From Deltaproteobacteria bacterium (GTDB lineage: Bacteria; Myxococcota; Kuafuiibacteriia; Kuafuiibacteriales; Kuafuiibacteriaceae): a stretch of 64,000 nucleotides of DNA. The notes under the pieces are model-generated. The model worked only from the letters and a program-made list of their open reading frames with translations, was not told the DNA's origin and searched no databases. Shown here one piece after another: positions 1 to 64,000 of this stretch. The DNA lies in NCBI GenBank assembly GCA_040218735.1, contig JAVJQW010000058.1, positions 32,001 through 96,000 on the forward strand, read 5' to 3'. Each line of letters begins with the position of its first letter. Within the stretch, counting starts at the first letter, position 1. The position numbers were made by a program, and so were the translations under genes.

Positions 1-1
1 G

Positions 2-403
2 AACGCGGGTGCGTGTAAGGCGGGTCCCTCCGAGCAGGCGCCGACCGGGCTCGAGGCCGACGCGTCGGGCCCCAGCGCGCCGAAGATCATCTCCGTGGTG
101 CGGGTGCGTCCGGCGTCGCAAGTCGGGTGTCAGTGTCGGCCCGAGTGCGTCGACGCGGTGAAGATCGAGTACACGCTCGAGACGACCGCGCAGCGCATCT
201 ACATCACGGCTGCGAACAAGGCGTTCTACGTGCAGCGCGCCGAGGACACGCCGGACGACGCGGCGCGTTTCTACCTCGGGCCGGGTGAGTTTCCGGGCGG
301 AGCCCCGCGTCGGTTCTCGATCGCGACGGTGGACGAGGCGGGGAACCTCTCGCAGAGCGCCGAGGCGGTCTACGACGAGGACCAGGAAGCCGAGATTCGC
401 TGA
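2..403 (+). CDS. hypothetical protein, 5'-partial
   Basis: Frame of ORF 95..403 stays open to the window edge; GC-rich third codon positions. Confidence 0.6.
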   Translation, partial: NAGACKAGPSEQAPTGLEADASGPSAPKIISVVRVRPASQVGCQCRPECVDAVKIEYTLETTAQRIYITAANKAFYVQRAEDTPDDAARFYLGPGEFPGGAPRRFSIATVDEAGNLSQSAEAVYDEDQEAEIR

Positions 404-404
404 A

Positions 405-890
405 TCAGACCTGGGTGTTCATCGTCTGCTTGATCGTCGCGGTGGCCTTCTCGACCACCTTCGACGTCAGCTCGAGCTCTTGCGTGAAGCGGTAGACACC
501 CGCCTGCATGGCGAGCAGCTCCGGCGTCGAGAAGTTTCGGCCGGACAAGGAGAGGTTGATGATCTCCTCGAGTTTGTTCTGCCCCTGCATCACGTCTTCC
601 ATGATGCGCTGCAGCCCGCTCGCGAGCGGCTTCGTGTCGATCGAGTTACCGATCGCCGGCGGCGCGACCTGCGCGGTGCGCGCGGCGCGCAGCACGTCCG
701 TCGAGCCCGGGTCGTTGATGCGGGCTTCTTGAACCTCGCCGACACGCTGGGAGTTCAGTACGTTGTTGAACTCGACGTTCGGCGTCTCCTGCGCCTGGGC
801 GAGCTGGTCGGCCTGCTTCATCGCAGACTCGACCTCTTTCATCATCTCTTCGGCAACCTTCGCGGCGCCGCTGCTCAGGGGATCGGCCAT
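405..890 (-). CDS. T3SS inner-rod-like protein (SctI/YscI/HrpB-like)
   Basis: C-terminus LLAMQAGVYRFTQELELTSKVVEKATATIKQTMNTQV resembles the SctI C-terminal helix; next to a FliA-like sigma and a TPR protein. Confidence 0.7.
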   Translation of the reverse strand: MADPLSSGAAKVAEEMMKEVESAMKQADQLAQAQETPNVEFNNVLNSQRVGEVQEARINDPGSTDVLRAARTAQVAPPAIGNSIDTKPLASGLQRIMEDVMQGQNKLEEIINLSLSGRNFSTPELLAMQAGVYRFTQELELTSKVVEKATATIKQTMNTQV

Positions 891-957
891 GGTCTTCTCC
901 TCGACCGGGGGTGCGGGTCCGACCGCAAACCGGGGTCTTCTCGTTCTCGATCCGTGG

Positions 958-985
958 TTATCGGCCCGGCGGCCCGGTTTGTTGC
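958..985 (-). promoter_or_regulatory. sigma28-type promoter upstream of the sctI-like gene
   Basis: GCAAC-N15-GCCGATAA on the minus strand; GCCGATAA is the FliA -10 consensus. Confidence 0.65.
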
Positions 986-1911
986 GAGGATCTTGCCCGG
1001 GTCGGGTCGTGTTTCGGCGTGAAGCCGTCCGCGTCGGAGTACTCGGTGACGAGCTCCTTCAGCAATCTCGACAGCTTACTGATCGCGCGGGTGTGCAGAC
1101 GGGACGTCCAGCTCTTCGACAATCCGAGGTGTTTGCCGACCTCTTCGAGCGACATCTCCTTGTAGTAGTACAGTTCGAGCAGGGTCTTCTCCTGCTCCGG
1201 GAGCTTGCCGACGGCCTCCGCCACCAGCTGCCGCGCCTCCATCATCTCCATCGACTCCTCGATGGTCGGGCCGCGGTCGTCCTTCACCTGGAAGCCCTCC
1301 ATGGCGTCCAGGGCGGTGACGTAGATCGTGACGAGGCCTTCGACGACGTTCGCGAGCTCACCGACCTCGTCGTCGTCGCTCTTCTTCACCCCGGAGGGCA
1401 CGCCGAGCTGCTGCTCGTGGACGTTGTTGAGGAACGAGTTCGCGTGCTGCTCGAAGCGGTAGCGCTGGTACTCGGTCCGGCTCACCCAGCCCATGCCACG
1501 CAGGCCGTCGTAGATCGCGCCGCGGATGCGGTAGTACGCGAAGGTCATGAAGTTCGCGCCGTACTTGGCGTCGAACCGGTCCGCGGCCTCGAACAGACCG
1601 AGCATCCCGTAGCTCACCAGGTCGTCGAACTCGATGTCCTTCGACAGGGTCTTCTTGATCTTGCCCGCGATCGACCGGACGTACGGCATGTACTGCTCGG
1701 CCAGCTGCTTCCTGGACATGTTCTTGTCCGGGGCGGGCAGCGACTTGAAGCTCTTCTTGGGCTTGCCGTTCTTGTCGTCGGCGTTCTTGTCGTCCGAGGC
1801 GTCCTTCGCCTTCACGTCCGCACGCGGCTCGGGCCGACGACCCGGACCCGGGCGTCGACGCGGCGTGGGGCGCGAAGGTTTCTTCGGCGCAGCTTTGGTC
1901 TCGTTCGACAA
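958..1911 (-). CDS. fliA: FliA/WhiG-family RNA polymerase sigma factor
   Basis: DDLVSYGMLGLFEAADRFD and FMTFAYYRIRGAIYDGLR (region 2); LYYYKEMSLEEVGKHLGLSKSWTSRLH (region 4). Confidence 0.9.
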   Translation of the reverse strand: MSNETKAAPKKPSRPTPRRRPGPGRRPEPRADVKAKDASDDKNADDKNGKPKKSFKSLPAPDKNMSRKQLAEQYMPYVRSIAGKIKKTLSKDIEFDDLVSYGMLGLFEAADRFDAKYGANFMTFAYYRIRGAIYDGLRGMGWVSRTEYQRYRFEQHANSFLNNVHEQQLGVPSGVKKSDDDEVGELANVVEGLVTIYVTALDAMEGFQVKDDRGPTIEESMEMMEARQLVAEAVGKLPEQEKTLLELYYYKEMSLEEVGKHLGLSKSWTSRLHTRAISKLSRLLKELVTEYSDADGFTPKHDPTRARSSQQTGPPGR

Positions 1912-1912
1912 A

Positions 1913-2350
1913 TCAGCCCTTCGCCGCCAGCTTCTTGAACTGCGTCTGGAGTCGCTTCGCCAGCACGGGATCGCTGTCGAACAGCTCGGTCACGGCCTCT
2001 TCGAGCATCTCCTCGCTCGTCTGCTCGTCTTCGTCGTCGTCCTTCTTCTTCTTCTTGCGCTTCTTGAACTGCGGGAAGCGCTCCTCGATGACGAGGCCGA
2101 CGAACTCGCGGGTGGCCTCCTTCTGCGTGAGGGCGCCGTTGCTGAGCTTCTTCGCGATCTCGCGCGCCTTGCCCGTCAGCTGCGACTGCGCGGTTTTCTT
2201 CGACTGCTGCGTGCGCGCGGCGTCCGTGCCCTGCGCGGCCGCCTGCTGCACCTTGCTCGCGAAGTCGGACTTGTTCGTCTGCTGCGTTTGCTGCGTCTGC
2301 TGTGTCTGGGGCGGAACGATGGGTCCGCCGCCTCCTCCGATGCGCGGCAT
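1913..2350 (-). CDS. hypothetical protein of the T3SS-like cluster
   Basis: 145-aa ORF packed between the TPR gene and fliA; Q/T-rich N-terminus, K-rich then acidic patch. Confidence 0.7.
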   Translation of the reverse strand: MPRIGGGGGPIVPPQTQQTQQTQQTNKSDFASKVQQAAAQGTDAARTQQSKKTAQSQLTGKAREIAKKLSNGALTQKEATREFVGLVIEERFPQFKKRKKKKKDDDEDEQTSEEMLEEAVTELFDSDPVLAKRLQTQFKKLAAKG

Positions 2351-2352
2351 GG

Positions 2353-2766
2353 TCAGATCACCTCGGCCGCCATCGCGTCGAGCAGGCTCGACGCGAACTG
2401 TGCGGCGTCCCCTTCGGGATCCATCTCGATGGCCCGCTCGAGCGCCTTCTTGGCGTCGGCGGGTTTCTTCATGAACAGGAGCGTCTCGCCCTCGTGGGCC
2501 TTCGCGAGCGCGCTCTCGGGGTTCCGCTTCAGCGCTTCGCGTTGGTACTTGAGCGCGCGGTCGAACCGGCCCTGGGCGAAGAAGAGGTTGCCGAGGCAGA
2601 TGAGCGGGACGTCGGAGTGCGGTACGAGCGCCGCGACGCCGGCGAAGATCTCCTCCGCCTCCTTGTTCTTCTGCATCTCGAGGTAGAGGTAGCCGGACTC
2701 CAACAGGAGCGCGACCTCACCCTGGGGTACCTCGATCAGCCCTGGGACCATGACCTGGTCGGACAT
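2353..2766 (-). CDS. TPR protein, SycD/LcrH-like T3SS chaperone candidate
   Basis: Likely start MSDQVMVPG after a GGGAG RBS; about three TPR-like helical repeats. Confidence 0.75.
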   Translation of the reverse strand: MSDQVMVPGLIEVPQGEVALLLESGYLYLEMQKNKEAEEIFAGVAALVPHSDVPLICLGNLFFAQGRFDRALKYQREALKRNPESALAKAHEGETLLFMKKPADAKKALERAIEMDPEGDAAQFASSLLDAMAAEVI

Positions 2767-2863
2767 CTCCCCTGAGCTTACCTCCGCCCGCCCCCAAACG
2801 TCCAACAAACCCACGCATTTGGGGCGGCCGCCCGGGCCGCGAGATTTTTTTTCGTTTTTCGAC

Positions 2864-2891
2864 GCAACGCCGGCCCGGCGGTCACCGATAA
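2864..2891 (+). promoter_or_regulatory. sigma28-type promoter upstream of the gene at 2967
   Basis: GCAAC-N15-ACCGATAA, same architecture as the copy at 958-985. Confidence 0.6.
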
Positions 2892-2966
2892 GAAACGACG
2901 AATCGATGAAAGGATAAGTGGGGAGTGCCATGCCCCGTCGCAGGGCGCCCCACCTAAAGGAAGACC

Positions 2967-3617
2967 ATGGACCAGAACAACTCGATCCGCAGCGGTTCCG
3001 TACGGTTGAGCACCGTCGCGACCACCACCCGTCAGACCCCCAAGACCGACTTCGGCTCGGTGATGCGCAACGGCCTCATCCGAACCGGCCAGGTCGTCAC
3101 CGAAGGCCTCCGCGTCGCGGCCCCGTTCATCCCGGGCGGCGCGATCGTCTCCGCGGCCCTCGCGGGCGCCAACTCGGCGGCCGGGATGGCTGGCCCGTCC
3201 TACGCCCGTAGTGGCGGTGGCGGCGGCGGCGCCTACGGCTCGTCCGTGAGCGGCCTCGCCTCGGTCGGCGGCAACGGCCCCGGCGTCAGCTCCGGCGGCG
3301 CGGGCACCAGCAGCGGCGTCCTCGGGCTCCCCGGCCAGTCGCCGGGTCTGTCGACGAACCTGTCGGCGTCCCCGTCCAACTTCGCGGGCGCGGCCAGCAC
3401 CCAGGCCGTCGCGGGCGCGGGCGCGGGTTCGACCGACGCCTTCAACCAGATGATGTCGGCCACGCGCCAGATGTCGGAGTTCCAGGCGAGCTTCAACCTG
3501 CAGTACCTGCAGCTGCAGCAGAAGATTCAGATCGACACGCGGCAGTTCAACTTGATCTCCAACATCATGAAGACCAAGCACGACGCCGCGAAGAACGCGC
3601 TGAACAACGTCCGCTGA
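2967..3617 (+). CDS. T3SS needle/filament-like protein with Gly/Ser-rich middle
   Basis: C-terminus FNLQYLQLQQKIQIDTRQFNLISNIMKTKHDAAKNALNNVR resembles SctF needle C-termini; AAGGAAG RBS. Confidence 0.6.
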   Translation: MDQNNSIRSGSVRLSTVATTTRQTPKTDFGSVMRNGLIRTGQVVTEGLRVAAPFIPGGAIVSAALAGANSAAGMAGPSYARSGGGGGGAYGSSVSGLASVGGNGPGVSSGGAGTSSGVLGLPGQSPGLSTNLSASPSNFAGAASTQAVAGAGAGSTDAFNQMMSATRQMSEFQASFNLQYLQLQQKIQIDTRQFNLISNIMKTKHDAAKNALNNVR

Positions 3618-3775
3618 GTCTTGGGCCGCTATCGGCGAGGCCAGCTCGCCTGCGGCCCGACCGTCGGCTGCCCGCTCGCCCCTTTCGGGGGCCGGGCGAG
3701 CTCAGCCTGCGATGGCTCTTCGGCTCGACGGGCCCTGGCTTCGGCCGTGGTCCAACCCGAATCTCGGGCCCGTCA

Positions 3776-4114
3776 TCACTCCCCGGAGGGCGACTGCATC
3801 GCGGACTTCGTCTCGAAGAGGTATTCGAACAGGTCCGCGGTGCGCTCGTACGCTCCCATCGCTCGTTTCGCGGCGGCCTTCGCCTTCATGTCCCCCGACG
3901 CCGCCAGCTCTTCCAGCTGCTCGTAGGAGCTGCGCAGCTCCTCCGCGAGGTCCTCGATCGAGCCGCCTTCGAGCCGCTGCTCGATCGCGGGGAAGCCGAC
4001 GGACGCCTCCTCGGGCTCCGGCTCGGCCTCGGGCTTCGCCTTCTTGAAGTTGCGAACCTCGGGGCGGCGCATGTCGCCGATCTTGAAGCTGCCGAGGTCG
4101 TCTTCGTTGGTCAT
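3776..4114 (-). CDS. hypothetical helical protein
   Basis: 112-aa ORF with host-like codon bias. Confidence 0.7.
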   Translation of the reverse strand: MTNEDDLGSFKIGDMRRPEVRNFKKAKPEAEPEPEEASVGFPAIEQRLEGGSIEDLAEELRSSYEQLEELAASGDMKAKAAAKRAMGAYERTADLFEYLFETKSAMQSPSGE

Positions 4115-4167
4115 GGGCGGGGATCGTTATTCCATCGCCCGCGCAGCCGCGCAAGACAGAGGGGGCT

Positions 4168-4617
4168 TCAGTCCGCGCGGAGGGGGTCGGTGCCCATGCA
4201 GAACTCTTCGATGTTCGAGCGCGTGTCGGCGTCGGCGTCGAGCTCGGTGAAGACGCGGTCGGCGGGGAACTCGACGCGGACCTGCTCGCGGGTCTCGTTA
4301 CGGAGATCGAGGCGCGCGATGACCGTCGCGAGCTCGAGCTCGGTCGTGGGGGTCGGGAAGTAGAAGTAGATCAGGCGGAAGTCGCGGATCTCGCCGGTCG
4401 GCACCGGCTTGCAGACGCCGGTGACGGTGCGGTCCGCGTTCACCTGCAGCGGACAGATCCCCGGCACGCCGCTGACTTCGAGCCGCGCCATCATCCCCGG
4501 GACGTCGCACTGCAGCGCGTGCATCTGAAAGCCGATCGCCATCGCCGGCTCTTCGTCCCCGGGCTCCCCGCCGCAGGCGGCGAGCGCGAGGAGCGCCGCG
4601 AACATCGTCTTCTTCAT
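4168..4617 (-). CDS. lipoprotein
   Basis: MKKTMFAALLALAAC lipobox; GGAGG RBS. Confidence 0.75.
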   Translation of the reverse strand: MKKTMFAALLALAACGGEPGDEEPAMAIGFQMHALQCDVPGMMARLEVSGVPGICPLQVNADRTVTGVCKPVPTGEIRDFRLIYFYFPTPTTELELATVIARLDLRNETREQVRVEFPADRVFTELDADADTRSNIEEFCMGTDPLRAD

Positions 4618-4654
4618 CACAGTCCCTCCGCTCACAATCTCTCGACCCAACGCA

Positions 4655-5362
4655 TCACGGCAGCCTCGCGGTCGGGTCGGGGCCGGTGACCTCGACCTCG
4701 ACGAAGTCCACCGGGCTCGAGCTCCGCGTCAGGAGCACCGTCGCGACGATTCCGCCCGTCACGGCGAGGCCGATCCCGGTCCAGAACCACCACTGGCCGG
4801 CGAGCCCGTCGTCGTCCTCTTCCTCCCACGGGTCCTCGGTCGTCACCAGGTTCGGCGGCGGCGGAGGCGGAGGGGGCGGGGCCGGCGGCGGCGTCAGATC
4901 CTCGACCGGCGGTGGGGGCGGTGGCGCCTTCTCGTCGTACACCGCGATCGGGATCGGATTCTCCGGCGTGCCCTCGCGCGCCGGGCCGTTGCCTTCCTGG
5001 TCGAACGCCTCGAGGAAGTACTCGAGCGGTCCGGTGACTTCGGAGGCGGGGATGAGCGCCACCCAGCCTTCCTCGCCCTTCTCCATCTCCACCGTCGTGA
5101 ACTCGGCGGCGCCGTGCTGACGGTAGTAGAGCGTCGGGGCGAAGACGCCGCTCTTGTCCTCGAACCGTGCGCGGATCTGCACGGCCTGGGAGCGCGGCGT
5201 CTGCATGAGCTTCACATGCACGATGCGCGGCGGCTTCGTGTCGCGCCGCCGTTTCTTCTTCGCGTGCACGGTCGTGCCCACGGACGACACCGCGACCACC
5301 AGGCACATCGCGAGGACGCGACGCCAGGTGGGGCGGTGCGAGGTCAGTTCTTCGGGTTCCAT
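4655..5362 (-). CDS. secreted, membrane-anchored protein with beta-sandwich domain and Pro-rich linker
   Basis: Signal-like hydrophobic segment, poly-Pro, C-terminal TM QWWFWTGIGLAVTGGIVATVLL; start uncertain. Confidence 0.7.
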   Translation of the reverse strand: MEPEELTSHRPTWRRVLAMCLVVAVSSVGTTVHAKKKRRRDTKPPRIVHVKLMQTPRSQAVQIRARFEDKSGVFAPTLYYRQHGAAEFTTVEMEKGEEGWVALIPASEVTGPLEYFLEAFDQEGNGPAREGTPENPIPIAVYDEKAPPPPPPVEDLTPPPAPPPPPPPPPNLVTTEDPWEEEDDDGLAGQWWFWTGIGLAVTGGIVATVLLTRSSSPVDFVEVEVTGPDPTARLP

Positions 5363-7719
5363 ATCAGTGAGACGTCGAACGGGCGTTCCTGACCCGGGCG
5401 AATGAACGTGAGCTTGTGGCGGCTCGCGGCCGAGACTTCGCGCGGCGTGCGCCCGAGTGACAGGCCCCCGCGTTTGACGATCGACCACGGCGAGGACTCG
5501 ACCTGGACCGCCACGCCGTCGTCCTGCACCGCGTAGCGGAGCGTGACCGTGTACGGGAGGTCGGCGCCGCCGAGCGTGATCTTGCCGGTGTCCTTGCGCA
5601 CCGCGAGCGCCGACGGGGAGGTCCCGACGGAGCGCCCGCCGATCTCCACGCTCACGGGGAGGTTCGTCCGCACGGTCAGCGTGCCGATGCGACCCGCGCG
5701 CGCGGGCGGTGGCGGCGGCGGCGGGGCCTCGACGACCTTCTCCGCGGGCGGCGGAGGCGGCGGCGGCGGAGGCGGCGCGTCCTCGACGTCGGGGGCCTTC
5801 TCGACCGCGCGCTTCTTCTTGCGCCGACGTTTCTTCCGACGCTTCTTGCGCTTCTTCTTCTTGGGCGGATCGTCCTCGCCGTCTTCGATCGCCGCTTCCG
5901 GGACCTCGGGATCTTCGGGCTCGTCGATCGCCTTCGGGTCGTCCGTGCCGTCGTCGATCCCCGCGGGCGTCACGTCCGTCGTCTCCGGCGTCTCGGGTTC
6001 GTCGGGCTCGTCCTTCGTCGGCGTGGGCTGGCCTTCGAGCGGCAGCAACGCGACGCCGCGCTTGGTCTCCTTCTTCGGCGCGATGATCGCGCGCGTGACG
6101 AGGAAGCCGGCCACCGTCGTCACCACCAACACCAGCGCGTAGAGGAGGAACCGCCCCGCGTTGGCGCCCGGCGGACGCGGCTGGAGCACACCGGAGTCCT
6201 CGTCGGTCACGTACTCCGGGATCGAGGAAGCAAGCGGCCCCGCCTCTTCGCTGGACGCTTGCGCGCGCTGCAGCTCCTTGGTCGGCGCGAGGTTCGACAT
6301 CTCCGAGGAGATCGGTTCGTCGAACGGCGACGGCCCGACCATCGACGGCGCCGACTGCATCGAACGCATCGGCGGCGCCGGGAACTCCTGGCCGCTCGGC
6401 GTGTGCGACGGGCCCGGCGGGAGGAACGAGCCGGCAACGCTCGACTCCTCCTCGATCGCGACGTCGTCGTCACGCGTGGGCACACGATCCGATCGCGTCG
6501 GACCGTGCGGGAGCGACGAGCTCGGCGGCTGGTACAGCTCCGCGGACATCGGCTCCGGCGTCATCTCGTAGTGTGCGGCGGAGTCCTGGCTCGTCGCGCG
6601 CGACTTCGCGGCGATGCCTTCGAGGTCGCCGGCGATCGTCTCTTCCTCGTCGGGGAAGGGGAGCTGCGCGTTGCTGCTCGGGGCGTCGATCAGATCCGGA
6701 TCGTGCGGCTGGTCGACGGTCTCGGCCATCGACGGCTCGGGCGGCTGCGTGGCCTGGTCGGCCTCGGCGAGCAGGCGGTCTTCCTCCGCGATGTCCCCCT
6801 TGAAGAGGGTGTGCAGGAACGTCGTGAGGTCGGTGGTCGCGGGGCGAACGGCGCCGTCGGAGAACAGGCTCCGCAGCTCGTCGCGCATCTCGATGGCGCT
6901 CTGGTAGCGGTCCTCGGGGCGCTTCGCGAGCGCCTTCATGAGGATGTCGTCCATGGGCCCGGCGTCGACGCGCTTCGCGGACGGGGGGGCGACGTCGTGG
7001 CGTTGGATCGCCTCGAGCGAGAGCACCACGTTCTGCCGGACGAACGGGTTCTCGAGGCAGCACATCTCGTACAGGACGATGCCGAGGCTGAAGATGTCGC
7101 TGCGCCGATCGATCGGATCCGCCGCCGACTGCTCCGGCGACATGTAGACGAACTTGCCCTTGATGGTGCCGGTCGCCGTGTGGACCGAGGTCATCTCGGA
7201 CTTCGCGATGCCGAAGTCGATCAGTTTGAGATCACCGGTGTACGAGATGAGGACGTTGTGCGGGTTGATGTCGCGGTGGACGATGTTCATCGGCCGCCCG
7301 CGGATGTCGCGCGCCTGGTGGGCGTAGCCGAGGCCTTCGCAGAGTTTGATCGCGAGGTCGATCACGTGGGGGAGCGGGAGCATCTCCCCTTCGGCGCGCA
7401 GCTCGTCGATGAGGTCGCGCAGCGACTTGCCGCGCACGTACTCCATGGCGATGTAGTAGTCGCCATCGATCTCCCCCATCTCGTGGATCTGGATGATGTT
7501 GTGGTGGTTGAGGCGCGCGACCAGCTTCGCCTCGGAGAAGAACATGTCGAGGTAGTCCTTCTTGTCGAGGTGATGCGAGAGGATGCGCTTGATGACGAGG
7601 AGCTTCTCGAACCCGGACGGGCCCCGCTGCTTCGCGAGGAAGATCTCGCCCATGCCCCCCGAAGCGAGCTTCCGGAGCAGGACGTATTTCCCGAAAGTTG
7701 AGCGGCTCGCTTGCGCCAC
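5344..7719 (-). CDS. membrane Ser/Thr protein kinase (Hanks type) with C-terminal PEGA-like region
   Basis: LASGGMGEIF, HRDINPHN, DFG, KGKFVYMSPEQ motifs; TM helix. Confidence 0.92.
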   Translation of the reverse strand: MAQASRSTFGKYVLLRKLASGGMGEIFLAKQRGPSGFEKLLVIKRILSHHLDKKDYLDMFFSEAKLVARLNHHNIIQIHEMGEIDGDYYIAMEYVRGKSLRDLIDELRAEGEMLPLPHVIDLAIKLCEGLGYAHQARDIRGRPMNIVHRDINPHNVLISYTGDLKLIDFGIAKSEMTSVHTATGTIKGKFVYMSPEQSAADPIDRRSDIFSLGIVLYEMCCLENPFVRQNVVLSLEAIQRHDVAPPSAKRVDAGPMDDILMKALAKRPEDRYQSAIEMRDELRSLFSDGAVRPATTDLTTFLHTLFKGDIAEEDRLLAEADQATQPPEPSMAETVDQPHDPDLIDAPSSNAQLPFPDEEETIAGDLEGIAAKSRATSQDSAAHYEMTPEPMSAELYQPPSSSLPHGPTRSDRVPTRDDDVAIEEESSVAGSFLPPGPSHTPSGQEFPAPPMRSMQSAPSMVGPSPFDEPISSEMSNLAPTKELQRAQASSEEAGPLASSIPEYVTDEDSGVLQPRPPGANAGRFLLYALVLVVTTVAGFLVTRAIIAPKKETKRGVALLPLEGQPTPTKDEPDEPETPETTDVTPAGIDDGTDDPKAIDEPEDPEVPEAAIEDGEDDPPKKKKRKKRRKKRRRKKKRAVEKAPDVEDAPPPPPPPPPPAEKVVEAPPPPPPPARAGRIGTLTVRTNLPVSVEIGGRSVGTSPSALAVRKDTGKITLGGADLPYTVTLRYAVQDDGVAVQVESSPWSIVKRGGLSLGRTPREVSAASRHKLTFIRPGQERPFDVSLIWNPKN

Positions 7720-7973
7720 GTTCAGTCCTTCAATCTAGCAGCGGCGGGGGCCCCCGTCCGGTTCTTGACCCGCCGCTCCCGTACAATCGCCCATCCTGTC
7801 CCACGACCAACGGACAGACGACCGAGATCGGTCTGAAGTCGAGGGCGGAAAGCGGGCGAACCCTCGGTTCTCATGGCCACTGGGTCAAGCGGTTCTTCGT
7901 CGGACCCGCCCGATGTCGGTGGTCCGAGGTGGGGGCTTTTCGACGTGCACCCGTTCGGTTAAGCCCACCGGCG

Positions 7974-8429
7974 ATGCGTCGCCTCGGTGTCCTCCTGCTC
8001 GTGCTGACCGGATTCGCCTGCAAGGGCGACATGACGGAACAGGAGCTCATCGCCGCCAAGGCGGACCAGACCACCCGTCAGCTCATCGCGGGCCTGAACG
8101 CCAAGAACACCACGGTGCTGTCCTCGCTGATCGTCGTGACCAACGCCGAGGGCGGGAAGCCCCGAAAGCTCGAGGCCGCCGAGGCCGAGCAGCTCGTCTA
8201 CCCCCAGCCGCCCTACGAGTACGTCGGTTCGGGCGAGCCGGGCACGATGGTGGTGCGCGACGGCCGCGGCCAAAAACGCGCCGTCCGGCTGATCGTCCTC
8301 GACGACCAGCTCCGCGTCCTCGCGACCCGCGAGAAGTACTCGACCTACACCGCGCGCGAGACCGGCAAGCCGGTCGGGAGCGCCGTGGACGCCGAGGTGG
8401 TGAGCTTCCTCCTCCCCGCGGACCGCTGA
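7974..8429 (+). CDS. lipoprotein
   Basis: MRRLGVLLLVLTGFAC lipobox. Confidence 0.75.
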   Translation: MRRLGVLLLVLTGFACKGDMTEQELIAAKADQTTRQLIAGLNAKNTTVLSSLIVVTNAEGGKPRKLEAAEAEQLVYPQPPYEYVGSGEPGTMVVRDGRGQKRAVRLIVLDDQLRVLATREKYSTYTARETGKPVGSAVDAEVVSFLLPADR

Positions 8430-8440
8430 CTCCCCCCCTC

Positions 8441-8530
8441 CCGGTCCCAGTCCCGGTCCCGGTCCCGGTCCGGGTCCCGAACGCTCCCCCCTCCCGGTCC
8501 CGGTCCCAGTCCCGAACGCTCCCCCCTCCA
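8441..8530. repeat. (GTCCCG)n hexamer microsatellite in two blocks
   Basis: ccggtcccagtcccggtcccggtcccggtcc... repeated twice, each block ending cccgaacgctccccc. Confidence 0.85.
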
Positions 8531-8585
8531 CCCCCGATGTGCTCCCCCGGTGCATCTGGCGCCGAGCCCGGCTCCCTGAAATTCT

Positions 8586-9611
8586 TTGCGGACCGTGCGC
8601 GCGTTCTTCGCCTCGCCGTCCCCGTCGCTTCGGATTTCTTTGGTGTTCGTCGCCGCCGCGAGCCTCCTCGCGTGCTCGGGCGCCGAGCCGGCGAGCGACG
8701 ACGTCGTCATCGTCCCGGACCTCGACGTCGACGGCGACGGCCTCGACGACGAGTGGGAGCGTTGGGCCGGCGATTCGACGCAGCTCGATCCCACGCAGCT
8801 CGACACCGACGGCGACGGCACCCCCGACGCCGACGAAGACCCCGACCAGGACGGCCTCACCAACCGCGAGGAGTATGCGCTGTCCACGCTCGACCCGCTC
8901 CCCGCCGCGCTGCCGCCGCACCCGTTCCGCGCGTCGCTCCTGGTGGAGGTCGACGCGATGATCGATCGCCGCGTCGACGACGCCGTCTTCGAGCGCGCCG
9001 CCGCCGCTTACGCGGACGTCGAGATCGACGTGCACTTCTTCCGCGACGAACAGGACGTCGGCGCTTCGGTTTTCGATGGGTCGTTCGAGCAGCGCTGGTC
9101 CGTCCTCGAGGACCACCCCGCGAATTTCGTTGGGGTTCCGATCGAACACATGGCCCACGTGCTCGTCGCCGCGGAGCGCACCGACATCAACGGCCGCGGC
9201 GGTGAAGTCGTCGCGCACGAATCGGACGTCGAGAAGACCGGCGTCATCCTCTACTACGACACCCTCGACGCTCTACACCCGGCCTGCGGCACCGCCGACG
9301 GCGGCCCGATCCTCTTCGAGGACGCCCTCACCGGCACGCTGATCCACGAGCTCGGTCACGCCCTTCAACTCGGCCACGACACACCCCGCGGCGGCGGCGT
9401 GAACCCGTACAACATCATGGCCGTCGCGAGCTCCTGTGAGGCGGCGCTCCAACGCTTCGAGGGGGTCGGCAACGACGACGACACGCGCGGCGCGACGGCC
9501 GCCGTCGCGGAGCCGAGGTTCTCGCGCGCAGCGGCGCAGCTCATCGAGCTCGACAACGTCGTCTCCCGCGACACGTCGGTGCTCTACGAGGGCGTCGGTC
9601 ACGAGATGTGA
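8586..9611 (+). CDS. lipoprotein zinc metalloprotease with Ca-binding DxDxDG repeats
   Basis: LLAC lipobox; DVDGDG/DTDGDG; HELGHALQLGH metzincin-like motif followed by NIM. Confidence 0.75.
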   Translation: MRTVRAFFASPSPSLRISLVFVAAASLLACSGAEPASDDVVIVPDLDVDGDGLDDEWERWAGDSTQLDPTQLDTDGDGTPDADEDPDQDGLTNREEYALSTLDPLPAALPPHPFRASLLVEVDAMIDRRVDDAVFERAAAAYADVEIDVHFFRDEQDVGASVFDGSFEQRWSVLEDHPANFVGVPIEHMAHVLVAAERTDINGRGGEVVAHESDVEKTGVILYYDTLDALHPACGTADGGPILFEDALTGTLIHELGHALQLGHDTPRGGGVNPYNIMAVASSCEAALQRFEGVGNDDDTRGATAAVAEPRFSRAAAQLIELDNVVSRDTSVLYEGVGHEM

Positions 9612-9612
9612 A

Positions 9613-10221
9613 TCAGCGCAGCGCGACCTGCCCGCCGTCGATCACATGGAACTCGACGCGCCGATCTTCGTCCGAGTGCTCGGCACCGAGCGGCTGCGAC
9701 TCTCCGTAGCCCTTCGCGACCAGCCGCGCGGAGTCCACGCCGTGGGCGACGAGCACGTCACGCACCGCTTCGGCTCGCGCCTGCGACAGCTCCATCATCG
9801 CCCGCTCCTGACCCATGCGCGCGGTGTGGCCCTGGATCTCCACGCGCCGCACGTGCGGGTTGTCGACGAGGAACTCCGCGAGCTGCGCGAGGATCGGGAG
9901 CGACGACGCCTCGATCTGCGACCGCCACGCCTCGAAGACGATGCGCTCGTCGATCTTCACCTGCGCCGCCTCGAGCCGCACCGGCGCCGCGACGACGACG
10001 GGCTCGGGGCGCTCGGCCACCACCGGCTCGGCCGCGGCGATCTCCACCGCGCGCACCGGCGTCGTCGTGCTGTAGTTCGTGTGCGCCGAAGCGTTCCCCG
10101 GCCAGGGGTTGCGGTGGTTCTGGTACGCGTACGAACCGTCGGGGTGTTTGCTGAAGTTCGTCGTCGAGCAAGCGGCGACGAATGCGAACGAGGTGAAGGC
10201 GATTGCGTGCGAGAGGTTCAT
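9613..10221 (-). CDS. OmpA-family lipoprotein
   Basis: FVAAC lipobox; IQGHT, LSQARAEAVRDVL, GYGESQP, RRVEF motifs. Confidence 0.85.
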   Translation of the reverse strand: MNLSHAIAFTSFAFVAACSTTNFSKHPDGSYAYQNHRNPWPGNASAHTNYSTTTPVRAVEIAAAEPVVAERPEPVVVAAPVRLEAAQVKIDERIVFEAWRSQIEASSLPILAQLAEFLVDNPHVRRVEIQGHTARMGQERAMMELSQARAEAVRDVLVAHGVDSARLVAKGYGESQPLGAEHSDEDRRVEFHVIDGGQVALR

Positions 10222-10250
10222 CGGTTGGGTCTCCTTTTTGGGGTTGAAAG

Positions 10251-11303
10251 CTAGAGCGTCTGCACCGCCGCGTACCCGAAGGCCGCAGCAGCGCACGCCA
10301 GTGAGAGGAGCACCGGCGGCACGACGACGGCCGGCCCGGTGCGGTTCTTGGTCTTCGGTGTCGGTGCGGCGTCGTCCTTGCGCCGCAACTTCGACGGACG
10401 CCGCCGAAGCGACGCTTGCGTGGGGACGCGGAGGAGCTCGAGCGTGCGTTCGAGCTCCTCCGCGAACGTGGCCGCGTCCTTCTGCCGCCCGGCGGGCGAC
10501 GGCTCGAGGGCGCGGTGCACGATTGTGTGGAGCCGATCCGCGACGGCGCTCGGCAAGTCGAAGTGCCCCGCCAGATAGAACGCGTTCACGAACGGATCCG
10601 GCATGTGCATCAGGTTCGCGATCAGCGCCTCTTCGGCGGTGCGCGCGTGCGGCCAGGGTGGCTGGCCGGCCAACAGCTCGAACGCGAGGACGGCCAGCGC
10701 GAACAGGTCGGCGCGCCCGTCGATCCTCGCGCCCGCGATCTGCTCCGGCGCCATGTAGCGCGGCGTTCCGCTCACCGCCCCTCGCGGGGTCAGCTCGACG
10801 CCGGGGCGCTTGGCCACGCCGAAGTCGATCAGCTTCACTTCGCCGTCGTCGGTGAGGAAGACGTTGGCCGGCTTCACGTCGCGGTGAACGACGCCGCGCT
10901 GATGTGTCGCGTGCAGCGCGCGCGCGATGTCGACGAGGATCTCGAGACGACGCTCCAGCGACAGCGCCTCGTCTTTTGCCGCCTCCAGGAGCGAGCGCCC
11001 CTCCAACAACGGCATCGCGAACCACAGGTCGCCGCTCGCTTCACCGTGGTCGATCAGCGCGGGTACGCCGGGGTGCCCAAGGTCGAGGAGGACACGAATC
11101 TCCTCTTCGAAGCGCGCGCGGACCGTCGGCGTCGACCGACTCCGCGGGAGCACCTTCAGCGCGACCCCCTGTCCGTTCGACTTCCGCACGGCGCGGTGGA
11201 CCCGCGCGTGAACACCGTCGTGGATGACCAGCCCGATCGAATAGCCGGGGATCCGCTGTGCGGGGTCCGGGAACGTCGGGAGGTCGGCGGGAGCGTCGCT
11301 CAT
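10251..11303 (-). CDS. Ser/Thr protein kinase
   Basis: VALK, HRDVKPAN, DFG, GTPRYMAPEQ; C-terminal TM. Confidence 0.88.
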   Translation of the reverse strand: MSDAPADLPTFPDPAQRIPGYSIGLVIHDGVHARVHRAVRKSNGQGVALKVLPRSRSTPTVRARFEEEIRVLLDLGHPGVPALIDHGEASGDLWFAMPLLEGRSLLEAAKDEALSLERRLEILVDIARALHATHQRGVVHRDVKPANVFLTDDGEVKLIDFGVAKRPGVELTPRGAVSGTPRYMAPEQIAGARIDGRADLFALAVLAFELLAGQPPWPHARTAEEALIANLMHMPDPFVNAFYLAGHFDLPSAVADRLHTIVHRALEPSPAGRQKDAATFAEELERTLELLRVPTQASLRRRPSKLRRKDDAAPTPKTKNRTGPAVVVPPVLLSLACAAAAFGYAAVQTL

Positions 11304-11516
11304 CGCGGCCCGACGAATCCAATGCGCGTGCCAACGCCCAACGCGCATCGATCGACGCCCGCTGGCACACTGTGGAACACCCGGGCGTCCCGCGCTTTCA
11401 GCCGTGGCACACCCTGGGACACGGACGAGGCATGTCCCCGCTTCGAATCTCGGAGGCGTCCACGGCGTCTGATTGACCGCATGGCCCCCGCTCGCGTACT
11501 CCGCGCCCTGCAATCG

Positions 11517-11900
11517 ATGGTGATTCGGCGCGTGCTGCTCGTCGACGACGACGAAGACATCCGGACCATCGGCGCCATGGCCCTTCGGGAAGTGGCGAGA
11601 TTCGAGGTCCTCGCGGTCGACTCCGGTCAGGCCGCCTGCGAAGCGCTCGAGGGCTTTCGACCCGACGTCGTGCTCCTCGACGTCATGATGCCCGTGCTCG
11701 ACGGCCCCCAGACCCTCGCCGCGATTCGGGCGCTCCCCACCGGCCGCGATGTCCCGGCCGTCTTCGTCACCGCGAAGGTTCGCGGCGGTGAAGTCCAAGA
11801 CCTGCTCGCCGCCGGCGCCGTCGGTGTGATCACGAAGCCCTTCGATCCGATGACGCTCGGGCAACAGGTGCAGGACCTGGTGGACAGGAGCGCGACGTGA
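11517..11900 (+). CDS. single-domain response regulator
   Basis: VLLVDDDED, LLDVMMP, TA, KPF receiver motifs. Confidence 0.88.
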   Translation: MVIRRVLLVDDDEDIRTIGAMALREVARFEVLAVDSGQAACEALEGFRPDVVLLDVMMPVLDGPQTLAAIRALPTGRDVPAVFVTAKVRGGEVQDLLAAGAVGVITKPFDPMTLGQQVQDLVDRSAT

Positions 11901-13099
11901 CCAACGCGCCGCGCGCGCACGAGCAAGAGCGCCTCGACGCGCTCCGCGCGCTCGAGATCCTCGACACCCCGCCCGAGGAGGCCTTCGACACCCTCGTCGA
12001 TCTCGCGCAGCGCATCACCGCGTGCCCGATCGCCCTCGTGTCACTCGTCGACGATGGGCGCCAGTGGTTCAAGGCGCGCGTGGGTCTCGACGTCGAAGCG
12101 ACGCCGCGCGAGGTGTCGTTCTGTCGCTACGTCGTCGAGTCGGACGAGGAGCTCGTCGTCCCGGACGCAAACGACGATCCGAGGTTCACCGCACGGCACC
12201 CCCTCGTCGCCGGCCCGCCGAACGTTCGCTTCTACGCGGGCTTCCCGCTCCGCACCGAGGCCCGCTACGTGGTCGGGACGCTCTGCGTGATCGATCGTGT
12301 CCCGCGCACGTTGACCGAGAGCGAGCTCGGCTCGATGCGGTCGCTCGCGAGGCAAGCATCACTCGTCCTCGAACACCGCCGCGCGCTCTTCGAGATCGAC
12401 AACCGCGCGCGCGTCGAGGCGCGGATCGTCGCGATGCTCACCCACGAGCTGCGCACGCCCCTCACTTCGATTCAGGCCTCGCTCCGCATGCTCAGCAGCG
12501 GCGTGGGCGGTGAGGTCGACGACCGCGCGAAGGACATGCTCCGCCTCGCCGACCGCAACGCCCAACGGCTCGGTCGACTCGTCGACGACTTCCTGGAGCT
12601 GTCGAAGATCGCCGCGGACAAACTCGTCCTCGACCGGACGAACGTGGATCTCACCGCGTTGTTGGACGAGGCGATCACCGCGGACGCTCCCTACGCCGAG
12701 CGTCACAACGTCGAGCTCGGGCGCGAGGGCACAAACGTGCCGTGCACGGTGCTGGTCGACGCCCACCGCATCCGGCAGGTCCTCGACAACCTCGTCTCGA
12801 ACGCGTGTAAGTTCGCGACGAAGTCCGTGACCGTCGGTCTCCTCGATGACGGGGAGACCGGGTTCTTCGTCCGCGACGACGGCCCCGGCATCGCGCCGGA
12901 GTTTCGCGACGAGCTGTTCGGTCGCTTCACACAGCACGGGGGTAGCAAGGGCGGGAGCGGCCTCGGGCTCCACGTCGCGATGCGCATCGTCAACCTGCAC
13001 GGCGGCGCGATCGACTTCGTATGCCCGGAGTCCGGGGGCACGATCTTTCGGGTGTCGCTCCCGCGCGGCGCGGCGTCAACCGACGCGGACGAGCGGTAA
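11897..13099 (+). CDS. GAF-domain sensor histidine kinase
   Basis: EQERLDAL...RFYAGFPL GAF; HELRTPL H-box; N and G boxes. Confidence 0.9.
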   Translation: MTNAPRAHEQERLDALRALEILDTPPEEAFDTLVDLAQRITACPIALVSLVDDGRQWFKARVGLDVEATPREVSFCRYVVESDEELVVPDANDDPRFTARHPLVAGPPNVRFYAGFPLRTEARYVVGTLCVIDRVPRTLTESELGSMRSLARQASLVLEHRRALFEIDNRARVEARIVAMLTHELRTPLTSIQASLRMLSSGVGGEVDDRAKDMLRLADRNAQRLGRLVDDFLELSKIAADKLVLDRTNVDLTALLDEAITADAPYAERHNVELGREGTNVPCTVLVDAHRIRQVLDNLVSNACKFATKSVTVGLLDDGETGFFVRDDGPGIAPEFRDELFGRFTQHGGSKGGSGLGLHVAMRIVNLHGGAIDFVCPESGGTIFRVSLPRGAASTDADER

Positions 13100-14614
13100 C
13101 TCGAAGAAGAAGGTCGACCCTTCGGCGCCCGCCTTGCGGTCCAGGCCGATGTCGCCCCCGTGCGCTTCGATCACCTGCTTGGCGATCGCGAGGCCGATGC
13201 CGAGCCCTTCGCCCGTTCGACGATCCGACGAGTCGACCTGCTCGAACGGCTCGAAGATCCGCACCGAGTCCTCGATGCTCACCCCCGGCCCTTCGTCCGC
13301 GACCTCCACGCGCGCTCGCGTCGCCGATGAACGCACGGTGACCACGACCGCCGCGCCCACCGGGCCGTGTTTGATCGCGTTGACCACGAGCTGCGAGATG
13401 ACCTGCTCGATGCGCGGGCGATCCGCGTTGACGATGACCGAGTCACCGGCGTCGACGTGCAGCTCCACCGAGCGTGCGGCGGCGGTCGACTTCGACGCTT
13501 CGACGGCGTTCTCGACCATGGCGGTGAGATCCTCGTTGGTGCGTTCGTGCTCCGGGTGCGGCGTCGCGTCCGGCTTCAGGTCCAGGACCCCCTCGATCAT
13601 GGTGTCGAGGCGCTTCACGTTGCGCTCCGCCATCGCGATCAACTCTTCGCTGCGCTCGGACGACAGGGACCCTTGGAGCCCCCGCAGCAACGAAACCGCA
13701 CCACGAACCGAGGCGAGCGGCGTTCGAAGCTCGTGGGAGATCACCGCGACGAACTCTTGTTTCTTGCGCTCGACCTCGCGGCGCGCGGTCACGTCGCGGA
13801 CGGCGTAGAGCCGCTCGATCTCGTCGACGTCCGAGAGCGTGAATCGTTCCAGCTCGTACCAGCGCCCGCTCGGGAAGCTCACCTCGCGTACGGGCTCGTC
13901 CGTCCCGCCTTCGAAGAACGGGGCGAGCACCCGCCGAATGTCCTGCCCGTCGAGCGGCCCCTCCGAAGTCGCGAGTTGGGCCATCGAGTCGTTCGCAAAC
14001 ACGATGCGGTCGCGCCGGTCCACGAACGCGAGCGCGAGCCCCACGTTCTCCACCAACAGCTCCAGCCGCTCCCGTGCGAAGCGCTCCCGCACCACCGTGC
14101 GTTCGCTGGACGCGCGCCACGCGAGGCTCAACGCGAGGACGACGCCGACCATCACGATGCGCCCGAGCATCAGCTCGGTCCCCGTGGCGACGAACTCCGG
14201 CGTCATCGGCGCGAGCCGCTGCGAGACGTGGACGCCCGCGATGGCGAGCGCCACGACGACCGCCCACGCCGTCGCCGAGAAGTTGGAGTCGAAGTAGCCG
14301 GCCACGACCGGCACGACCGCGAGGAACCACAGGGACATCGCATCGCCCTGGCCCGAAAGTAGGGACGCTGCGACCAGCGCCACCGTCGAGACGCCGACCA
14401 CCAGGTGCGTCGCGAGGCGCGTGCGTACGTCGGGCGCGCCGCGCGACCACAACAACGGGAGCCCACTCAGCACCGCCGCGGCCACGTCGATGCCGACGGT
14501 TCGCCATCGCTCCTGAACCGCGTACTGCGCCGCGAACACGAGCCACGCGACGATGGCGATCAAGGTGAGCCACTTGAACCGTTGCGCGAGGTCGGACTCG
14601 GCCGGGGCGTTCAC
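13076..14614 (-). CDS. membrane PAS sensor histidine kinase
   Basis: GTG start; about five TM helices, PAS-like region, SHELRTPL, NAIKH, DEGPG, GLGIGL. Confidence 0.85.
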   Translation of the reverse strand: MNAPAESDLAQRFKWLTLIAIVAWLVFAAQYAVQERWRTVGIDVAAAVLSGLPLLWSRGAPDVRTRLATHLVVGVSTVALVAASLLSGQGDAMSLWFLAVVPVVAGYFDSNFSATAWAVVVALAIAGVHVSQRLAPMTPEFVATGTELMLGRIVMVGVVLALSLAWRASSERTVVRERFARERLELLVENVGLALAFVDRRDRIVFANDSMAQLATSEGPLDGQDIRRVLAPFFEGGTDEPVREVSFPSGRWYELERFTLSDVDEIERLYAVRDVTARREVERKKQEFVAVISHELRTPLASVRGAVSLLRGLQGSLSSERSEELIAMAERNVKRLDTMIEGVLDLKPDATPHPEHERTNEDLTAMVENAVEASKSTAAARSVELHVDAGDSVIVNADRPRIEQVISQLVVNAIKHGPVGAAVVVTVRSSATRARVEVADEGPGVSIEDSVRIFEPFEQVDSSDRRTGEGLGIGLAIAKQVIEAHGGDIGLDRKAGAEGSTFFFELPLVRVG

Positions 14615-14931
14615 GGGGCGGCCTCGCGGTGCGCTTCGTCGATCGCCTCGAGGAGCTTCTCGAGCGCGTCGGCGCTCGGGGTCGGCGCGTCCGAGTGGAG
14701 TGTCTCCTCCAGCGCGCGGAACCGTACGGAGAGCTCCGTCAGCCCGATCGTCCCCGAGGAGCCCACCAGGCGGTGCGCGATGCGGTGCGCCTCGACGCGG
14801 GCCTGGGGGGTGTCGGGGGCCTGTGCGATCAACGGTCGGAGTGATTCGAGCGTCTCGCTCAGCCGGTCCGCGAAGCGGCGCCGCAGCTCGGCCATGCGTT
14901 GTTCGAAGACCTCGCGATCCTGCGCCGGCAC
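14611..14931 (-). CDS. Hpt-domain protein
   Basis: AHRLVGSSGTIG phosphotransfer motif. Confidence 0.8.
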   Translation of the reverse strand: MPAQDREVFEQRMAELRRRFADRLSETLESLRPLIAQAPDTPQARVEAHRIAHRLVGSSGTIGLTELSVRFRALEETLHSDAPTPSADALEKLLEAIDEAHREAAP

Positions 14932-14980
14932 GCCTCTGCATTAGCAGTCACCTCGGGGTCGGGCAATTCGGTGTCGTCGG

Positions 14981-16003
14981 CTACAGCACGTCGAAGCCGG
15001 CGGTGAGGAGGAGCGTGTTCTGCACCTGCCACTGCTGAACGACCAACGGCTGACGGCGCGCGGTGACGACGTAGTCCAGCGATGCCCACTTCGCGAGTTT
15101 CACCGACAGGCCGGCCTCCAGCTCCGTGCTGAGCGCCTCGACGCCCGTGATGTCCGCGGTCGTGAAGAACGGCTGGAACAGCGTCGCCGAGGCCTTCCAG
15201 CTCAGCACGTCCGCGACGATGAGGCCGTTTGCGTCCAGCCCCAGCTCGGCGCCGAGCGAGAACGAGCTCTCCAGCATCTTCGTCTGCAACCGCAGCTCCT
15301 GGGTCGTGGCGTCCGTCGTCTCTTCGACGATCACCAGTCCGTCGCGCGCGATGATCTCCTGGGCACCGGCGCCGAGCCGCACCTTGATGGTGAGGTCCTT
15401 CGTGTCGCTCGGGTTGGCGAAGACACCGAGCGTCTGACGGAGCGCGACCGGCTCGAAGATCCCGGTGAGCCGCACGCGTTCCTGCGCCGCGAACTCGGTG
15501 CCGGCGATGACGTTGCCGTCCGCGTCGGTCTGCGCGCCGCCGACGACGCGCACGGCGTCACCCGGGAGGATCTGCGTCGACAACGTCGCGCGTCCGAACA
15601 GTCCGACCCAGCTCGGATCGAGGAAGCGGTAGCTGTACGTCGACTTCGCGTCGAGGAGATCGACCGACTTCACGAAGCTGTCGATCTGCGGCGTCTTCGT
15701 CTGCGCTTCCTGGATGTTCAGCTCGTTCTCGACGAGGTGCTGTCCGCTCCGATAGTCGAGCTTGCCGTTGAGCACGAGGCCGACCTGGAACGTCGCGCCC
15801 TCCTGCGCGCCGACGACCTGGTGCGAGTGGTTGAACGACGCGGACGCGCCGACCTTCAGCTTCGCGGACCAGCCGTCCTCTTCCTTGCGCTCCTCGAGCG
15901 CCTTCTTTTCCATCTCTTCGGTCGCGATCGGCTCCTGGGCGAAGCCGGCGACGGGGTACGTGACGAGGGTGGCGACGAGCGCCACGAGCTTCGAGTGCTT
16001 CAT
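14981..16003 (-). CDS. outer-membrane beta-barrel protein (DUF3078-like)
   Basis: Signal peptide MKHSKLVALVATL...AFA; amphipathic beta strands; downstream of mscS. Confidence 0.7.
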   Translation of the reverse strand: MKHSKLVALVATLVTYPVAGFAQEPIATEEMEKKALEERKEEDGWSAKLKVGASASFNHSHQVVGAQEGATFQVGLVLNGKLDYRSGQHLVENELNIQEAQTKTPQIDSFVKSVDLLDAKSTYSYRFLDPSWVGLFGRATLSTQILPGDAVRVVGGAQTDADGNVIAGTEFAAQERVRLTGIFEPVALRQTLGVFANPSDTKDLTIKVRLGAGAQEIIARDGLVIVEETTDATTQELRLQTKMLESSFSLGAELGLDANGLIVADVLSWKASATLFQPFFTTADITGVEALSTELEAGLSVKLAKWASLDYVVTARRQPLVVQQWQVQNTLLLTAGFDVL

Positions 16004-16029
16004 GAGTGGGTTCTCCGTACGAGGTGAAT

Positions 16030-16854
16030 TCAGCCGGCCTTCGGGAGCGTGACCGGCGCGTCGAAGTGGACGTCGAGCTGCGGGAACGGGATGCCGATGT
16101 TCGCCTGGTCCAGGCGCATCTTGATCTCGCGCGTCAGCTTCTCCTTGATGGCGAAATAGTCCGGCGTCGGGCACCAGACGCGCACGACCCAGTCGACGGA
16201 CGATGCGCCGAGGCTCGCGAGCACGACCTGCGACTCGGGGAGGTTGGCGTCCTGGAAGATGCTCGCGGCGGCGGTGAGCACCTCGCGGGTCACGTCGATC
16301 TCGGCGCTGTAGTCGACGCCGACGGAGACGTCCACCCGGCGGGTCGAGAAGTGGGTGACGTTCTCGATCGTCGACCCGAAGATCGCGCCGTTCGGCACGA
16401 CGATCAGGCGGTTGTCCGGCGTGATCATCTTGGTGACGAAGATCTCGATCTCGTCGACCTTGCCCGTCTGACCGGCCACGCTGACGACGTCGCCGACCTT
16501 GAACGGACGGAAGATCAACAGCATCGCGCCGGCCGCGAAGTTGGCGAGGCTGCCCTGGAGCGCGAGGCCGACGGCGAGGCCGGCGGCGCCGAGGACCGCG
16601 GCGAAGCTCGTGGTCTCCACACCGAACGCACCGAGGCAGGCGAGCACCGCGCCCACCAGGACCAGGTAGCGGGCCATGTTGCCGCCGAACTTGCCGAGGG
16701 TGGCGTCGATGTTCGCACGCTCGGTGGAGCGGAGGACGAGTCGTTTCACCCACCCGGCGACGAGCCACGCGACGAAGAGGAGGACGACCACGCCGACGAT
16801 GCGGACGGCGTAGGTGGTGATGAGGTTGATGGTGCTGGGGCTGAGCTCTGGCAT
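16030..16854 (-). CDS. mscS: small-conductance mechanosensitive channel
   Basis: GAAGLAVGLALQGSLANFAAG, RPFKVGD, IPFPQ. Confidence 0.92.
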   Translation of the reverse strand: MPELSPSTINLITTYAVRIVGVVVLLFVAWLVAGWVKRLVLRSTERANIDATLGKFGGNMARYLVLVGAVLACLGAFGVETTSFAAVLGAAGLAVGLALQGSLANFAAGAMLLIFRPFKVGDVVSVAGQTGKVDEIEIFVTKMITPDNRLIVVPNGAIFGSTIENVTHFSTRRVDVSVGVDYSAEIDVTREVLTAAASIFQDANLPESQVVLASLGASSVDWVVRVWCPTPDYFAIKEKLTREIKMRLDQANIGIPFPQLDVHFDAPVTLPKAG

Positions 16855-16885
16855 GATTGGGGTCTCCTTGGTTGCGCGGCCGCTG

Positions 16886-16901
16886 TGCAGTGGCCGTGCC
16901 A
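16886..16901 (-). promoter_or_regulatory. sigma54 (-24/-12) promoter for the mscS operon
   Basis: TGGCACG-GCCA-CTGCA about 30 bp upstream of mscS; divergent from an NtrC-like activator. Confidence 0.65.
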
Positions 16902-17011
16902 GGTGACGCCGATGCGCTGAAGCGTCGCCGAACTGTGCCAACGTGTTTCGCGTGGTACGTTCCGGGCCACTCCGTGAGAGACACGCTGCGACAGCCCGGA
17001 ACCGTCAGGTC

Positions 17012-18382
<1,371 letters not shown>

Positions 18383-18383
18383 G

Positions 18384-19565
18384 TCAGCTCGACAGTTTGG
18401 GCACGACGAACGCGGCCCAGCTGAGCAACGCCGCGAGGAACAGCGCCGCGGCGACGCCCATCCAGAGGAAGTAGCGCGCCGGGTCGTACGCCATCAGGAG
18501 GCGGGGCACGATCGAGAGCACGACGAACCCCGCGATGGCGAAGGCGGCGTTCGGGCGTCCGGTGACGAGCGTCGAGAAGCCGCCGTGGCCCAGCGCGACC
18601 TGAGTGCTCACCGCGAGGGTCAGCAACGCGAGGCCGCCGATGAAGCTCAGGTGGAGGAACGCCTTGGCTTCTTCGTGGAAGACGGCGCCGAACGCGAAGC
18701 CCATCGGCAGGAGCCACGCGGCGACCCAGATGATGTGACGGACGAGCCCCGGGCGCGTGGGCGGGACGTGCACGCGCGCCGAAAGGACCAACGTCGCCAT
18801 GATGACCGCGGCGCGGAGCGCAAAGCCCGAGCGTAGCGACACCCATTGCTCGACCGCGAAGCTCCCGAGCAGGAGCAACACGCCGACGACGTGCAGCGCG
18901 CGCTCGCGCCGGTGCGCGGGGGAGCCGTCGGCGTCGGGCGGCGCTTCGCCGCGGGTCATGAGGGGTATGGCGAGGCCACCGACGCCGAGCACGAGCGCGA
19001 TGAACATCCCCTGGAGCACGAGGCTGCGGCCGAGCTCGTGCATCCACCAGTAGTCCCCGGCGAGCGCGGCGCCGAAGCCGGTGAGCACCGACCCGCCGAC
19101 ACCGAACACAAACGCGACGGGGATCCACACGAAGCTGTTCGGCGGGCGGCGGTTCGACGCGCGGCCACGGAGCCGGCGCAGCACGAAGCCGAGCACCGTG
19201 AACGCGAGGACGAGCCAGCAGAGCTGGGACCACATCCAAAGGCCGAACCAGGCGAACGCGGCGACCCCGATCGGCGCGAGCGCGCCGATCGTGATCGCAA
19301 CGACCGAGGGGGGAGGCGAGGCCGTGCGACGGGGGATCATCGTGAAGAGGAACCCGACGGCGAACGCCATGAGGAAGCCCTGGACCTGTGTCATCGCGTG
19401 GAAGATCGGACGGAAGTCATCCAGCACACCGACCGCGTGGAGCAGCCAGTGCCCGACCCCGGCGAACGCGAGCGCCGCGCCGATCGGGAACATCAGGCGG
19501 TAGGGCTCGCGCACGAGCAGCGGGATCGAATCGGTCGGAGCGCGCTCCAAGTCGGACGTCTGCAT
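18384..19565 (-). CDS. nnrS: NnrS-family membrane protein
   Basis: EPYRLMFP, FHAMTQVQGFLMAFAVGFLFT; about 12 TM helices. Confidence 0.75.
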   Translation of the reverse strand: MQTSDLERAPTDSIPLLVREPYRLMFPIGAALAFAGVGHWLLHAVGVLDDFRPIFHAMTQVQGFLMAFAVGFLFTMIPRRTASPPPSVVAITIGALAPIGVAAFAWFGLWMWSQLCWLVLAFTVLGFVLRRLRGRASNRRPPNSFVWIPVAFVFGVGGSVLTGFGAALAGDYWWMHELGRSLVLQGMFIALVLGVGGLAIPLMTRGEAPPDADGSPAHRRERALHVVGVLLLLGSFAVEQWVSLRSGFALRAAVIMATLVLSARVHVPPTRPGLVRHIIWVAAWLLPMGFAFGAVFHEEAKAFLHLSFIGGLALLTLAVSTQVALGHGGFSTLVTGRPNAAFAIAGFVVLSIVPRLLMAYDPARYFLWMGVAAALFLAALLSWAAFVVPKLSS

Positions 19566-19739
19566 TCAACACGTCGTGAAGGCAATCGCGAGGCCAGCGG
19601 CGAGCCCGGACGAAGTGCGGCGTCGTGTCACCGATTCGTGACGCGCACCGACGTACACCTTCGAAGCCTCCACGTCGGGCGCGCGCGTCGGGCAGCTCCG
19701 CGACGACACCGGCGCGTGACGACGTAACGTAGCGATGGG

Positions 19740-21539
19740 TCAGCGGACCATCGTCTTCAGGGTACGCAACCTGTCTTGCAGCTGCGCCGGGCTCATGTCG
19801 GCGTACTTCTTCGGGAGCATCGCGCGGCTCGACGACTCGAAGACGGCGAGCATCTCCATGTACTCGAGCATCGTCTCGTCGCGCGAGGGGAGGTAGTCGT
19901 CGATGGCCTTTGCGAGGTGGTGCGCGGTGACTTTTTCGCCGGCCTTCTCACCGAGGTGATACGCGGCGAGGACGATCGCCTCGAGGTCGGCGTTCGAGTA
20001 GCCGACCATGCGCTCGGAGACGCTGCGGTCGCGCGGGAACTCGATGTCGTGCGTGACGTGGTGGCGGCGGAGCTGCGCCATGAGGATCGGCTCGAGGTCC
20101 TCGGCTTCCTGCGCGTAGAAGAACGGGATCTTCTTGTCGAGGCGGCCGGCGCGTTTGATGTCGATGTCGAGTTTGTCGGGGCGGTTCGTCATGAGCACGA
20201 ACAGGACGCGGCCGCGGTTGGTCGTGTCGCTCATGAACTCCTTGATGCGCGCGATGACGCGGCTGGAGGTGCCGCCGTCGCCCTCGCCGCTCGAACCGAA
20301 CGCACGATCACCTTCGTCGATGATCACGAGGACGTTTCCGATCGCCTGCACGACGCCGAGGATCTTTTCGAGGTTCCCCTCCGTCGCGCCGACCCACTTG
20401 CTGCGGAAGTTCTTGAGCTTGATCGCCGTGAGGCCCGAGCTTCGTGCGAACGCTTCCGCGACGAACGTCTTGCCGGTGCCCATCGGGCCGGTGAAGAGCA
20501 GGCCCATCGGTGCGCGCTTGGTGTTGCCCTGGCGAATGTTGTGGGCGATCGCCATGAGCTCCTTCTTGATCTCGTCCATGCCGCCGACGGCGGAGAAGTC
20601 ATGGTCGGGCTGCACGAACTCGACGAGGCCGAAGCACTCCTTCTCGAGGATCTCGCGCTTGCGGCGCTCCAACAGGGCGAGGACCTCTTCGTAGCGGTTG
20701 TCGTCCGTCTCGTAGCGCGAGACGTCGTAGCCCTCCTTCTCGAGGTGCTGGCGGATCTGCTCGTGCGTCCAGCCGGACGACATGCGGGCGAGCTTCTTCG
20801 CGATCTTGCTGTCGTCGACGATGCCGCGGATGAAGTCGTAGCGGTCGGCGTAGTCCTCGTCGGAGTCTTCGCCGGGGACGAGGATGCCGCGGATCTGCAC
20901 GTTCTTCAGGCCGGCGGAGTGGCTCGCGATGCGCTCGACCTCGCGCGGCGTCGCCTCCGGCTCGAGGAGGCGGACGATCGCCTGCCGGTCGTCGGCGGTC
21001 GGGAGCGGGATCTGCACGGTGGAGATGCGCGGGTTGGAGACGATCTTCGGGGAGAGGTCGGAGAGCTGCTCGGTGACGAGGATGACGACGTTGTCGGCGT
21101 TCTCGAAGACGCGGTCGAGGCTCCAGCGGTGGAGCGTGACGACGGCGCGGCGGTCGGCTTCGGTGAGGAAGCTCGGGTCGCCGGCGGGGGCGATCGATTC
21201 GGCGTAGTCGAGGATGAGCGCGACGCCGTCGGTGGTGCGGAGCATCTTCTCGAGGCTGCCGAGGACCTTCTCGTTGTCGCGGACGCCGATGAGGTCTTCG
21301 AGGTTGTTGACGGTCTGTTCCTTCTTGCGGAACTGCACGCCGAGCGACGTGTTGTAGTGGCAGATGACGTCCTTCTTCGCGAGCAGGACGTTCACGAGGA
21401 ACTCGGGGAGTGCGACGAGCTCACCTTCGTGGAGGATGTGGTCGAAGACGTTGCCGTGCAGGATGAAGACGGCGGCTTCACCGCGCAGGTAGGTGGAGCG
21501 GATCTCTTCGGCCCAGCTGGGCAGTGCTCGCGAGGTCAT
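19740..21539 (-). CDS. AAA+ ATPase
   Basis: GPMGTGKT Walker A, IIDEGD Walker B, TNRPD...RAGRLD SRH; degenerate N-terminal AAA-like region. Confidence 0.88.
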
Positions 21540-21588
21540 GCGTAGCGGCTTAGTCGAATCGGGAGCGCTACGCCAGTGTCCCGGGGGC

Positions 21589-22461
21589 TCAGCCCCCGAG
21601 CTCGCTCTTCACGGCCGAGATGACGACCTCGGCGCGCCCCTCGAATCCGAGTGACTTCCTGAGGAGGGCGAAGACGACGACCTCAGAGACGTCGCGCTCG
21701 ACCGCCATCAGCTCGGAGTAGGGCGCGGCGAGCTCGTCGGGGAGGATGCCGACGTAGGCGCCGCGTCGGACGACTTCGAGCGCGGTGCCGAGGTCGGCGT
21801 GCATGCCGACGGTGCGGCGCACGTCGGCGGGCCAGCCGTCGCGGCGGATGCCGTCGGTCTCGTCGGGGGCGACGAAGCCGTGCTCGAGGATCTGCTCGCG
21901 CGTGGGACGGGTGCCGTGGAGCGGGTGGCCGGCGCCGACGTAGATCGAGCACGGCAGCGTCGTGAGCTTCTCGGTGGAGATCTCGTCGTGCGGGCGCGGG
22001 TCGATCGCGAGGGCGATGTCGACCTTGCCCTGGAGGAGCGCGGTGTTGTGCAGGTCGGACGGGGTCGCGGTGAGGTGCGGGAGGAGCTCGGGGTGCTGCG
22101 CTTGGAGGCGATGGAGCGCGGGGAGGACGTAGCGCGAGGTGAGCGGTTCGAAGCTCGCGATCTTCACGGGCCCGACGAACTGTTTGCCGCCCATCGCGCC
22201 GAGCGCCTCGTCGACGAGGCGCATCGAGTCGCGCACGGCGGAGAGGAGGCGCTGCCCGGTGGCGTTGAGCTCGATGCCGCGGCCGACGCGGTTGAAGAGC
22301 GGCTGCCCGACGTCCTCTTCGAGCAGACGAATGGTCCGCGAGAGCGCGGACGGGCTCACGTGCAGCTGCTTCGAGGCGGCGGGGAGGTGCTGCGTCTCGG
22401 CCACGGCGCGGAAGGCGGGGAGCCAGTTCCAGAGCGTGGTCAGGCGGCGGAGGCGGTCCAT
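21589..22461 (-). CDS. LysR-family transcriptional regulator
   Basis: ASKQLHVSPSALSRTIRLLEEDVGQPLFNR HTH. Confidence 0.9.
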   Translation of the reverse strand: MDRLRRLTTLWNWLPAFRAVAETQHLPAASKQLHVSPSALSRTIRLLEEDVGQPLFNRVGRGIELNATGQRLLSAVRDSMRLVDEALGAMGGKQFVGPVKIASFEPLTSRYVLPALHRLQAQHPELLPHLTATPSDLHNTALLQGKVDIALAIDPRPHDEISTEKLTTLPCSIYVGAGHPLHGTRPTREQILEHGFVAPDETDGIRRDGWPADVRRTVGMHADLGTALEVVRRGAYVGILPDELAAPYSELMAVERDVSEVVVFALLRKSLGFEGRAEVVISAVKSELGG

Positions 22462-22618
22462 GGGAGGAGGGGGTAGCGGATCCGATCGACCATTGTAATC
22501 AGCAGGATGATCGACGCCGATCGTGCGGACCGTTCGAACGGACCGGTGGGTTGGTCGGGCGACGCGAACGGTATTGCTTCGGTGGGCAGGGTTCGCTATA
22601 TCCCGTCGTCCACGCGTT

Positions 22619-22703
22619 GGAGCAGTGGCCGAGTGGTCGAAGGCAGCGGTTTTGAAAACCGCCGTACGGCGACGTACCGGGGGTTCGAATCCCTCCTGCT
22701 CCG
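22619..22703 (+). tRNA. tRNA-Ser(UGA)
   Basis: Acceptor GGAGCAG/CTGCTCC, anticodon arm GCGGT-TTTGAAA-ACCGC, long variable arm, GGTTCGAATCC; CCA not encoded. Confidence 0.95.
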
Positions 22704-22741
22704 CTCCAAAGCTGGGTTCTTTGAGCTTCGAGATTTTGTCT

Positions 22742-22828
22742 GGAGAGGTGGCCGAGTGGCTTAAGGCGCTGGTTTGCTAAACCAGTGTACGGGAAACTGT
22801 ACCGCGGGTTCGAATCCCGCCTTCTCCG
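22742..22828 (+). tRNA. tRNA-Ser(GCU), prophage integration target
   Basis: Acceptor GGAGAGG/CTTCTCC, anticodon arm CTGGT-TTGCTAA-ACCAG, long variable arm; 3' end duplicated at 58767. Confidence 0.95.
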
Positions 22829-23141
22829 CTTCCGCCCCGCCCCGCTTCCACTGCGTCAACACGATCGACGCAGTGGGGGCGGGGCTCTTCTTATCGAGCG
22901 GGACGACCTTCGCGCCAAGGCCGGTGTTCGGCGGCGGCGGGACGAGAGGCTCCTCGATCAGAGGGATCGGGTGGCGCTCCAAGAATTCGTCGAGCGCGCG
23001 GCGGACAAGCCTGGACCGGTTCGGCGATCCGTCCTCGTTCACGATCCCCAGCTTCATTGCGACCATGTCGACGCGCTCCTGAGAGACGCCGGTGCCAGAT
23101 TTCGAGATCCGCGTGGAGGCTACGACTGTGTCTCGCTTCAT
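22761..23141 (-). CDS. RHH (Arc/CopG-like) regulator spanning attL; prophage form 126 aa
   Basis: N-terminal strand, then helix and NRSRLVRRALDEFL (RHH helix B pattern); reads through the att core and ends antisense inside the tRNA. Confidence 0.7.
   Translation of the reverse strand: MKRDTVVASTRISKSGTGVSQERVDMVAMKLGIVNEDGSPNRSRLVRRALDEFLERHPIPLIEEPLVPPPPNTGLGAKVVPLDKKSPAPTASIVLTQWKRGGAEAEKAGFEPAVQFPVHWFSKPAP
22805..22830 (+). repeat. attL core (26 bp)
   Basis: CGGGTTCGAATCCCGCCTTCTCCGCT identical to 58767-58792. Confidence 0.95.
22839..22892 (+). terminator. phage-supplied intrinsic terminator downstream of the tRNA
   Basis: 19-bp stem 22839-22857/22867-22885 (two G-U pairs) followed by TCTTCTT. 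Confidence 0.7.
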
Positions 23142-23179
23142 GGTCTACACGGTAAACCGAGGTATACCGGGCACGTCAA
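23142..23179 (-). promoter_or_regulatory. putative leaderless promoter and tandem operators of the RHH gene
   Basis: TTGACG-N19-TACCGT-N7-ATG, overlapped by GGTCTACA, GGTAAACC and GGTATACC boxes. Confidence 0.55.
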
Positions 23180-23265
23180 GGGGTGCTGGCGAACTTTTCT
23201 CGTCGACCCGGCCGTGAGGTCAGGGGATGTTTCGCTGAGACGCATACGCCTACCCTGCGCCCCTG

Positions 23266-23547
23266 ATGAAGCGTTTACTGCCTCTGTTTCTCGTCTCGGC
23301 GTGCGCGATGCCGAATGCGCAGTCGAGAGTCGGCGCGGGCAACGCGAGCGTGGTGGCTGGTTCAGCTATGGCGGCTATGACCACATCCGCACTGGTCTAC
23401 TCGTTCTCTGAGTCGAGTGACCTCCCCGTTGCGCCGCTGCTCGTTGGGTACGGCCTGTCTTTTCTGTTCATCGTTGCTGGGACGGCCGTCGCGAATGTCG
23501 CTGCTTCGGACCTTGAACTCATTGAGACGAGCTCCACTGCCAACTAG
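23266..23547 (+). CDS. small membrane protein with lipobox (moron)
   Basis: MKRLLPLFLVSAC then two hydrophobic segments; lower GC. Confidence 0.55.
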   Translation: MKRLLPLFLVSACAMPNAQSRVGAGNASVVAGSAMAAMTTSALVYSFSESSDLPVAPLLVGYGLSFLFIVAGTAVANVAASDLELIETSSTAN

Positions 23548-23909
23548 CAGTCCGGATGCATCGATGATGCGTCGCACATCGCGATACAGGCGTCGTACTC
23601 GGAGACGCCCGGCCCAATCCCGCCCGGGGTGCCGGCGAGTCGCCGTCTGGCGATCGCGAGATCGATGCAATCTGCGATTGGCTCCCCCGGGTCGGCCTCG
23701 ATCGCTTCGATTCGGCACGCCCAAAAGCCGAGCTGGTTAGAGCACTCGATCTGCGCGCTCGAGCGGCACATCGTATCGCCCGCGTCGCACATCGCATCGA
23801 CGCACGCGGTGATCTCGGGCCCGAGCGCCTCGCACTCCTCGCGCGTCGGCGCGCCGTCACCGCAGGCGGCGAGGATCAGGAGGGCGAGGGGCGCGAGTCG
23901 GCGGAGCAT
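23544..23909 (-). CDS. Cys-rich lipoprotein (moron)
   Basis: MLRRLAPLALLILAAC lipobox; ten further Cys. Confidence 0.7.
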   Translation of the reverse strand: MLRRLAPLALLILAACGDGAPTREECEALGPEITACVDAMCDAGDTMCRSSAQIECSNQLGFWACRIEAIEADPGEPIADCIDLAIARRRLAGTPGGIGPGVSEYDACIAMCDASSMHPDC

Positions 23910-24025
23910 GGCGCCGATCGTACGCGCGGATGCGCGGGGAGCAAGGCGGGCGCGGTCACCCTAGCGTCTGCCGGCGCGATGGTTCTACGAACCCCAAAAA
24001 GTCGTCGGGCACCGAGTGGTTTCAG

Positions 24026-24739
24026 ATGGCGAGACGAATTAGCATGGGGCATACTTGGATGCAGATGAAGTCACCGAGGACCGTCGACCTGGAGTCGACC
24101 GAAGATCTCCCCCTTGACCTCCGGCCCATCGGGCTCTCACCGATCCGCCAGGCCATCGAGGCGGGTGCCGCAGCGTACCACGAGGCGGACCCGTTCAGCA
24201 GCCGGGCGTTCAAGGGCGCCGCCGTCTACGACACAGTCCTCGCGACGCTCCGACGGAACGTGAGGACGCTCAGAATCGGCGAGGACTACTACGATGGCGA
24301 GGTCGAGGCCGTTGCGATCGACGACGGCAGCGTGGTGCTCGTACCGATGCTGTCAGAGATCGGCGCCGACGGGGCGCCTTGCCCAAAGCGACAGCTGGGG
24401 CGCGCGAAGGCGCGCTTGTTGCGTGGGGTTCAGCAGTTGCACTTGAGCGGAATGTCGCCGCCCGACGGCGCCCCAGTGCATCCCAACCCTACCGTGTACG
24501 TGCTGGCCTTCTGTCGACTCAAGACGCCGCGTTGCGATCCGGAGACCGGCGTGCTTCGCCGCACCGCTATGCGTTTCTGGATCTGCGACTGGTCCACCGA
24601 CGAGGACGGCTCCTTCATGAAGCGGGGCCGATCCCTCGAGGGGCACATGGTCGAACTCGTTACGTACGGCGACGTCGATGGCGATGACGACGGGTCCGGT
24701 CCCGATCCAGAACCGGATGTCCCCGTCAAGCTTCGATAA
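24026..24739 (+). CDS. hypothetical protein, putative toxin partner of the XRE-M78 gene
   Basis: Co-oriented directly upstream of the HTH-peptidase gene; acidic/Pro C-terminal tail; start uncertain. Confidence 0.6.
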   Translation: MARRISMGHTWMQMKSPRTVDLESTEDLPLDLRPIGLSPIRQAIEAGAAAYHEADPFSSRAFKGAAVYDTVLATLRRNVRTLRIGEDYYDGEVEAVAIDDGSVVLVPMLSEIGADGAPCPKRQLGRAKARLLRGVQQLHLSGMSPPDGAPVHPNPTVYVLAFCRLKTPRCDPETGVLRRTAMRFWICDWSTDEDGSFMKRGRSLEGHMVELVTYGDVDGDDDGSGPDPEPDVPVKLR

Positions 24740-24785
24740 GGCCTAATTCGTTTACAGCGAATCGCTGTCATGACAAGCTTTCCGG

Positions 24786-25880
24786 GTGCTGCCGGGCTCC
24801 CGACTGACGACCGCGCGACTTCGCCGCGGCCTCACGAAGTCGGACCTCGCACGCCTCGTCGGCGTCACCTCCCAGGCCATCGGGAAGTTCGAGGCAGACA
24901 AGACGAGTCCATCCGAGGACGTCGCGAAGAAGCTCTTCGAGACCCTACGCTTTGGTGCGCGCTTCTTCGAGGCGAGTCCCGTCGAGGTTGTACAGCCCGA
25001 CATGCTGAGCTTTCGGACGCTCTCCCAGACGAAGGCCGCGTCGCGGCGGGCCGCTTGCGGATCGGCGACCATCATCTCCGAGATCATCGCGCCGGCGATC
25101 GATGCCGTCTGTGAGCTCGCGCCGCTCGAGGTACCCGACCTGAGCGGCGAAGAGCCCGAGGTCGCGGCTGCGATCGTTCGGGAGGAGTGGGGCCTGGCCT
25201 ACAGGCCGATCCCGAATGTCCTGCGACTGCTCGAATCGAAAGGCGTGCGAGTCTACTCGGTCTCCGACGACCTCTCCGTCGTCGATGCCTTTTCGTTCTG
25301 GTGCAGGGGCACCCCGTTCGTCGTCATGCACACAACCAAGGCGACGACTGGTGAGCGCCCACGCTTCGATGGCGCCCACGAGCTCGCGCACCTGGTCTTG
25401 CATCGCCGCGAGAAGCCCGTCGGGCGCGAGGTCGAACAGGAAGCTGATCGCTTTGCGAGCGCTTTCCTCATGCCGCGCGACGCAGTGCTCGCGGAGGCGC
25501 CCCAGGTGGTGACGCTCGGAACGGTTCGGCACCTGAAGAAGAGGTGGGGCGTCTCCTATGCCGCGTACGTCCGGCGCTTGTCGGACCTCGGACTGATCAG
25601 CGCGCAGAAGTACCGGATGCTGTGCATCGACATGTCGCGTCGCGGGTATCGAAAGCAGGAGCCCGATGGGATCGGGCGCGAGTCTGCGATCACGTTCAAG
25701 AAGCTCTTCGCGGCGCTCGAAGGTCGCGGGGTGACGCTCGAGGCCTTCGCGAAGCGCATCGCCCTGGATCCCCAGGAGCTGTCGTCGCTGATGTTCAACT
25801 GCGCGCCGCGGGTCGTCGTAACGGAGCGCCCGCAGATGCCGACGAAGCCGACAGGGCGACTGCGGCTCGTTGAGGCGTAG
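24786..25880 (+). CDS. XRE HTH fused to ImmA/IrrE (M78) metallopeptidase
   Basis: ARLRRGLTKSDLARLVGVTSQAIGKFE HTH; RFDGAHELAHLVLH...EQEADRFASAFLMP. Confidence 0.92.
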   Translation: MLPGSRLTTARLRRGLTKSDLARLVGVTSQAIGKFEADKTSPSEDVAKKLFETLRFGARFFEASPVEVVQPDMLSFRTLSQTKAASRRAACGSATIISEIIAPAIDAVCELAPLEVPDLSGEEPEVAAAIVREEWGLAYRPIPNVLRLLESKGVRVYSVSDDLSVVDAFSFWCRGTPFVVMHTTKATTGERPRFDGAHELAHLVLHRREKPVGREVEQEADRFASAFLMPRDAVLAEAPQVVTLGTVRHLKKRWGVSYAAYVRRLSDLGLISAQKYRMLCIDMSRRGYRKQEPDGIGRESAITFKKLFAALEGRGVTLEAFAKRIALDPQELSSLMFNCAPRVVVTERPQMPTKPTGRLRLVEA

Positions 25881-25934
25881 CGCGCCTTCCAGGAAAAAGC
25901 GGGGCGACCCGCTACGCGAGCCGCCCCTGCCGGC

Positions 25935-26093
25935 CTACCGCGTCGCCCTCACGAGCGTCCACCGCACAGCCCGCCGGCAGCTGCCGCACGGTGGGAAGCG
26001 CTCCCCCCTGCTGAGCGCGATTTCGCTGCAGCAAGAGCAATTTGCACGGTAGATGCCCGAACGGGCGCAACTCTGACCAGTGGTGCCAGACAT
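25935..26093 (-). CDS. YjzC-like zinc-ribbon protein
   Basis: TGQSCARSGIY..C.CC...GERFPPC..C....WTLV; AAGGAGG RBS. Confidence 0.75.
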   Translation of the reverse strand: MSGTTGQSCARSGIYRANCSCCSEIALSRGERFPPCGSCRRAVRWTLVRATR

Positions 26094-26418
26094 GGCCCAC
26101 CTCCTTGGTAGACCGGCCGGATCGCGATGTTGACGCACCCCCGCCTCGGGTGGCAGGCTCCGAGGTGGCTCTCAGCCCACCTGGTGCCCGGCACCTTCGG
26201 CAGGGGCGCGACGGCAATCGCATCCCCGGCCGGTCCAGTTACATTGTCGCCCGCCCGAGTCACTTCGAGCGGGCACCCTTATCCAGGGCAAACCTACCCT
26301 ACGATCGTCGATTCAAGGCGAGCAAGGGCGAACGCCCCGAAAATCGTTTGCATCTAGTAGGTACGGCAACGCGGGTACCCCACGGGGTGTGGTGCACTCC
26401 TGATCTGACGACGGGTGT

Positions 26419-26583
26419 TCAGGCTCGTTTTGGGGCCGTCGTGAAGATCCACCGGAAGGGCTGATGCAGCACGAAGTGGCCGATCCACGGCAGCTTCAGG
26501 CGCGTAAACGCCCACCAGAGCCACTCAGGGCACCAGTCTCGCTTGTAGGCGACGGCTTCGTAATCGACGTCCTCGGGGTCCAT
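26419..26583 (-). CDS. small Trp-rich protein (moron)
   Basis: 54-aa ORF preceded by TTGACC-N17-CAGCGT-N7-ATG. Confidence 0.45.
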   Translation of the reverse strand: MDPEDVDYEAVAYKRDWCPEWLWWAFTRLKLPWIGHFVLHQPFRWIFTTAPKRA

Positions 26584-26615
26584 ATCTCTCACGCTGGGCC
26601 TACTTCGCGGCCCGG

Positions 26616-27128
26616 TCAAAAAACTGCCCCCGTAGCGACCATCTCGAGCGAGAACTTCCGTCCCGAGCGCCACCCGCCGAGGTGTTCGTGCAGTCGTTGT
26701 TGCGCGTCCACGGCGCGACCGACGCCGTCTTCGGTGAACTCGAGGCCGATCCCCACGCACGCGTCGAGCATCGAGGGACGGACCGGCACCTGGAACCCGA
26801 GGGCGGACCTGCCCACGTGGTGAATGAATGCGCCGCGGTGAGCCAGGTACTCGACAGGCACGAGCGTCTCGTCGTGAAGCTCGCACCGCGCCTCGAACAG
26901 GACCGCGTCACGCTCCTTCGACGTCATGCGCTCCATCGACATCAAGTAGTGACCGTCGGCGAGGATCCAGTCGTCCTTGTCGAGGGAACGGACCACCGGG
27001 AACTTCATCGAAGCGCCGCGCCCGTCCGCGATCAGGACACCGAGCTGCCCACGCGACTCACGGCGGTCGAAGAATTCGAAAGCAGGCGAGAGCCACTCGA
27101 TCCGCAGCGCGCCCTCAACCCGGGTCAC
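26616..27128 (-). CDS. putative endolysin, DUF5675/L,D-transpeptidase-like
   Basis: LADGHY...FIHHVG...DACVGIG resembles the G-x-Y / H / GC pattern; follows holin-like genes; GTG start overlaps the upstream stop. Confidence 0.5.
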   Translation of the reverse strand: MTRVEGALRIEWLSPAFEFFDRRESRGQLGVLIADGRGASMKFPVVRSLDKDDWILADGHYLMSMERMTSKERDAVLFEARCELHDETLVPVEYLAHRGAFIHHVGRSALGFQVPVRPSMLDACVGIGLEFTEDGVGRAVDAQQRLHEHLGGWRSGRKFSLEMVATGAVF

Positions 27129-27394
27129 GCGGAGTCCTCGGGCTTCTCGGCGCGTTTGGACGGGAGCGCCGCCACGGTGTCGCGCGCGCCCTGACCGAAC
27201 ACCTGGACGCCGAACGCGGTGACGAGTCCGCCCGCGAGCCACTCCCAGACCGAGACCGGGATCCCGATGTTCGCGATCTTCTTCGCTACCGCGAGGAGGA
27301 TGACGAAGACGAAGATCGACTGCGCGCAGAGCACGGCACCGAAGAGTTTGCGACTCGGGATGTGGGTTGAGAGGTGCTTCACGAAGAACATCAT
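27125..27394 (-). CDS. putative holin
   Basis: 89 aa, two TM helices after SRKLF, charged C-terminus; lysis position. Confidence 0.55.
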   Translation of the reverse strand: MMFFVKHLSTHIPSRKLFGAVLCAQSIFVFVILLAVAKKIANIGIPVSVWEWLAGGLVTAFGVQVFGQGARDTVAALPSKRAEKPEDSA

Positions 27395-27783
27395 CGCTCC
27401 CGCTTCCGAGAGAGTCGTTCGACCGACTTCTCGATGTTGCTGCTCTGGATGAGCAGGGTGTCGATCTTCCCTTCGAGCCGGGTGACGCGATCGCGCTCCT
27501 CGGCACCGGCGGCCTCGAGCTTCTCGACCCGCTTCACGAGCTCGTCGACCTTCTCGCGGTTGACGACGATCGACATGCGAGCCGTCGTCGCGGCCTCGGT
27601 GGTCGAGACGATGACGCCCACGCCTGTACCGATGACGCCGATGAGCGCGACGACGATCGCCCAGACGAGCCGCACGTGCCGTTTCGTTACGGGCAGGTCG
27701 TCGGTGACGGGCGCCGGGGGCGGCCCGCTGCGCGAAATCTCCTCGCGGATGATTGCTCTCGTCTTGCCGGTGTCGTTCGTCAT
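27391..27783 (-). CDS. single-TM coiled-coil protein (holin/antiholin/spanin-like)
   Basis: TM LVWAIVVALIGVIGTGVGVIV then a coiled coil; ATGA overlap with the upstream gene. Confidence 0.6.
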   Translation of the reverse strand: MTNDTGKTRAIIREEISRSGPPPAPVTDDLPVTKRHVRLVWAIVVALIGVIGTGVGVIVSTTEAATTARMSIVVNREKVDELVKRVEKLEAAGAEERDRVTRLEGKIDTLLIQSSNIEKSVERLSRKRER

Positions 27784-30044
27784 GGCTGGGAACTCGTGTA
27801 GGTAGGCGTGCCGTTCTCGGTGAGCGTGGCGTTCCAGCACTCGAACCCGTTGCCCCCGGACGCGGTGTCCTCGAAGTCGCAGTGCATCAGGAAGCACGGG
27901 TGGCCGAGGACGTACTCGCCGAAGTCGTCCTCGTCGACGACGCCGCCCCCGCCGGAGGCCGTTGCGCAGGCTGCCGAGTTGTCATCGCCCGATGCGCCGT
28001 GCGTCGAGCAGTAGACCTGGAGCGCCTCCGCCTCGGTCAACGCACACGAGAAGTACGAGACGGCATCGACGTCCGACTGGTGACCGCTCAGGCCGATAGA
28101 GATCGGCTGGTCCTCGTCGTTGAGCGACGTCGGGATCGTGCCGACCGTCGTGCCGTCGTTGAACGCGCCGTCCTCGAAGCAGTGCACGGTCTGCGTCGCG
28201 CCGTCGTAGCTGAAGCCGACCTGGTCCCACCCCGCGGTCATCGTCCCGCCGCAGTCCATCCCAGCGCCGCCGCCCGCCTCGAGGCCGATCGCCCAGTGCA
28301 CGGATCCGTTGTTGGCGTTGCCGGTGACGACGCCGAACCACCACTGCTCGGTCGAAGCCCCGCCCGATCCCCAGCGCGAGACGCCAGGCTCGAACAGGCC
28401 CGGGTTGCTGATCCAGTAGAGGACGGTGTGGCCGTCGAGATCGTCGAGCGCGCCACTCGAAACGGCGAGCGACAGGTTGCCCCCGGACGCGTTGAACTCG
28501 ACCGACTCCGCGGAAGCGAACGTCGCCGCGTCGGGAGACGAGCCCGCGTCGCTCGGCCCAGCATCGCTCACGCCCGAGTCGGCGGGGCCGGAGTCCGCGA
28601 CGCCGGAGTCGGACGGGCCGCTGTCTGCGACGCCGCTGTCGCTGGGGCCACTGTCCGACGCGCCCGAGTCGGGGACGCCGCCGTCTCGTGAGAGGGTGCT
28701 CGGGAACACCGCGCCGAGCGCGAACTCGGTGCACGTGTCCGTTCCGCAGTGATCGGTCCTCGCGGCGGCGACGTTGGTGCCCCCTTCATCGGGGCTCGTC
28801 GGGTCGACCGGCGTGTTCACGACGCCGGTGTCGCCAAAGGAGACCTCGTCGAAGTCGCCGATCGGGGCGGCGAAGTCGAAGGTGACGTCGCACGTCTGCT
28901 GAGGCGCCGGGCAGCTCGCCGGCGTGACCGCCGAGACAGCCCCACCCGGCGTGACGAGAACCCCCGCGAGGTAGAAGCACCACCCGTACGTCACGACGCC
29001 TGCGCACTCCTGCGCGACGACGTCCGTCGTGTTCAGCGCGATCGGGCTCGTCGGCGACGCGACGGCGCAAGTCCCGCGCGCGCGACAGGGGGCGAAGAAC
29101 GTCGCGGTGATGGTGTCCTCGTCGACGACGGTGACCGAGGTCGGCGTGAGCGGCCGGTAGTCGCCGGTGTCGACGACGACCTGGATGACGTGCGCGTAGA
29201 GCTCGCCGATCGCGTTCGCGCCGGTGACGTCGGGGTGGAGCTGGTCCGCCCCCGTTTCGACGAAGTAGAACTGGCCCGCGATCGCGACGTCCGGATCGCC
29301 GGTGCCCCACCCGGGGAAGTCGGGCGCGTAGGGATGCCGCGCGATGCCGCTGACCCCGTAGTACTGCGCGCCGCCGCCGTTCGGGATGAGGGCCAGACCC
29401 GTGTAGAGGCTGCTCCAGCCGGCCGTCGCGGAGCCGATCTCCGTGCTGATGTGGCTCTCGATCGCGGCCTGAAACGCTTCGACCTCGGCCTGGTACGTGG
29501 CGAAGCTGTCACCGTCGAGCGCGTTGGCGTAGCCGCCGCTGTTCTCGACAAGGACCACCGGGAGAATCGTCCGCCCTTGCGAGGCCGCCCATGCGGCCGC
29601 GGCGTCGAGGCCGTCGATGAGGATCCCCGAGTTGTATGCGTTGACCTCCTGCCCGCCGTTCGGGCTGGCGATCATGATCCATTCTTCGTCGCGGTCGGCG
29701 ACGATGCGGTGCACCGCGCGCGTCTGGAACCGAGGTCCGCCGTCGGGATCGTCACCGGCCGGGAACACGCCGCCGTCCGCGGCCTCCCACGCGCACACGC
29801 CGCCGTCCGCGCGAGAGCACCCGACGGCGGTGGTGAAGGTAGAGGGGCCGTACGTCGACAGCGGATCGAGGTAGCTCGCGCCGACGAACAGCGCGACGCG
29901 GAACACGGGCGGCGGCGCGGTCGCGGCGAGGCCTCCGAAGCGCCACCACTGGTAGCCCTCGGCGTTGTCGCTCAACCCAGGCGATGGCCCTGGCCCAGGT
30001 CCGACGCCGGCCAGCGCCGCGGCGAGAAGCACCGGCGCGAGCAT
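27780..30044 (-). CDS. secreted multidomain protein: SGNH-like esterase, DSG-repeat linker, LamG/ConA-like domain
   Basis: Hydrophobic N-terminus MLAPVLLAAALAG; ALFVGAS and QLHPDVTGANAIG; (DSGxx)n; WDQVGFSYDG..VHCFEDG. Confidence 0.7.
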   Translation of the reverse strand: MLAPVLLAAALAGVGPGPGPSPGLSDNAEGYQWWRFGGLAATAPPPVFRVALFVGASYLDPLSTYGPSTFTTAVGCSRADGGVCAWEAADGGVFPAGDDPDGGPRFQTRAVHRIVADRDEEWIMIASPNGGQEVNAYNSGILIDGLDAAAAWAASQGRTILPVVLVENSGGYANALDGDSFATYQAEVEAFQAAIESHISTEIGSATAGWSSLYTGLALIPNGGGAQYYGVSGIARHPYAPDFPGWGTGDPDVAIAGQFYFVETGADQLHPDVTGANAIGELYAHVIQVVVDTGDYRPLTPTSVTVVDEDTITATFFAPCRARGTCAVASPTSPIALNTTDVVAQECAGVVTYGWCFYLAGVLVTPGGAVSAVTPASCPAPQQTCDVTFDFAAPIGDFDEVSFGDTGVVNTPVDPTSPDEGGTNVAAARTDHCGTDTCTEFALGAVFPSTLSRDGGVPDSGASDSGPSDSGVADSGPSDSGVADSGPADSGVSDAGPSDAGSSPDAATFASAESVEFNASGGNLSLAVSSGALDDLDGHTVLYWISNPGLFEPGVSRWGSGGASTEQWWFGVVTGNANNGSVHWAIGLEAGGGAGMDCGGTMTAGWDQVGFSYDGATQTVHCFEDGAFNDGTTVGTIPTSLNDEDQPISIGLSGHQSDVDAVSYFSCALTEAEALQVYCSTHGASGDDNSAACATASGGGGVVDEDDFGEYVLGHPCFLMHCDFEDTASGGNGFECWNATLTENGTPTYTSSQP

Positions 30045-30713
30045 TCACCGGACTCCGGCGACCGAGACGCTCGTGTTGATGGTGTCGACCTGTCCGACCG
30101 GGTACGCGCACGCGAGCCGACGCAACTCGTCCGTCGTTCGCGTTGTGCCGGTGACGCAGGTGCCCGCGCCGATGGCGGTGCAGTCGCCGTTATCGGCGCA
30201 CGGCGGGTAGCGGTACTCGTCACCGAGCACGCGCACCGCGGTCGAACACAGCGTCGCGCGCGCACCGGGGCGCGAGTAGACGGCGTCGAAGTCGATCGCG
30301 ACGTAGAGGCGCTCACCGTTCGCAACGTTGATGCAGCTCCCCCGTCCGCTCGCAGCGGCGACGTCGGGGTCGGTGACGTAGCAGGCGCCGCTCGCGTCGA
30401 CCGCCAGCGGCATCGAGACGTCCGGATCCATCGTCAGCGTCCCCACCCACTCGCCCCCCTTCGACTTGAAGACGGCCATCGTGGTGAACGGGATGCAGAT
30501 GTTGAGCAGGCCGCCGCCGGTCGCTCCGTTGCTGTCGTAGGTCAGCGGCGCGGCGGTATCGGCGGAGCCGTAGACGGTGCGATCCCCGTCGCCCGGCGCC
30601 GGGACCTGCTGGTAGCCGACGCCCTTCGAGCTCGGCGGGCGCGCGGGACTGTCGGCCGAGAGCAGGACGAAGAAGACGAGAGCGAGGAGCCCGAGCAGGC
30701 GGGGGGTGTGCAT
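30045..30713 (-). CDS. secreted Cys-rich protein
   Basis: Signal peptide MHTPRLLGLLALVFFVLLSA; 8 Cys including C-ADNGD-C. Confidence 0.75.
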   Translation of the reverse strand: MHTPRLLGLLALVFFVLLSADSPARPPSSKGVGYQQVPAPGDGDRTVYGSADTAAPLTYDSNGATGGGLLNICIPFTTMAVFKSKGGEWVGTLTMDPDVSMPLAVDASGACYVTDPDVAAASGRGSCINVANGERLYVAIDFDAVYSRPGARATLCSTAVRVLGDEYRYPPCADNGDCTAIGAGTCVTGTTRTTDELRRLACAYPVGQVDTINTSVSVAGVR

Positions 30714-30719
30714 GTCCGC

Positions 30720-30756
30720 ACGGTGCGCGCCCGCGGGGACGTTTCGGCCCGGGTGA
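30720..30756 (-). promoter_or_regulatory. putative phage late promoter motif, copy 2
   Basis: 28/37 identity to 43762-43798; ends 6 nt before ATG. Confidence 0.6.
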
Positions 30757-30758
30757 TC

Positions 30759-31307
30759 CTACTCAGCCACCGGCGCGGGAAGGTTCGCCGCGGGGATCGC
30801 GGCGTTCCGGACGCGAACCCGGCGAAGCGAAGCCGCGTTCGACGACCCTACGGTGTGGTCGATCTCCACGGTAACCCACTGCTCCCCCGTGCCCGTGTCT
30901 GCGGTCGCGATCGTCGAGTCGTCGGTGCTCTCGCCGCTCGCGGTGTGGCTGTGCACCACCGGCGTCGCGCCCCCGACCGTGATCCGAACCTCGCCCTCAT
31001 TCGACGCCGGCATGTCGCAGACCGAACGCACCTCGACCTCCTGCGCGTCGGGGTCGATGAACGTCAGGAAGCGGAGGCGCGTCACGAACCCCGAGCCGGT
31101 CAGGAAGCGGATCCAGAGCGTGCCGACTTCGGAGCCGTCGGATCCCCACCCGGAGGGCCCTGTCACCGCGCACACGTGCGACTGGGCGACGCCGAGGCCC
31201 GCGGCGTAGTTGAGGAGCTCCTCGACCGTCTCGAGGTCCTCCGCCGTGATGGGCACGCCGACGGCGAGGAGCCAGGGGTTGAGGGTCGTGCTGTTGGCGG
31301 TCGGCAT
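30759..31307 (-). CDS. putative tail-tip/minor tail protein
   Basis: Beta-rich 182 aa at the end of the tail operon. Confidence 0.65.
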   Translation of the reverse strand: MPTANSTTLNPWLLAVGVPITAEDLETVEELLNYAAGLGVAQSHVCAVTGPSGWGSDGSEVGTLWIRFLTGSGFVTRLRFLTFIDPDAQEVEVRSVCDMPASNEGEVRITVGGATPVVHSHTASGESTDDSTIATADTGTGEQWVTVEIDHTVGSSNAASLRRVRVRNAAIPAANLPAPVAE

Positions 31308-31311
31308 CGGA

Positions 31312-31947
31312 TCACCCCACGGACGCCCAGAAGGCCTCGACGAGCAGCGGCGTGTACGCCTGGTTCGCCCCCGTCTCGTCCTGCGCGAACGCCTGCACGC
31401 GCACGCGCGCTTCGGCGGGGAGGCTGCCCGACACGTTCGACAGCACGACGAACGGCGCCGACGAGGAGTTGAGCGGATCGCCGGGGCCCACGAGCGTCAT
31501 GTTCACGAAGCGGTTGGTCCGCCCCCCGAGGGGGTTGGTCGTGGCAGTCTCGCGTTCGTCCTCCGTTCGATCACCCGTGTCGTTCGCGCCGCCCACGTCG
31601 ACGACGACGCGGTGATAGACGACCGCGGGCGAGGTGTTGTGGATGCGGTAGTGCGCGATCGCGTAGATGTGCGTCGCCTCCGCGAGGATCAACGCGCCAT
31701 CGAAGTCGCCAACGTCGACCCACGAGCTCGCGATGAACTGGTCGAGGTTGTCGCCGTAGGCGGAGGGCGCGCGCATGTACGCGCTGTAGGGCTGGTGCCC
31801 GATCAGCTTCCCCGCGTGCCGGATGTGCTGGTAGCCGCCGCGGAGTCCCTCCGCCGCCACCTCAGCCACCGTCGGCGACTCGGGGTGGTGATACGCCGGC
31901 GGGAGCAACGCCAGCGGCCCGAAGTATCGCTGTCCGTCGAGCGGCAC
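31312..31947 (-). CDS. putative minor tail protein
   Basis: 211 aa, tightly packed in the tail operon. Confidence 0.65.
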   Translation of the reverse strand: MPLDGQRYFGPLALLPPAYHHPESPTVAEVAAEGLRGGYQHIRHAGKLIGHQPYSAYMRAPSAYGDNLDQFIASSWVDVGDFDGALILAEATHIYAIAHYRIHNTSPAVVYHRVVVDVGGANDTGDRTEDERETATTNPLGGRTNRFVNMTLVGPGDPLNSSSAPFVVLSNVSGSLPAEARVRVQAFAQDETGANQAYTPLLVEAFWASVG

Positions 31948-31948
31948 G

Positions 31949-32809
31949 TCAGACCGTCCGCGCCTGCGAGTAGCTCATGAAGTTGAAGAGGGCCCACTCC
32001 GGGAGCTTGTAGATCGCGTAGTTGCCGGCGACGAGACCGCGGGTCACCTCGCTCGGCGAGTAGGGCCGACCGACGACGAGCTGCCCGCCGCTTCCGATCC
32101 CCTGCGTGAGCACAGCGACGATCTCGCGACCGGGGACGACCACATTGCCGGACCCGTCCGTGATCTCGACATAGTGACCGCCCTCCGCCCAGCTGAGCGA
32201 TCCGCTGCCAGTCGCGAACCATGTCAGCGAATCGGCATCCTGCACGTAGTCGGCGCCCATCGCTTCGAGGTCGCCACTATTGGGCGAACCGAACGTCCCT
32301 GTCGCCCCTGCCTGCGCGGTCGCGAACCCGCGCACCCAAAGTTCGAAGTACTCGCGCGTGCCGGGGATCATCTGGACGCCATCGATCGACAGGTCCTGAG
32401 TCGACCCGGTGCCGGTGACGCTGATGACGTTGTCGTCGGAGCTGCGCGCGTTCGCGCGGAACGGCACGGCGCGGGTCGCGACCTGAAACAGCATCTCGTG
32501 CCCCGACGAGAAGACGCCCGACAGGCGGACGTTCGCGCGTGTGTGCCCGGGGAACTTCTCGACGGTGATCGGCAACGTGATGCGCGTCCACACCAGCGGA
32601 GCGAAGCCGGCGTAGGCGCCGCCGTTGACCTCGGACGTGTCGTAGGTCGGCCAGATCAGGTTGAAGAGCACCTGCGGCTTCGTGATCAGCCGGTTGCGCT
32701 GCATCGTCATCACGCGGAGCAGGTGCGCGGACATGGGGTTGCCGTCGGTGAACGCGCCACTCTCCAGCGCGCCGAACAGCGAAGCGATCTCGGGGGTGCG
32801 AATGGGCAT
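31949..32809 (-). CDS. putative minor tail protein
   Basis: 286 aa, coupled to the hub-like gene. Confidence 0.65.
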   Translation of the reverse strand: MPIRTPEIASLFGALESGAFTDGNPMSAHLLRVMTMQRNRLITKPQVLFNLIWPTYDTSEVNGGAYAGFAPLVWTRITLPITVEKFPGHTRANVRLSGVFSSGHEMLFQVATRAVPFRANARSSDDNVISVTGTGSTQDLSIDGVQMIPGTREYFELWVRGFATAQAGATGTFGSPNSGDLEAMGADYVQDADSLTWFATGSGSLSWAEGGHYVEITDGSGNVVVPGREIVAVLTQGIGSGGQLVVGRPYSPSEVTRGLVAGNYAIYKLPEWALFNFMSYSQARTV

Positions 32810-35163
32810 CAGGGCTCTCCGTAAAGCCAGGCGTCGTCGTTGCTCGAGCCGGGCGTCAGGTTGGTGGCGTCGGACATGAAGGCGTAGCGCGACGTCTGTT
32901 GGGGATCGGCGTCGTCGTAGTTGGCGTAGTCGAGCACCTGGCCAGCGGCCATGAGCCCTCCGAAGTCACCGCTCAGCTCGATGTCGTCGCCGGCGACGCT
33001 GACCACCGTCTCGGTCGCGCCGCCGCCTGCGTCGGTGCCGTCCAGATTCAGGATGCGCACGACGTCGTCCACGTGGAAGCCGGCCGCGTCGTTCGTTGGC
33101 AGCGGAGACTGCGCGTCGGTGTGCGTGTAGCGGTTGGTGGTCACGATCGCGATCACCCCGTCGCTCACCTCGACGATGTGGGCCGAGGGCGCGACGCGCC
33201 CGATCCGGACGTCGGGGCCGTAGCCGAGCATCCGGCTGTTCGTGTAGAAGCCGCCGCCCGCGCCCTCCTGCCCGCGCGGCTCCGCCTCGAGGTGCTGAAC
33301 GAGCACGGAGTCCCATCCGCGCAGGCCGGCCGCGAGGTTCGGCAGCTCCGCGAGCGTCAGCTCACCGACGTCGCCCAGCGGTAGGCCACTCCAGACGGAG
33401 GCATCGAAGTCGCCGTCGACCTCGATGCGCGGCCGGCGCGTCCGCCACAGGCGCGACAGCCCACGGCGCGCGTAGATCTCCGGCGTGTCGGGATCGCCGG
33501 CGGGGACGTGGATGTCGATCGGCTTCTCGTCGGTGCCGTAGTACCCGCCCTGGCCGAACGTCGCGCCGAACTCGGCGCTGTGGAATGTGACGGGCGCCTT
33601 CGTGTTCGGCCCGACGATGTAGCGGATCGCGCTCGCCTGCGACGCCCTGTCACGCCGCACGCTGACCCGCGGGAGGTACTGGCGCCGGCCTCCGACGGGG
33701 CGCTTCAGGATGTTGGCCTCGCCGATCGTGAGCACCGCGGAGCCGATCAGCGGGAGCCGCGGCAGGACGATCTTCGCGAGCCCGGCGCTCGTGATGAAGT
33801 AGGCGCCCATCGGGCGGAGGAAGTTGTGCGTCACGAGCTCGCCGAACTCGACCGCCTCGTCGCCGAAGACGAAGTAGGGGAACAGGTAGTCGGGCGTGCG
33901 GTTCCAGACGTCGAACCACGAGTCCCAGTCGATGTTGCCCGCGGGGTAGCCGACGCCGAAACCGGGAGGCAGCGACGCGAAGTTGCCGCGCGCGGCGACG
34001 TAGTTCGTCAGCTCGAGGCCGTCGCCCTCGCGCGCGCTCGAGGTGAGCAGGATGGCCATCACCGGGATGAAGTGCGCCACCGGCGTCCACGTCCCGGAGG
34101 TGCGGCTCGTCGACGGCGACGGCCCGGGGCTGTAGCGGAAGGACCCCGGCGCGCTGGGCTCGGCCATGAAGACCTGATGGAACACCTCGTCGGCTTTCAG
34201 CTCGGCGCGACCCGTCCGCAGGAGATCGCGGCGGTACGTGCGGAGGCGCGTCCCGACGAAGCCGTTCGCGTCGCCGGTGAGGGTCATGACCTCGCCGCTC
34301 TCGTGGCGCACGTAGAAGACGTCGGGCGTCGTGTTGGTCGTCCACAGGCGGAGGTCCGACGCGCGCGTCTGCGGCGGGATCGAGAGGATGACCTCCGCGT
34401 CGTTCGAGGGGTCGCCGTTGACCGCCTCGGCCCGCATCCGCCGCGGCTGCAGCGGGATCTGTCGGGCGAGCGGCTTGAGCTGCGACGACGCCAGGAGCAC
34501 CCATCGGTTCAGATCCTCGGACCACTCGAGCGAGTCGATCACCCAGGCGCCGAGCTCCTCCTCGTCGGCGGAGCTGTCGCCGTCGATCGGCGCGATGTGA
34601 AGGTACGCGCGCCGGCCTCGGAGGAAGTTGATCGACTGGTAGACCTCCGAGTCCTCGTCGTGGACGGTCGGGTCGGTGTTCAGCGCGCCGCGCTGCACGG
34701 TGATCGACGAGCCCCCGACGACGGTGATGCGCATCGCCTCGGCGCCGTTCCACACGTTGTCGTCCGCCGAGAGGCCCGTCGTCGAGTCGACGCCGACGCT
34801 GGTGTCGTTGGTGTCGATCGTCTGCGAGAGCCGCGTCAGGGGCGGGCGCTCGGTTCGGATCTCCTGGGTGAGCAGGTCGTCCCCGTCGAGCAGCTCGATC
34901 GTCAGCGAGCCGAGCTCGGTCGCGCCGCCGAGGTCCGTCACGCGCTCGCGCAGCGGCGCGGGGATCTCGGTGAGTAGGTCCTGCCACACCGAGGACGGCA
35001 TCGAAGCGGCGTAGTCCGGGATCGCGGTGCAGAACCGGTAGCGGCCGTCGCTGTCCGCGGCGGCGAGCTCGGCGCCCGACAGCGCGGGTCCGAGGCCATC
35101 GATCCGAAGGATCCACGTCCACGACTGATCGTCGCGCGCGATGTTCGTCGCGAAGTCGGTCAC
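32809..35163 (-). CDS. tail hub/central tail-tip protein
   Basis: GTG start overlapping the upstream stop; 784 aa; EAMRIT...ITVQRGALNT motif; second gene after tape measure. Confidence 0.7.
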   Translation of the reverse strand: MTDFATNIARDDQSWTWILRIDGLGPALSGAELAAADSDGRYRFCTAIPDYAASMPSSVWQDLLTEIPAPLRERVTDLGGATELGSLTIELLDGDDLLTQEIRTERPPLTRLSQTIDTNDTSVGVDSTTGLSADDNVWNGAEAMRITVVGGSSITVQRGALNTDPTVHDEDSEVYQSINFLRGRRAYLHIAPIDGDSSADEEELGAWVIDSLEWSEDLNRWVLLASSQLKPLARQIPLQPRRMRAEAVNGDPSNDAEVILSIPPQTRASDLRLWTTNTTPDVFYVRHESGEVMTLTGDANGFVGTRLRTYRRDLLRTGRAELKADEVFHQVFMAEPSAPGSFRYSPGPSPSTSRTSGTWTPVAHFIPVMAILLTSSAREGDGLELTNYVAARGNFASLPPGFGVGYPAGNIDWDSWFDVWNRTPDYLFPYFVFGDEAVEFGELVTHNFLRPMGAYFITSAGLAKIVLPRLPLIGSAVLTIGEANILKRPVGGRRQYLPRVSVRRDRASQASAIRYIVGPNTKAPVTFHSAEFGATFGQGGYYGTDEKPIDIHVPAGDPDTPEIYARRGLSRLWRTRRPRIEVDGDFDASVWSGLPLGDVGELTLAELPNLAAGLRGWDSVLVQHLEAEPRGQEGAGGGFYTNSRMLGYGPDVRIGRVAPSAHIVEVSDGVIAIVTTNRYTHTDAQSPLPTNDAAGFHVDDVVRILNLDGTDAGGGATETVVSVAGDDIELSGDFGGLMAAGQVLDYANYDDADPQQTSRYAFMSDATNLTPGSSNDDAWLYGEP

Positions 35164-35954
35164 ACGACCCTCCGCATCGACAGGTTCGCGCGCCAGCGCA
35201 CGTTGTAGCGCGGGTCTCGGTCGTACGGCTCGCCGAGGTCCTTGGTCCGGTACAGGCCGTAGGAGCTGCTCGTCCGGACGGTCTCGTCCTCGTACAGCCG
35301 GAACGGCCGCCCGAGGCTCATGCTGTTGATCCAGGCCTCCTCGAGCGTCCCGTAGGGCTCGGTCGCGGGCGCGTACTCGGCGAGCGTTACCGACTGGTGG
35401 AGGCGCGCGATCTCGATCTCGCGCTCGCGGAGCGGCGTCGCGAATCGCGAGACCCGGGTCCGGCCGCTGACCGCGGCGCTGATGCCTCCGACGATCGGCT
35501 GCCGGTCGCGGCTGTCGACGGTCGCCGCCTTCATCGGCCGCCACAAGCCGCGCGGCATCAGCGTGCCGACGACGGCGTCAGCGGTCGGGCCGACGATCGC
35601 GTCCGCGAAGCCGAAGATCGACTCGTCGAGCGTCGAGTTCGGCCAGTCGATCGTGATGTTGTCGCCGCCGTCGAGCGAGCCGAGCTCCACGAGGAAGCTC
35701 GAGTTGAGCGCCGCGTACCCGCCGGTGATCTCGGTGTGCGTCCCGAGCGCCGTGGAGACGACGCGGAGCAGGTCGCCGACGCCGCCGACCCCGCCGTCCG
35801 CGTCCGCCTGGCCGTCTCCGGACAGCCAGTAGTTGCGTCCGACGGTGAAGCCGACCGTGAGGTCCTCGGTCGTGCCGCCGACGTCGACGCGGAGCGTGTA
35901 CGACGCCGCCGCGAAGCGGATCGGGGTGGCGATGAGGTAGTTCGGAACGGACAT
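35160..35954 (-). CDS. distal-tail (Dit-like) protein
   Basis: Immediately after tape measure; positional call. Confidence 0.55.
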   Translation of the reverse strand: MSVPNYLIATPIRFAAASYTLRVDVGGTTEDLTVGFTVGRNYWLSGDGQADADGGVGGVGDLLRVVSTALGTHTEITGGYAALNSSFLVELGSLDGGDNITIDWPNSTLDESIFGFADAIVGPTADAVVGTLMPRGLWRPMKAATVDSRDRQPIVGGISAAVSGRTRVSRFATPLREREIEIARLHQSVTLAEYAPATEPYGTLEEAWINSMSLGRPFRLYEDETVRTSSSYGLYRTKDLGEPYDRDPRYNVRWRANLSMRRVV

Positions 35955-38362
35955 CAGGACCCCGCGGCGCCGAACGGCTGAAGCGCCCCGTACTCGCGCA
36001 GCGCGTCGGTCGCCTCGCGCGCGGCGCGCCGGCGGTCGCCGACGAACCCGGGGAAGTGAAGGTGGACCTCCTGCGGTGCGGCCCCAGCGCCGTTCGCTCC
36101 CGCGAACGCCGGGTTGAAGCCGCCCGGCGAGGGCGAGGAGCGCCCGCCGCTCGCTCCGCCGCCGCCCGCGGAGAGGCTCGGGACCGGCGCGGAGGTCTGG
36201 CCGCCGCCGCCCAGCGCCTTACCGGCGAGGATCATCCCGGCGCCGGCGGTCGCAGCGAGGAGCCCGCCTGCGACAGCGAGGCCCGGGGGCCCGGTGACGA
36301 GCTGCAGGCCCGGGATGAAGCTCAGCGCGCCGAGGACCGAAGCGGCGAAGCCGGTCTGGATCAGCATGGTCCCGAGACCGACGAGGACGTCGCCGAGCTT
36401 CTCCTTGAAGGCTCCGGTGTCCCACTGCACGAGCATCTCGGCGAACGCGGCGCCGACGCCCTGCAGCGCCGCGCCGAGCGTGGATCCGATGACCGACCCG
36501 AAGTCGGACACGGACTGGCCCATCGCCTGGAGGCTGCCCTTCAGGTTGCTCCCGAGCTGCGAGAAGTACTGGCCGAACTGGTCGATCGTCGGCAGCCCCA
36601 GCACGCCGAGGAAGCTCGGCGTGACGCCCGACTCGCGCGCGCCCCGCGCCGTCGTTCGTCCGCCGGCGCCGATGGTCGGGTCGAACGCGGGCGCTGCGCC
36701 GCGCCGCGCTGAGGTGCGATCTGCGAAGTCGAGGCCTCCGATCCCGAACGCGCCGAGGCGCACGCGCTCCTCGGGCGTCAGCGTGTCGATGCTGTCGCCT
36801 CCGCCCCCGGCCCCGGCCCCGCCGCCTCCCGTGCCGCCTCCGCCCCGACCGTCGCGCGGGGTGAAGATGTTCCGGCCCCCGCGGCCCCCGCGGCCGAAGC
36901 CGTTGTCGCGCCCGCGGCCGTTCGCGATGTTGTCGAGCATGTCGCCCAACCGGTTGAGGTGGTCCGACAGCGTCTTGCCCGCGGGCTCGGCGATCACCCG
37001 GCCGTTGTCGAAGCCCCCGGTCGCGAACGCACCGACCGCGATGCCTCCGGGCCCGAGCGCCGACCACTTCGCGACCTTCTCCCAGTCGGTGGTCTTGATG
37101 AACATCGAGACCTCGCCGAGGGCCTTGGAGACGCCCGCGAACGCGGTCAGAAGGACACTCGCCAGGCCCGCGAGGCTCTTCACGAAGTCGTCGACCGCGG
37201 CCGCGCCGCCGGGGCTCTGGATCCAATCGATGATGTCCTCGAGCGCGCTGTTGATCGCCGCCATCGCCTGATAGGCCGACTTGCTGTCGGTGACCGTCTG
37301 CCCGAGCGCGATCTGCGCCGCGTTCTTCAGCGCCCCGAAGCGCGTCACCTGGAAGTCGAGGGTCCGCGTCATCTTGCGGAACGCCTCGTCGGTGGCACCG
37401 CTCCGGCCGCGCATGTCGTCGAGGATCTCGGTGAAGCGCTGCCCCTCGTTGGCGGTCAGCGTCATCACCGCGTTGAGGCCCTCGACGCGTCCGAACAGCG
37501 CGAGGAGCTGCTGCTCGGTCGCACCCGACCGTGCGACGTCATCGAGGAAGCCCCTGAGCCCCTTCGCCCGCAGCGCGGACGTGTTGAACTCAAGGCCGAG
37601 CTCCTTCGCCGCGCGCTTCGCCTTCGGCGTCTCCTTCACGATCCCCACGAGGGCGGAGCGCACCTGCGTCACGGCTTCGGCCGTCGACACGCCCGGTCCG
37701 GTCGCGGCGGCGACGGCGGCGGCGAGCTCGTGGAAGGGGACGTCGAGCTGCGCGGCGAGGGGCGCGACCTGGCCGAGCGTCGTCGCGAGCTCCTGCGCGT
37801 TCGTCTTACCGTCGCGGATCGCGATGAACAGCGTGTCGGAAGCGTCCGCCGCCTTGAGCCCTTGCGCGCTGTAGGCGTTCACGACGTTCGTGAGGCCGTC
37901 GACGGCGGTCGTCACGTCGGTCACGCCGCCGATCGCGAGCTTGTTCGCGGCGTGAAGGATCTCGGTCGCCTGCGTCGCGTCCGTCGCACCGGCGCTGATC
38001 GCCTGGTAGAGCGCCTTCGCGTTCGACGTGGCGTCGCCGCCGTAGAGGGCGGCCATCTCGAAGGTGATGTCGCGGATCTTCGCGATCGGGAACTCCGCGT
38101 CGGAGGCGATCGTGGTGACCTCGGCGACGGCCTTGCCGTAGGCGTTGGCGGCGCGCGTCGCGTCGATCATCTGTCGCGCGATGGCGGCGGGGACCGCCGA
38201 GATCACGCGCCAGCCCTTGTTCGCGAGCTCGAGCGCGCTGTTGATCTCGGTGGCCGATCGCTTGAAGTGCGTGACGAGACGCTTCAGCGCCTTCGCCGCC
38301 TTGCGGTCGTCGACGTCGATCGGCACGACGGCGCTTGCGCGCTTGCCCCTCTTAACGGCCAC
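35954..38362 (-). CDS. tape measure protein (TP901-like)
   Basis: AKALYQAISAG, ANKLAIGG, DGKTNAQELA, LFGRVEG; Ala-rich helices with hydrophobic C-terminus. Confidence 0.9.
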   Translation of the reverse strand: MAVKRGKRASAVVPIDVDDRKAAKALKRLVTHFKRSATEINSALELANKGWRVISAVPAAIARQMIDATRAANAYGKAVAEVTTIASDAEFPIAKIRDITFEMAALYGGDATSNAKALYQAISAGATDATQATEILHAANKLAIGGVTDVTTAVDGLTNVVNAYSAQGLKAADASDTLFIAIRDGKTNAQELATTLGQVAPLAAQLDVPFHELAAAVAAATGPGVSTAEAVTQVRSALVGIVKETPKAKRAAKELGLEFNTSALRAKGLRGFLDDVARSGATEQQLLALFGRVEGLNAVMTLTANEGQRFTEILDDMRGRSGATDEAFRKMTRTLDFQVTRFGALKNAAQIALGQTVTDSKSAYQAMAAINSALEDIIDWIQSPGGAAAVDDFVKSLAGLASVLLTAFAGVSKALGEVSMFIKTTDWEKVAKWSALGPGGIAVGAFATGGFDNGRVIAEPAGKTLSDHLNRLGDMLDNIANGRGRDNGFGRGGRGGRNIFTPRDGRGGGGTGGGGAGAGGGGDSIDTLTPEERVRLGAFGIGGLDFADRTSARRGAAPAFDPTIGAGGRTTARGARESGVTPSFLGVLGLPTIDQFGQYFSQLGSNLKGSLQAMGQSVSDFGSVIGSTLGAALQGVGAAFAEMLVQWDTGAFKEKLGDVLVGLGTMLIQTGFAASVLGALSFIPGLQLVTGPPGLAVAGGLLAATAGAGMILAGKALGGGGQTSAPVPSLSAGGGGASGGRSSPSPGGFNPAFAGANGAGAAPQEVHLHFPGFVGDRRRAAREATDALREYGALQPFGAAGS

Positions 38363-38702
38363 GGCCCAGAGCCTTCAGTTCCCGCTTCTCCTGCCGACGG
38401 AAGGCCGCGAGCAGGATGAGCTTTGCGTCATATTCGAAGGCAGAGAGGGTCTCGTAGTCCTCCGGTGTCAGCTCGATCTGGCCGGCGCCGTACGCGAACA
38501 CTGGCGCCCACAGGTGGGGGCGCTCGAGGAGCGCGGCCTCGGGGTGGCGGCGAATCCACACGCCGTCTGCGTCCTCGCCGATCCAGTCGTGGTCGACGCG
38601 CTTGAAGCTCTTCCGCGCTTCCTCGTCTTCGTGCTCGATCCCGTCCCACCGATCCGCGAGGGGCATCGGCGCCGGTTCGAAGTAGCCGAACGCCTCCGCC
38701 AT
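38352..38702 (-). CDS. tail assembly chaperone extension (gpT-like)
   Basis: Lies between chaperone and tape measure; its frame is open back past the chaperone stop in the -1 frame. Confidence 0.6.
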   Translation of the reverse strand: MAEAFGYFEPAPMPLADRWDGIEHEDEEARKSFKRVDHDWIGEDADGVWIRRHPEAALLERPHLWAPVFAYGAGQIELTPEDYETLSAFEYDAKLILLAAFRRQEKRELKALGRGR

Positions 38703-38767
38703 CTCGGGGTCCTTGGCGACGTCGGAGAGCGGCGGCAGATCGCCGGCGTCGTAGGTGGCCAGGACCC

Positions 38768-39271
38768 TCAGGAGAAAGAGTCGGCCTCGACCACGCGCTG
38801 AAGCCGACCGGCCTCCTCGGACAGGACGAGCCCGAGCCCGAACTCGATCAGGACGGCCGCGTGCTCGTCGGGCTGGTCGTTCGAATCGTGCTCCTCGACG
38901 CCGTGAACCTCGCGCACGCAGTCGGTCAGCACCGTGCGGCAGAACTTCTCCAGCCGGTCACGCGCGCCCGGAGCCTCGAACCCTTCCGCGTAGAGCTCGG
39001 GCGCGACCTCCTTCGGCATCCCGCGGCGCAGCTTCGCGAGCTCGCGGTTGTTCTCCATCTGCATCTTGTCGCCGAGGGCGGCCCACTCCTTGGACTTCGC
39101 CTTGCCGAGGTACTCGATGACGACGACGAGGCCCTCGAACTCCTTCGCGTGCTCGCGCAGGTTCGCGGCGCGCTTCTCGGCGCCGTCGCCCTCCTGCCGG
39201 TCGGCCGCGGCAGTCAGGAGATCGCTGACGACGACGCGCTGGAGCGCGCCCTTCTTCTTTCGCTTGAGCAT
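38768..39271 (-). CDS. tail assembly chaperone (gpG-like)
   Basis: Charged 167-aa protein following the tail tube gene. Confidence 0.65.
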   Translation of the reverse strand: MLKRKKKGALQRVVVSDLLTAAADRQEGDGAEKRAANLREHAKEFEGLVVVIEYLGKAKSKEWAALGDKMQMENNRELAKLRRGMPKEVAPELYAEGFEAPGARDRLEKFCRTVLTDCVREVHGVEEHDSNDQPDEHAAVLIEFGLGLVLSEEAGRLQRVVEADSFS

Positions 39272-39286
39272 CGACGGTGGCCCCCC

Positions 39287-40474
39287 TCAGGCCCGGAAGA
39301 TTTGGAAGAAGCGGGCCGGGTTGGCGCCCACCGCGACGGCGTCGCTCACCTTGAGCACGATGTTCTGGCGCTTGCGGTTGCCCGTGCTGGTCGGGTTGGC
39401 CTCGACCACCGTGGCCTGCTCCGCGTACACGCAGAGCCCGCCGAGCACGCCGCCGCTCACGACGCCGCCGCCGAGCTGCACGAGGACCGAGCGCACCGTC
39501 TGGTTCTTCTTCAGCTGCAGCTGCGCATCGGTGAAGTGCGGCTCGATGGTGATCATCGGCTCGATGGACTCGATCGTGTGGCCCTGACGACCGTTCGCGC
39601 CGCCGGATGCTTCATCCGGCTGCGCATCGAGGCCGAAGTCGATCTCGATGCGCCGGGTCGGGACCGCGACGCCGTTGATGAACACCGGCGAGAGCGTCCC
39701 GATCACCGGGGTGATCGGTGGCCCGGCGAGAGCGGCGGGAAGCGCGGACCCGAGCTTGCTCGTCGCGACCTTGCGATCGTACGCGACCTGGCCGACGAGC
39801 TTCGCGATCTGCCCGACCTCCGCGACGATCGACGCCTGCGTCCACTGCGAGCCGAAGAGCGTGTACTCGTCGCCGTCGTGGATGTGCACCCACTGGCTCG
39901 TCGGACCGCCTCCGTTGGCGTTGTACCGGAAGTTCCGCGTGCCGTAGGCGACGGCCGCGTTGGTGAAGTTGAAGCCCGGGTCGACGATCGTGTAGACGCC
40001 CGCGCCCGCGTCGGCGATGACCGGCGCCCAGTGCGCGCGCACGCCGCTTGTCGGCAGCCCGGCCTCGAAGATCGGGAGGACGTCCTGCACGTCGGCGACG
40101 TCGCTCCCCAGCTCGAGCGCGGCCCCCACGTGGCTGACGACGTCTTCGCCGTCGACGGTGTTCTCGGTGCCGAAGATGCCGGCGAGGATGTCATCGAGGA
40201 CGTCACTCGCCGGGGGAGAGGCCATGGCACCCGCGGCGGTCGCGAGTCCCCAGAGAGGCACCTCGACCGGGAACGAGCCCTTGTCGGGTCCTGGGATCGG
40301 CGCGGTCGGGTAGGGGCGATTCGTCGCGTAGTTGGTGTCGAGGACGTCCTGCTCGTCGCGGTCCTCGCCGACGGACATCGCCGGCAAGGGCGAGTACGCC
40401 GCGCCCGTGGCGTCACCCTCGACCGAATAGCTGCCCTCCAGGGCGTGCCAGAGGCCACGTGCTCGATCGCTCAT
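39287..40474 (-). CDS. major tail tube protein
   Basis: LEGSYSVEG N-terminus, beta-rich; position before chaperone and tape measure. Confidence 0.7.
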   Translation of the reverse strand: MSDRARGLWHALEGSYSVEGDATGAAYSPLPAMSVGEDRDEQDVLDTNYATNRPYPTAPIPGPDKGSFPVEVPLWGLATAAGAMASPPASDVLDDILAGIFGTENTVDGEDVVSHVGAALELGSDVADVQDVLPIFEAGLPTSGVRAHWAPVIADAGAGVYTIVDPGFNFTNAAVAYGTRNFRYNANGGGPTSQWVHIHDGDEYTLFGSQWTQASIVAEVGQIAKLVGQVAYDRKVATSKLGSALPAALAGPPITPVIGTLSPVFINGVAVPTRRIEIDFGLDAQPDEASGGANGRQGHTIESIEPMITIEPHFTDAQLQLKKNQTVRSVLVQLGGGVVSGGVLGGLCVYAEQATVVEANPTSTGNRKRQNIVLKVSDAVAVGANPARFFQIFRA

Positions 40475-40475
40475 T

Positions 40476-40928
40476 CTAATCGTCCTCCCAGCAAGTCACG
40501 CGGAACGTGATTTCCGCGACCCTGTCACCGGCCTCGGTCCGTCCGACTTCGATACCTTCGGTCACCACCGAGGCGACCTGTGCGGGCCACTGCGAGCGCC
40601 GCTCGATCGCGCGCGCGAGCAGGTTCGGCTCGTTCACCGCGCGCTGCAGCGCCGCCCAGTACGTGAGGCCCGCGCTCGAGATCCCAAGGCGCGCGATCAC
40701 CAGCCACTCGAGCAGCGTGTTGTCGGCGCCGTTCTCCATCTCCGGTTCTTCACGCACTGGATCCTCGAAGACGAAGGCGCGGTCGCCGGAGGTGCTCCCC
40801 GAGTCGATGCGGCTCGCGTTCTTCTCTTCGTCGAGGTGGTAGAACGTTCGCTCCGGCGCGGTGGGCGGCGTGAGCGCCTCCCAGTCGTCGGCGACCTGCT
40901 GCATCGCGGCGATCAGCGGCGAGGTCAT
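40476..40928 (-). CDS. tail terminator/completion protein
   Basis: 150 aa, acidic, upstream of tail tube, C-terminal strand AEITFRVT. Confidence 0.55.
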   Translation of the reverse strand: MTSPLIAAMQQVADDWEALTPPTAPERTFYHLDEEKNASRIDSGSTSGDRAFVFEDPVREEPEMENGADNTLLEWLVIARLGISSAGLTYWAALQRAVNEPNLLARAIERRSQWPAQVASVVTEGIEVGRTEAGDRVAEITFRVTCWEDD

Positions 40929-41732
40929 CTACTGCACCCGTCGCGCGAAGACGACGCGCCCCACGTTGTCCTCGACCGTGTCCACGACGAGGTCCTCGTC
41001 GGCGTCGTACTTGAGCGGTCCGATCGACGCCCACGCCTGATCAGCCTGCGTGCGGTAGTACCGGCCGAGCCCCGCCGATTCGTCCTCCTCGGACTCCGGG
41101 TTCGAGCAGTCGGCGAAGTAGATGATCTTCAGCGCGAGGTTGCGCTCGACGCGCATGAAGCGCTCGCGGTTGAGGACCGCGTTCGGTCGGCGATTCTTCG
41201 GGTCGCGGGCGGCGTCCTGCTCGATCTGGGCGCGGATCATCGCGTCCAGCTCGAGGCGCGCTTGGTAGCCGTACTCGCTGGCCATCGCCTCGTCGCTCAG
41301 CGCGGGCGAGAACCGGAGACCGAGTCGCTCGAGCACCTGGCCGATCTCCGGTCGAAGCACGAGGAGGTCGTTCAGCGACAGGACGCTCCGCTCGAGCGGG
41401 TACATCACGACGTCGAACAGCACGATCGCCGTGCGGTCCGAGGAGCCCCCTGTCTCGCGCCAGACGATCCGCGCCTGGTAGTCCTCGTCGAGGGTGGCGA
41501 GCGCGGGGACTGGAACGTCGATGCGAGACACCGACGGCGTGCCCACGGCGGCGATCGTCGCGGACCCGGTGCCGATGCTGTTCCCGAGCGGGTCGAAGAG
41601 CTCGTAGGTCGCGGTGGTCGCGGTGACGTTGCCGGTCCCGGGGACCTTCGGGAAGAACGAGACGACGCCGGCCGTGTTGCGGGCGACCTCCCAGCGCAGC
41701 TCGTCGAGCTCGGGCACGTACGGCGTCGGCAT
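40929..41732 (-). CDS. head-tail adaptor with N-terminal Ig-like domain
   Basis: Beta-rich N-half, helical C-half; follows the capsid genes. Confidence 0.55.
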   Translation of the reverse strand: MPTPYVPELDELRWEVARNTAGVVSFFPKVPGTGNVTATTATYELFDPLGNSIGTGSATIAAVGTPSVSRIDVPVPALATLDEDYQARIVWRETGGSSDRTAIVLFDVVMYPLERSVLSLNDLLVLRPEIGQVLERLGLRFSPALSDEAMASEYGYQARLELDAMIRAQIEQDAARDPKNRRPNAVLNRERFMRVERNLALKIIYFADCSNPESEEDESAGLGRYYRTQADQAWASIGPLKYDADEDLVVDTVEDNVGRVVFARRVQ

Positions 41733-41735
41733 GGG

Positions 41736-41936
41736 TCAGCTCTTGCGGCGTCGGCGCTTCTTCTTGGGCGGCGGGGCGGCCTCGATCTTCGAGGCCTGAG
41801 AGATTGGCGTGGGCGAGGAGACGGGCGCGTAGCCTTCGGGCGCGGTCGCCATCCGCCACCCTCGGGACTCGTACTGCCGCCGGTACGCCGCCGGCAGCAG
41901 CACGGGCCCGTTCCCCGACCTCAACGCCAGGTACAT
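41736..41936 (-). CDS. small basic protein downstream of capsid
   Basis: 66 aa, start overlaps the capsid stop, ends PPPKKKRRRRKS. Confidence 0.6.
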   Translation of the reverse strand: MYLALRSGNGPVLLPAAYRRQYESRGWRMATAPEGYAPVSSPTPISQASKIEAAPPPKKKRRRRKS

Positions 41937-43063
41937 CACGCGGCCAGGATGCTCCCGTGGTCGGTGTGCACGACGATGACGCTGGACACCTGTCCCTCGC
42001 GGGTGCGGCGACCGTAGTCGAGCTCGGCCTGCATCACGTCGGACGTGCGCTCGCGACCGTACGGGATGACGCGGAGCATCCCCTCTTCGTCCGCACGCCA
42101 GAGGCGATCGCGGTTCGCGAGGATGTTCCACGACGTCGGGTTCGCCTCGGAGACGGTGCCGGTCCCGTTGTCCGCGGTGTCGCCCGTGGTGAGCGCGACC
42201 GTCAACGTGGTCGTCGACGGGACGGTCAGCACCGGAGAGGACGCGAGCGGAGCGGTCAGGCCCGGCGCGACGATGTTCTGCCCCACGACGAAGCCGTGCG
42301 CCTCGGCGAAGGTCAGCGTCAGGATGTTCGTCGCCACCGAGCTCGCGGTGCACGCGAGGCTCCGGTTGCTCGGGACGGACTGCGACTCGAACGCCGGGAT
42401 GCCGTCGATGGACCCGACCATCCGAAGGCCGAGCTCGGCCATCGGCTTATCCATCTTCTCGAACTCCGGGAGCGTCTTGATCGTGCCGGCGCCCCACGAG
42501 TCGAGCATCCAGACCAGGTCGTTCTTGTCGACGCCATCGACGTCCGTCATGCGTGCGATCGCGGACCGCACCATGTTGAGCGTCAGCGCGGCGCCGTTCA
42601 CGTTCTCGTGCGTGACGACCGCGGCCGCATCGGCGGCGCCGACGATCTGGGCGCCCACGAACGCCAGGTAGTTCGCGTCGCGCGAGTCCTGGTCATTGCG
42701 CAGGCTCGCCTGCACCTTCTTCGCGACGCGCTGGACATACTGCCCTCGGCCCGCGCCCTGGAAGTGCTTCTTCCACCGGCGCAGCTCACCGGAGAACCCG
42801 CGAGCCTGGTCCTTGCGGAGCGTGGTCGCGATGTCGTCGATGTCCTGGACGGTGAGGTTGTTGTGGGAGCGCGCGGCGACCGAGGTGTCGACGGCGTCCT
42901 GGATCGTGATGTTGGAGAACTCGCCGATGTCCATCGACTCGCTTCCGCGCATCATCTCCGTGAGGTCCTGCCAGAGCATCGACAGGTAGAACGACCGCGA
43001 GTCGAGATCGATCATCTCGTCGCGCACGTCGTGGGTGAAGTTGTTGAGTACGGTCGTGCTCAC
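41936..43063 (-). CDS. major capsid protein with inserted beta domain
   Basis: Follows portal and scaffold; VGSIDGIPAFESQSVP and AELDYG HK97-fold-like motifs. Confidence 0.75.
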   Translation of the reverse strand: MSTTVLNNFTHDVRDEMIDLDSRSFYLSMLWQDLTEMMRGSESMDIGEFSNITIQDAVDTSVAARSHNNLTVQDIDDIATTLRKDQARGFSGELRRWKKHFQGAGRGQYVQRVAKKVQASLRNDQDSRDANYLAFVGAQIVGAADAAAVVTHENVNGAALTLNMVRSAIARMTDVDGVDKNDLVWMLDSWGAGTIKTLPEFEKMDKPMAELGLRMVGSIDGIPAFESQSVPSNRSLACTASSVATNILTLTFAEAHGFVVGQNIVAPGLTAPLASSPVLTVPSTTTLTVALTTGDTADNGTGTVSEANPTSWNILANRDRLWRADEEGMLRVIPYGRERTSDVMQAELDYGRRTREGQVSSVIVVHTDHGSILAA

Positions 43064-43078
43064 CGCGGTCTCCGTTCG

Positions 43079-43753
43079 TTACTGCGCAGCGCCAGCCTGA
43101 ACATCGGCGGCGGCCGGCGGGTCCTCGTCGCGCTCCCACGTCCGCCTCGGAGCACCCTTCAGCTTGAAGGGGTCGAAGGACCGGTGGGACCGCTTGTAGT
43201 CCATGGCCGCGTTCGGATCGTTCTTCTTGAACGACTGCCAATCGTCGTAGCTGTCGAATCGCTGTGCGGTCGGGGGGGACTGCGTCGCCGCGTCACCGTT
43301 CTTGGGGCTCGCGCCCGTTCCGCCGTCCGTCGCCGGGGGCGTGCTGATTGAGCCAAGACCTTCCGCGAGCGCCAACGCTGCCGCGACGCCGTGTTCGGCC
43401 TTGATCGACTCGACGCGCTCGCGCGCCTTCTCGTCGAGACCCTTCATGGCCGCGTCGAGCTTCAGTTCGGCTCGCACCGAAGCGGTGATGCTCTCCACGT
43501 CCAGATCACCCTTAGACGCCTTCGGATCCGTCGCCGGCTCCTTGTCGTCCTTCTTGCTCTTCGACCCCTCGAGCGCCGCAAAGCGCTCCTGGGTCTTTTT
43601 CGACAGCCCCTCGAAGCGTTCGTCGACCTTCTTCGAGAACTCGTCGAACTGCGACTTCACCGCCTCCGCCACCAAAGCCGCGATGTCCGTGCCGTCACCG
43701 GGTTTCGGTTCGGGCGTCGGCGAGGGCGTCTTCGGGATGAGGGGCTCGGCCAT
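43079..43753 (-). CDS. capsid scaffolding protein
   Basis: Charged coiled coil with Pro-rich ends, between portal and capsid. Confidence 0.7.
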   Translation of the reverse strand: MAEPLIPKTPSPTPEPKPGDGTDIAALVAEAVKSQFDEFSKKVDERFEGLSKKTQERFAALEGSKSKKDDKEPATDPKASKGDLDVESITASVRAELKLDAAMKGLDEKARERVESIKAEHGVAAALALAEGLGSISTPPATDGGTGASPKNGDAATQSPPTAQRFDSYDDWQSFKKNDPNAAMDYKRSHRSFDPFKLKGAPRRTWERDEDPPAAADVQAGAAQ

Positions 43754-43761
43754 CGACGGCG

Positions 43762-43798
43762 AGCGTGCGGGGCCCCGGGGTCATTTCGCCCCCGGTGA
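43762..43798 (-). promoter_or_regulatory. putative phage late promoter motif, copy 1
   Basis: TCACCGGGGGCGAAATGACCCCGGGGCCCCGCACGCT, ends 8 nt before the scaffold ATG. Confidence 0.6.
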
Positions 43799-43802
43799 GG
43801 CG

Positions 43803-45290
43803 CTACGCGCTCTGTGCGGCGCGGATGTTCTGCACGACGCTCGTCGACGGGTCCGGGTTCGGATCCTCGGGGTCGGCCGGTCGCTTCCCGTCCACGGGCG
43901 GGGGCTCGTCGACCTTCTCGCCATCGTCGTTGCCTGCGACGCGGTACTTCTCGTTGTCGTCCTGGACCCGCACGAACCGGTCGATCGCCTGCTGGCGGTT
44001 GCATCCGCGTTCCGCCTGGATCAGGTCGATCCGGCTCGCGACGCCGAGGGCGATCCGCTTCGCGAAGCTGTCGAGGAGCTCGGCGTCGTCCATCGGCAGG
44101 TTCGGGTCCGCGATCTCGACCTCGAGCTCCAGGTCCGTCGGGAGCGTCTTCTCGCCCCAGCTCTTCGCGAACTCGTTGTGGACCGCGACGTACTTCTCCC
44201 ACCCGAGCCGCTCGTCGTTGCGCGCGAGCGGGAGCTGCTCCTCGCGGCGGGCCATGAGGGGGCCCTCCTGGACCTTCAGGGCGGCGCCGGTGACGACCTG
44301 CCGGCCGCGCATGAACTCCTCCACCGGGATGTCCTCGGTCGACACGAAGATCTTCACGAGCTCGGTGAGGACCTCGCGACACTCGTCGATCTTCGGCGTG
44401 CGCTGGACCGAGTCCACCTCGACGTCCTTCGGAAGAACCGGGCGCACGCGGTGCCCCGTCTCGTCGGGCACGCCGGCGGTGTTGTCCGTCCGATAGAACG
44501 TCTCGTCGTGCGCCTGGTTCACGATCAGCGACCACAGGTCGTTCACGATCGCGTTGAAGGCCATGATGAACGCAGTACGCGACGACCGCGGCGGGAGCCA
44601 CGCGCGCCCAGCGGGGTACTGGTCGTAGATCATCTGGACCGGGAGCGTTGAGCCGTAGGGGCTCTTGCCTCCCTCGAACGGCGAGGCCTGCTCCGCGTCC
44701 TCCTTGTTGACGCGCCGGACGGTGTACAGCCCGCTGTCGGCGCGTTCCCAGATCTCGTACGTCGGGTCGCTCCGAGGCCCCATGCGGAGCCCGAAAGCGA
44801 GGTCGCTCTCGATGTGGTCGGGATCCGACGGGTCCGGCGCGCGGATCACGTTGAACGGCTCGAAGTAGCGCAGGACGACGGACTTCGTCGCGTTGCTCGC
44901 GGCGTAGCGAACCGCGACCTGCCGGTGAAGCGAACGGCGCCGATCGATCTCGTGGAGGGCGAGGTCGTAGTTCGACCGGTCCAGCGCGCGGATCATCGCC
45001 TTGTGTTGCTCGGACGCCTCCTTGTAGCGGTCGCCGCCGCCCGGTTTGCGCACCCATCGCGTCGGCGGCTTGTCGTAGACGACGGCGAGGCGGTCGACGA
45101 CGCGACGCACGAGGTTGAACTCGATCGGGAACTCGTTGTCTTTGATGCCGACGCCGAGCGCCTGGAGGAACTCGATCGTCTTCTCGCGCCCCTGGTCGTC
45201 GTACGCGAGCGACTGCCGTCCCCACTCCTCGTCGGCGTTCGGCGGCTTCCACTGCTTGTCGCGGTCCAGGAGCTCGGCCAGCTTCATCAT
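43803..45290 (-). CDS. portal protein (SPP1-like)
   Basis: FNLVRRVVDRLAVVY, TGAALK, GVASRIDLI; size and position. Confidence 0.8.
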   Translation of the reverse strand: MMKLAELLDRDKQWKPPNADEEWGRQSLAYDDQGREKTIEFLQALGVGIKDNEFPIEFNLVRRVVDRLAVVYDKPPTRWVRKPGGGDRYKEASEQHKAMIRALDRSNYDLALHEIDRRRSLHRQVAVRYAASNATKSVVLRYFEPFNVIRAPDPSDPDHIESDLAFGLRMGPRSDPTYEIWERADSGLYTVRRVNKEDAEQASPFEGGKSPYGSTLPVQMIYDQYPAGRAWLPPRSSRTAFIMAFNAIVNDLWSLIVNQAHDETFYRTDNTAGVPDETGHRVRPVLPKDVEVDSVQRTPKIDECREVLTELVKIFVSTEDIPVEEFMRGRQVVTGAALKVQEGPLMARREEQLPLARNDERLGWEKYVAVHNEFAKSWGEKTLPTDLELEVEIADPNLPMDDAELLDSFAKRIALGVASRIDLIQAERGCNRQQAIDRFVRVQDDNEKYRVAGNDDGEKVDEPPPVDGKRPADPEDPNPDPSTSVVQNIRAAQSA

Positions 45291-45763
45291 GCTCGGATCC
45301 TCCGCAGCTCTCCGATGAGTCCGGCGCCGCCGTTCGTCAGTTGCCGATCGATCTCCTTCTGCGCGGCCTCCACGAGCCCGGCGTCGATCTTCTCGTCGAC
45401 GCGCATCGGCTCGATCTTCCGCGTGTGGATCAGCACGGCCATGAGCGCCTGCCTGCGGCCCCGGAGGCTGGCTCCGAGGTCCTCTCGCTTCCCGATCGGG
45501 CGCACGACGGATCGGAAGGGGTCGTAGCGGATGCTGCGGATCAGGTCGCCCGTGCGGTTCAGCGGCCGTCCGCCCTGTTGGGGCGTCGGGAGCGGGGTCC
45601 CGTCGCCGTCCTGGCCCGATCGGATGCGCTTCCGAAGGAGCGTCGCGACGCGGTTGCCCGCGGCCTTCTTGACGCGGTCCCCGTCGATTCTCAGGCGAAG
45701 GTTGAGCGGGACCTTCAGCTCCACGGAGAGCAGGTCATCGGTTCCACCGAACTGCGACGGCAT
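45287..45763 (-). CDS. virion morphogenesis / tail-completion-like protein
   Basis: Basic; RPLNRTGDLIRSIRY motif; start uncertain (45763 or 45829). Confidence 0.55.
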   Translation of the reverse strand: MPSQFGGTDDLLSVELKVPLNLRLRIDGDRVKKAAGNRVATLLRKRIRSGQDGDGTPLPTPQQGGRPLNRTGDLIRSIRYDPFRSVVRPIGKREDLGASLRGRRQALMAVLIHTRKIEPMRVDEKIDAGLVEAAQKEIDRQLTNGGAGLIGELRRIRA

Positions 45764-45886
45764 CAGCAGGCTCCCAAGCGCGAACCGCGGCGCGACGCCC
45801 GCGTCGATGCCCCTCCCCGCTGACGACACGCCGCGATTCGCATGGGGGCGAGCGTGGGCCGACGCCGGGTCGGAATCGCTGCGGTG

Positions 45887-47332
45887 TCACCGATGCCGGA
45901 TGACGCGGGCCTCCGCGCGCTCGAGCGGGAGCTGCTCGGCGACGACGTACCGGAAGGCGTCGCAGGCGTGGTCGCGGAGGTTGTCCTTGATCGGCTTCCC
46001 CGTGGCCTCGTTCCGCCGGTAGCGCTGGACCGCGTCGATCACGCCGTATTGGGCGTGGTCGCGGAGCGGCGCGCCGCACTTCGGGCACCGATCCGGACGC
46101 GCGCGGTTGTCCCACGATCCCCACTCGCACTTCGAGCACGCCGGGTACGTTCCGGTGAGGCCGCGCCAGAAGAGGATCCGCGCGTTGCCCCACGAGTCGA
46201 GCAGCGCCGCCTGCACGAACCGAATCCCGGTCTCGACCGCGTACGTCTCGTCGCCGCGCTCCTTCCGCACGATCCGCACGCCGGGGAAGTGCTTGTAGAG
46301 CGCGCGCCGCTCGTCGCGGTCGGTGTTCGGGTCGACGTGGATCGTCGACACGCCCGGCTCGATCCGCCAGTGCCCCCGCTCAGCCTTGATCCGCATGCAG
46401 ATCTCGTCGACGGACAGGTTCGTCGCGGCCATCTCGTCGACGAACAGGAGGCCCTTCTGCGTGCCGTGGGCGCGGCCGGCGATCGACCTCGCCGGCATCG
46501 GCATCGGCTGAGCGAAGACGACGTGGGCCCCGTTGCCGACGTCCATGCCGACATCGACGGCGACGTGCGGCTTGCCGCGCATCTCCGTCAGGTGGATCGC
46601 CGCGTTGTACTGCGAGTAGATCGCGCCCGGCGGCGACATCCACCGCCCCTCGAGCAGGCTCCCCTCGTACCCACTTGGGCACGCGCCGCGGAACCGCTCC
46701 ATCAGCTCCGCGGGGATGTGGACGTTGTCGGCCGTCGCCGCGAGGACCGTGTGGTAGGCGGGATCGTCGGGCCGGTCGAACGTGTCCCGGACCCAACCCG
46801 ACTCAGGCAGGCCCGAGGCGATCATCGCGCGCCGCTTCGAGTGCGGATCGCGCAGGCGCGCCATGTAGTTCAGGTAGCGTCGCGGGTCCGAGCTGAACGC
46901 CGGGTGCTGAACCTCGTCGATCCAGCACGCGAAGGCGCTGATGCCCTCCATCTCGGCTTCGCCGGACGTGAAGAGGATTCGAACGCCGTTGACGAGGATC
47001 CACTCGTAGTGGGGCGCCGCCCGCTTCTTGAGGATCGCCTCCCGCGGGATGACGCCCTCGAGCGTCGCCATCGTGGCCTGCTTGAGGACGCGCAGCGTCG
47101 GCGCGGCGACGATCGCGGTCGGGTTCCCGTCGCCGTACGCCTCGGTCCACGGGTTCTCGCAGCACAGCTTGAAGAAGCGCCGCGCGGCGCCCTCGGTCTT
47201 GCCTGCGCCCCAGCCGCCGCCGAGGAACTCGACGGTCTGCTGGATCCGCGCGGGGTCGTCCGGCTCCCAGCTGAAGAAGTCCCACTGGTGCGGGAGGAAC
47301 TCCGACCAGTCGAGGTACTGCGGCGCGCTCAC
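45887..47332 (-). CDS. terminase large subunit
   Basis: LPHQ Q-motif, GGWGAGKT Walker A, WIDE Walker B, GMDVG and DHACDAFRY nuclease motifs; GTG start overlaps the upstream stop. Confidence 0.92.
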   Translation of the reverse strand: MSAPQYLDWSEFLPHQWDFFSWEPDDPARIQQTVEFLGGGWGAGKTEGAARRFFKLCCENPWTEAYGDGNPTAIVAAPTLRVLKQATMATLEGVIPREAILKKRAAPHYEWILVNGVRILFTSGEAEMEGISAFACWIDEVQHPAFSSDPRRYLNYMARLRDPHSKRRAMIASGLPESGWVRDTFDRPDDPAYHTVLAATADNVHIPAELMERFRGACPSGYEGSLLEGRWMSPPGAIYSQYNAAIHLTEMRGKPHVAVDVGMDVGNGAHVVFAQPMPMPARSIAGRAHGTQKGLLFVDEMAATNLSVDEICMRIKAERGHWRIEPGVSTIHVDPNTDRDERRALYKHFPGVRIVRKERGDETYAVETGIRFVQAALLDSWGNARILFWRGLTGTYPACSKCEWGSWDNRARPDRCPKCGAPLRDHAQYGVIDAVQRYRRNEATGKPIKDNLRDHACDAFRYVVAEQLPLERAEARVIRHR

Positions 47333-47898
47333 TTCTTCGGCTCGCTGACGCCGGGCACGACGAGGTTGAGCTCGGTGTACGCGGGTCGCGCGCTCCCGCC
47401 TTGGAGCAGCTCGAGCGTCTGGGCGAGCGCCTTCGACAACGTGCCGAACTGTGACGGCGGCGCGGAGCTGAGGCCCGTGAGCGCGCGGATCACCATGGCG
47501 CCGATCGCGACGAAGCCGAGCTCGCCGATCGCCGCGGGCTTGCGCTGCAGGAGTGCCTTCTCCTTCCGAGCGAGGCGCGTGACGCGCTTCAGCCACTCGG
47601 GGTCCTTCGCGAACTCCGACAGGCCCATGACGGCCGCCGCGACCTCCGGCTTCTTCTCGATCGTCAGGCCCAGCGCGAGGAGCTTCGGCGCCGCCGCTTC
47701 GATGGCAGCGCGCGTGACCTCGTCGTCAGCGCCGTAGGACGCGCGGACCTCGGCGGCAGCGTCGGGGTCACTCTTCTCGAGGCGGTTGAGGTCGCGCTGG
47801 CGATGCTTCGTGGGGCGGCATCGGATGCACCAGCGCGGACGGCCGCCCTTCACGGGTTCGACCGCGCCGCATCCCTCGCAGGTGAATGTCTTCGCCAC
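47329..47898 (-). CDS. putative terminase small subunit with N-terminal zinc ribbon
   Basis: CEGC...CIRC; coupled to terL; positional call. Confidence 0.55.
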   Translation of the reverse strand: MAKTFTCEGCGAVEPVKGGRPRWCIRCRPTKHRQRDLNRLEKSDPDAAAEVRASYGADDEVTRAAIEAAAPKLLALGLTIEKKPEVAAAVMGLSEFAKDPEWLKRVTRLARKEKALLQRKPAAIGELGFVAIGAMVIRALTGLSSAPPSQFGTLSKALAQTLELLQGGSARPAYTELNLVVPGVSEPKK

Positions 47899-48319
47899 GC
47901 CCGCCGGGCACCCGGCTACGATCCCGCCGGGGGCGCGACGAGCTCGCGCTCGCAGCGGTCACCGGGGGGTCGGCCGCGGTCGAGGCCCTCGCGGGCGCCG
48001 CCGTCCTCCCTGTCCATGCTCCGAGCGTCGGATCGTCAGGGGGCGGTAGGGGTTGGGTGGGAGTGGGGGGCCCGGGCAAAAAGGACAGGTAGGAGCGCCT
48101 GTCGGGGTCCCCCTTAAAACCAAAGAGCCTCCAGGGTCAGGAGCCGAACCGACGGCAGTTGTGGAAGGAGTCCACGACCCGATAGCCAAGCCCCGGAAAC
48201 CAGGCGACCCACAAACCAGGCGCGATCGTCGAAACCAGGGACCCAAACGACCATTGAATGTGATGAATCCTGTCGCCCTCCCGGTCGCGGTCTTCGAAGT
48301 CGCTCATACCTTTCGAGGC

Positions 48320-48685
48320 TCACGACTTGAGCAGCACCGCCACGAGCAGCGCAGCAGCGAGCGCGAGGAGTACGCCCGTTGCCGTTCGATCCTGCCGCAT
48401 GAGCTGCAAGCGCGCCTCGTGGATGCGCAGGTCGGCCGCTGACCGCGCTGACCGATAAGCCTCGGCGATGCCTCGCTCTGTTCCGGTCAGCGTGGCGAGC
48501 GCGCGGCGATCTCCAACCCACCACGCGTACTCGGCGGCTGAGGTGCCGGACGGCAGGAAGGCGACACGCTTCGGCTGCATCGTGCTCATGTACCCACCAC
48601 ACAGCGGACAGCGGCCTGACCTGTACTCATCGTCGGCGCGCGGCTCGAGGTAGCAGCACGCATCGCAGAAGGCATGACGGCTCAC
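48320..48685 (-). CDS. zinc-finger protein with C-terminal TM
   Basis: CDAC...CPLC; hydrophobic C-terminus; ATGA overlap. Confidence 0.6.
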   Translation of the reverse strand: MSRHAFCDACCYLEPRADDEYRSGRCPLCGGYMSTMQPKRVAFLPSGTSAAEYAWWVGDRRALATLTGTERGIAEAYRSARSAADLRIHEARLQLMRQDRTATGVLLALAAALLVAVLLKS

Positions 48686-49347
48686 GCGCGCACCCTCAGG
48701 GGCAGCGGGAGCTGCTCCCCACCCCTCACACGTTTCGCGCGGGGCCTCCGAGCCGCGCTACGTGCGAGTCGGGTGAGGACTCGCGCCACTTCGCGATCGG
48801 TCTGCCGGTCGGCCATCTGCTGCAGCGCGCGGCTCGCGAACTGGCGTGCGGTGCGCTCGGGCGACTCCACGTGCGCTGCGACTGTGGCCTCCCACGTCTC
48901 CCCGCGCAGCAACCAGTCCAAGCTGACGTTGCAGAGCACGCCGAGGCGCCGCGTGTACGCGAGGTGCGGATGGGCCCGATCGTTCACCCAAGCGCGCCCC
49001 GAGTGCTTCCTGACGTCCAGCACGCGCCAGCACGCCGACAGTGAGTCGTAGCGGTCGAGGATGACGTGTCGAAGCCGCAGGCCGAACGTCGGTCCGTTGA
49101 ACGCGCGCGCGGGGCGTTCGGTGCCGGTGATCAGCCAATCGATGCTGACGCCGAGCCCCCTCGAGAGCGTGTCCACGAGATCGAGTCGCGAGGGGACGCT
49201 CCGGCCGCAGGCCCACGTCCACAGCGTCTCGCGCTTCAGGCCGAGCGCCTCCGCGCACGCCGTCGTGCTCGGGTACGAGCGTCCGATCGCCTGTTTCAGG
49301 CGCCGGGTGAAGCCGGGGATCGGCTCGTTGCGTCGTTCGAGCGGCAT
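48682..49347 (-). CDS. tandem XRE-HTH DNA-binding protein
   Basis: Two repeats: FTRRLKQAI...GVSIDWLITG and FGLRLRHVI...NVSLDWLLRG. Confidence 0.8.
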   Translation of the reverse strand: MPLERRNEPIPGFTRRLKQAIGRSYPSTTACAEALGLKRETLWTWACGRSVPSRLDLVDTLSRGLGVSIDWLITGTERPARAFNGPTFGLRLRHVILDRYDSLSACWRVLDVRKHSGRAWVNDRAHPHLAYTRRLGVLCNVSLDWLLRGETWEATVAAHVESPERTARQFASRALQQMADRQTDREVARVLTRLARSAARRPRAKRVRGGEQLPLPLRVRA

Positions 49348-49360
49348 CGTGATCTCCGAG

Positions 49361-49639
49361 TCAGTCGCCGAGCTCCCAGCGTGCGCCGCGCCCGTGCGCG
49401 TGCGCTTCGCGGCAGACGCGGGTCCGCGTCGAGACGGCACGGGCCGTGCTGTACCGGCGCCCATGACCGACACCACCCTGCAGGACACGGACGCTCCGAT
49501 AGAGCTCCTGATCGACATCGAGGCGCGCTGGCGCCTGTTCGTGGCCGATCGCGTCGTCTGCGCTCTCGCCGAGCTGTGGCTGCTCGCGATGAGCGTCCAG
49601 CCGGACGACGTTCGAGAAGTTCGAAATCCGGACGATCAT
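49361..49639 (-). CDS. hypothetical protein
   Basis: ATGA overlap with the upstream gene; weak coding signal. Confidence 0.35.
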   Translation of the reverse strand: MIVRISNFSNVVRLDAHREQPQLGESADDAIGHEQAPARLDVDQELYRSVRVLQGGVGHGRRYSTARAVSTRTRVCREAHAHGRGARWELGD

Positions 49640-49917
49640 GCGGCCTCCAGGTCGAGGGGCTCCTGAGTCCCTCCGGTCCAGTCCCAGCGGCGCTGGGGGG
49701 TGTTGGCGAGGTCCTCGGCGAGGCCGGCGATCATCCGCTGGCGCTCCGCGTGCCCCATGTCGAGCGCGTCGAAGAAGATGCGCTCCGCGTTGTCCGTCGT
49801 GATGCGGCACCCCGTGCGCTCGCCGAGCTGCGTCTCGAGCATCACGATCAGCGCCGACTGCGAGCGGGGATGCTGCAGCCCGGTCGGGATCTTCACCTTG
49901 GCGCGGTCGAGGCTCAT
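49636..49917 (-). CDS. hypothetical protein ending DLEAA
   Basis: 93 aa coupled to the replication gene. Confidence 0.6.
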   Translation of the reverse strand: MSLDRAKVKIPTGLQHPRSQSALIVMLETQLGERTGCRITTDNAERIFFDALDMGHAERQRMIAGLAEDLANTPQRRWDWTGGTQEPLDLEAA

Positions 49918-50933
49918 GCCGCTGCTCCTCCGCGCTCGCGGCGCTCCTTGTAGATGGCCAGGAAGCGACGACGCAGGTGCCCGAGCTCGCGCTCCTTCGT
50001 GTCGCCGACGCTGCGCACGCCGCCGATCGCCTTCAGCGCGTCGTGCAGAACCGGATCGTCGTCGCCGATGGGGATCCGCTTCCGCACGAGCCCCATGACG
50101 CGCTCCCACGCCGCGACGCCCGGGTCGGGGCCGCCGGCGCCGTCGTCGCGATCGTCGTAGGCGCCGGAGCGAAGGCGACCGCACTTCTCGGCGCCGGTGA
50201 GCCAGTCGAGGTTGCACCAGCCCTTCTCGGCGCCCTCGCGCAGGAACCGCGACTCGGCCGCCTTCGTGAGTGTCCCGCGCCACCAGGCGAGCGCGTTGAC
50301 CTCCGCGGGGATCTCGCTGGTCCGTGCGGCGATGCGGGCGCGGAGGTTCGCGCTCACGCGCTGAACCGGCTTGAAGCCCTTCGGGCCGCAGAGATCGTTG
50401 TAGAGCGCGGCGACCTTCGCGGCGTCGGCCCGACTCGACGGGTCCGGCTGATCAGACAAGGAATCCTGATCAGCTAAGGCTTGCGCGGCTTCGTCCGTCC
50501 GTCCGTTCGTACGTCCGTCCGTCCGTCCGTCGCGCGCGCGCGCGGCTGCTTGATCAGCGCTAGCTTGATCGGAACGTGATTTCGAAGACTTGCGAGGCCC
50601 GTCGCTGATCAGAGAAGCGTAGCGCTCCCAGTTGTGGACCTTAGTTGATCGGGATTCTGGGCTTGTCTGATCAGCTACGTGATCAAGAAAGCCGGCCTCC
50701 ACGTACGCCGCGAAGAGCTTCCCGTCCTCGCCGCGCCACCGCATCTCCTCCTCGAGCCCCTCGGGCCCGTAGTCGGTGAGGTCGCCGTCCGAGGGCGCGA
50801 CGTCGCCGGCGAAGGCGAGCAGGTGAGCAGCCCAACCGATCGCCTCCGCTCGGGACACGCCGAGCGCCTCGCGCAGCTTCCGCGTCTTCGCGTGCCGCGG
50901 AAGGCTGGTCTCCAATCGAACCCACCAACCCAC
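49914..50933 (-). CDS. phage replication initiator (replisome organiser-like)
   Basis: WVRLETSLPRHAK...VHNWERY N-terminal domain, low-complexity linker with DNA repeats, C-terminal NLDWL...GAYD. Confidence 0.75.
   Translation of the reverse strand: MGWWVRLETSLPRHAKTRKLREALGVSRAEAIGWAAHLLAFAGDVAPSDGDLTDYGPEGLEEEMRWRGEDGKLFAAYVEAGFLDHVADQTSPESRSTKVHNWERYASLISDGPRKSSKSRSDQASADQAAARARDGRTDGRTNGRTDEAAQALADQDSLSDQPDPSSRADAAKVAALYNDLCGPKGFKPVQRVSANLRARIAARTSEIPAEVNALAWWRGTLTKAAESRFLREGAEKGWCNLDWLTGAEKCGRLRSGAYDDRDDGAGGPDPGVAAWERVMGLVRKRIPIGDDDPVLHDALKAIGGVRSVGDTKERELGHLRRRFLAIYKERRERGGAAA
50449..50686. repeat. candidate replication origin: eight TGATC(A/G) motifs plus (GTCC)n
   Basis: TGATCR at 50449, 50467, 50551, 50566, 50606, 50646, 50668, 50680; locally lower GC. 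Confidence 0.65.
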
Positions 50934-50936
50934 GGT

Positions 50937-51146
50937 TCAGCCCTCCTGAGGCTCCTGAGGCGCCACCACGACCGCTACGGGGAGCGGTTCGACCGGAACG
51001 ACGAAGCCCATCGCGCGCGCAACGCCAGAAGCGCGATCGGCGCACGTCTGGCACATCCGCGCGGGGCGCTGCCCGGGCCAAGACACGAGGAACTCGGCCG
51101 GCTCGATGCAGTCCCCCGCGCTGCACGCGATGGGCTTCGGAGGCAT
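50937..51146 (-). CDS. small zinc-finger protein
   Basis: CSAGDC...CQTC. Confidence 0.6.
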   Translation of the reverse strand: MPPKPIACSAGDCIEPAEFLVSWPGQRPARMCQTCADRASGVARAMGFVVPVEPLPVAVVVAPQEPQEG

Positions 51147-52222
51147 CACGCCGACTTCCCTTCCGACGCACGACGTTCGAAGCCGCCGAGGGTCCCCTCG
51201 AGCTGCTTGATCGTGAAGGTCCACGGACCTTGCTCCCAGCCCTTCGGGAACGGCGGGGCCTTGACGCCCATCTCGCGCATGTCCGCCGCGCAGCGCGCGA
51301 TCGCCTGCCCGAGCTCGCACTTCTTCAGGAGCGTCCGCGCCTTCGAGATCGACGCCTCCGCCTGCGACGGGGACATCTTCGACGTGTCGGCGAGGTTGGC
51401 GCTCCATGCCTTCTTCGCCATCGCCCGCGCGGCGTCCGTGTCGCCCTCGGTGACGTCGGCGAGTGCCTCGATCATCGCGACCTGGATCTCGACGAGCTCG
51501 ACATGTGGATCACCGGCGTCCGGCTGCTCGGGCGTCGTGACGGCGCCCTCCTCGGGCTCCTCCACCGGCGTGGGGGTGTCGTCGGGCGGTGCCTCCTCAA
51601 GCGACTCGACGACGGCCTGCGCGAGCTTCGCGTCGTTGTCCTTCGCCCCGTCGTCGACCACGGTGACCGACACGACGTCGACCTCCCCGTCGAGGATGTC
51701 CTCGCCGGTGGCCATGCCGTGGATTTGCTCCGACCACTCCTGCCGCGCGAGGCGCGACGCGCAGCGGTTCGAGAGCATGATCTCGGGCTCCGTCTTGTAC
51801 TTGGCATTGCGCTGGGCGTAGCCGGCGTCGTGCGCGTCCTGGATCGTGAACGTCTTCGCGATCTCCGGACGGCCCTTCCGCTTCGAGCGCCACACCGCGC
51901 GCGTTGGCGTGGACTCCACGCACTCGAAGAACTCGCACTCGGGATGCTGACGAACGAGCGAGACGAGCAGCCACGTGTACCAGGCGGGGCGGCCGTTCAC
52001 GGTGTAGAGGCCCTCGAACGCCTGGACCGCGCTGAGTCCGAGCGAACGCCCCCACATCGCGACGACGACCGCCTGCTCGGGCGTCTTGATGTGGGGGAAG
52101 ATGCCGGACTGAACGATCTCCCGGCCGAGCTCCTTCAGCTCGGCGAGCGACCCGGGTTCGAAGGCGTACGGGTCGAGGGCTACGGTGCTCCGACGAGCGA
52201 TTGCTTGCGGCTGCGCAGTCAT
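51146..52222 (-). CDS. RecT/Beta-like single-strand annealing protein
   Basis: GRSLGLSAVQAFEGLYTVNGRP, FTIQDA..AG, PEIMLSNRCASRLAR. Confidence 0.75.
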   Translation of the reverse strand: MTAQPQAIARRSTVALDPYAFEPGSLAELKELGREIVQSGIFPHIKTPEQAVVVAMWGRSLGLSAVQAFEGLYTVNGRPAWYTWLLVSLVRQHPECEFFECVESTPTRAVWRSKRKGRPEIAKTFTIQDAHDAGYAQRNAKYKTEPEIMLSNRCASRLARQEWSEQIHGMATGEDILDGEVDVVSVTVVDDGAKDNDAKLAQAVVESLEEAPPDDTPTPVEEPEEGAVTTPEQPDAGDPHVELVEIQVAMIEALADVTEGDTDAARAMAKKAWSANLADTSKMSPSQAEASISKARTLLKKCELGQAIARCAADMREMGVKAPPFPKGWEQGPWTFTIKQLEGTLGGFERRASEGKSA

Positions 52223-52223
52223 G

Positions 52224-52778
52224 TCAGCGCACCACTTCCAGCGGCGACGGCGGGGGCACGTTCGCCTTCACGTTCTTCGGGTTGCTCTTGCCGCCGGCGT
52301 TGGGGCTCGCCGGCTTCTTCACCTCACCCGGCTCGGGCGGGCCCGCGTCCTTCTTCGGCGTCTCCTTCTTCGGGGGCGCCGCGCCCTTTTTCTTGGGCGG
52401 GGGCGACGCGGCGTTGTCGATCTCGAGCTGGCGCTCGGCGGCGCGCATCGCGCGCGAGCTGATGACCTCCTTCGTGTCGGTGCGGATGACCTCGACCACG
52501 TTCCGGTCGAAGCTCATGCGCTCGACGCAGATGACCTCGCGCTCCTCGCGGCGCGCGATGAGCACGCGGTGCGCGGCGGCGATCTGCTCGCGGATCTCCT
52601 TGACGAGGCCGTTGTAAGTCGAGACGGCTTCGGAGCGCTTCGCGATCGTCGCGTCGCATCGCGACATCAGCTCGAGCAGCTCGTCCGTCTTCTGCTGGAT
52701 CTCCTTGTCGGTGAGGTCGACCGGGAGGTTCTTGATCACCTCGCGCTCGCGGACGTCTTCTTTGTTGGGTGCGGTCAT
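52224..52778 (-). CDS. hypothetical coiled-coil phage protein
   Basis: 184 aa, coupled within the early operon. Confidence 0.7.
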   Translation of the reverse strand: MTAPNKEDVREREVIKNLPVDLTDKEIQQKTDELLELMSRCDATIAKRSEAVSTYNGLVKEIREQIAAAHRVLIARREEREVICVERMSFDRNVVEVIRTDTKEVISSRAMRAAERQLEIDNAASPPPKKKGAAPPKKETPKKDAGPPEPGEVKKPASPNAGGKSNPKNVKANVPPPSPLEVVR

Positions 52779-53050
52779 TCGGTCTCCAGGTGGGCCAAGG
52801 GCCCGGTTGAGGCGGGCGCGGCCCGCGGGGTTCGAAGGGGATCAGCGGGAGCGAGCTCGGGTATCGCGGCGGCCGTGGCGGCCTTCACCTGCTCGTGCAG
52901 CCGGGCCCACGCTTGGAGGGGCCGCTCGAGGTCGGGCGGAAGGTCGATGCGGCCGGTGACCCACGCGGCGTAGATCTCGACGACGACGCCGAACTGCGCG
53001 CCGTGCTCTTGCTCCTCGAGGAGAGCGACCGAGAACGCGGGGGCGTTCAT
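52775..53050 (-). CDS. hypothetical phage protein
   Basis: ATGA overlaps on both sides. Confidence 0.55.
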   Translation of the reverse strand: MNAPAFSVALLEEQEHGAQFGVVVEIYAAWVTGRIDLPPDLERPLQAWARLHEQVKAATAAAIPELAPADPLRTPRAAPASTGPLAHLETE

Positions 53051-53655
53051 GACCGAACCTCGGCGACCTTGAACTCGCAGGCCCACACCTCGGGGTTGCG
53101 GTTCCACACGAGGAAGCGGTTCTTGCCGTAGATCTCGTTCCAGGCCTTGAGGAACACCGTGCGCGCGTGTTCGTCGCGCTCTGCTTCCAGCGTCCAGGGG
53201 TGGTCTGCGACGGTGTAGTCCACATCGGGGACGTCGAATCCCTCGGCGATGATGTCGCTCGTCGTGATATCGCGGAGGCGCTGAAGCCGAACCGCGGTCA
53301 CCTTGAGCGTGATTCGGGAGGCCGCGCGCGGCATGTGGATCGACGGTCGCCAGCCGAATCCGTTCTCGCGCCAGCACGCCCAGCACGACGACGTGTTCCC
53401 GGGTTTGCAGTCGCGGTTGAGGTGGATCGGATTCCTCGCGAAGGCGTCCGGGTCCGCGTACAGGTCCGCCGCGTACATGAACTCGGAGTGCGGGTAGAAG
53501 AAGTGCCCCGGCGCGAACGTCTCGCGCACCCAGAGTCGATCGCCTGGCTCGCCGAACAGTGTGCGGGGCTGCACGGGGCGGCGCGTCTGCGTCTTCTTGC
53601 CGGCGAGGATGGCGCGCACCATCTCCCCCGAGAAGAGGATCGGACGCTCCTTCAT
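53047..53655 (-). CDS. ASCH/PUA-like phage protein
   Basis: MKERPILFSGEMVRAILAGKKTQTRR, GDRLWVRETF, WRPSIHMPRAASRITL. Confidence 0.85.
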   Translation of the reverse strand: MKERPILFSGEMVRAILAGKKTQTRRPVQPRTLFGEPGDRLWVRETFAPGHFFYPHSEFMYAADLYADPDAFARNPIHLNRDCKPGNTSSCWACWRENGFGWRPSIHMPRAASRITLKVTAVRLQRLRDITTSDIIAEGFDVPDVDYTVADHPWTLEAERDEHARTVFLKAWNEIYGKNRFLVWNRNPEVWACEFKVAEVRS

Positions 53656-54650
53656 GACCGCACGTCCAGCTGGCGATACGACTCGCCGCGGTGGAACTCT
53701 TCGAGCTCCTTCCGCTCCTTCGGACCGATGTCGAGGCGACGGCAGAGGTCGTCGACCATGTCCTTGTACGAGGTGCGGCCGCTCAGGTTGCCCCAGCGCA
53801 CCGACCCGCCTCCGGGCAGCTTGAAGCCCACGCCGTCGCCGATCGTCTCCTCGATGAGGTGGGCGACCTGGTCCTTCTTCGCCTCGAGGTCTTTGATCTG
53901 CCGGTTGAGCTCGGCGTGCCGCTCGGCGAGCTCGACCTGGCGATCGGTCGGCGTCTCGCTCAGCTTCCCCTTGCCCTCGGGGTGTCGACGTTCGAGCTCG
54001 CGACGCCAGCCGCGGGAGCCGTCGATCGGCACGGGGAGGCCGCGCTCGATGTGGTCGCGGTACCACTTCTCGGCGCGCTCGAGCAGCGCGAGGCCGATGT
54101 CGAGGTTCCTCGGCACGCGGTAGCCGCGCAGCTCGTGACCGTTCACCGAGACGGCGACGTCGGCGACGTCGACCTCGGGGATCTCGGTGTTGCGCCAGAA
54201 GTCGCGGTCGAGGTGAATCGCGGCGAGCTGGGCCTGCACCTGCGCGGCGACGTTCGGCGCGACTTTGGAGGTGCCGTCCTCGCCCCACCCCTGCGCCTGC
54301 AGCGCGCGCCACTCGCGCGACTTCACCTCGATCACGTGCGGCTCGGGGACGATGACGAAGTCGAGGGAGTAGCGAAGCCACGGCCGGCCGGGGACGGCGC
54401 CGGCGCGGCTCTCCGGCTTGTCGAGCAGCGCGGGATCGAGACCGAGGCGTCGCTTCGCGAAGACGGCCGCGGTGCCGTACTCGTGCTCGTTGCCGAGGTC
54501 GCCAGCGACCTGGAGCCACTCCGGCGCGTGCGGGCTGAAGCTGTGGACGATCCGGTTCCGCAGGTCGATCGGCGCCCGGTACTTGTCGAGGCCGATGATC
54601 GTCGGGATGTCCGAGCAGCCGACGAGGCTGAGGTCGAGGCTATGCGACAC
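53652..54650 (-). CDS. YqaJ-like viral recombination exonuclease
   Basis: VGCSDIPTIIG, GNEHE, SLDF...IEVK, QVQAQL. Confidence 0.85.
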   Translation of the reverse strand: MSHSLDLSLVGCSDIPTIIGLDKYRAPIDLRNRIVHSFSPHAPEWLQVAGDLGNEHEYGTAAVFAKRRLGLDPALLDKPESRAGAVPGRPWLRYSLDFVIVPEPHVIEVKSREWRALQAQGWGEDGTSKVAPNVAAQVQAQLAAIHLDRDFWRNTEIPEVDVADVAVSVNGHELRGYRVPRNLDIGLALLERAEKWYRDHIERGLPVPIDGSRGWRRELERRHPEGKGKLSETPTDRQVELAERHAELNRQIKDLEAKKDQVAHLIEETIGDGVGFKLPGGGSVRWGNLSGRTSYKDMVDDLCRRLDIGPKERKELEEFHRGESYRQLDVRS

Positions 54651-55530
54651 GGCGCACCTCCGGCACTTGGTCCCAGGTGCGGCCGTCGAGCTCGCGGCCC
54701 GCGGCCTTCTTGCCCAACAGCATCGTGATGTCCGAATCGCCGGCCGGCGCCCAAGCACCCCACTGCTTGAACAGGAACGCCGTCCCCGCCTCGACGCACT
54801 GATCGCGAAGCGATCGCGCCCAGTCGGGATGCATGGGCCGCGCGCCGGGGCCGCTTTCGCCGCCGCAGATAACCCAATCGAGCACGGCGCCGTTCCACTC
54901 GTCGTCCTCGGGATCGACGTCGCAGTGCAGCGCGTTGTGGCCGTGCACCCCGACGGCCATCGGGCGCACCAGGTCGGTCAGGTTGATCGCCTCGAGCATC
55001 GGCTCGACGCTGACGAAGCGGCACACGGCGGGCGTGGCGAGGAGCAGCGGGATGCGTCGGGCCGCGTCGGCCTGCGTTTCGGCGGTGACGCCGAGCCAGA
55101 CGTGCGGCCAGGGCTCGTCGAACTGCCCCATTGCTTCGAACCAAGGAAGCATTCGACGGAAGTTCTCCGGGCGCTTTGTGAGCAGCAGCCAGTCGAGGTG
55201 GGGCGTCGCGCTGATGAGCAGCCACAGGCGCCGCCGATGCTCGATGAGGTCGTCGCGGTCCTCGAACACGTCCGCCATCGACGCGCAGAACACCCGCTCG
55301 CGAACTCCGGTGCGCTCCGCGCGCGCGTTCCACTTCAGCGGCTCGGCCCAACGCTTGTCGCCGAAGAAACGACGCGGCGCCTCGGGGCCCCAGTGCTCGT
55401 TTCCGATGCCGTGGACGCGCTTGTCGAACGTCTCCGCGTAGCAGTTGCGGCACGCCTCCGAGACGCGCGTGCACCCCCACCACGGGTTGAAGGTGTGATC
55501 GGTCCACTCGATCTTCGAGAGAGCGCCCAT
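54640..55530 (-). CDS. Gp37/Gp68-family (DUF5131) protein
   Basis: SKIEWTDHTFNPWWGCTRVSEACRNCYAE, LLTKRPE, WVICGGESG, FKQWG. Confidence 0.9.
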   Translation of the reverse strand: MGALSKIEWTDHTFNPWWGCTRVSEACRNCYAETFDKRVHGIGNEHWGPEAPRRFFGDKRWAEPLKWNARAERTGVRERVFCASMADVFEDRDDLIEHRRRLWLLISATPHLDWLLLTKRPENFRRMLPWFEAMGQFDEPWPHVWLGVTAETQADAARRIPLLLATPAVCRFVSVEPMLEAINLTDLVRPMAVGVHGHNALHCDVDPEDDEWNGAVLDWVICGGESGPGARPMHPDWARSLRDQCVEAGTAFLFKQWGAWAPAGDSDITMLLGKKAAGRELDGRTWDQVPEVRRVA

Positions 55531-55754
55531 CAGTAGCCCCTTCCCTGCAGATAGAGCTTCGCGGCATCGAGGCACGAGCCGTACGTCTCCACGACGCGCG
55601 CGTCGGTCTCGTACCGCTTCACGAGCTCGGCGGTCTGCGTCGCCGTGCTGACCATCTGCGTGTTCGCGGTGATCTGCAGGCCGAAGGCCCGGACCAACTT
55701 CGCGAGCTCCGTCGTCGTCGTCGCCGCGTGCAGCTGCTCGAGGTAGTCCGTCAC
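55530..55754 (-). CDS. hypothetical phage protein
   Basis: 74 aa, coupled. Confidence 0.6.
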   Translation of the reverse strand: MTDYLEQLHAATTTTELAKLVRAFGLQITANTQMVSTATQTAELVKRYETDARVVETYGSCLDAAKLYLQGRGY

Positions 55755-55936
55755 CGGGCACCTCCGTCGAAGCCGCGGCGGGCGAACAGGGCCTTGCGAA
55801 CGTCGCCGAGCGCGCGGACGTACTTGGACTGCGTCGGCTCCGCGGCGCGCGCGCGCTTCAGCGACGCTTCAAGCTGGCGAAGCTGCGCTTCGGGCCACCA
55901 TCGGATGAGGTCGAACGTGATCGCTTCGAGGTTCAT
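55751..55936 (-). CDS. hypothetical phage protein
   Basis: 61 aa, coupled. Confidence 0.55.
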   Translation of the reverse strand: MNLEAITFDLIRWWPEAQLRQLEASLKRARAAEPTQSKYVRALGDVRKALFARRGFDGGAR

Positions 55937-56205
55937 GCGTGCTCCCGCCAGCGGCGAACGCCCTGGCTCACTGCCTGTCGAGAGACGCCGACGACCTCGG
56001 CGATCCCGGTAAGGGTCCAGCCGCCGTCCGCGAGGGAAGCCCACGCAAAGTGACGAAGTCGGCTGGGGTACATCGGTTCGAGCGCAGCCGGGCGCGCCGC
56101 CGGCGGCACGACGAGGGCGCTTCGCTCGGCGCCGGACGCGAGCAGCCGGACGCGTCCGGTCGGACGCAGCTCGAGGACGGGATTCGGGAAGCGGTCAGCG
56201 GCCAC
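55933..56205 (-). CDS. small HTH DNA-binding protein
   Basis: GWTLTGIAEVVGVSRQAVSQ; GGAGG RBS before GTG. Confidence 0.65.
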   Translation of the reverse strand: MAADRFPNPVLELRPTGRVRLLASGAERSALVVPPAARPAALEPMYPSRLRHFAWASLADGGWTLTGIAEVVGVSRQAVSQGVRRWREHA

Positions 56206-56587
56206 GGCGCACCTCCGCGAACATCTCGATCCGCACCGTGTACTGGCGCACTGCGCCACGGCGCTGCGCGAACTCGAATCGTAGGTTGGGGTGCGCGTCG
56301 TTCGGGTAGCCGATGCAGCGGCAGATCTCGTCCTTCACGAACTTGAAGGCGTCGCGGAGGTTGTCGTCGTCGTCGAACGCACGCGGGGCGATCCGCGTGA
56401 ACCGAAGGAGCACCGGGCCCGGGGGCGTCGGTCGACCTGCGTCGCGCCACGCCGCGCGCGTCGCGTCCTTGTCGTGGTCCTTCGCCTTCTTCACCAGGGC
56501 CCAGTGCGTCTTGGGCCCGAGGTTGGCGTAGCCGGTGAGGCGATGGTCCCACTCGACCGTCGCCTCCCATGCGATCGTCGTCGTCAC
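56195..56587 (-). CDS. RusA-like Holliday junction resolvase
   Basis: DDDNLRDAFKFVKDEI matches the RusA D-x-DN..K...D pattern; GYPND. Confidence 0.7.
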   Translation of the reverse strand: MTTTIAWEATVEWDHRLTGYANLGPKTHWALVKKAKDHDKDATRAAWRDAGRPTPPGPVLLRFTRIAPRAFDDDDNLRDAFKFVKDEICRCIGYPNDAHPNLRFEFAQRRGAVRQYTVRIEMFAEVRRGR

Positions 56588-57258
56588 GGGGTGGTCTCCT
56601 CGCCGAGCTCGTTCCCCCAGTGCGCCCAGCCTTCGCGGTCGCGCCGAGCGAACAGCTCGAGGTACGGGCCGGGGTTGAGCTTCTCGACCTTCGCGAGCAG
56701 CTCGTCCGGCTTGCGTGAATGCTCCGCGCGCGGCGCGATGATCACGGACGACTCGCCGCGCGCCTCCTTCGCGGCCGTCATCCCGCCGCGGGTGCAGACG
56801 AGACAGAGCTCGTGCGCCACGCGGACGTACGAACCCATGCCGATCTGCTGAACGATGCGGACGGCGCGCTCGATGATCTTCGTCGCGTCGCCGACCTTCG
56901 TGAGGTTGCCGGCGACCTTCCAGAGCAGCTCGCGCACGAAGCCCGCGTCGATCGTCGGGCGCGCCTTCACCCAGACGATCTGGGACTTCGGCTCGTAGCC
57001 CCACGCACGCGCGACGCGGAAGCCGTCCTCGAGGAACGACGCCGTCACCCACAAGTAGAGCTGCGATCGGTCCGCGCCGAGGACGCCGACCGGAAGCTCG
57101 CAGATCTCCGCGACGCTCATGGTCGGGTAGGGCGGCTTGATCCGCGTCGCCTTGCCCGCGGTGTAGTCCCACGGCGGGTCGGCGACGATCGCGCCGAAGC
57201 CCTCGCGGACGAAGGGGAGGGGCTGCTCGTCGACGAGCTGCTCGGCGGTCAGGGTCAT
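56584..57258 (-). CDS. MT-A70-family adenine methyltransferase
   Basis: IVADPPW, LYLWVT, HSRKP, LELFAR, WGNE. Confidence 0.9.
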   Translation of the reverse strand: MTLTAEQLVDEQPLPFVREGFGAIVADPPWDYTAGKATRIKPPYPTMSVAEICELPVGVLGADRSQLYLWVTASFLEDGFRVARAWGYEPKSQIVWVKARPTIDAGFVRELLWKVAGNLTKVGDATKIIERAVRIVQQIGMGSYVRVAHELCLVCTRGGMTAAKEARGESSVIIAPRAEHSRKPDELLAKVEKLNPGPYLELFARRDREGWAHWGNELGEETTP

Positions 57259-57497
57259 GAACGACCTCCCAGCGCACCCGCGACGGCGGCGAGCGCTACG
57301 GCGAAGAGACCCCGCGGCGACGTGAGGCCCACGGCGTCGAGCGCCGCGACGACGGTCGCGACCACGAACACGGAGACGATGACGGCCCCGACGCAGACGT
57401 GGAGGAGCCACAGCAGGTCGAGCACGCGGCGAACCCAGCGCGGCGCCGGCGGACTCAACGCGGGGCGCGCGAACAGATCGCGAAGAGGCTCACGCAT
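57255..57497 (-). CDS. small two-TM membrane protein
   Basis: 80 aa, hydrophobic, overlapping the int stop. Confidence 0.6.
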   Translation of the reverse strand: MREPLRDLFARPALSPPAPRWVRRVLDLLWLLHVCVGAVIVSVFVVATVVAALDAVGLTSPRGLFAVALAAVAGALGGRS

Positions 57498-58644
57498 CCG
57501 CGATCTCCTCGATCAGCGAGCGCGGTAGCTCGAGAAGGTCGACGGCCCGGATCCGCGCCGCGAAGTCCTCTCCACTGTGGTCGTACCAGCCGAACGCGGA
57601 CTGCTTGTCGAAGCGCTCAGCCCCCGTGCAGGTGTGCGTCATGGCCTGCACGAGGTCCTTCGGAGCGCCGGCGAGGCGGAGCTGCGTCACGCCCGTGTGG
57701 CGCGCCGAGTACATGTCGCGCTGCTTGCCCGTGACAGGCGGGATCCCCAGCGCGTCGAGGTTCTTGCGCCAGCGTTCGATCGCGCACCCCTGCATCCAGC
57801 GGTGGCGGCCGTCGCGCATGAAGATCAGCTCGTCCGATGGGGGAGCCTCCCCGCGCTCGAGCGTGCGCCGCGCGAACGTCGTGTCGAGGATCGCCTTGAA
57901 GAGCGGATGGACGGCGACGTCGCGAGGCTCGCCAGACTTGGTCGGGCCGACGGTCCGGCCCTTCGAGCGCCATGAACGCGCGACGTTGAGCCTGCGAGCC
58001 TGCGCGTCGTAGTCGAACCAACGCGCCTCGAAGAGCTCGCCCGGGCGCAACATCCCGAGCAGCGCTCCTGTGAACAACGCGCGTTCGTCGAAGTCCGGGG
58101 TCAGGTAGATGACCCTGGCCACCGCCTCAGGCGACAGCACCTCGCGGGGTCGCTTCGTTTTGTCCTGCGGTCCCTTCGGCGGCAGAACGCCCCCGGGGAA
58201 GTCGCGCCATGGCGAGCGCTCGATGGCGCCGGAGTCCTCGCAGAACTTGAAGAACGTCCGCGAGTACACCGCCTGCGTTCGGACGGTGGACCCGGCGCGG
58301 CACGACTTCAGCGCCGCGACCCACGCCTCGAGGTGGCGCGTGGTGATCTGGTGAACCTTGAACCGCCCGAACTGCGGGATGAGGTGCTGTCGAAGGAAGG
58401 AGCGGAAGGCCTCCATCGTCGAGGGGCGGATATCGCCACGCTTCAGGCGCTCAGCTTCATGGGCGAGCCAGCGACCGGCGGCTTCGGGCAGCTCCCAGAT
58501 GACAGGGTCGGGGACGGGCTGCAGGAAGGCTTCGAACGAAGGCGGCGGGGACGAGACACGCACAGCAGATCGATCGCTGGCGGTCTGACAGATCGGGTCA
58601 GACTGTGCCTCCAGGTGGAGCGCGTTGTTGCCGTCCTGTGTCAT
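57490..58644 (-). CDS. int: tyrosine integrase
   Basis: LRPGEL (R), PTKSG (K), YSARH, MTHT, WYDH (Y); GGAGG RBS; adjacent to attR and transcribed away from it. Confidence 0.9.
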   Translation of the reverse strand: MTQDGNNALHLEAQSDPICQTASDRSAVRVSSPPPSFEAFLQPVPDPVIWELPEAAGRWLAHEAERLKRGDIRPSTMEAFRSFLRQHLIPQFGRFKVHQITTRHLEAWVAALKSCRAGSTVRTQAVYSRTFFKFCEDSGAIERSPWRDFPGGVLPPKGPQDKTKRPREVLSPEAVARVIYLTPDFDERALFTGALLGMLRPGELFEARWFDYDAQARRLNVARSWRSKGRTVGPTKSGEPRDVAVHPLFKAILDTTFARRTLERGEAPPSDELIFMRDGRHRWMQGCAIERWRKNLDALGIPPVTGKQRDMYSARHTGVTQLRLAGAPKDLVQAMTHTCTGAERFDKQSAFGWYDHSGEDFAARIRAVDLLELPRSLIEEIADA

Positions 58645-58766
58645 CAGGGGGACCCCTCCAAACGAGTTCGAATACCGAGCTGCACTGGGTGCAGCGGAAG
58701 TGTTGGGAGGGCCCTACGCGGCCTTCAGGGACGCGAAATCGAGCTGGGGTGACGATGTCGGCGCGA

Positions 58767-58792
58767 CGGGTTCGAATCCCGCCTTCTCCGCT
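58767..58792 (+). repeat. attR core (26 bp), displaced tRNA-Ser 3' end
   Basis: Identical to 22805-22830. Confidence 0.95.
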
Positions 58793-58794
58793 CC

Positions 58795-58829
58795 AACGAA
58801 AAGGCCGGCTTACGCCGGCCTTTTTCGTT
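58795..58829. terminator. bidirectional intrinsic terminator (original tRNA terminator)
   Basis: AACGAAAAGGCCGGC-TTAC-GCCGGCCTTTTTCGTT. Confidence 0.85.
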
Positions 58830-59230
58830 GGCGCGGCTTCGGCGGTCTTCGGGCGACGGCCTGCTGGTCTTCGACCAACAGGCCTTGCAGCGAATCCGCG
58901 ACCGCATTCGCCTGGAGGGTGGGTCTTTCGCCCTGCGTACCCCGGCTCACGCCGGCCTTTTTCGTTGGCGCGGCTTCGGCGGTCTTCGGGCGACGGCCTG
59001 CTGGTCTTCGACCCACAGGCCTTGCAGCGAATCCGCGACCGCATTCGCCTGGAGGGTCTTTCGCCCTGCGTACCCCGGCCTTTTTCGTTGGCGCGGCTCC
59101 GGCGGTCTTCGGGCGACGGCCTGCTGGTCTTCGACCCACAGGCCTTGCAGCGAATCCGCGAACGCATTCGCCTGGAGGGTGGGTCTTTCGCCCTGCGTAC
59201 CCCGGCTCACGCCGGCCTTTTTCGTGGCGC
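58813..59230 (+). repeat. tRNA-linked tandem repeat, three units of ~137/123/137 bp plus a partial unit
   Basis: Units start near 58813, 58950, 59073, 59210; near-identical, no unique spacers. Confidence 0.9.
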
Positions 59231-59297
59231 CGACCACCGCCTAACCCCTGTCGCTGGTTCGGCCGGAGCTGTAAGAGTATTCCGGTGGAGGGATCGC

Positions 59298-60596
59298 ATG
59301 AATCGTAGGCCGAGCACCGGGCTCCTCGTCGTTTTCGCAGGCTTCACGTTCGCGTGCGGCGACGCCGGCACCACCGTGCGCGTCGTCAGCCCCTACAACA
59401 CGACGCAGGGCATGAGCGGCGTGCGCGTGCGCGCGAACGAGGGCGCTTGGGTCACCGCCGACGCGGACGGGAGCGTCACCTTCGAGGACGTCTCCACGCC
59501 GTACCTGCTCGACATCGAGCAGAGCTACGAGACGACGCTGCGCACGAGCGACGATCCCGACGGGCTCGACGCGACGCTGCGGGATCTGTGGCGCCTCACC
59601 GTCATCGACGAAGCGTTCACCTTCGAAGTCGACGACTACGCGCCTCCCTCCGAGGACGCGTGCACCGTGAGCGGCCGCGTGGCGCTCGGCGAGGGCGAGC
59701 GTGCGCAGCTCGAAGTCAGCCACCTCCAGTTCGGGCTCGGCAGCTGGCAGACCGAGACGCCCGAGTTCGAGGCGGACCTCCGCTACGTCGTGCAGAGTCC
59801 GAAGCTCGGGGTCTACGCGGTCGCCGGGGTGCCCGACGCGGACGACGCGTTCTACGCGAGCATCTCGGGCGCGGGGCACATCGATGTCGACCTCCCCTCC
59901 GGTCCGTGCGGCACGCTCGCGAACGTCGACGTCCCGCTGCAGCCGGTCACGAGCCGCGCCGTCGACGTCGCGTACGACTCGCCGGACGTCGCGGGCCTCG
60001 AACAGATCTCCGGCTTCGCCAACCTGCGCTTCGACGACATGCCCGCCGTGTCGATCCACCTCGGAGGCGTCTACGGCGACCCGCCCGACGGGACGTTCAC
60101 GCCGCAGCTCTTCAACGGCTTCGGTCAGCCCTGGGTCGGCTTCTCGTCGTTCGGACAGGGCACCGTGGTCGACGGCGACGCCGCCGACTTCACGAAACGC
60201 TGGCGCTACTTCGAAGTGCAGTCGCCCTACGCGTACGCCGCGGCGCGCGTCGACGCCGGCGTCGACGCCATCACGCTCGCCGCCCCCGCCCCGACCAACC
60301 TGCTCGCGCCCGACGACGGCGCCGACCTCACGACGTCCACCGCCTTCTCCTGGCACACGGTCTCGGACGTCGACACGTACGTCTTCGAATTCCACTGCCG
60401 GTTCGTGGGTAAGAGCGCCGGCAACCTCGCGTTCCGGATGCACACCCCCGCGACCGAGGTGACCCTCCCGGCGTTCGTCTACGACCGAGTGCAGCCCGGC
60501 ATGCGGTGCGCCTGGTCCGTGGGTTACGTGCTCGAGTCGGACACCGCCGTACGGTCGGCCTACACCGGCGAGCGCTGGGTGAAGGATCCTCGATAG
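59298..60596 (+). CDS. lipoprotein, beta-rich
   Basis: GGAGG RBS; MNRRPSTGLLVVFAGFTFAC lipobox. Confidence 0.75.
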   Translation: MNRRPSTGLLVVFAGFTFACGDAGTTVRVVSPYNTTQGMSGVRVRANEGAWVTADADGSVTFEDVSTPYLLDIEQSYETTLRTSDDPDGLDATLRDLWRLTVIDEAFTFEVDDYAPPSEDACTVSGRVALGEGERAQLEVSHLQFGLGSWQTETPEFEADLRYVVQSPKLGVYAVAGVPDADDAFYASISGAGHIDVDLPSGPCGTLANVDVPLQPVTSRAVDVAYDSPDVAGLEQISGFANLRFDDMPAVSIHLGGVYGDPPDGTFTPQLFNGFGQPWVGFSSFGQGTVVDGDAADFTKRWRYFEVQSPYAYAAARVDAGVDAITLAAPAPTNLLAPDDGADLTTSTAFSWHTVSDVDTYVFEFHCRFVGKSAGNLAFRMHTPATEVTLPAFVYDRVQPGMRCAWSVGYVLESDTAVRSAYTGERWVKDPR

Positions 60597-60704
60597 TTCC
60601 CTGCCGCCCGCTCGAATTTCGAAGATTCTTTGTCAGGTTTCGGCCGCTGCCGGCAACTCAACTATGACGATGTTCGATTCCTGGCCGTGCCGACCCGCCT
60701 GAGC

Positions 60705-62330
60705 TCAGACCGTGGGGGCGATCTGCTCGACGATCCGGTCGAGCGCCGCCGCGACCTCGTGGTTGTCGATCTCCAGGGTCCGCGCCAGGAACAGGTGGAG
60801 CCGCGTCGCGTTCAGGTCGCCGAGGTCGTAGGCCTGCAGCGCCGCCTCGACGAACGGCCGCCCGCTCGTCGTGTTCGCGGAGACCTGTAGTGCCGGCCGC
60901 TCCGCGCCGGTCTTCTCGCGCTCCGGCGCGCGCATGTCTTCGGGGGCGCGTTTGTGTTCGTCGCCGCCGAGCATCTCCAGGTATGCCGCGCGCTTCGGGT
61001 CGTTCGACAGGACGCGGTAGGCCTCCGAGATGCGCCGATAGATCGCGTAGATCTTCTCCTTCAGGTCGCCGGAGCGAAGCAGGAAGAAGCGGTCCGGGTG
61101 GAACTCCAGCGACAGGTCGAAGTACGCCGTCTGCAGCGCGTGGTCGGTCGCGTCCCGCTCGACGCCGAGGAGCTGGTAGTAGTCGACCTCCTCGAGCAGC
61201 CCGTAGACCTTGCGCACGCGCTTCGCCAGGCGCTTGCCGAGCTGGCTCTCGTCGAGGCCGCGGCGCTCCTTGCCCTCCGCGCGCCGTTTGATCGCGCTGA
61301 TGCGTTGGTCGTCCGACGAGCTCGGCGTGCCCTCGCGCGGGATCTCTTGAATGAGGCTCGACTTCGAGATCTCCGGCGCCGAGTGCGACGACTGGATGCG
61401 CGGCTCCTCCAACGGATCCACCGCGCGCGTCGGGCCCGACGGATCGCGCTCGTCGGGGATCGATCGTGGCTGGAGCACCGGTGGCACCGGGGTCTCGGCG
61501 CGGTCCTGCGCGGCGAGCGCCTCGGCCGCCTCGCGCAGATCGTCGACCGGCGTGGCCGCACGCGACGAGGCTTCGAGGACGTGCGTTGCCGGCTGCCCGG
61601 CGTGTTCGAGCGTGCGCACCTCGATGGGCATGCCGTCCGCGGTCGGCTGATCGTCGATCGCGGTGGGGCGCTCCACGCCGATGCCCGAGGTCATCTCGGC
61701 GACGCCGTGCCCGCGCGGGGTCGGGACGTCGTGGTCGCCGATCTGCGGATCCACGACCGCTGCTCCGCGATCCCCTTCGTAGAAGGGGTTCTGGTAGCTG
61801 ACGACGGTGTCCATGTCCGGCTCGTTCGACGACGAGCGGGGCGGCGGACCCGCCGTGGGGATCGGGACGGGCGTGAGCGGTGCGCCGAGCACGTCCGTCG
61901 GATCCGAGAGCCCGGGCTCCGACAGCGCACGCGGGATGACGGGCGGCGGCGCCGGCCGGCCGTTCGCGAGCAGCGGCGCGATCGTCGACAGCACCCGCGC
62001 GCGCTCGAAGGGGACCCGCAGCATGGCGTCGGCGCCGACGGAGGAGGCCCACTCCGGCGCGCGGTGCGACGACTCGTTCACCATCATCACGATCGGCGTG
62101 TCCTCGCCGCGCGTCTGCTGACGGATGAGCTGGCAGAGGATCGTCCCGTCGAGGCGCTTCACGTGCGCGTACAACATGACGAGGTCCGGCTTGACCTCGT
62201 TGTAGCGGTCGAAGCCGTCCTCGCCGTCCATGGCGTAGACGAGGTGGTAGTCGGTGGACGAGAAGAAGCGATTCAGGAGCGTCCGGTGCTCCGGATCGTC
62301 GATGATGATGAGGACGACGCTGGACGGCAC
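60705..62330 (-). CDS. receiver domain plus DnaJ (J-domain) protein
   Basis: Atypical receiver at N-terminus; DYYQLLGV...FHPDRF J-domain. Confidence 0.85.
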   Translation of the reverse strand: MPSSVVLIIIDDPEHRTLLNRFFSSTDYHLVYAMDGEDGFDRYNEVKPDLVMLYAHVKRLDGTILCQLIRQQTRGEDTPIVMMVNESSHRAPEWASSVGADAMLRVPFERARVLSTIAPLLANGRPAPPPVIPRALSEPGLSDPTDVLGAPLTPVPIPTAGPPPRSSSNEPDMDTVVSYQNPFYEGDRGAAVVDPQIGDHDVPTPRGHGVAEMTSGIGVERPTAIDDQPTADGMPIEVRTLEHAGQPATHVLEASSRAATPVDDLREAAEALAAQDRAETPVPPVLQPRSIPDERDPSGPTRAVDPLEEPRIQSSHSAPEISKSSLIQEIPREGTPSSSDDQRISAIKRRAEGKERRGLDESQLGKRLAKRVRKVYGLLEEVDYYQLLGVERDATDHALQTAYFDLSLEFHPDRFFLLRSGDLKEKIYAIYRRISEAYRVLSNDPKRAAYLEMLGGDEHKRAPEDMRAPEREKTGAERPALQVSANTTSGRPFVEAALQAYDLGDLNATRLHLFLARTLEIDNHEVAAALDRIVEQIAPTV

Positions 62331-62357
62331 TCGGACGCTCGAAGGTCAGTGGCCGTG

Positions 62358-62771
62358 TCAGTTGCGGACGGCGACGGGGATGGAGATCTTCTCTTTCTTG
62401 CGCTCGCAGATGTTGGCGTCGCAGACGAAGAAGGAGGCGTCGACTTCGATCGATGCGCTGCACTCACTCGGCGCGCCGAACTTCACGCCGAACTCGGGCG
62501 CCTTCGCCTTGGAGTCCTTCGCGTCCTTCACGGAGAGCTTGTCCTTGTGGAGCTTGAGGTCCTTCGACGCGAGCTTGATCTTCAGCGGGGCGTCGGTCGA
62601 GACCTTGTAACCCTTCGCCGGCTTGATGTGCATGTGGAACATGCCGTTGTCGCCGGCCTTGACCTGCTTGGTCGTCGCGCTGACGTCGATTTCGTACTTC
62701 TTGTCCGCGTCCGCCGTGTTCGGCTGGGCGGAGGCGAGGAGGCCGGCGACGAGGAATCCCAATGCGCTCAT
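62358..62771 (-). CDS. secreted DsbD-N-like beta-sandwich protein
   Basis: Signal peptide; FFVCDANIC Cys pair. Confidence 0.6.
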   Translation of the reverse strand: MSALGFLVAGLLASAQPNTADADKKYEIDVSATTKQVKAGDNGMFHMHIKPAKGYKVSTDAPLKIKLASKDLKLHKDKLSVKDAKDSKAKAPEFGVKFGAPSECSASIEVDASFFVCDANICERKKEKISIPVAVRN

Positions 62772-62805
62772 GACGAGCGTGAACTTACCAAGATCGCGTC
62801 GAGCC

Positions 62806-63999
62806 CTACAAGAGATTGGCGGCCAGCTCGGCCAGCTCGGAGCGCTCGCCCTTGAACATCGTCACGTGCCCCGCGATGCGCTCGGCGCGGAATCGGTTCA
62901 CGACGTGAACAAGACCGTTGTTGGTCGCGTCCATATAGGGATTGTCGATTTGGTAGGGGTCGCCGGTGAGCACGATCTTCGTGCCCTCGCCGGCGCGTGA
63001 CACGATGGTCTTGACCTCGTGCGGCGTGAGGTTCTGCGCCTCGTCGACCACCATGAACTGCGCCGGGATCGACCGGCCGCGAATGTAGGTGAGCGGCTCG
63101 ATCTGCAGGATGCCGAGGTCGATGAGCTCGCGGTACGAGCGCCCGCCCTTCTTTTCGTCGTTCGACAGCCCCATGAGGAACTCGACGTTGTCGAAGATCG
63201 GCTGCATCCACGGGGACAGCTTCTCCTCCACCGTCCCGGGCAGGTAGCCGAGGTCACGACCGAGCGGGAAGATCGGACGCGACACGAGGACGCGCTGGTA
63301 GATGCCTTCCTCGGTCGCCTTGTGCATGCCGGCCGCGATCGCGAGGAGCGTCTTGCCGGTGCCCGCCTTGCCGACGAGCGTGACGAGCTTGATGGAGTCG
63401 TCCATCAGCAGGTCCACCGCGAACGACTGCTCCTTGTTGCGCGGACGCACGCCCCACACGCCGTCCTTGAGGCGCGTGATCGGCACGACGCGCTCCAGCT
63501 CGAGCGACACCTTCCCGAGCGCGGAGTGGCTCGGGTTCGCGGCGTCCTTCAGGTGCACGAACTCGTTGGGCGCGTGGTACGGGTCGGGCAGGTCGAGGTA
63601 GCCCTGGCTGTAGAACTGGTCGACGTCCTCGCCCGAGACCTCCATCTCCGCGACCCCGGTGTACAGCTCGGTGATCTCGACGCGGTCGTGGTCGTAGTCC
63701 TCGGCCTCGAGGCCCAGGGCGTCCGCGCGGATGCGCAGGTTGACGTCCTTCGTGACCAGGATGCACGGCGCCTCCGGGTCCTTCTCTTTGACGTCGAGCG
63801 CGGTCGCGAGGATGCGGTTGTCGACGGCGTGCTCGGCCTGCGCGATCTCCGCGGGGAGCTGACGCGCCGAGAACGCGACGTAGAGCTTGCCTCCGCTCGG
63901 GAGCTCGACACCGCCGGAGAGGCCGTCCGTACCGCGCAGATCGTCGAGGCTCCGGCTGACCTCACGGGCGGATCGGCCGAGCTCGTTGAGGTCGCGCTT
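62806..63999 (-). CDS. PIN-PhoH family ATPase, 5'-partial
   Basis: GKAGTGKT, LGYLPG, YIRGRS, DEAQN, GDPYQID; PIN-like LVTKDVNLRIRA upstream; frame open to window edge. Confidence 0.92.
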   Translation of the reverse strand, partial: KRDLNELGRSAREVSRSLDDLRGTDGLSGGVELPSGGKLYVAFSARQLPAEIAQAEHAVDNRILATALDVKEKDPEAPCILVTKDVNLRIRADALGLEAEDYDHDRVEITELYTGVAEMEVSGEDVDQFYSQGYLDLPDPYHAPNEFVHLKDAANPSHSALGKVSLELERVVPITRLKDGVWGVRPRNKEQSFAVDLLMDDSIKLVTLVGKAGTGKTLLAIAAGMHKATEEGIYQRVLVSRPIFPLGRDLGYLPGTVEEKLSPWMQPIFDNVEFLMGLSNDEKKGGRSYRELIDLGILQIEPLTYIRGRSIPAQFMVVDEAQNLTPHEVKTIVSRAGEGTKIVLTGDPYQIDNPYMDATNNGLVHVVNRFRAERIAGHVTMFKGERSELAELAANLL

Positions 64000-64000
64000 G

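Follow-up and report, generated by a model that had tools for sequence, protein, structure and literature searches.

A prophage integrated in tRNA-Ser(GCT) of a deltaproteobacterium splits the 3' end of a predicted ribbon-helix-helix regulator gene that in the circular phage lies upstream of the integrase

The lysis-lysogeny switch known as integration-dependent immunity is considered minimal and possibly ancestral. In the literature searched it appears in phages of actinobacterial hosts only, namely BPs, Brujita and Charlie (clusters G, N and P), with predicted cases in phages of Gordonia, Streptomyces, Arthrobacter and Bifidobacterium; the 'prophages of various bacteria' of Broussard et al. 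2013, mentioned in PMC3694055, may include non-actinobacterial cases. According to PMC3694055 and PMC9262239, the BPs-type arrangement consists of a regulator open reading frame (ORF) that leads into the attP core and from there into a co-oriented tyrosine integrase gene, with attB placed in a tRNA gene, and in the known systems Rep and Int are both tagged (PMC9262239). In phage Mx8, from a related host group, it is int itself that is split (PMC6070905). Here we describe a locus in a 64,000-nucleotide stretch of a deltaproteobacterial genome (hereafter the window) in which the gene altered by integration is a separate one, probably coding for a protein of the ribbon-helix-helix (RHH) type.

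A siphovirus-like prophage of about 36 kb is inserted in the host tRNA-Ser(GCT) gene (22742–22829, plus strand, called by ARAGORN), the 3' end of which has been rebuilt from phage DNA. The prophage body (22831–58766) is flanked on both sides by a 26-bp common core, an exact repeat whose attL copy (22805–22830) was confirmed by script to be equal to the attR copy (58767–58792), the latter being the original 3' end of the tRNA gene, displaced by the insertion and followed by the terminator of this gene. The 11.6-Mb genome contains exactly two perfect copies of the core. When up to two mismatches were allowed, a 24-base portion was found at three places, corresponding to both cores (exact) and the neighbouring tRNA-Ser(TGA) gene (two mismatches); 100 shuffles produced no match. 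In a genome of the same genus (G011), one core copy is placed within an intact, single-copy tRNA-Ser(GCT) gene that is directly followed by the homologue of the right flank of the window from 58793 onwards; this empty attB lends independent support to the prophage boundaries. The repeat of a tRNA 3' end, the tyrosine integrase at one end, the structural genes and the empty site of the relative are those of a temperate tailed phage that integrates in a tRNA gene. No attP or attB junction was seen in the assembly, nor was either joint listed among the Logan contigs aligned to the window. A search of sequencing runs pointed to one DNA set, available as Logan contigs and possibly the source sample, and to no RNA set. 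One of the aligned contigs, on the host side, ends at 22827, and a second one of 36,042 bp starts at 22800 and, if collinear with the window, would end at about 58841 inside a 137-bp tandem repeat, thus running through attR. The Logan contig depths were 26.2 and 20.9, values that for contigs cannot be ranked.

The attL core falls within the 3' end of an orphan ORF for a putative regulator, which in the prophage form comprises 126 aa (22761–23141, minus strand). Re-reading of the sequence confirmed the earlier note in that this ORF crosses the core as the codons AEKAGFEP and ends, antisense to tRNA-Ser, as ...AEKAGFEPAVQFPVHWFSKPAP*. Its last 23 codons are antisense to the tRNA-Ser(GCT) gene, with the final 14 residues and the stop antisense to the tRNA body. 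Translation of the minus strand between 58714 and 58792, contiguous at attR, gives AEKAGFEP-VAPTSSPQLDFASLKAA with the TAG at 58714–58716, and the ORF rejoined by script as attP has 129 aa and ends in ...SLKAA, exactly as the same note had rebuilt it. This free-phage end, read at attR (58714–58766, minus strand), consists of 17 codons plus the TAG (VAPTSSPQLDFASLKAA*), and 14 of the 17 codons carry G or C at the third position. The placement of the core inside the 3' end of the ORF has two consequences. On the one hand, integration exchanges the last 17 residues (...SLKAA) for 14 tRNA-antisense residues, so that the tail is swapped and the protein is not truncated, reading on through these 14 codons (126 aa in the prophage against 129 aa in the free phage). 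On the other hand, integration transfers the ORF and its presumed upstream promoter to the opposite prophage end, where they point out of the element and away from int.

The tyrosine integrase gene (57490–58644, minus strand; PF14659, PF00589 and phrog_1, the last at E 3e-29) codes for 384 aa from ATG 58644, which has a GGAGG 10 nt upstream, or for 357 aa from GTG 58563, the start given in public data. In the attP form the TAG of the ORF lies on the same strand at 69 bp from this ATG and 150 bp from the GTG, and no terminator-like site was found on that strand. The int, recombination, replication, packaging, head and tail genes all occupy the minus strand between 58.6 and 27.1 kb, extending from int to the tail fibre, with family matches that include the tape measure (E 5e-54), RecT and a replication initiator; a DNA adenine methylase gene (MT-A70, 56584–57411) is found near int, and lysogeny and moron genes occupy the region at 22.8–26 kb. 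The sole relative of the integrase that was found, P0007, is 70% identical and lies on a 4.6-kb Logan contig. No relatives were detected among viral, genome and metagenome contigs, in 20 genomes of the order (E ≤1e-20) or in 401 genomes sampled from the phylum (E ≤1e-25), and the best match in phage databases, from a Propionibacterium phage, showed 28% identity.

The explanation that we favour, whose chances we put at about even, is that the int transcription unit begins with a genuine RHH regulator gene and is split by integration, the tail swap being most likely a by-product. It draws on the anatomy described above, the empty site of the relative, the coding signal of the ORF and an RHH dimer seen at the level of a model. 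The ORF would be a real, lineage-restricted phage gene for a small RHH DNA-binding protein and, in the circular phage, the first of a minus-strand unit continuing through attP into the integrase and the recombination, replication and structural genes. The RHH protein may autoregulate its own upstream promoter and would in this way set the expression of int and the early genes in the circular form; we infer the promoter, the co-transcription of ORF and int, the DNA binding and the regulatory role alike. Rather than a proven stability switch, the exchange of tails most likely results incidentally from the attP position. Against this explanation stand the layout, which coincides exactly with the arrangement defining integration-dependent immunity, and the AA end of the free-phage form. 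The intergenic region upstream of the ORF (23142–23265), in which the presumed promoter and any operator site would be located, also counts against it: no consensus promoter was found there (the promoter scan gave 0 promoter-like sites), repeats within it were not longer than 9-mers, and the search for an operator-like repeat common to this and other prophage regions returned noise-level 12-mers only. The same holds for the missing homologues of the ORF, the possible start at M26 and the Pfam RHH matches under their family cut-offs, all described below.

Among the alternatives, the one that survives best is integration-dependent immunity itself, which we nevertheless consider unlikely. By analogy with BPs, the RHH protein would be the prophage repressor, with the ...SLKAA form degraded and the integrated form stable and active. 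Such a BPs-like switch, operated by an ssrA-like degron, was the proposal of the earlier note. The succession of regulator, attP, int and tRNA attB agrees with the topology described in PMC3694055, PMC4557955 and PMC9262239, and this part of the proposal holds. The ...AA end, removed on integration, is also there, and AA endings are uncommon in this genome, where they were counted in 93 of 5605 coding-like ORFs (1.66%, about 1 in 60, against 1.77% of 30881 non-coding frames); an ending both hydrophobic and AA is seen in 0.48% of the ORFs. In addition, the integrase domains begin at residues 54–68 and no family match to an arm-binding N-terminal domain was obtained for this protein, while no excisionase family was matched in 37 prophage ORFs (each compared with Pfam or PHROGs, not all with both), which is weak evidence in a phage so novel. 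The HTH_3 and Peptidase_M78 regulator near attL corresponds to the RosmerTA antitoxin RmrA (E 7e-115) and is therefore not a competing repressor. The ORF belongs to the attL-proximal block, together with the morons and this defence system, and blocks of this type are the usual place of lysogen-expressed genes.

Other features of the locus do not fit this alternative. The tag of the host tmRNA is ANDDFVAAAVA, with an AVA end, whereas the residue at position –3 of the ...SLKAA tail is a lysine and not a hydrophobic one. Neither the integrase (...LIEEIADA) nor its 70%-identical relative P0007 (...AVDVPL) carries an AA-type tag, in contrast with the tagged Rep and Int of the known systems (PMC9262239). 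Integration does not shorten the protein by truncation. A divergent cro-like gene is absent beside the ORF; the divergent ORF at 23266–23547 codes for a 93-aa putative membrane protein or lipoprotein, its coding signal is weak (GC3 0.70–0.75) and it has no family match in Pfam or PHROGs, and the lytic genes are placed downstream of int in the same orientation. Moreover, 48682–49347 codes for another regulator, which has two HTH repeats of the XRE type and matches phage-repressor families. Taken as a degron, the ...SLKAA tail makes a weak case, and a functional degron swap is doubtful. It is likewise improbable that the locus is an RHH-based integration-dependent lysogeny switch outside Actinobacteria, in which integration would stabilise the repressor and at the same time cut int and the lytic train off from the circular-form promoter, stability and operon connectivity flipping together.

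Less likely still is that the ORF is non-functional as read, being either a chance frame in 69% G+C DNA or the source of a shorter product from M26, without the ribbon strand and not of the RHH type. Frames open across tRNA ends are common here: antisense ORFs of at least 40 codons cross the 3' end in 58 of 79 ARAGORN tRNA calls, a count that takes in doubtful calls, and an open frame over a tRNA end is thus unremarkable by itself. ATG 23141 is not preceded by a Shine-Dalgarno sequence, and the mRNA of the ORF may therefore be leaderless, while the alternative start at M26 is preceded by AGGAG at 9 nt; initiation at M26 would cause the loss of the ribbon strand. The overall GC3 of the ORF (0.80, with GC by codon position of 0.65/0.48/0.80) is below that of most prophage genes. 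However, the coding-type pattern of GC1, GC2 and GC3 begins at the first ATG and ends at the core, with GC3 values of 0.83–0.90 from 23111 to about 22871 and a drop at the core. A gene is called here by three independent pipelines, as 126 aa in IMG, as 101 aa from M26 in Logan and as a 65-aa record in NCBI, with ATG 23141 shared by two of the three (IMG and NCBI). A confident homodimer model that makes use of residues 3–14 (see below) argues in the same direction. From the coding signal and the gene calls, the ORF is probably a real gene.

The searches for homologues speak for the chance frame, since they define the ORF as an ORFan, with self-matches only among 5.8 billion clustered and 1.84 billion representative proteins. 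In the protein homologue search, the single match among 46 candidates was the ORF itself, tblastn against 50,697 phage records gave none, and no Pfam or PHROG family was matched by the whole ORF at E ≤0.1. HMMER against the 1.84 billion representatives yielded five matches at E ≤0.001, two of them fragments of the ORF itself; two others were discarded as long proteins matched in several short stretches. P0005 was also discarded, its match being confined to the tRNA-antisense tail. A six-frame search of 20 genomes of the family produced matches in 11, the source genome included, but of the 12 loci outside the source genome, 11 are ARAGORN tRNA-Ser(GCT) genes, and what is matched is therefore the conserved tRNA read antisense. 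The twelfth locus (G001:C4), without a tRNA, looks like a low-complexity match. A second RHH-like ORF (RHH_1, E 0.057) reading into a tRNA-Ser(GCT) gene was observed in another genome (G004, L016, 14107–14622). It is unrelated in sequence, lies in an int-less remnant without a repeat and was rejected as a homologue, representing an analogy at most.

The RHH assignment concerns residues 1–62 (22956–23141, minus strand), with a predicted strand at about residues 3–14 and helices at about 21–30 and 44–56. ESMFold2 modelled this region as a homodimer with a score of 0.65, the best of three controls reaching 0.00; the mark used for this score was attained by 21 of 30 proteins whose solved structures are pairs of one chain, against 0 of 23 whose structures are single chains. 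Contact agreement between runs was at least 94% and the pLDDT of the partner at least 80. The inter-subunit contacts 9:9, 10:8 and 7:11 form an antiparallel N-terminal ribbon, and the helix 42–57 packs against itself across the dimer (contact 49:49). Antiparallel paired N-terminal strands and intertwined two-helix subunits, as in RHH proteins, are thus seen in the model and in it only; as many solved RHH dimers exist, this result stands for likeness of fold and not as evidence of binding. The AlphaFold monomer has a mean pLDDT of 53.9 with helices at 21–30 and 44–56, and a Foldseek search with it gave 0 matches at E ≤0.001, which makes the lower-ranked ones meaningless. In Pfam, RHH_1 (E 0.052, 14.0 bits against a cut-off of 20.5) and RHH_3 (E 0.067, 13.6 bits against 21.6) matched the second helix only, so no curated RHH sequence family was reached above its own cut-off, and phmmer against the PDB returned a single chance match (E 1.3). 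The Atlas neighbours of the ORF are small phage proteins, with RHH_1 in 12% of the members of one cluster and DUF3950 as the identity of another. The RHH fold put forward in the earlier note is supported by the homodimer model, with Pfam matches below their cut-offs only; residues 1–62 are predicted to form an RHH-type dimer, and the tail of about 70 residues is proline-rich and probably disordered.

The least probable alternative, that the RHH protein is a recombination accessory (an excisionase-like directionality factor or a dedicated int regulator) with an incidental attP overlap, finds some favour in the placement of the ORF directly upstream of int in the circular form, comparable to that of xis in lambda and of uoi in Mx8, in the lack of any other excisionase candidate among the 37 ORFs scanned and in the uoi gene of Mx8, a small DNA-binding gene that adjoins int (PMC6070905), but the full-text literature search returned no RHH excisionase or recombination directionality factor, and in the prophage the ORF faces outward at 36 kb from int, so that co-expression of both for excision would need separate promoters.

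Should the tail swap be neutral, the locus would still illustrate cleanly how integration can divide a transcription unit and recode the end of a protein, and an apparently intact 36-kb phage, a defined attB and a sister genome free of the prophage are at hand for tests. If integration-dependent immunity were true, a deltaproteobacterial (myxobacteria-like) case with another DNA-binding fold would point to more than one origin of the design. Myxobacterial genetics, in which int/attP of Mx8 is already the standard tool, would also gain a small regulatory part that senses integration.

Compared with the BPs group, the locus shares the attP core in the 3' part of a short gene for a DNA-binding protein (here a predicted one) directly upstream of a co-oriented tyrosine integrase, the overlap of attB with a tRNA, the C-terminus altered by integration, the AA end of the free-phage form, no RDF found (here among the 37 ORFs scanned) and an integrase without a detected arm-binding domain. 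It differs in the fold, modelled as RHH here and HTH in that group, in the prophage form that is not shortened, in the integrase without an AA-type tail, and in the lytic genes, which follow int on the same strand with no divergent cro. The host is deltaproteobacterial and not actinobacterial, and the present case, without homologues, is known from sequence alone. Small RHH transcription regulators are encoded by phages, as are Arc and Mnt of P22, whose genes to our knowledge are neither linked to an attachment site nor changed by integration; the Pfam, PHROG and PDB searches gave no sequence similarity of the ORF to repressors of this type.

With Mx8, from a related host group, the locus has in common an attP within coding sequence, a protein C-terminus rewritten by integration, a small DNA-binding gene adjoining int and a DNA adenine methylase gene near int, whereas here int is left untouched and it is the separate RHH-like ORF that is split, and the uoi product is an HTH protein (PMC6070905). 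The two integrases are unrelated at the level searched. ICEclc (Pcirc-intB13) and Tn916 have promoters that are active in the circular form alone, where transcription crosses the junction of the two ends. These are ICEs and transposons with no swap of a protein tail, and the promoter of the present locus is a putative one. Like them, the phage described here has an outward-facing end unit that becomes joined to int and the genes downstream only after excision and circularisation.

The open reading frame at 22761–23141 on the minus strand (126 aa, C-terminal end ...AEKAGFEPAVQFPVHWFSKPAP in translation) runs through the core of the left attachment site, an exact 26-bp repeat found at 22805–22830 and 58767–58792, and since ARAGORN places tRNA-Ser(GCT) at 22742–22829 (+), the final 23 codons of the ORF run antisense to that tRNA gene. 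Read from the attR core, the minus strand continues as AEKAGFEP-VAPTSSPQLDFASLKAA to a TAG stop at 58714–58716. Rebuilding attP in silico, by rejoining the two parts by coordinates in a script, yielded an ORF of 129 aa with this stop, so that the coordinates and residues of the earlier note were all reproduced. A 24-base piece of the core, allowing up to two mismatches, matched both cores exactly and the adjacent tRNA-Ser(TGA) with two mismatches (three matches in all; 0/100 shuffled controls matched). The whole 11.6-Mb genome holds two copies of the core, and a survey of 401 genomes drawn from the phylum found it (at most one mismatch) only there and, once, in a genome of the same genus (G011). 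In the latter the single copy lies inside an intact tRNA-Ser(GCT), directly followed by homology to the window from 58793 on, including the hairpin-plus-T-run terminator. The island of 35,962 bp between the cores is a prophage, and its unoccupied site is verified by this relative. In X1, the one public run containing this DNA, the Logan contigs covering 21800–24200 break at the attL core: one on the host side stops at 22827, and another of 36,042 bp begins at 22800 (depths 20.9 and 26.2). On the host side, directly right of attR, a tandem repeat (58805–59230; 137-bp unit, 3.2 copies, 89% match) bears in each unit a hairpin-plus-T-run, terminator-like element resembling that behind the tRNA; G011 has one related copy.

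The tyrosine integrase gene at the attR end (int; PF14659, PF00589; phrog_1, E 3e-29) is followed on the same strand by genes for an MT-A70 methylase, a DUF5131 protein, a YqaJ-like exonuclease, RecT, a replication initiator, a terminase-like protein, a tape-measure protein (E 5e-54) and a tail fibre, the plus-strand genes of the prophage being mainly placed at 23.2–26.1 kb. G+C is alike in the island and outside (0.69 vs 0.68). The only integrase relative found, P0007 (70% identity), lies on a 4.6-kb Logan contig; scans of viral, genome and metagenome contigs, of 20 genomes of the order (E ≤1e-20) and of the 401 sampled genomes (E ≤1e-25) returned none. The methylase gene (56584–57411 (−), E 4.6e-27) lies two genes downstream of int, a placement reminiscent of phage Mx8, whose mox methylase is likewise close to int. 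A tRNA-Pro(CGG) called by ARAGORN at 42372–42456 (−), within a 375-aa high-GC3 ORF on the same strand (41936–43063), could be spurious or a phage tRNA.

Other regulators are present in the prophage. A 364-aa HTH_3 and Peptidase_M78 protein (24786–25880 (+)) hits PADLOC RmrA along its entire length (E 7e-115) and a 269-aa gene upstream weakly matches RmrT (E 2.4e-4), forming a prophage-borne RosmerTA-like pair at 23930–25880 (+); this system has been described in a preprint (bioRxiv 10.1101/2022.05.11.491447). The former protein was rejected as the prophage repressor, being the antitoxin RmrA of a defence module, and its identity removes one competitor for that role. Between the pair and the split ORF, two small ORFs with lipoprotein-type signals and no family matches (23544–23909 (−), Cys-rich, and 23266–23547 (+)) may be morons or serve in superinfection exclusion. 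At 48682–49347 (−), a protein with a pair of XRE-type HTH repeats hits phage-repressor families (phrog_2328, E 6e-14; RstR-like, E 1.9e-6, below the cut-off) and stays in play as an alternative regulator of immunity or of late genes. A possible small ORF at 49463–49666 (+), whose GC pattern is coding-like and which matched no family, may diverge from it, and the two could form a second switch region within the lytic gene train.

The whole split ORF matched no named family in Pfam, PHROGs, NCBIfam or PADLOC, and its residues 1–62 alone gave sub-threshold matches to RHH_1 (E 0.052) and RHH_3 (E 0.067). The AlphaFold monomer was poor (pLDDT 53.9; helices 21–30 and 44–56). The homodimer model of residues 1–62 passed, scoring 0.65 vs 0.00 for the best of three controls, at a mark reached by 21/30 solved homodimers and 0/23 single chains, with contact agreement between runs of at least 94% and pLDDT of at least 80. 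Residues 3–14 pair antiparallel (9:9, 10:8, 7:11) and helix 42–57 packs against itself, a predicted topology that is ribbon-helix-helix. Because many RHH dimers have been solved, the pass speaks for fold likeness alone, and the fold assignment is all that is drawn from it. The model also favours M1 (ATG 23141) as start. In the monomer the proline-rich residues 58–126 are of low confidence. In another genus of the family, at locus L016 (G004:C56), a different RHH-like ORF, unrelated in sequence (14107–14622 (+); RHH_1, E 0.057), runs over the 3′ end of tRNA-Ser(GCT), in a different frame. It borders a ~4-kb low-GC3 remnant that encodes a ParB-like protein and one of 748 aa and has neither integrase nor repeat.

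From the sequence alone it follows that integration swaps the last 17 residues for 14 tRNA-antisense residues, and leaves the split ORF and any preceding promoter 36 kb from int and its co-oriented gene train, facing outward. Promoter, terminator and repeat scans found no promoter or operator for the ORF. We give an even chance to the reading that a real RHH regulator heads the int-proximal unit and that the tail swap is a side effect of where attP lies.

The earlier note had instead proposed a degron switch like the integration-dependent immunity (IDI) of mycobacteriophage BPs and its kin, which we consider unlikely. As described in PMC3694055, PMC4557955 and PMC9262239, rep and int are there co-transcribed with attP within rep, and the viral forms of Rep and Int both end in tags of the type '--LAA or similar'. 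The prophage form of Rep is shorter and stable, the early lytic promoter and a cro gene are divergent from rep, attB lies in a tRNA, and there is neither a recombination directionality factor nor an arm site. The likeness lies in the core inside the ORF, in its position upstream of int on the same strand (69 bp to the int ATG, or 150 bp to the GTG of public calls; no terminator-like site on that strand) and in the tRNA attB. The AA tail is lost on integration without truncation (126 vs 129 aa). Of the 37 prophage ORFs scanned none hit an excisionase family, and int showed no arm-binding domain. Three defining features are absent, however: int ends ...EEIADA and P0007 ...DVPL, unlike the tagged Int; the ORF divergent from the regulator, 93 aa and membrane-like with a weak coding signal, is not cro; and the lytic genes do not diverge but lie behind int, on the same strand as the regulator. 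As for the ssrA-like degron, the AA end is present, but the attP-form tail has Lys at −3, and the predicted host tmRNA tag is ANDDFVAAAVA (ARAGORN), ending in AVA, which limits the likeness to a small non-polar end. AA endings occur in 93 of 5605 coding-like ORFs (1.66%) vs 1.77% of 30,881 non-coding frames, and a hydrophobic residue plus AA in 0.48%; at about 1 in 60 and noticed post hoc, the ending is a modest clue and not a demonstration.

Somewhat less probable still is a non-gene, or a product starting at M26. An antisense open frame crosses the tRNA end in 58 of 79 ARAGORN calls, so its presence here carries little weight, and searches of 5.8 billion clustered proteins and of 1.84 billion representatives (HMMER) returned only the self-match, with no match in 50,697 phage records. 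Outside the source genome, 11 of the 12 matched loci in family genomes have tRNA-Ser(GCT) where the match falls, and were rejected as homologues because the match is to the tRNA in antisense; the twelfth appears to be a low-complexity match. Inspection of the upstream sequence showed no Shine-Dalgarno sequence before ATG 23141 and AGGAG 9 nt before M26, leaving two candidate starts, and the Logan call begins at M26. The split ORF has the coding signature in its GC by codon position (0.65/0.48/0.80); in 30-codon windows GC3 is 0.60–0.67 upstream, 0.77 at the ATG and 0.83–0.90 up to ~22871, then drops at the core. IMG calls the same 126-aa protein, and the NCBI record uses the same ATG (65 aa, apparently cut). 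That the product is an excision or int accessory factor is the least likely reading.

The anatomy of the locus is solid, and the putative function proposed for the split ORF is plausible. Going by titles and abstracts, the IDI literature surveyed, the founding paper's own case list aside, deals throughout with phages of Mycobacterium, Gordonia, Streptomyces, Arthrobacter or Bifidobacterium, all actinobacterial genera. Relatives of a flanking host protein are delta-proteobacterial MAGs by name (68% and 64% identity) and an Atlas lead indicates Myxococcota, so the present host is not an actinobacterium. The Bifidobacterium phage paper reasons in silico in the same way as the earlier note, and the papers on attP, ribbon-helix-helix, integrase and prophage appear not to describe such a gene. 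The present arrangement differs from that of Mx8, in which, according to PMC6070905, attP lies inside int itself and uoi is an HTH protein, whereas here the split gene is a separate RHH-like ORF.
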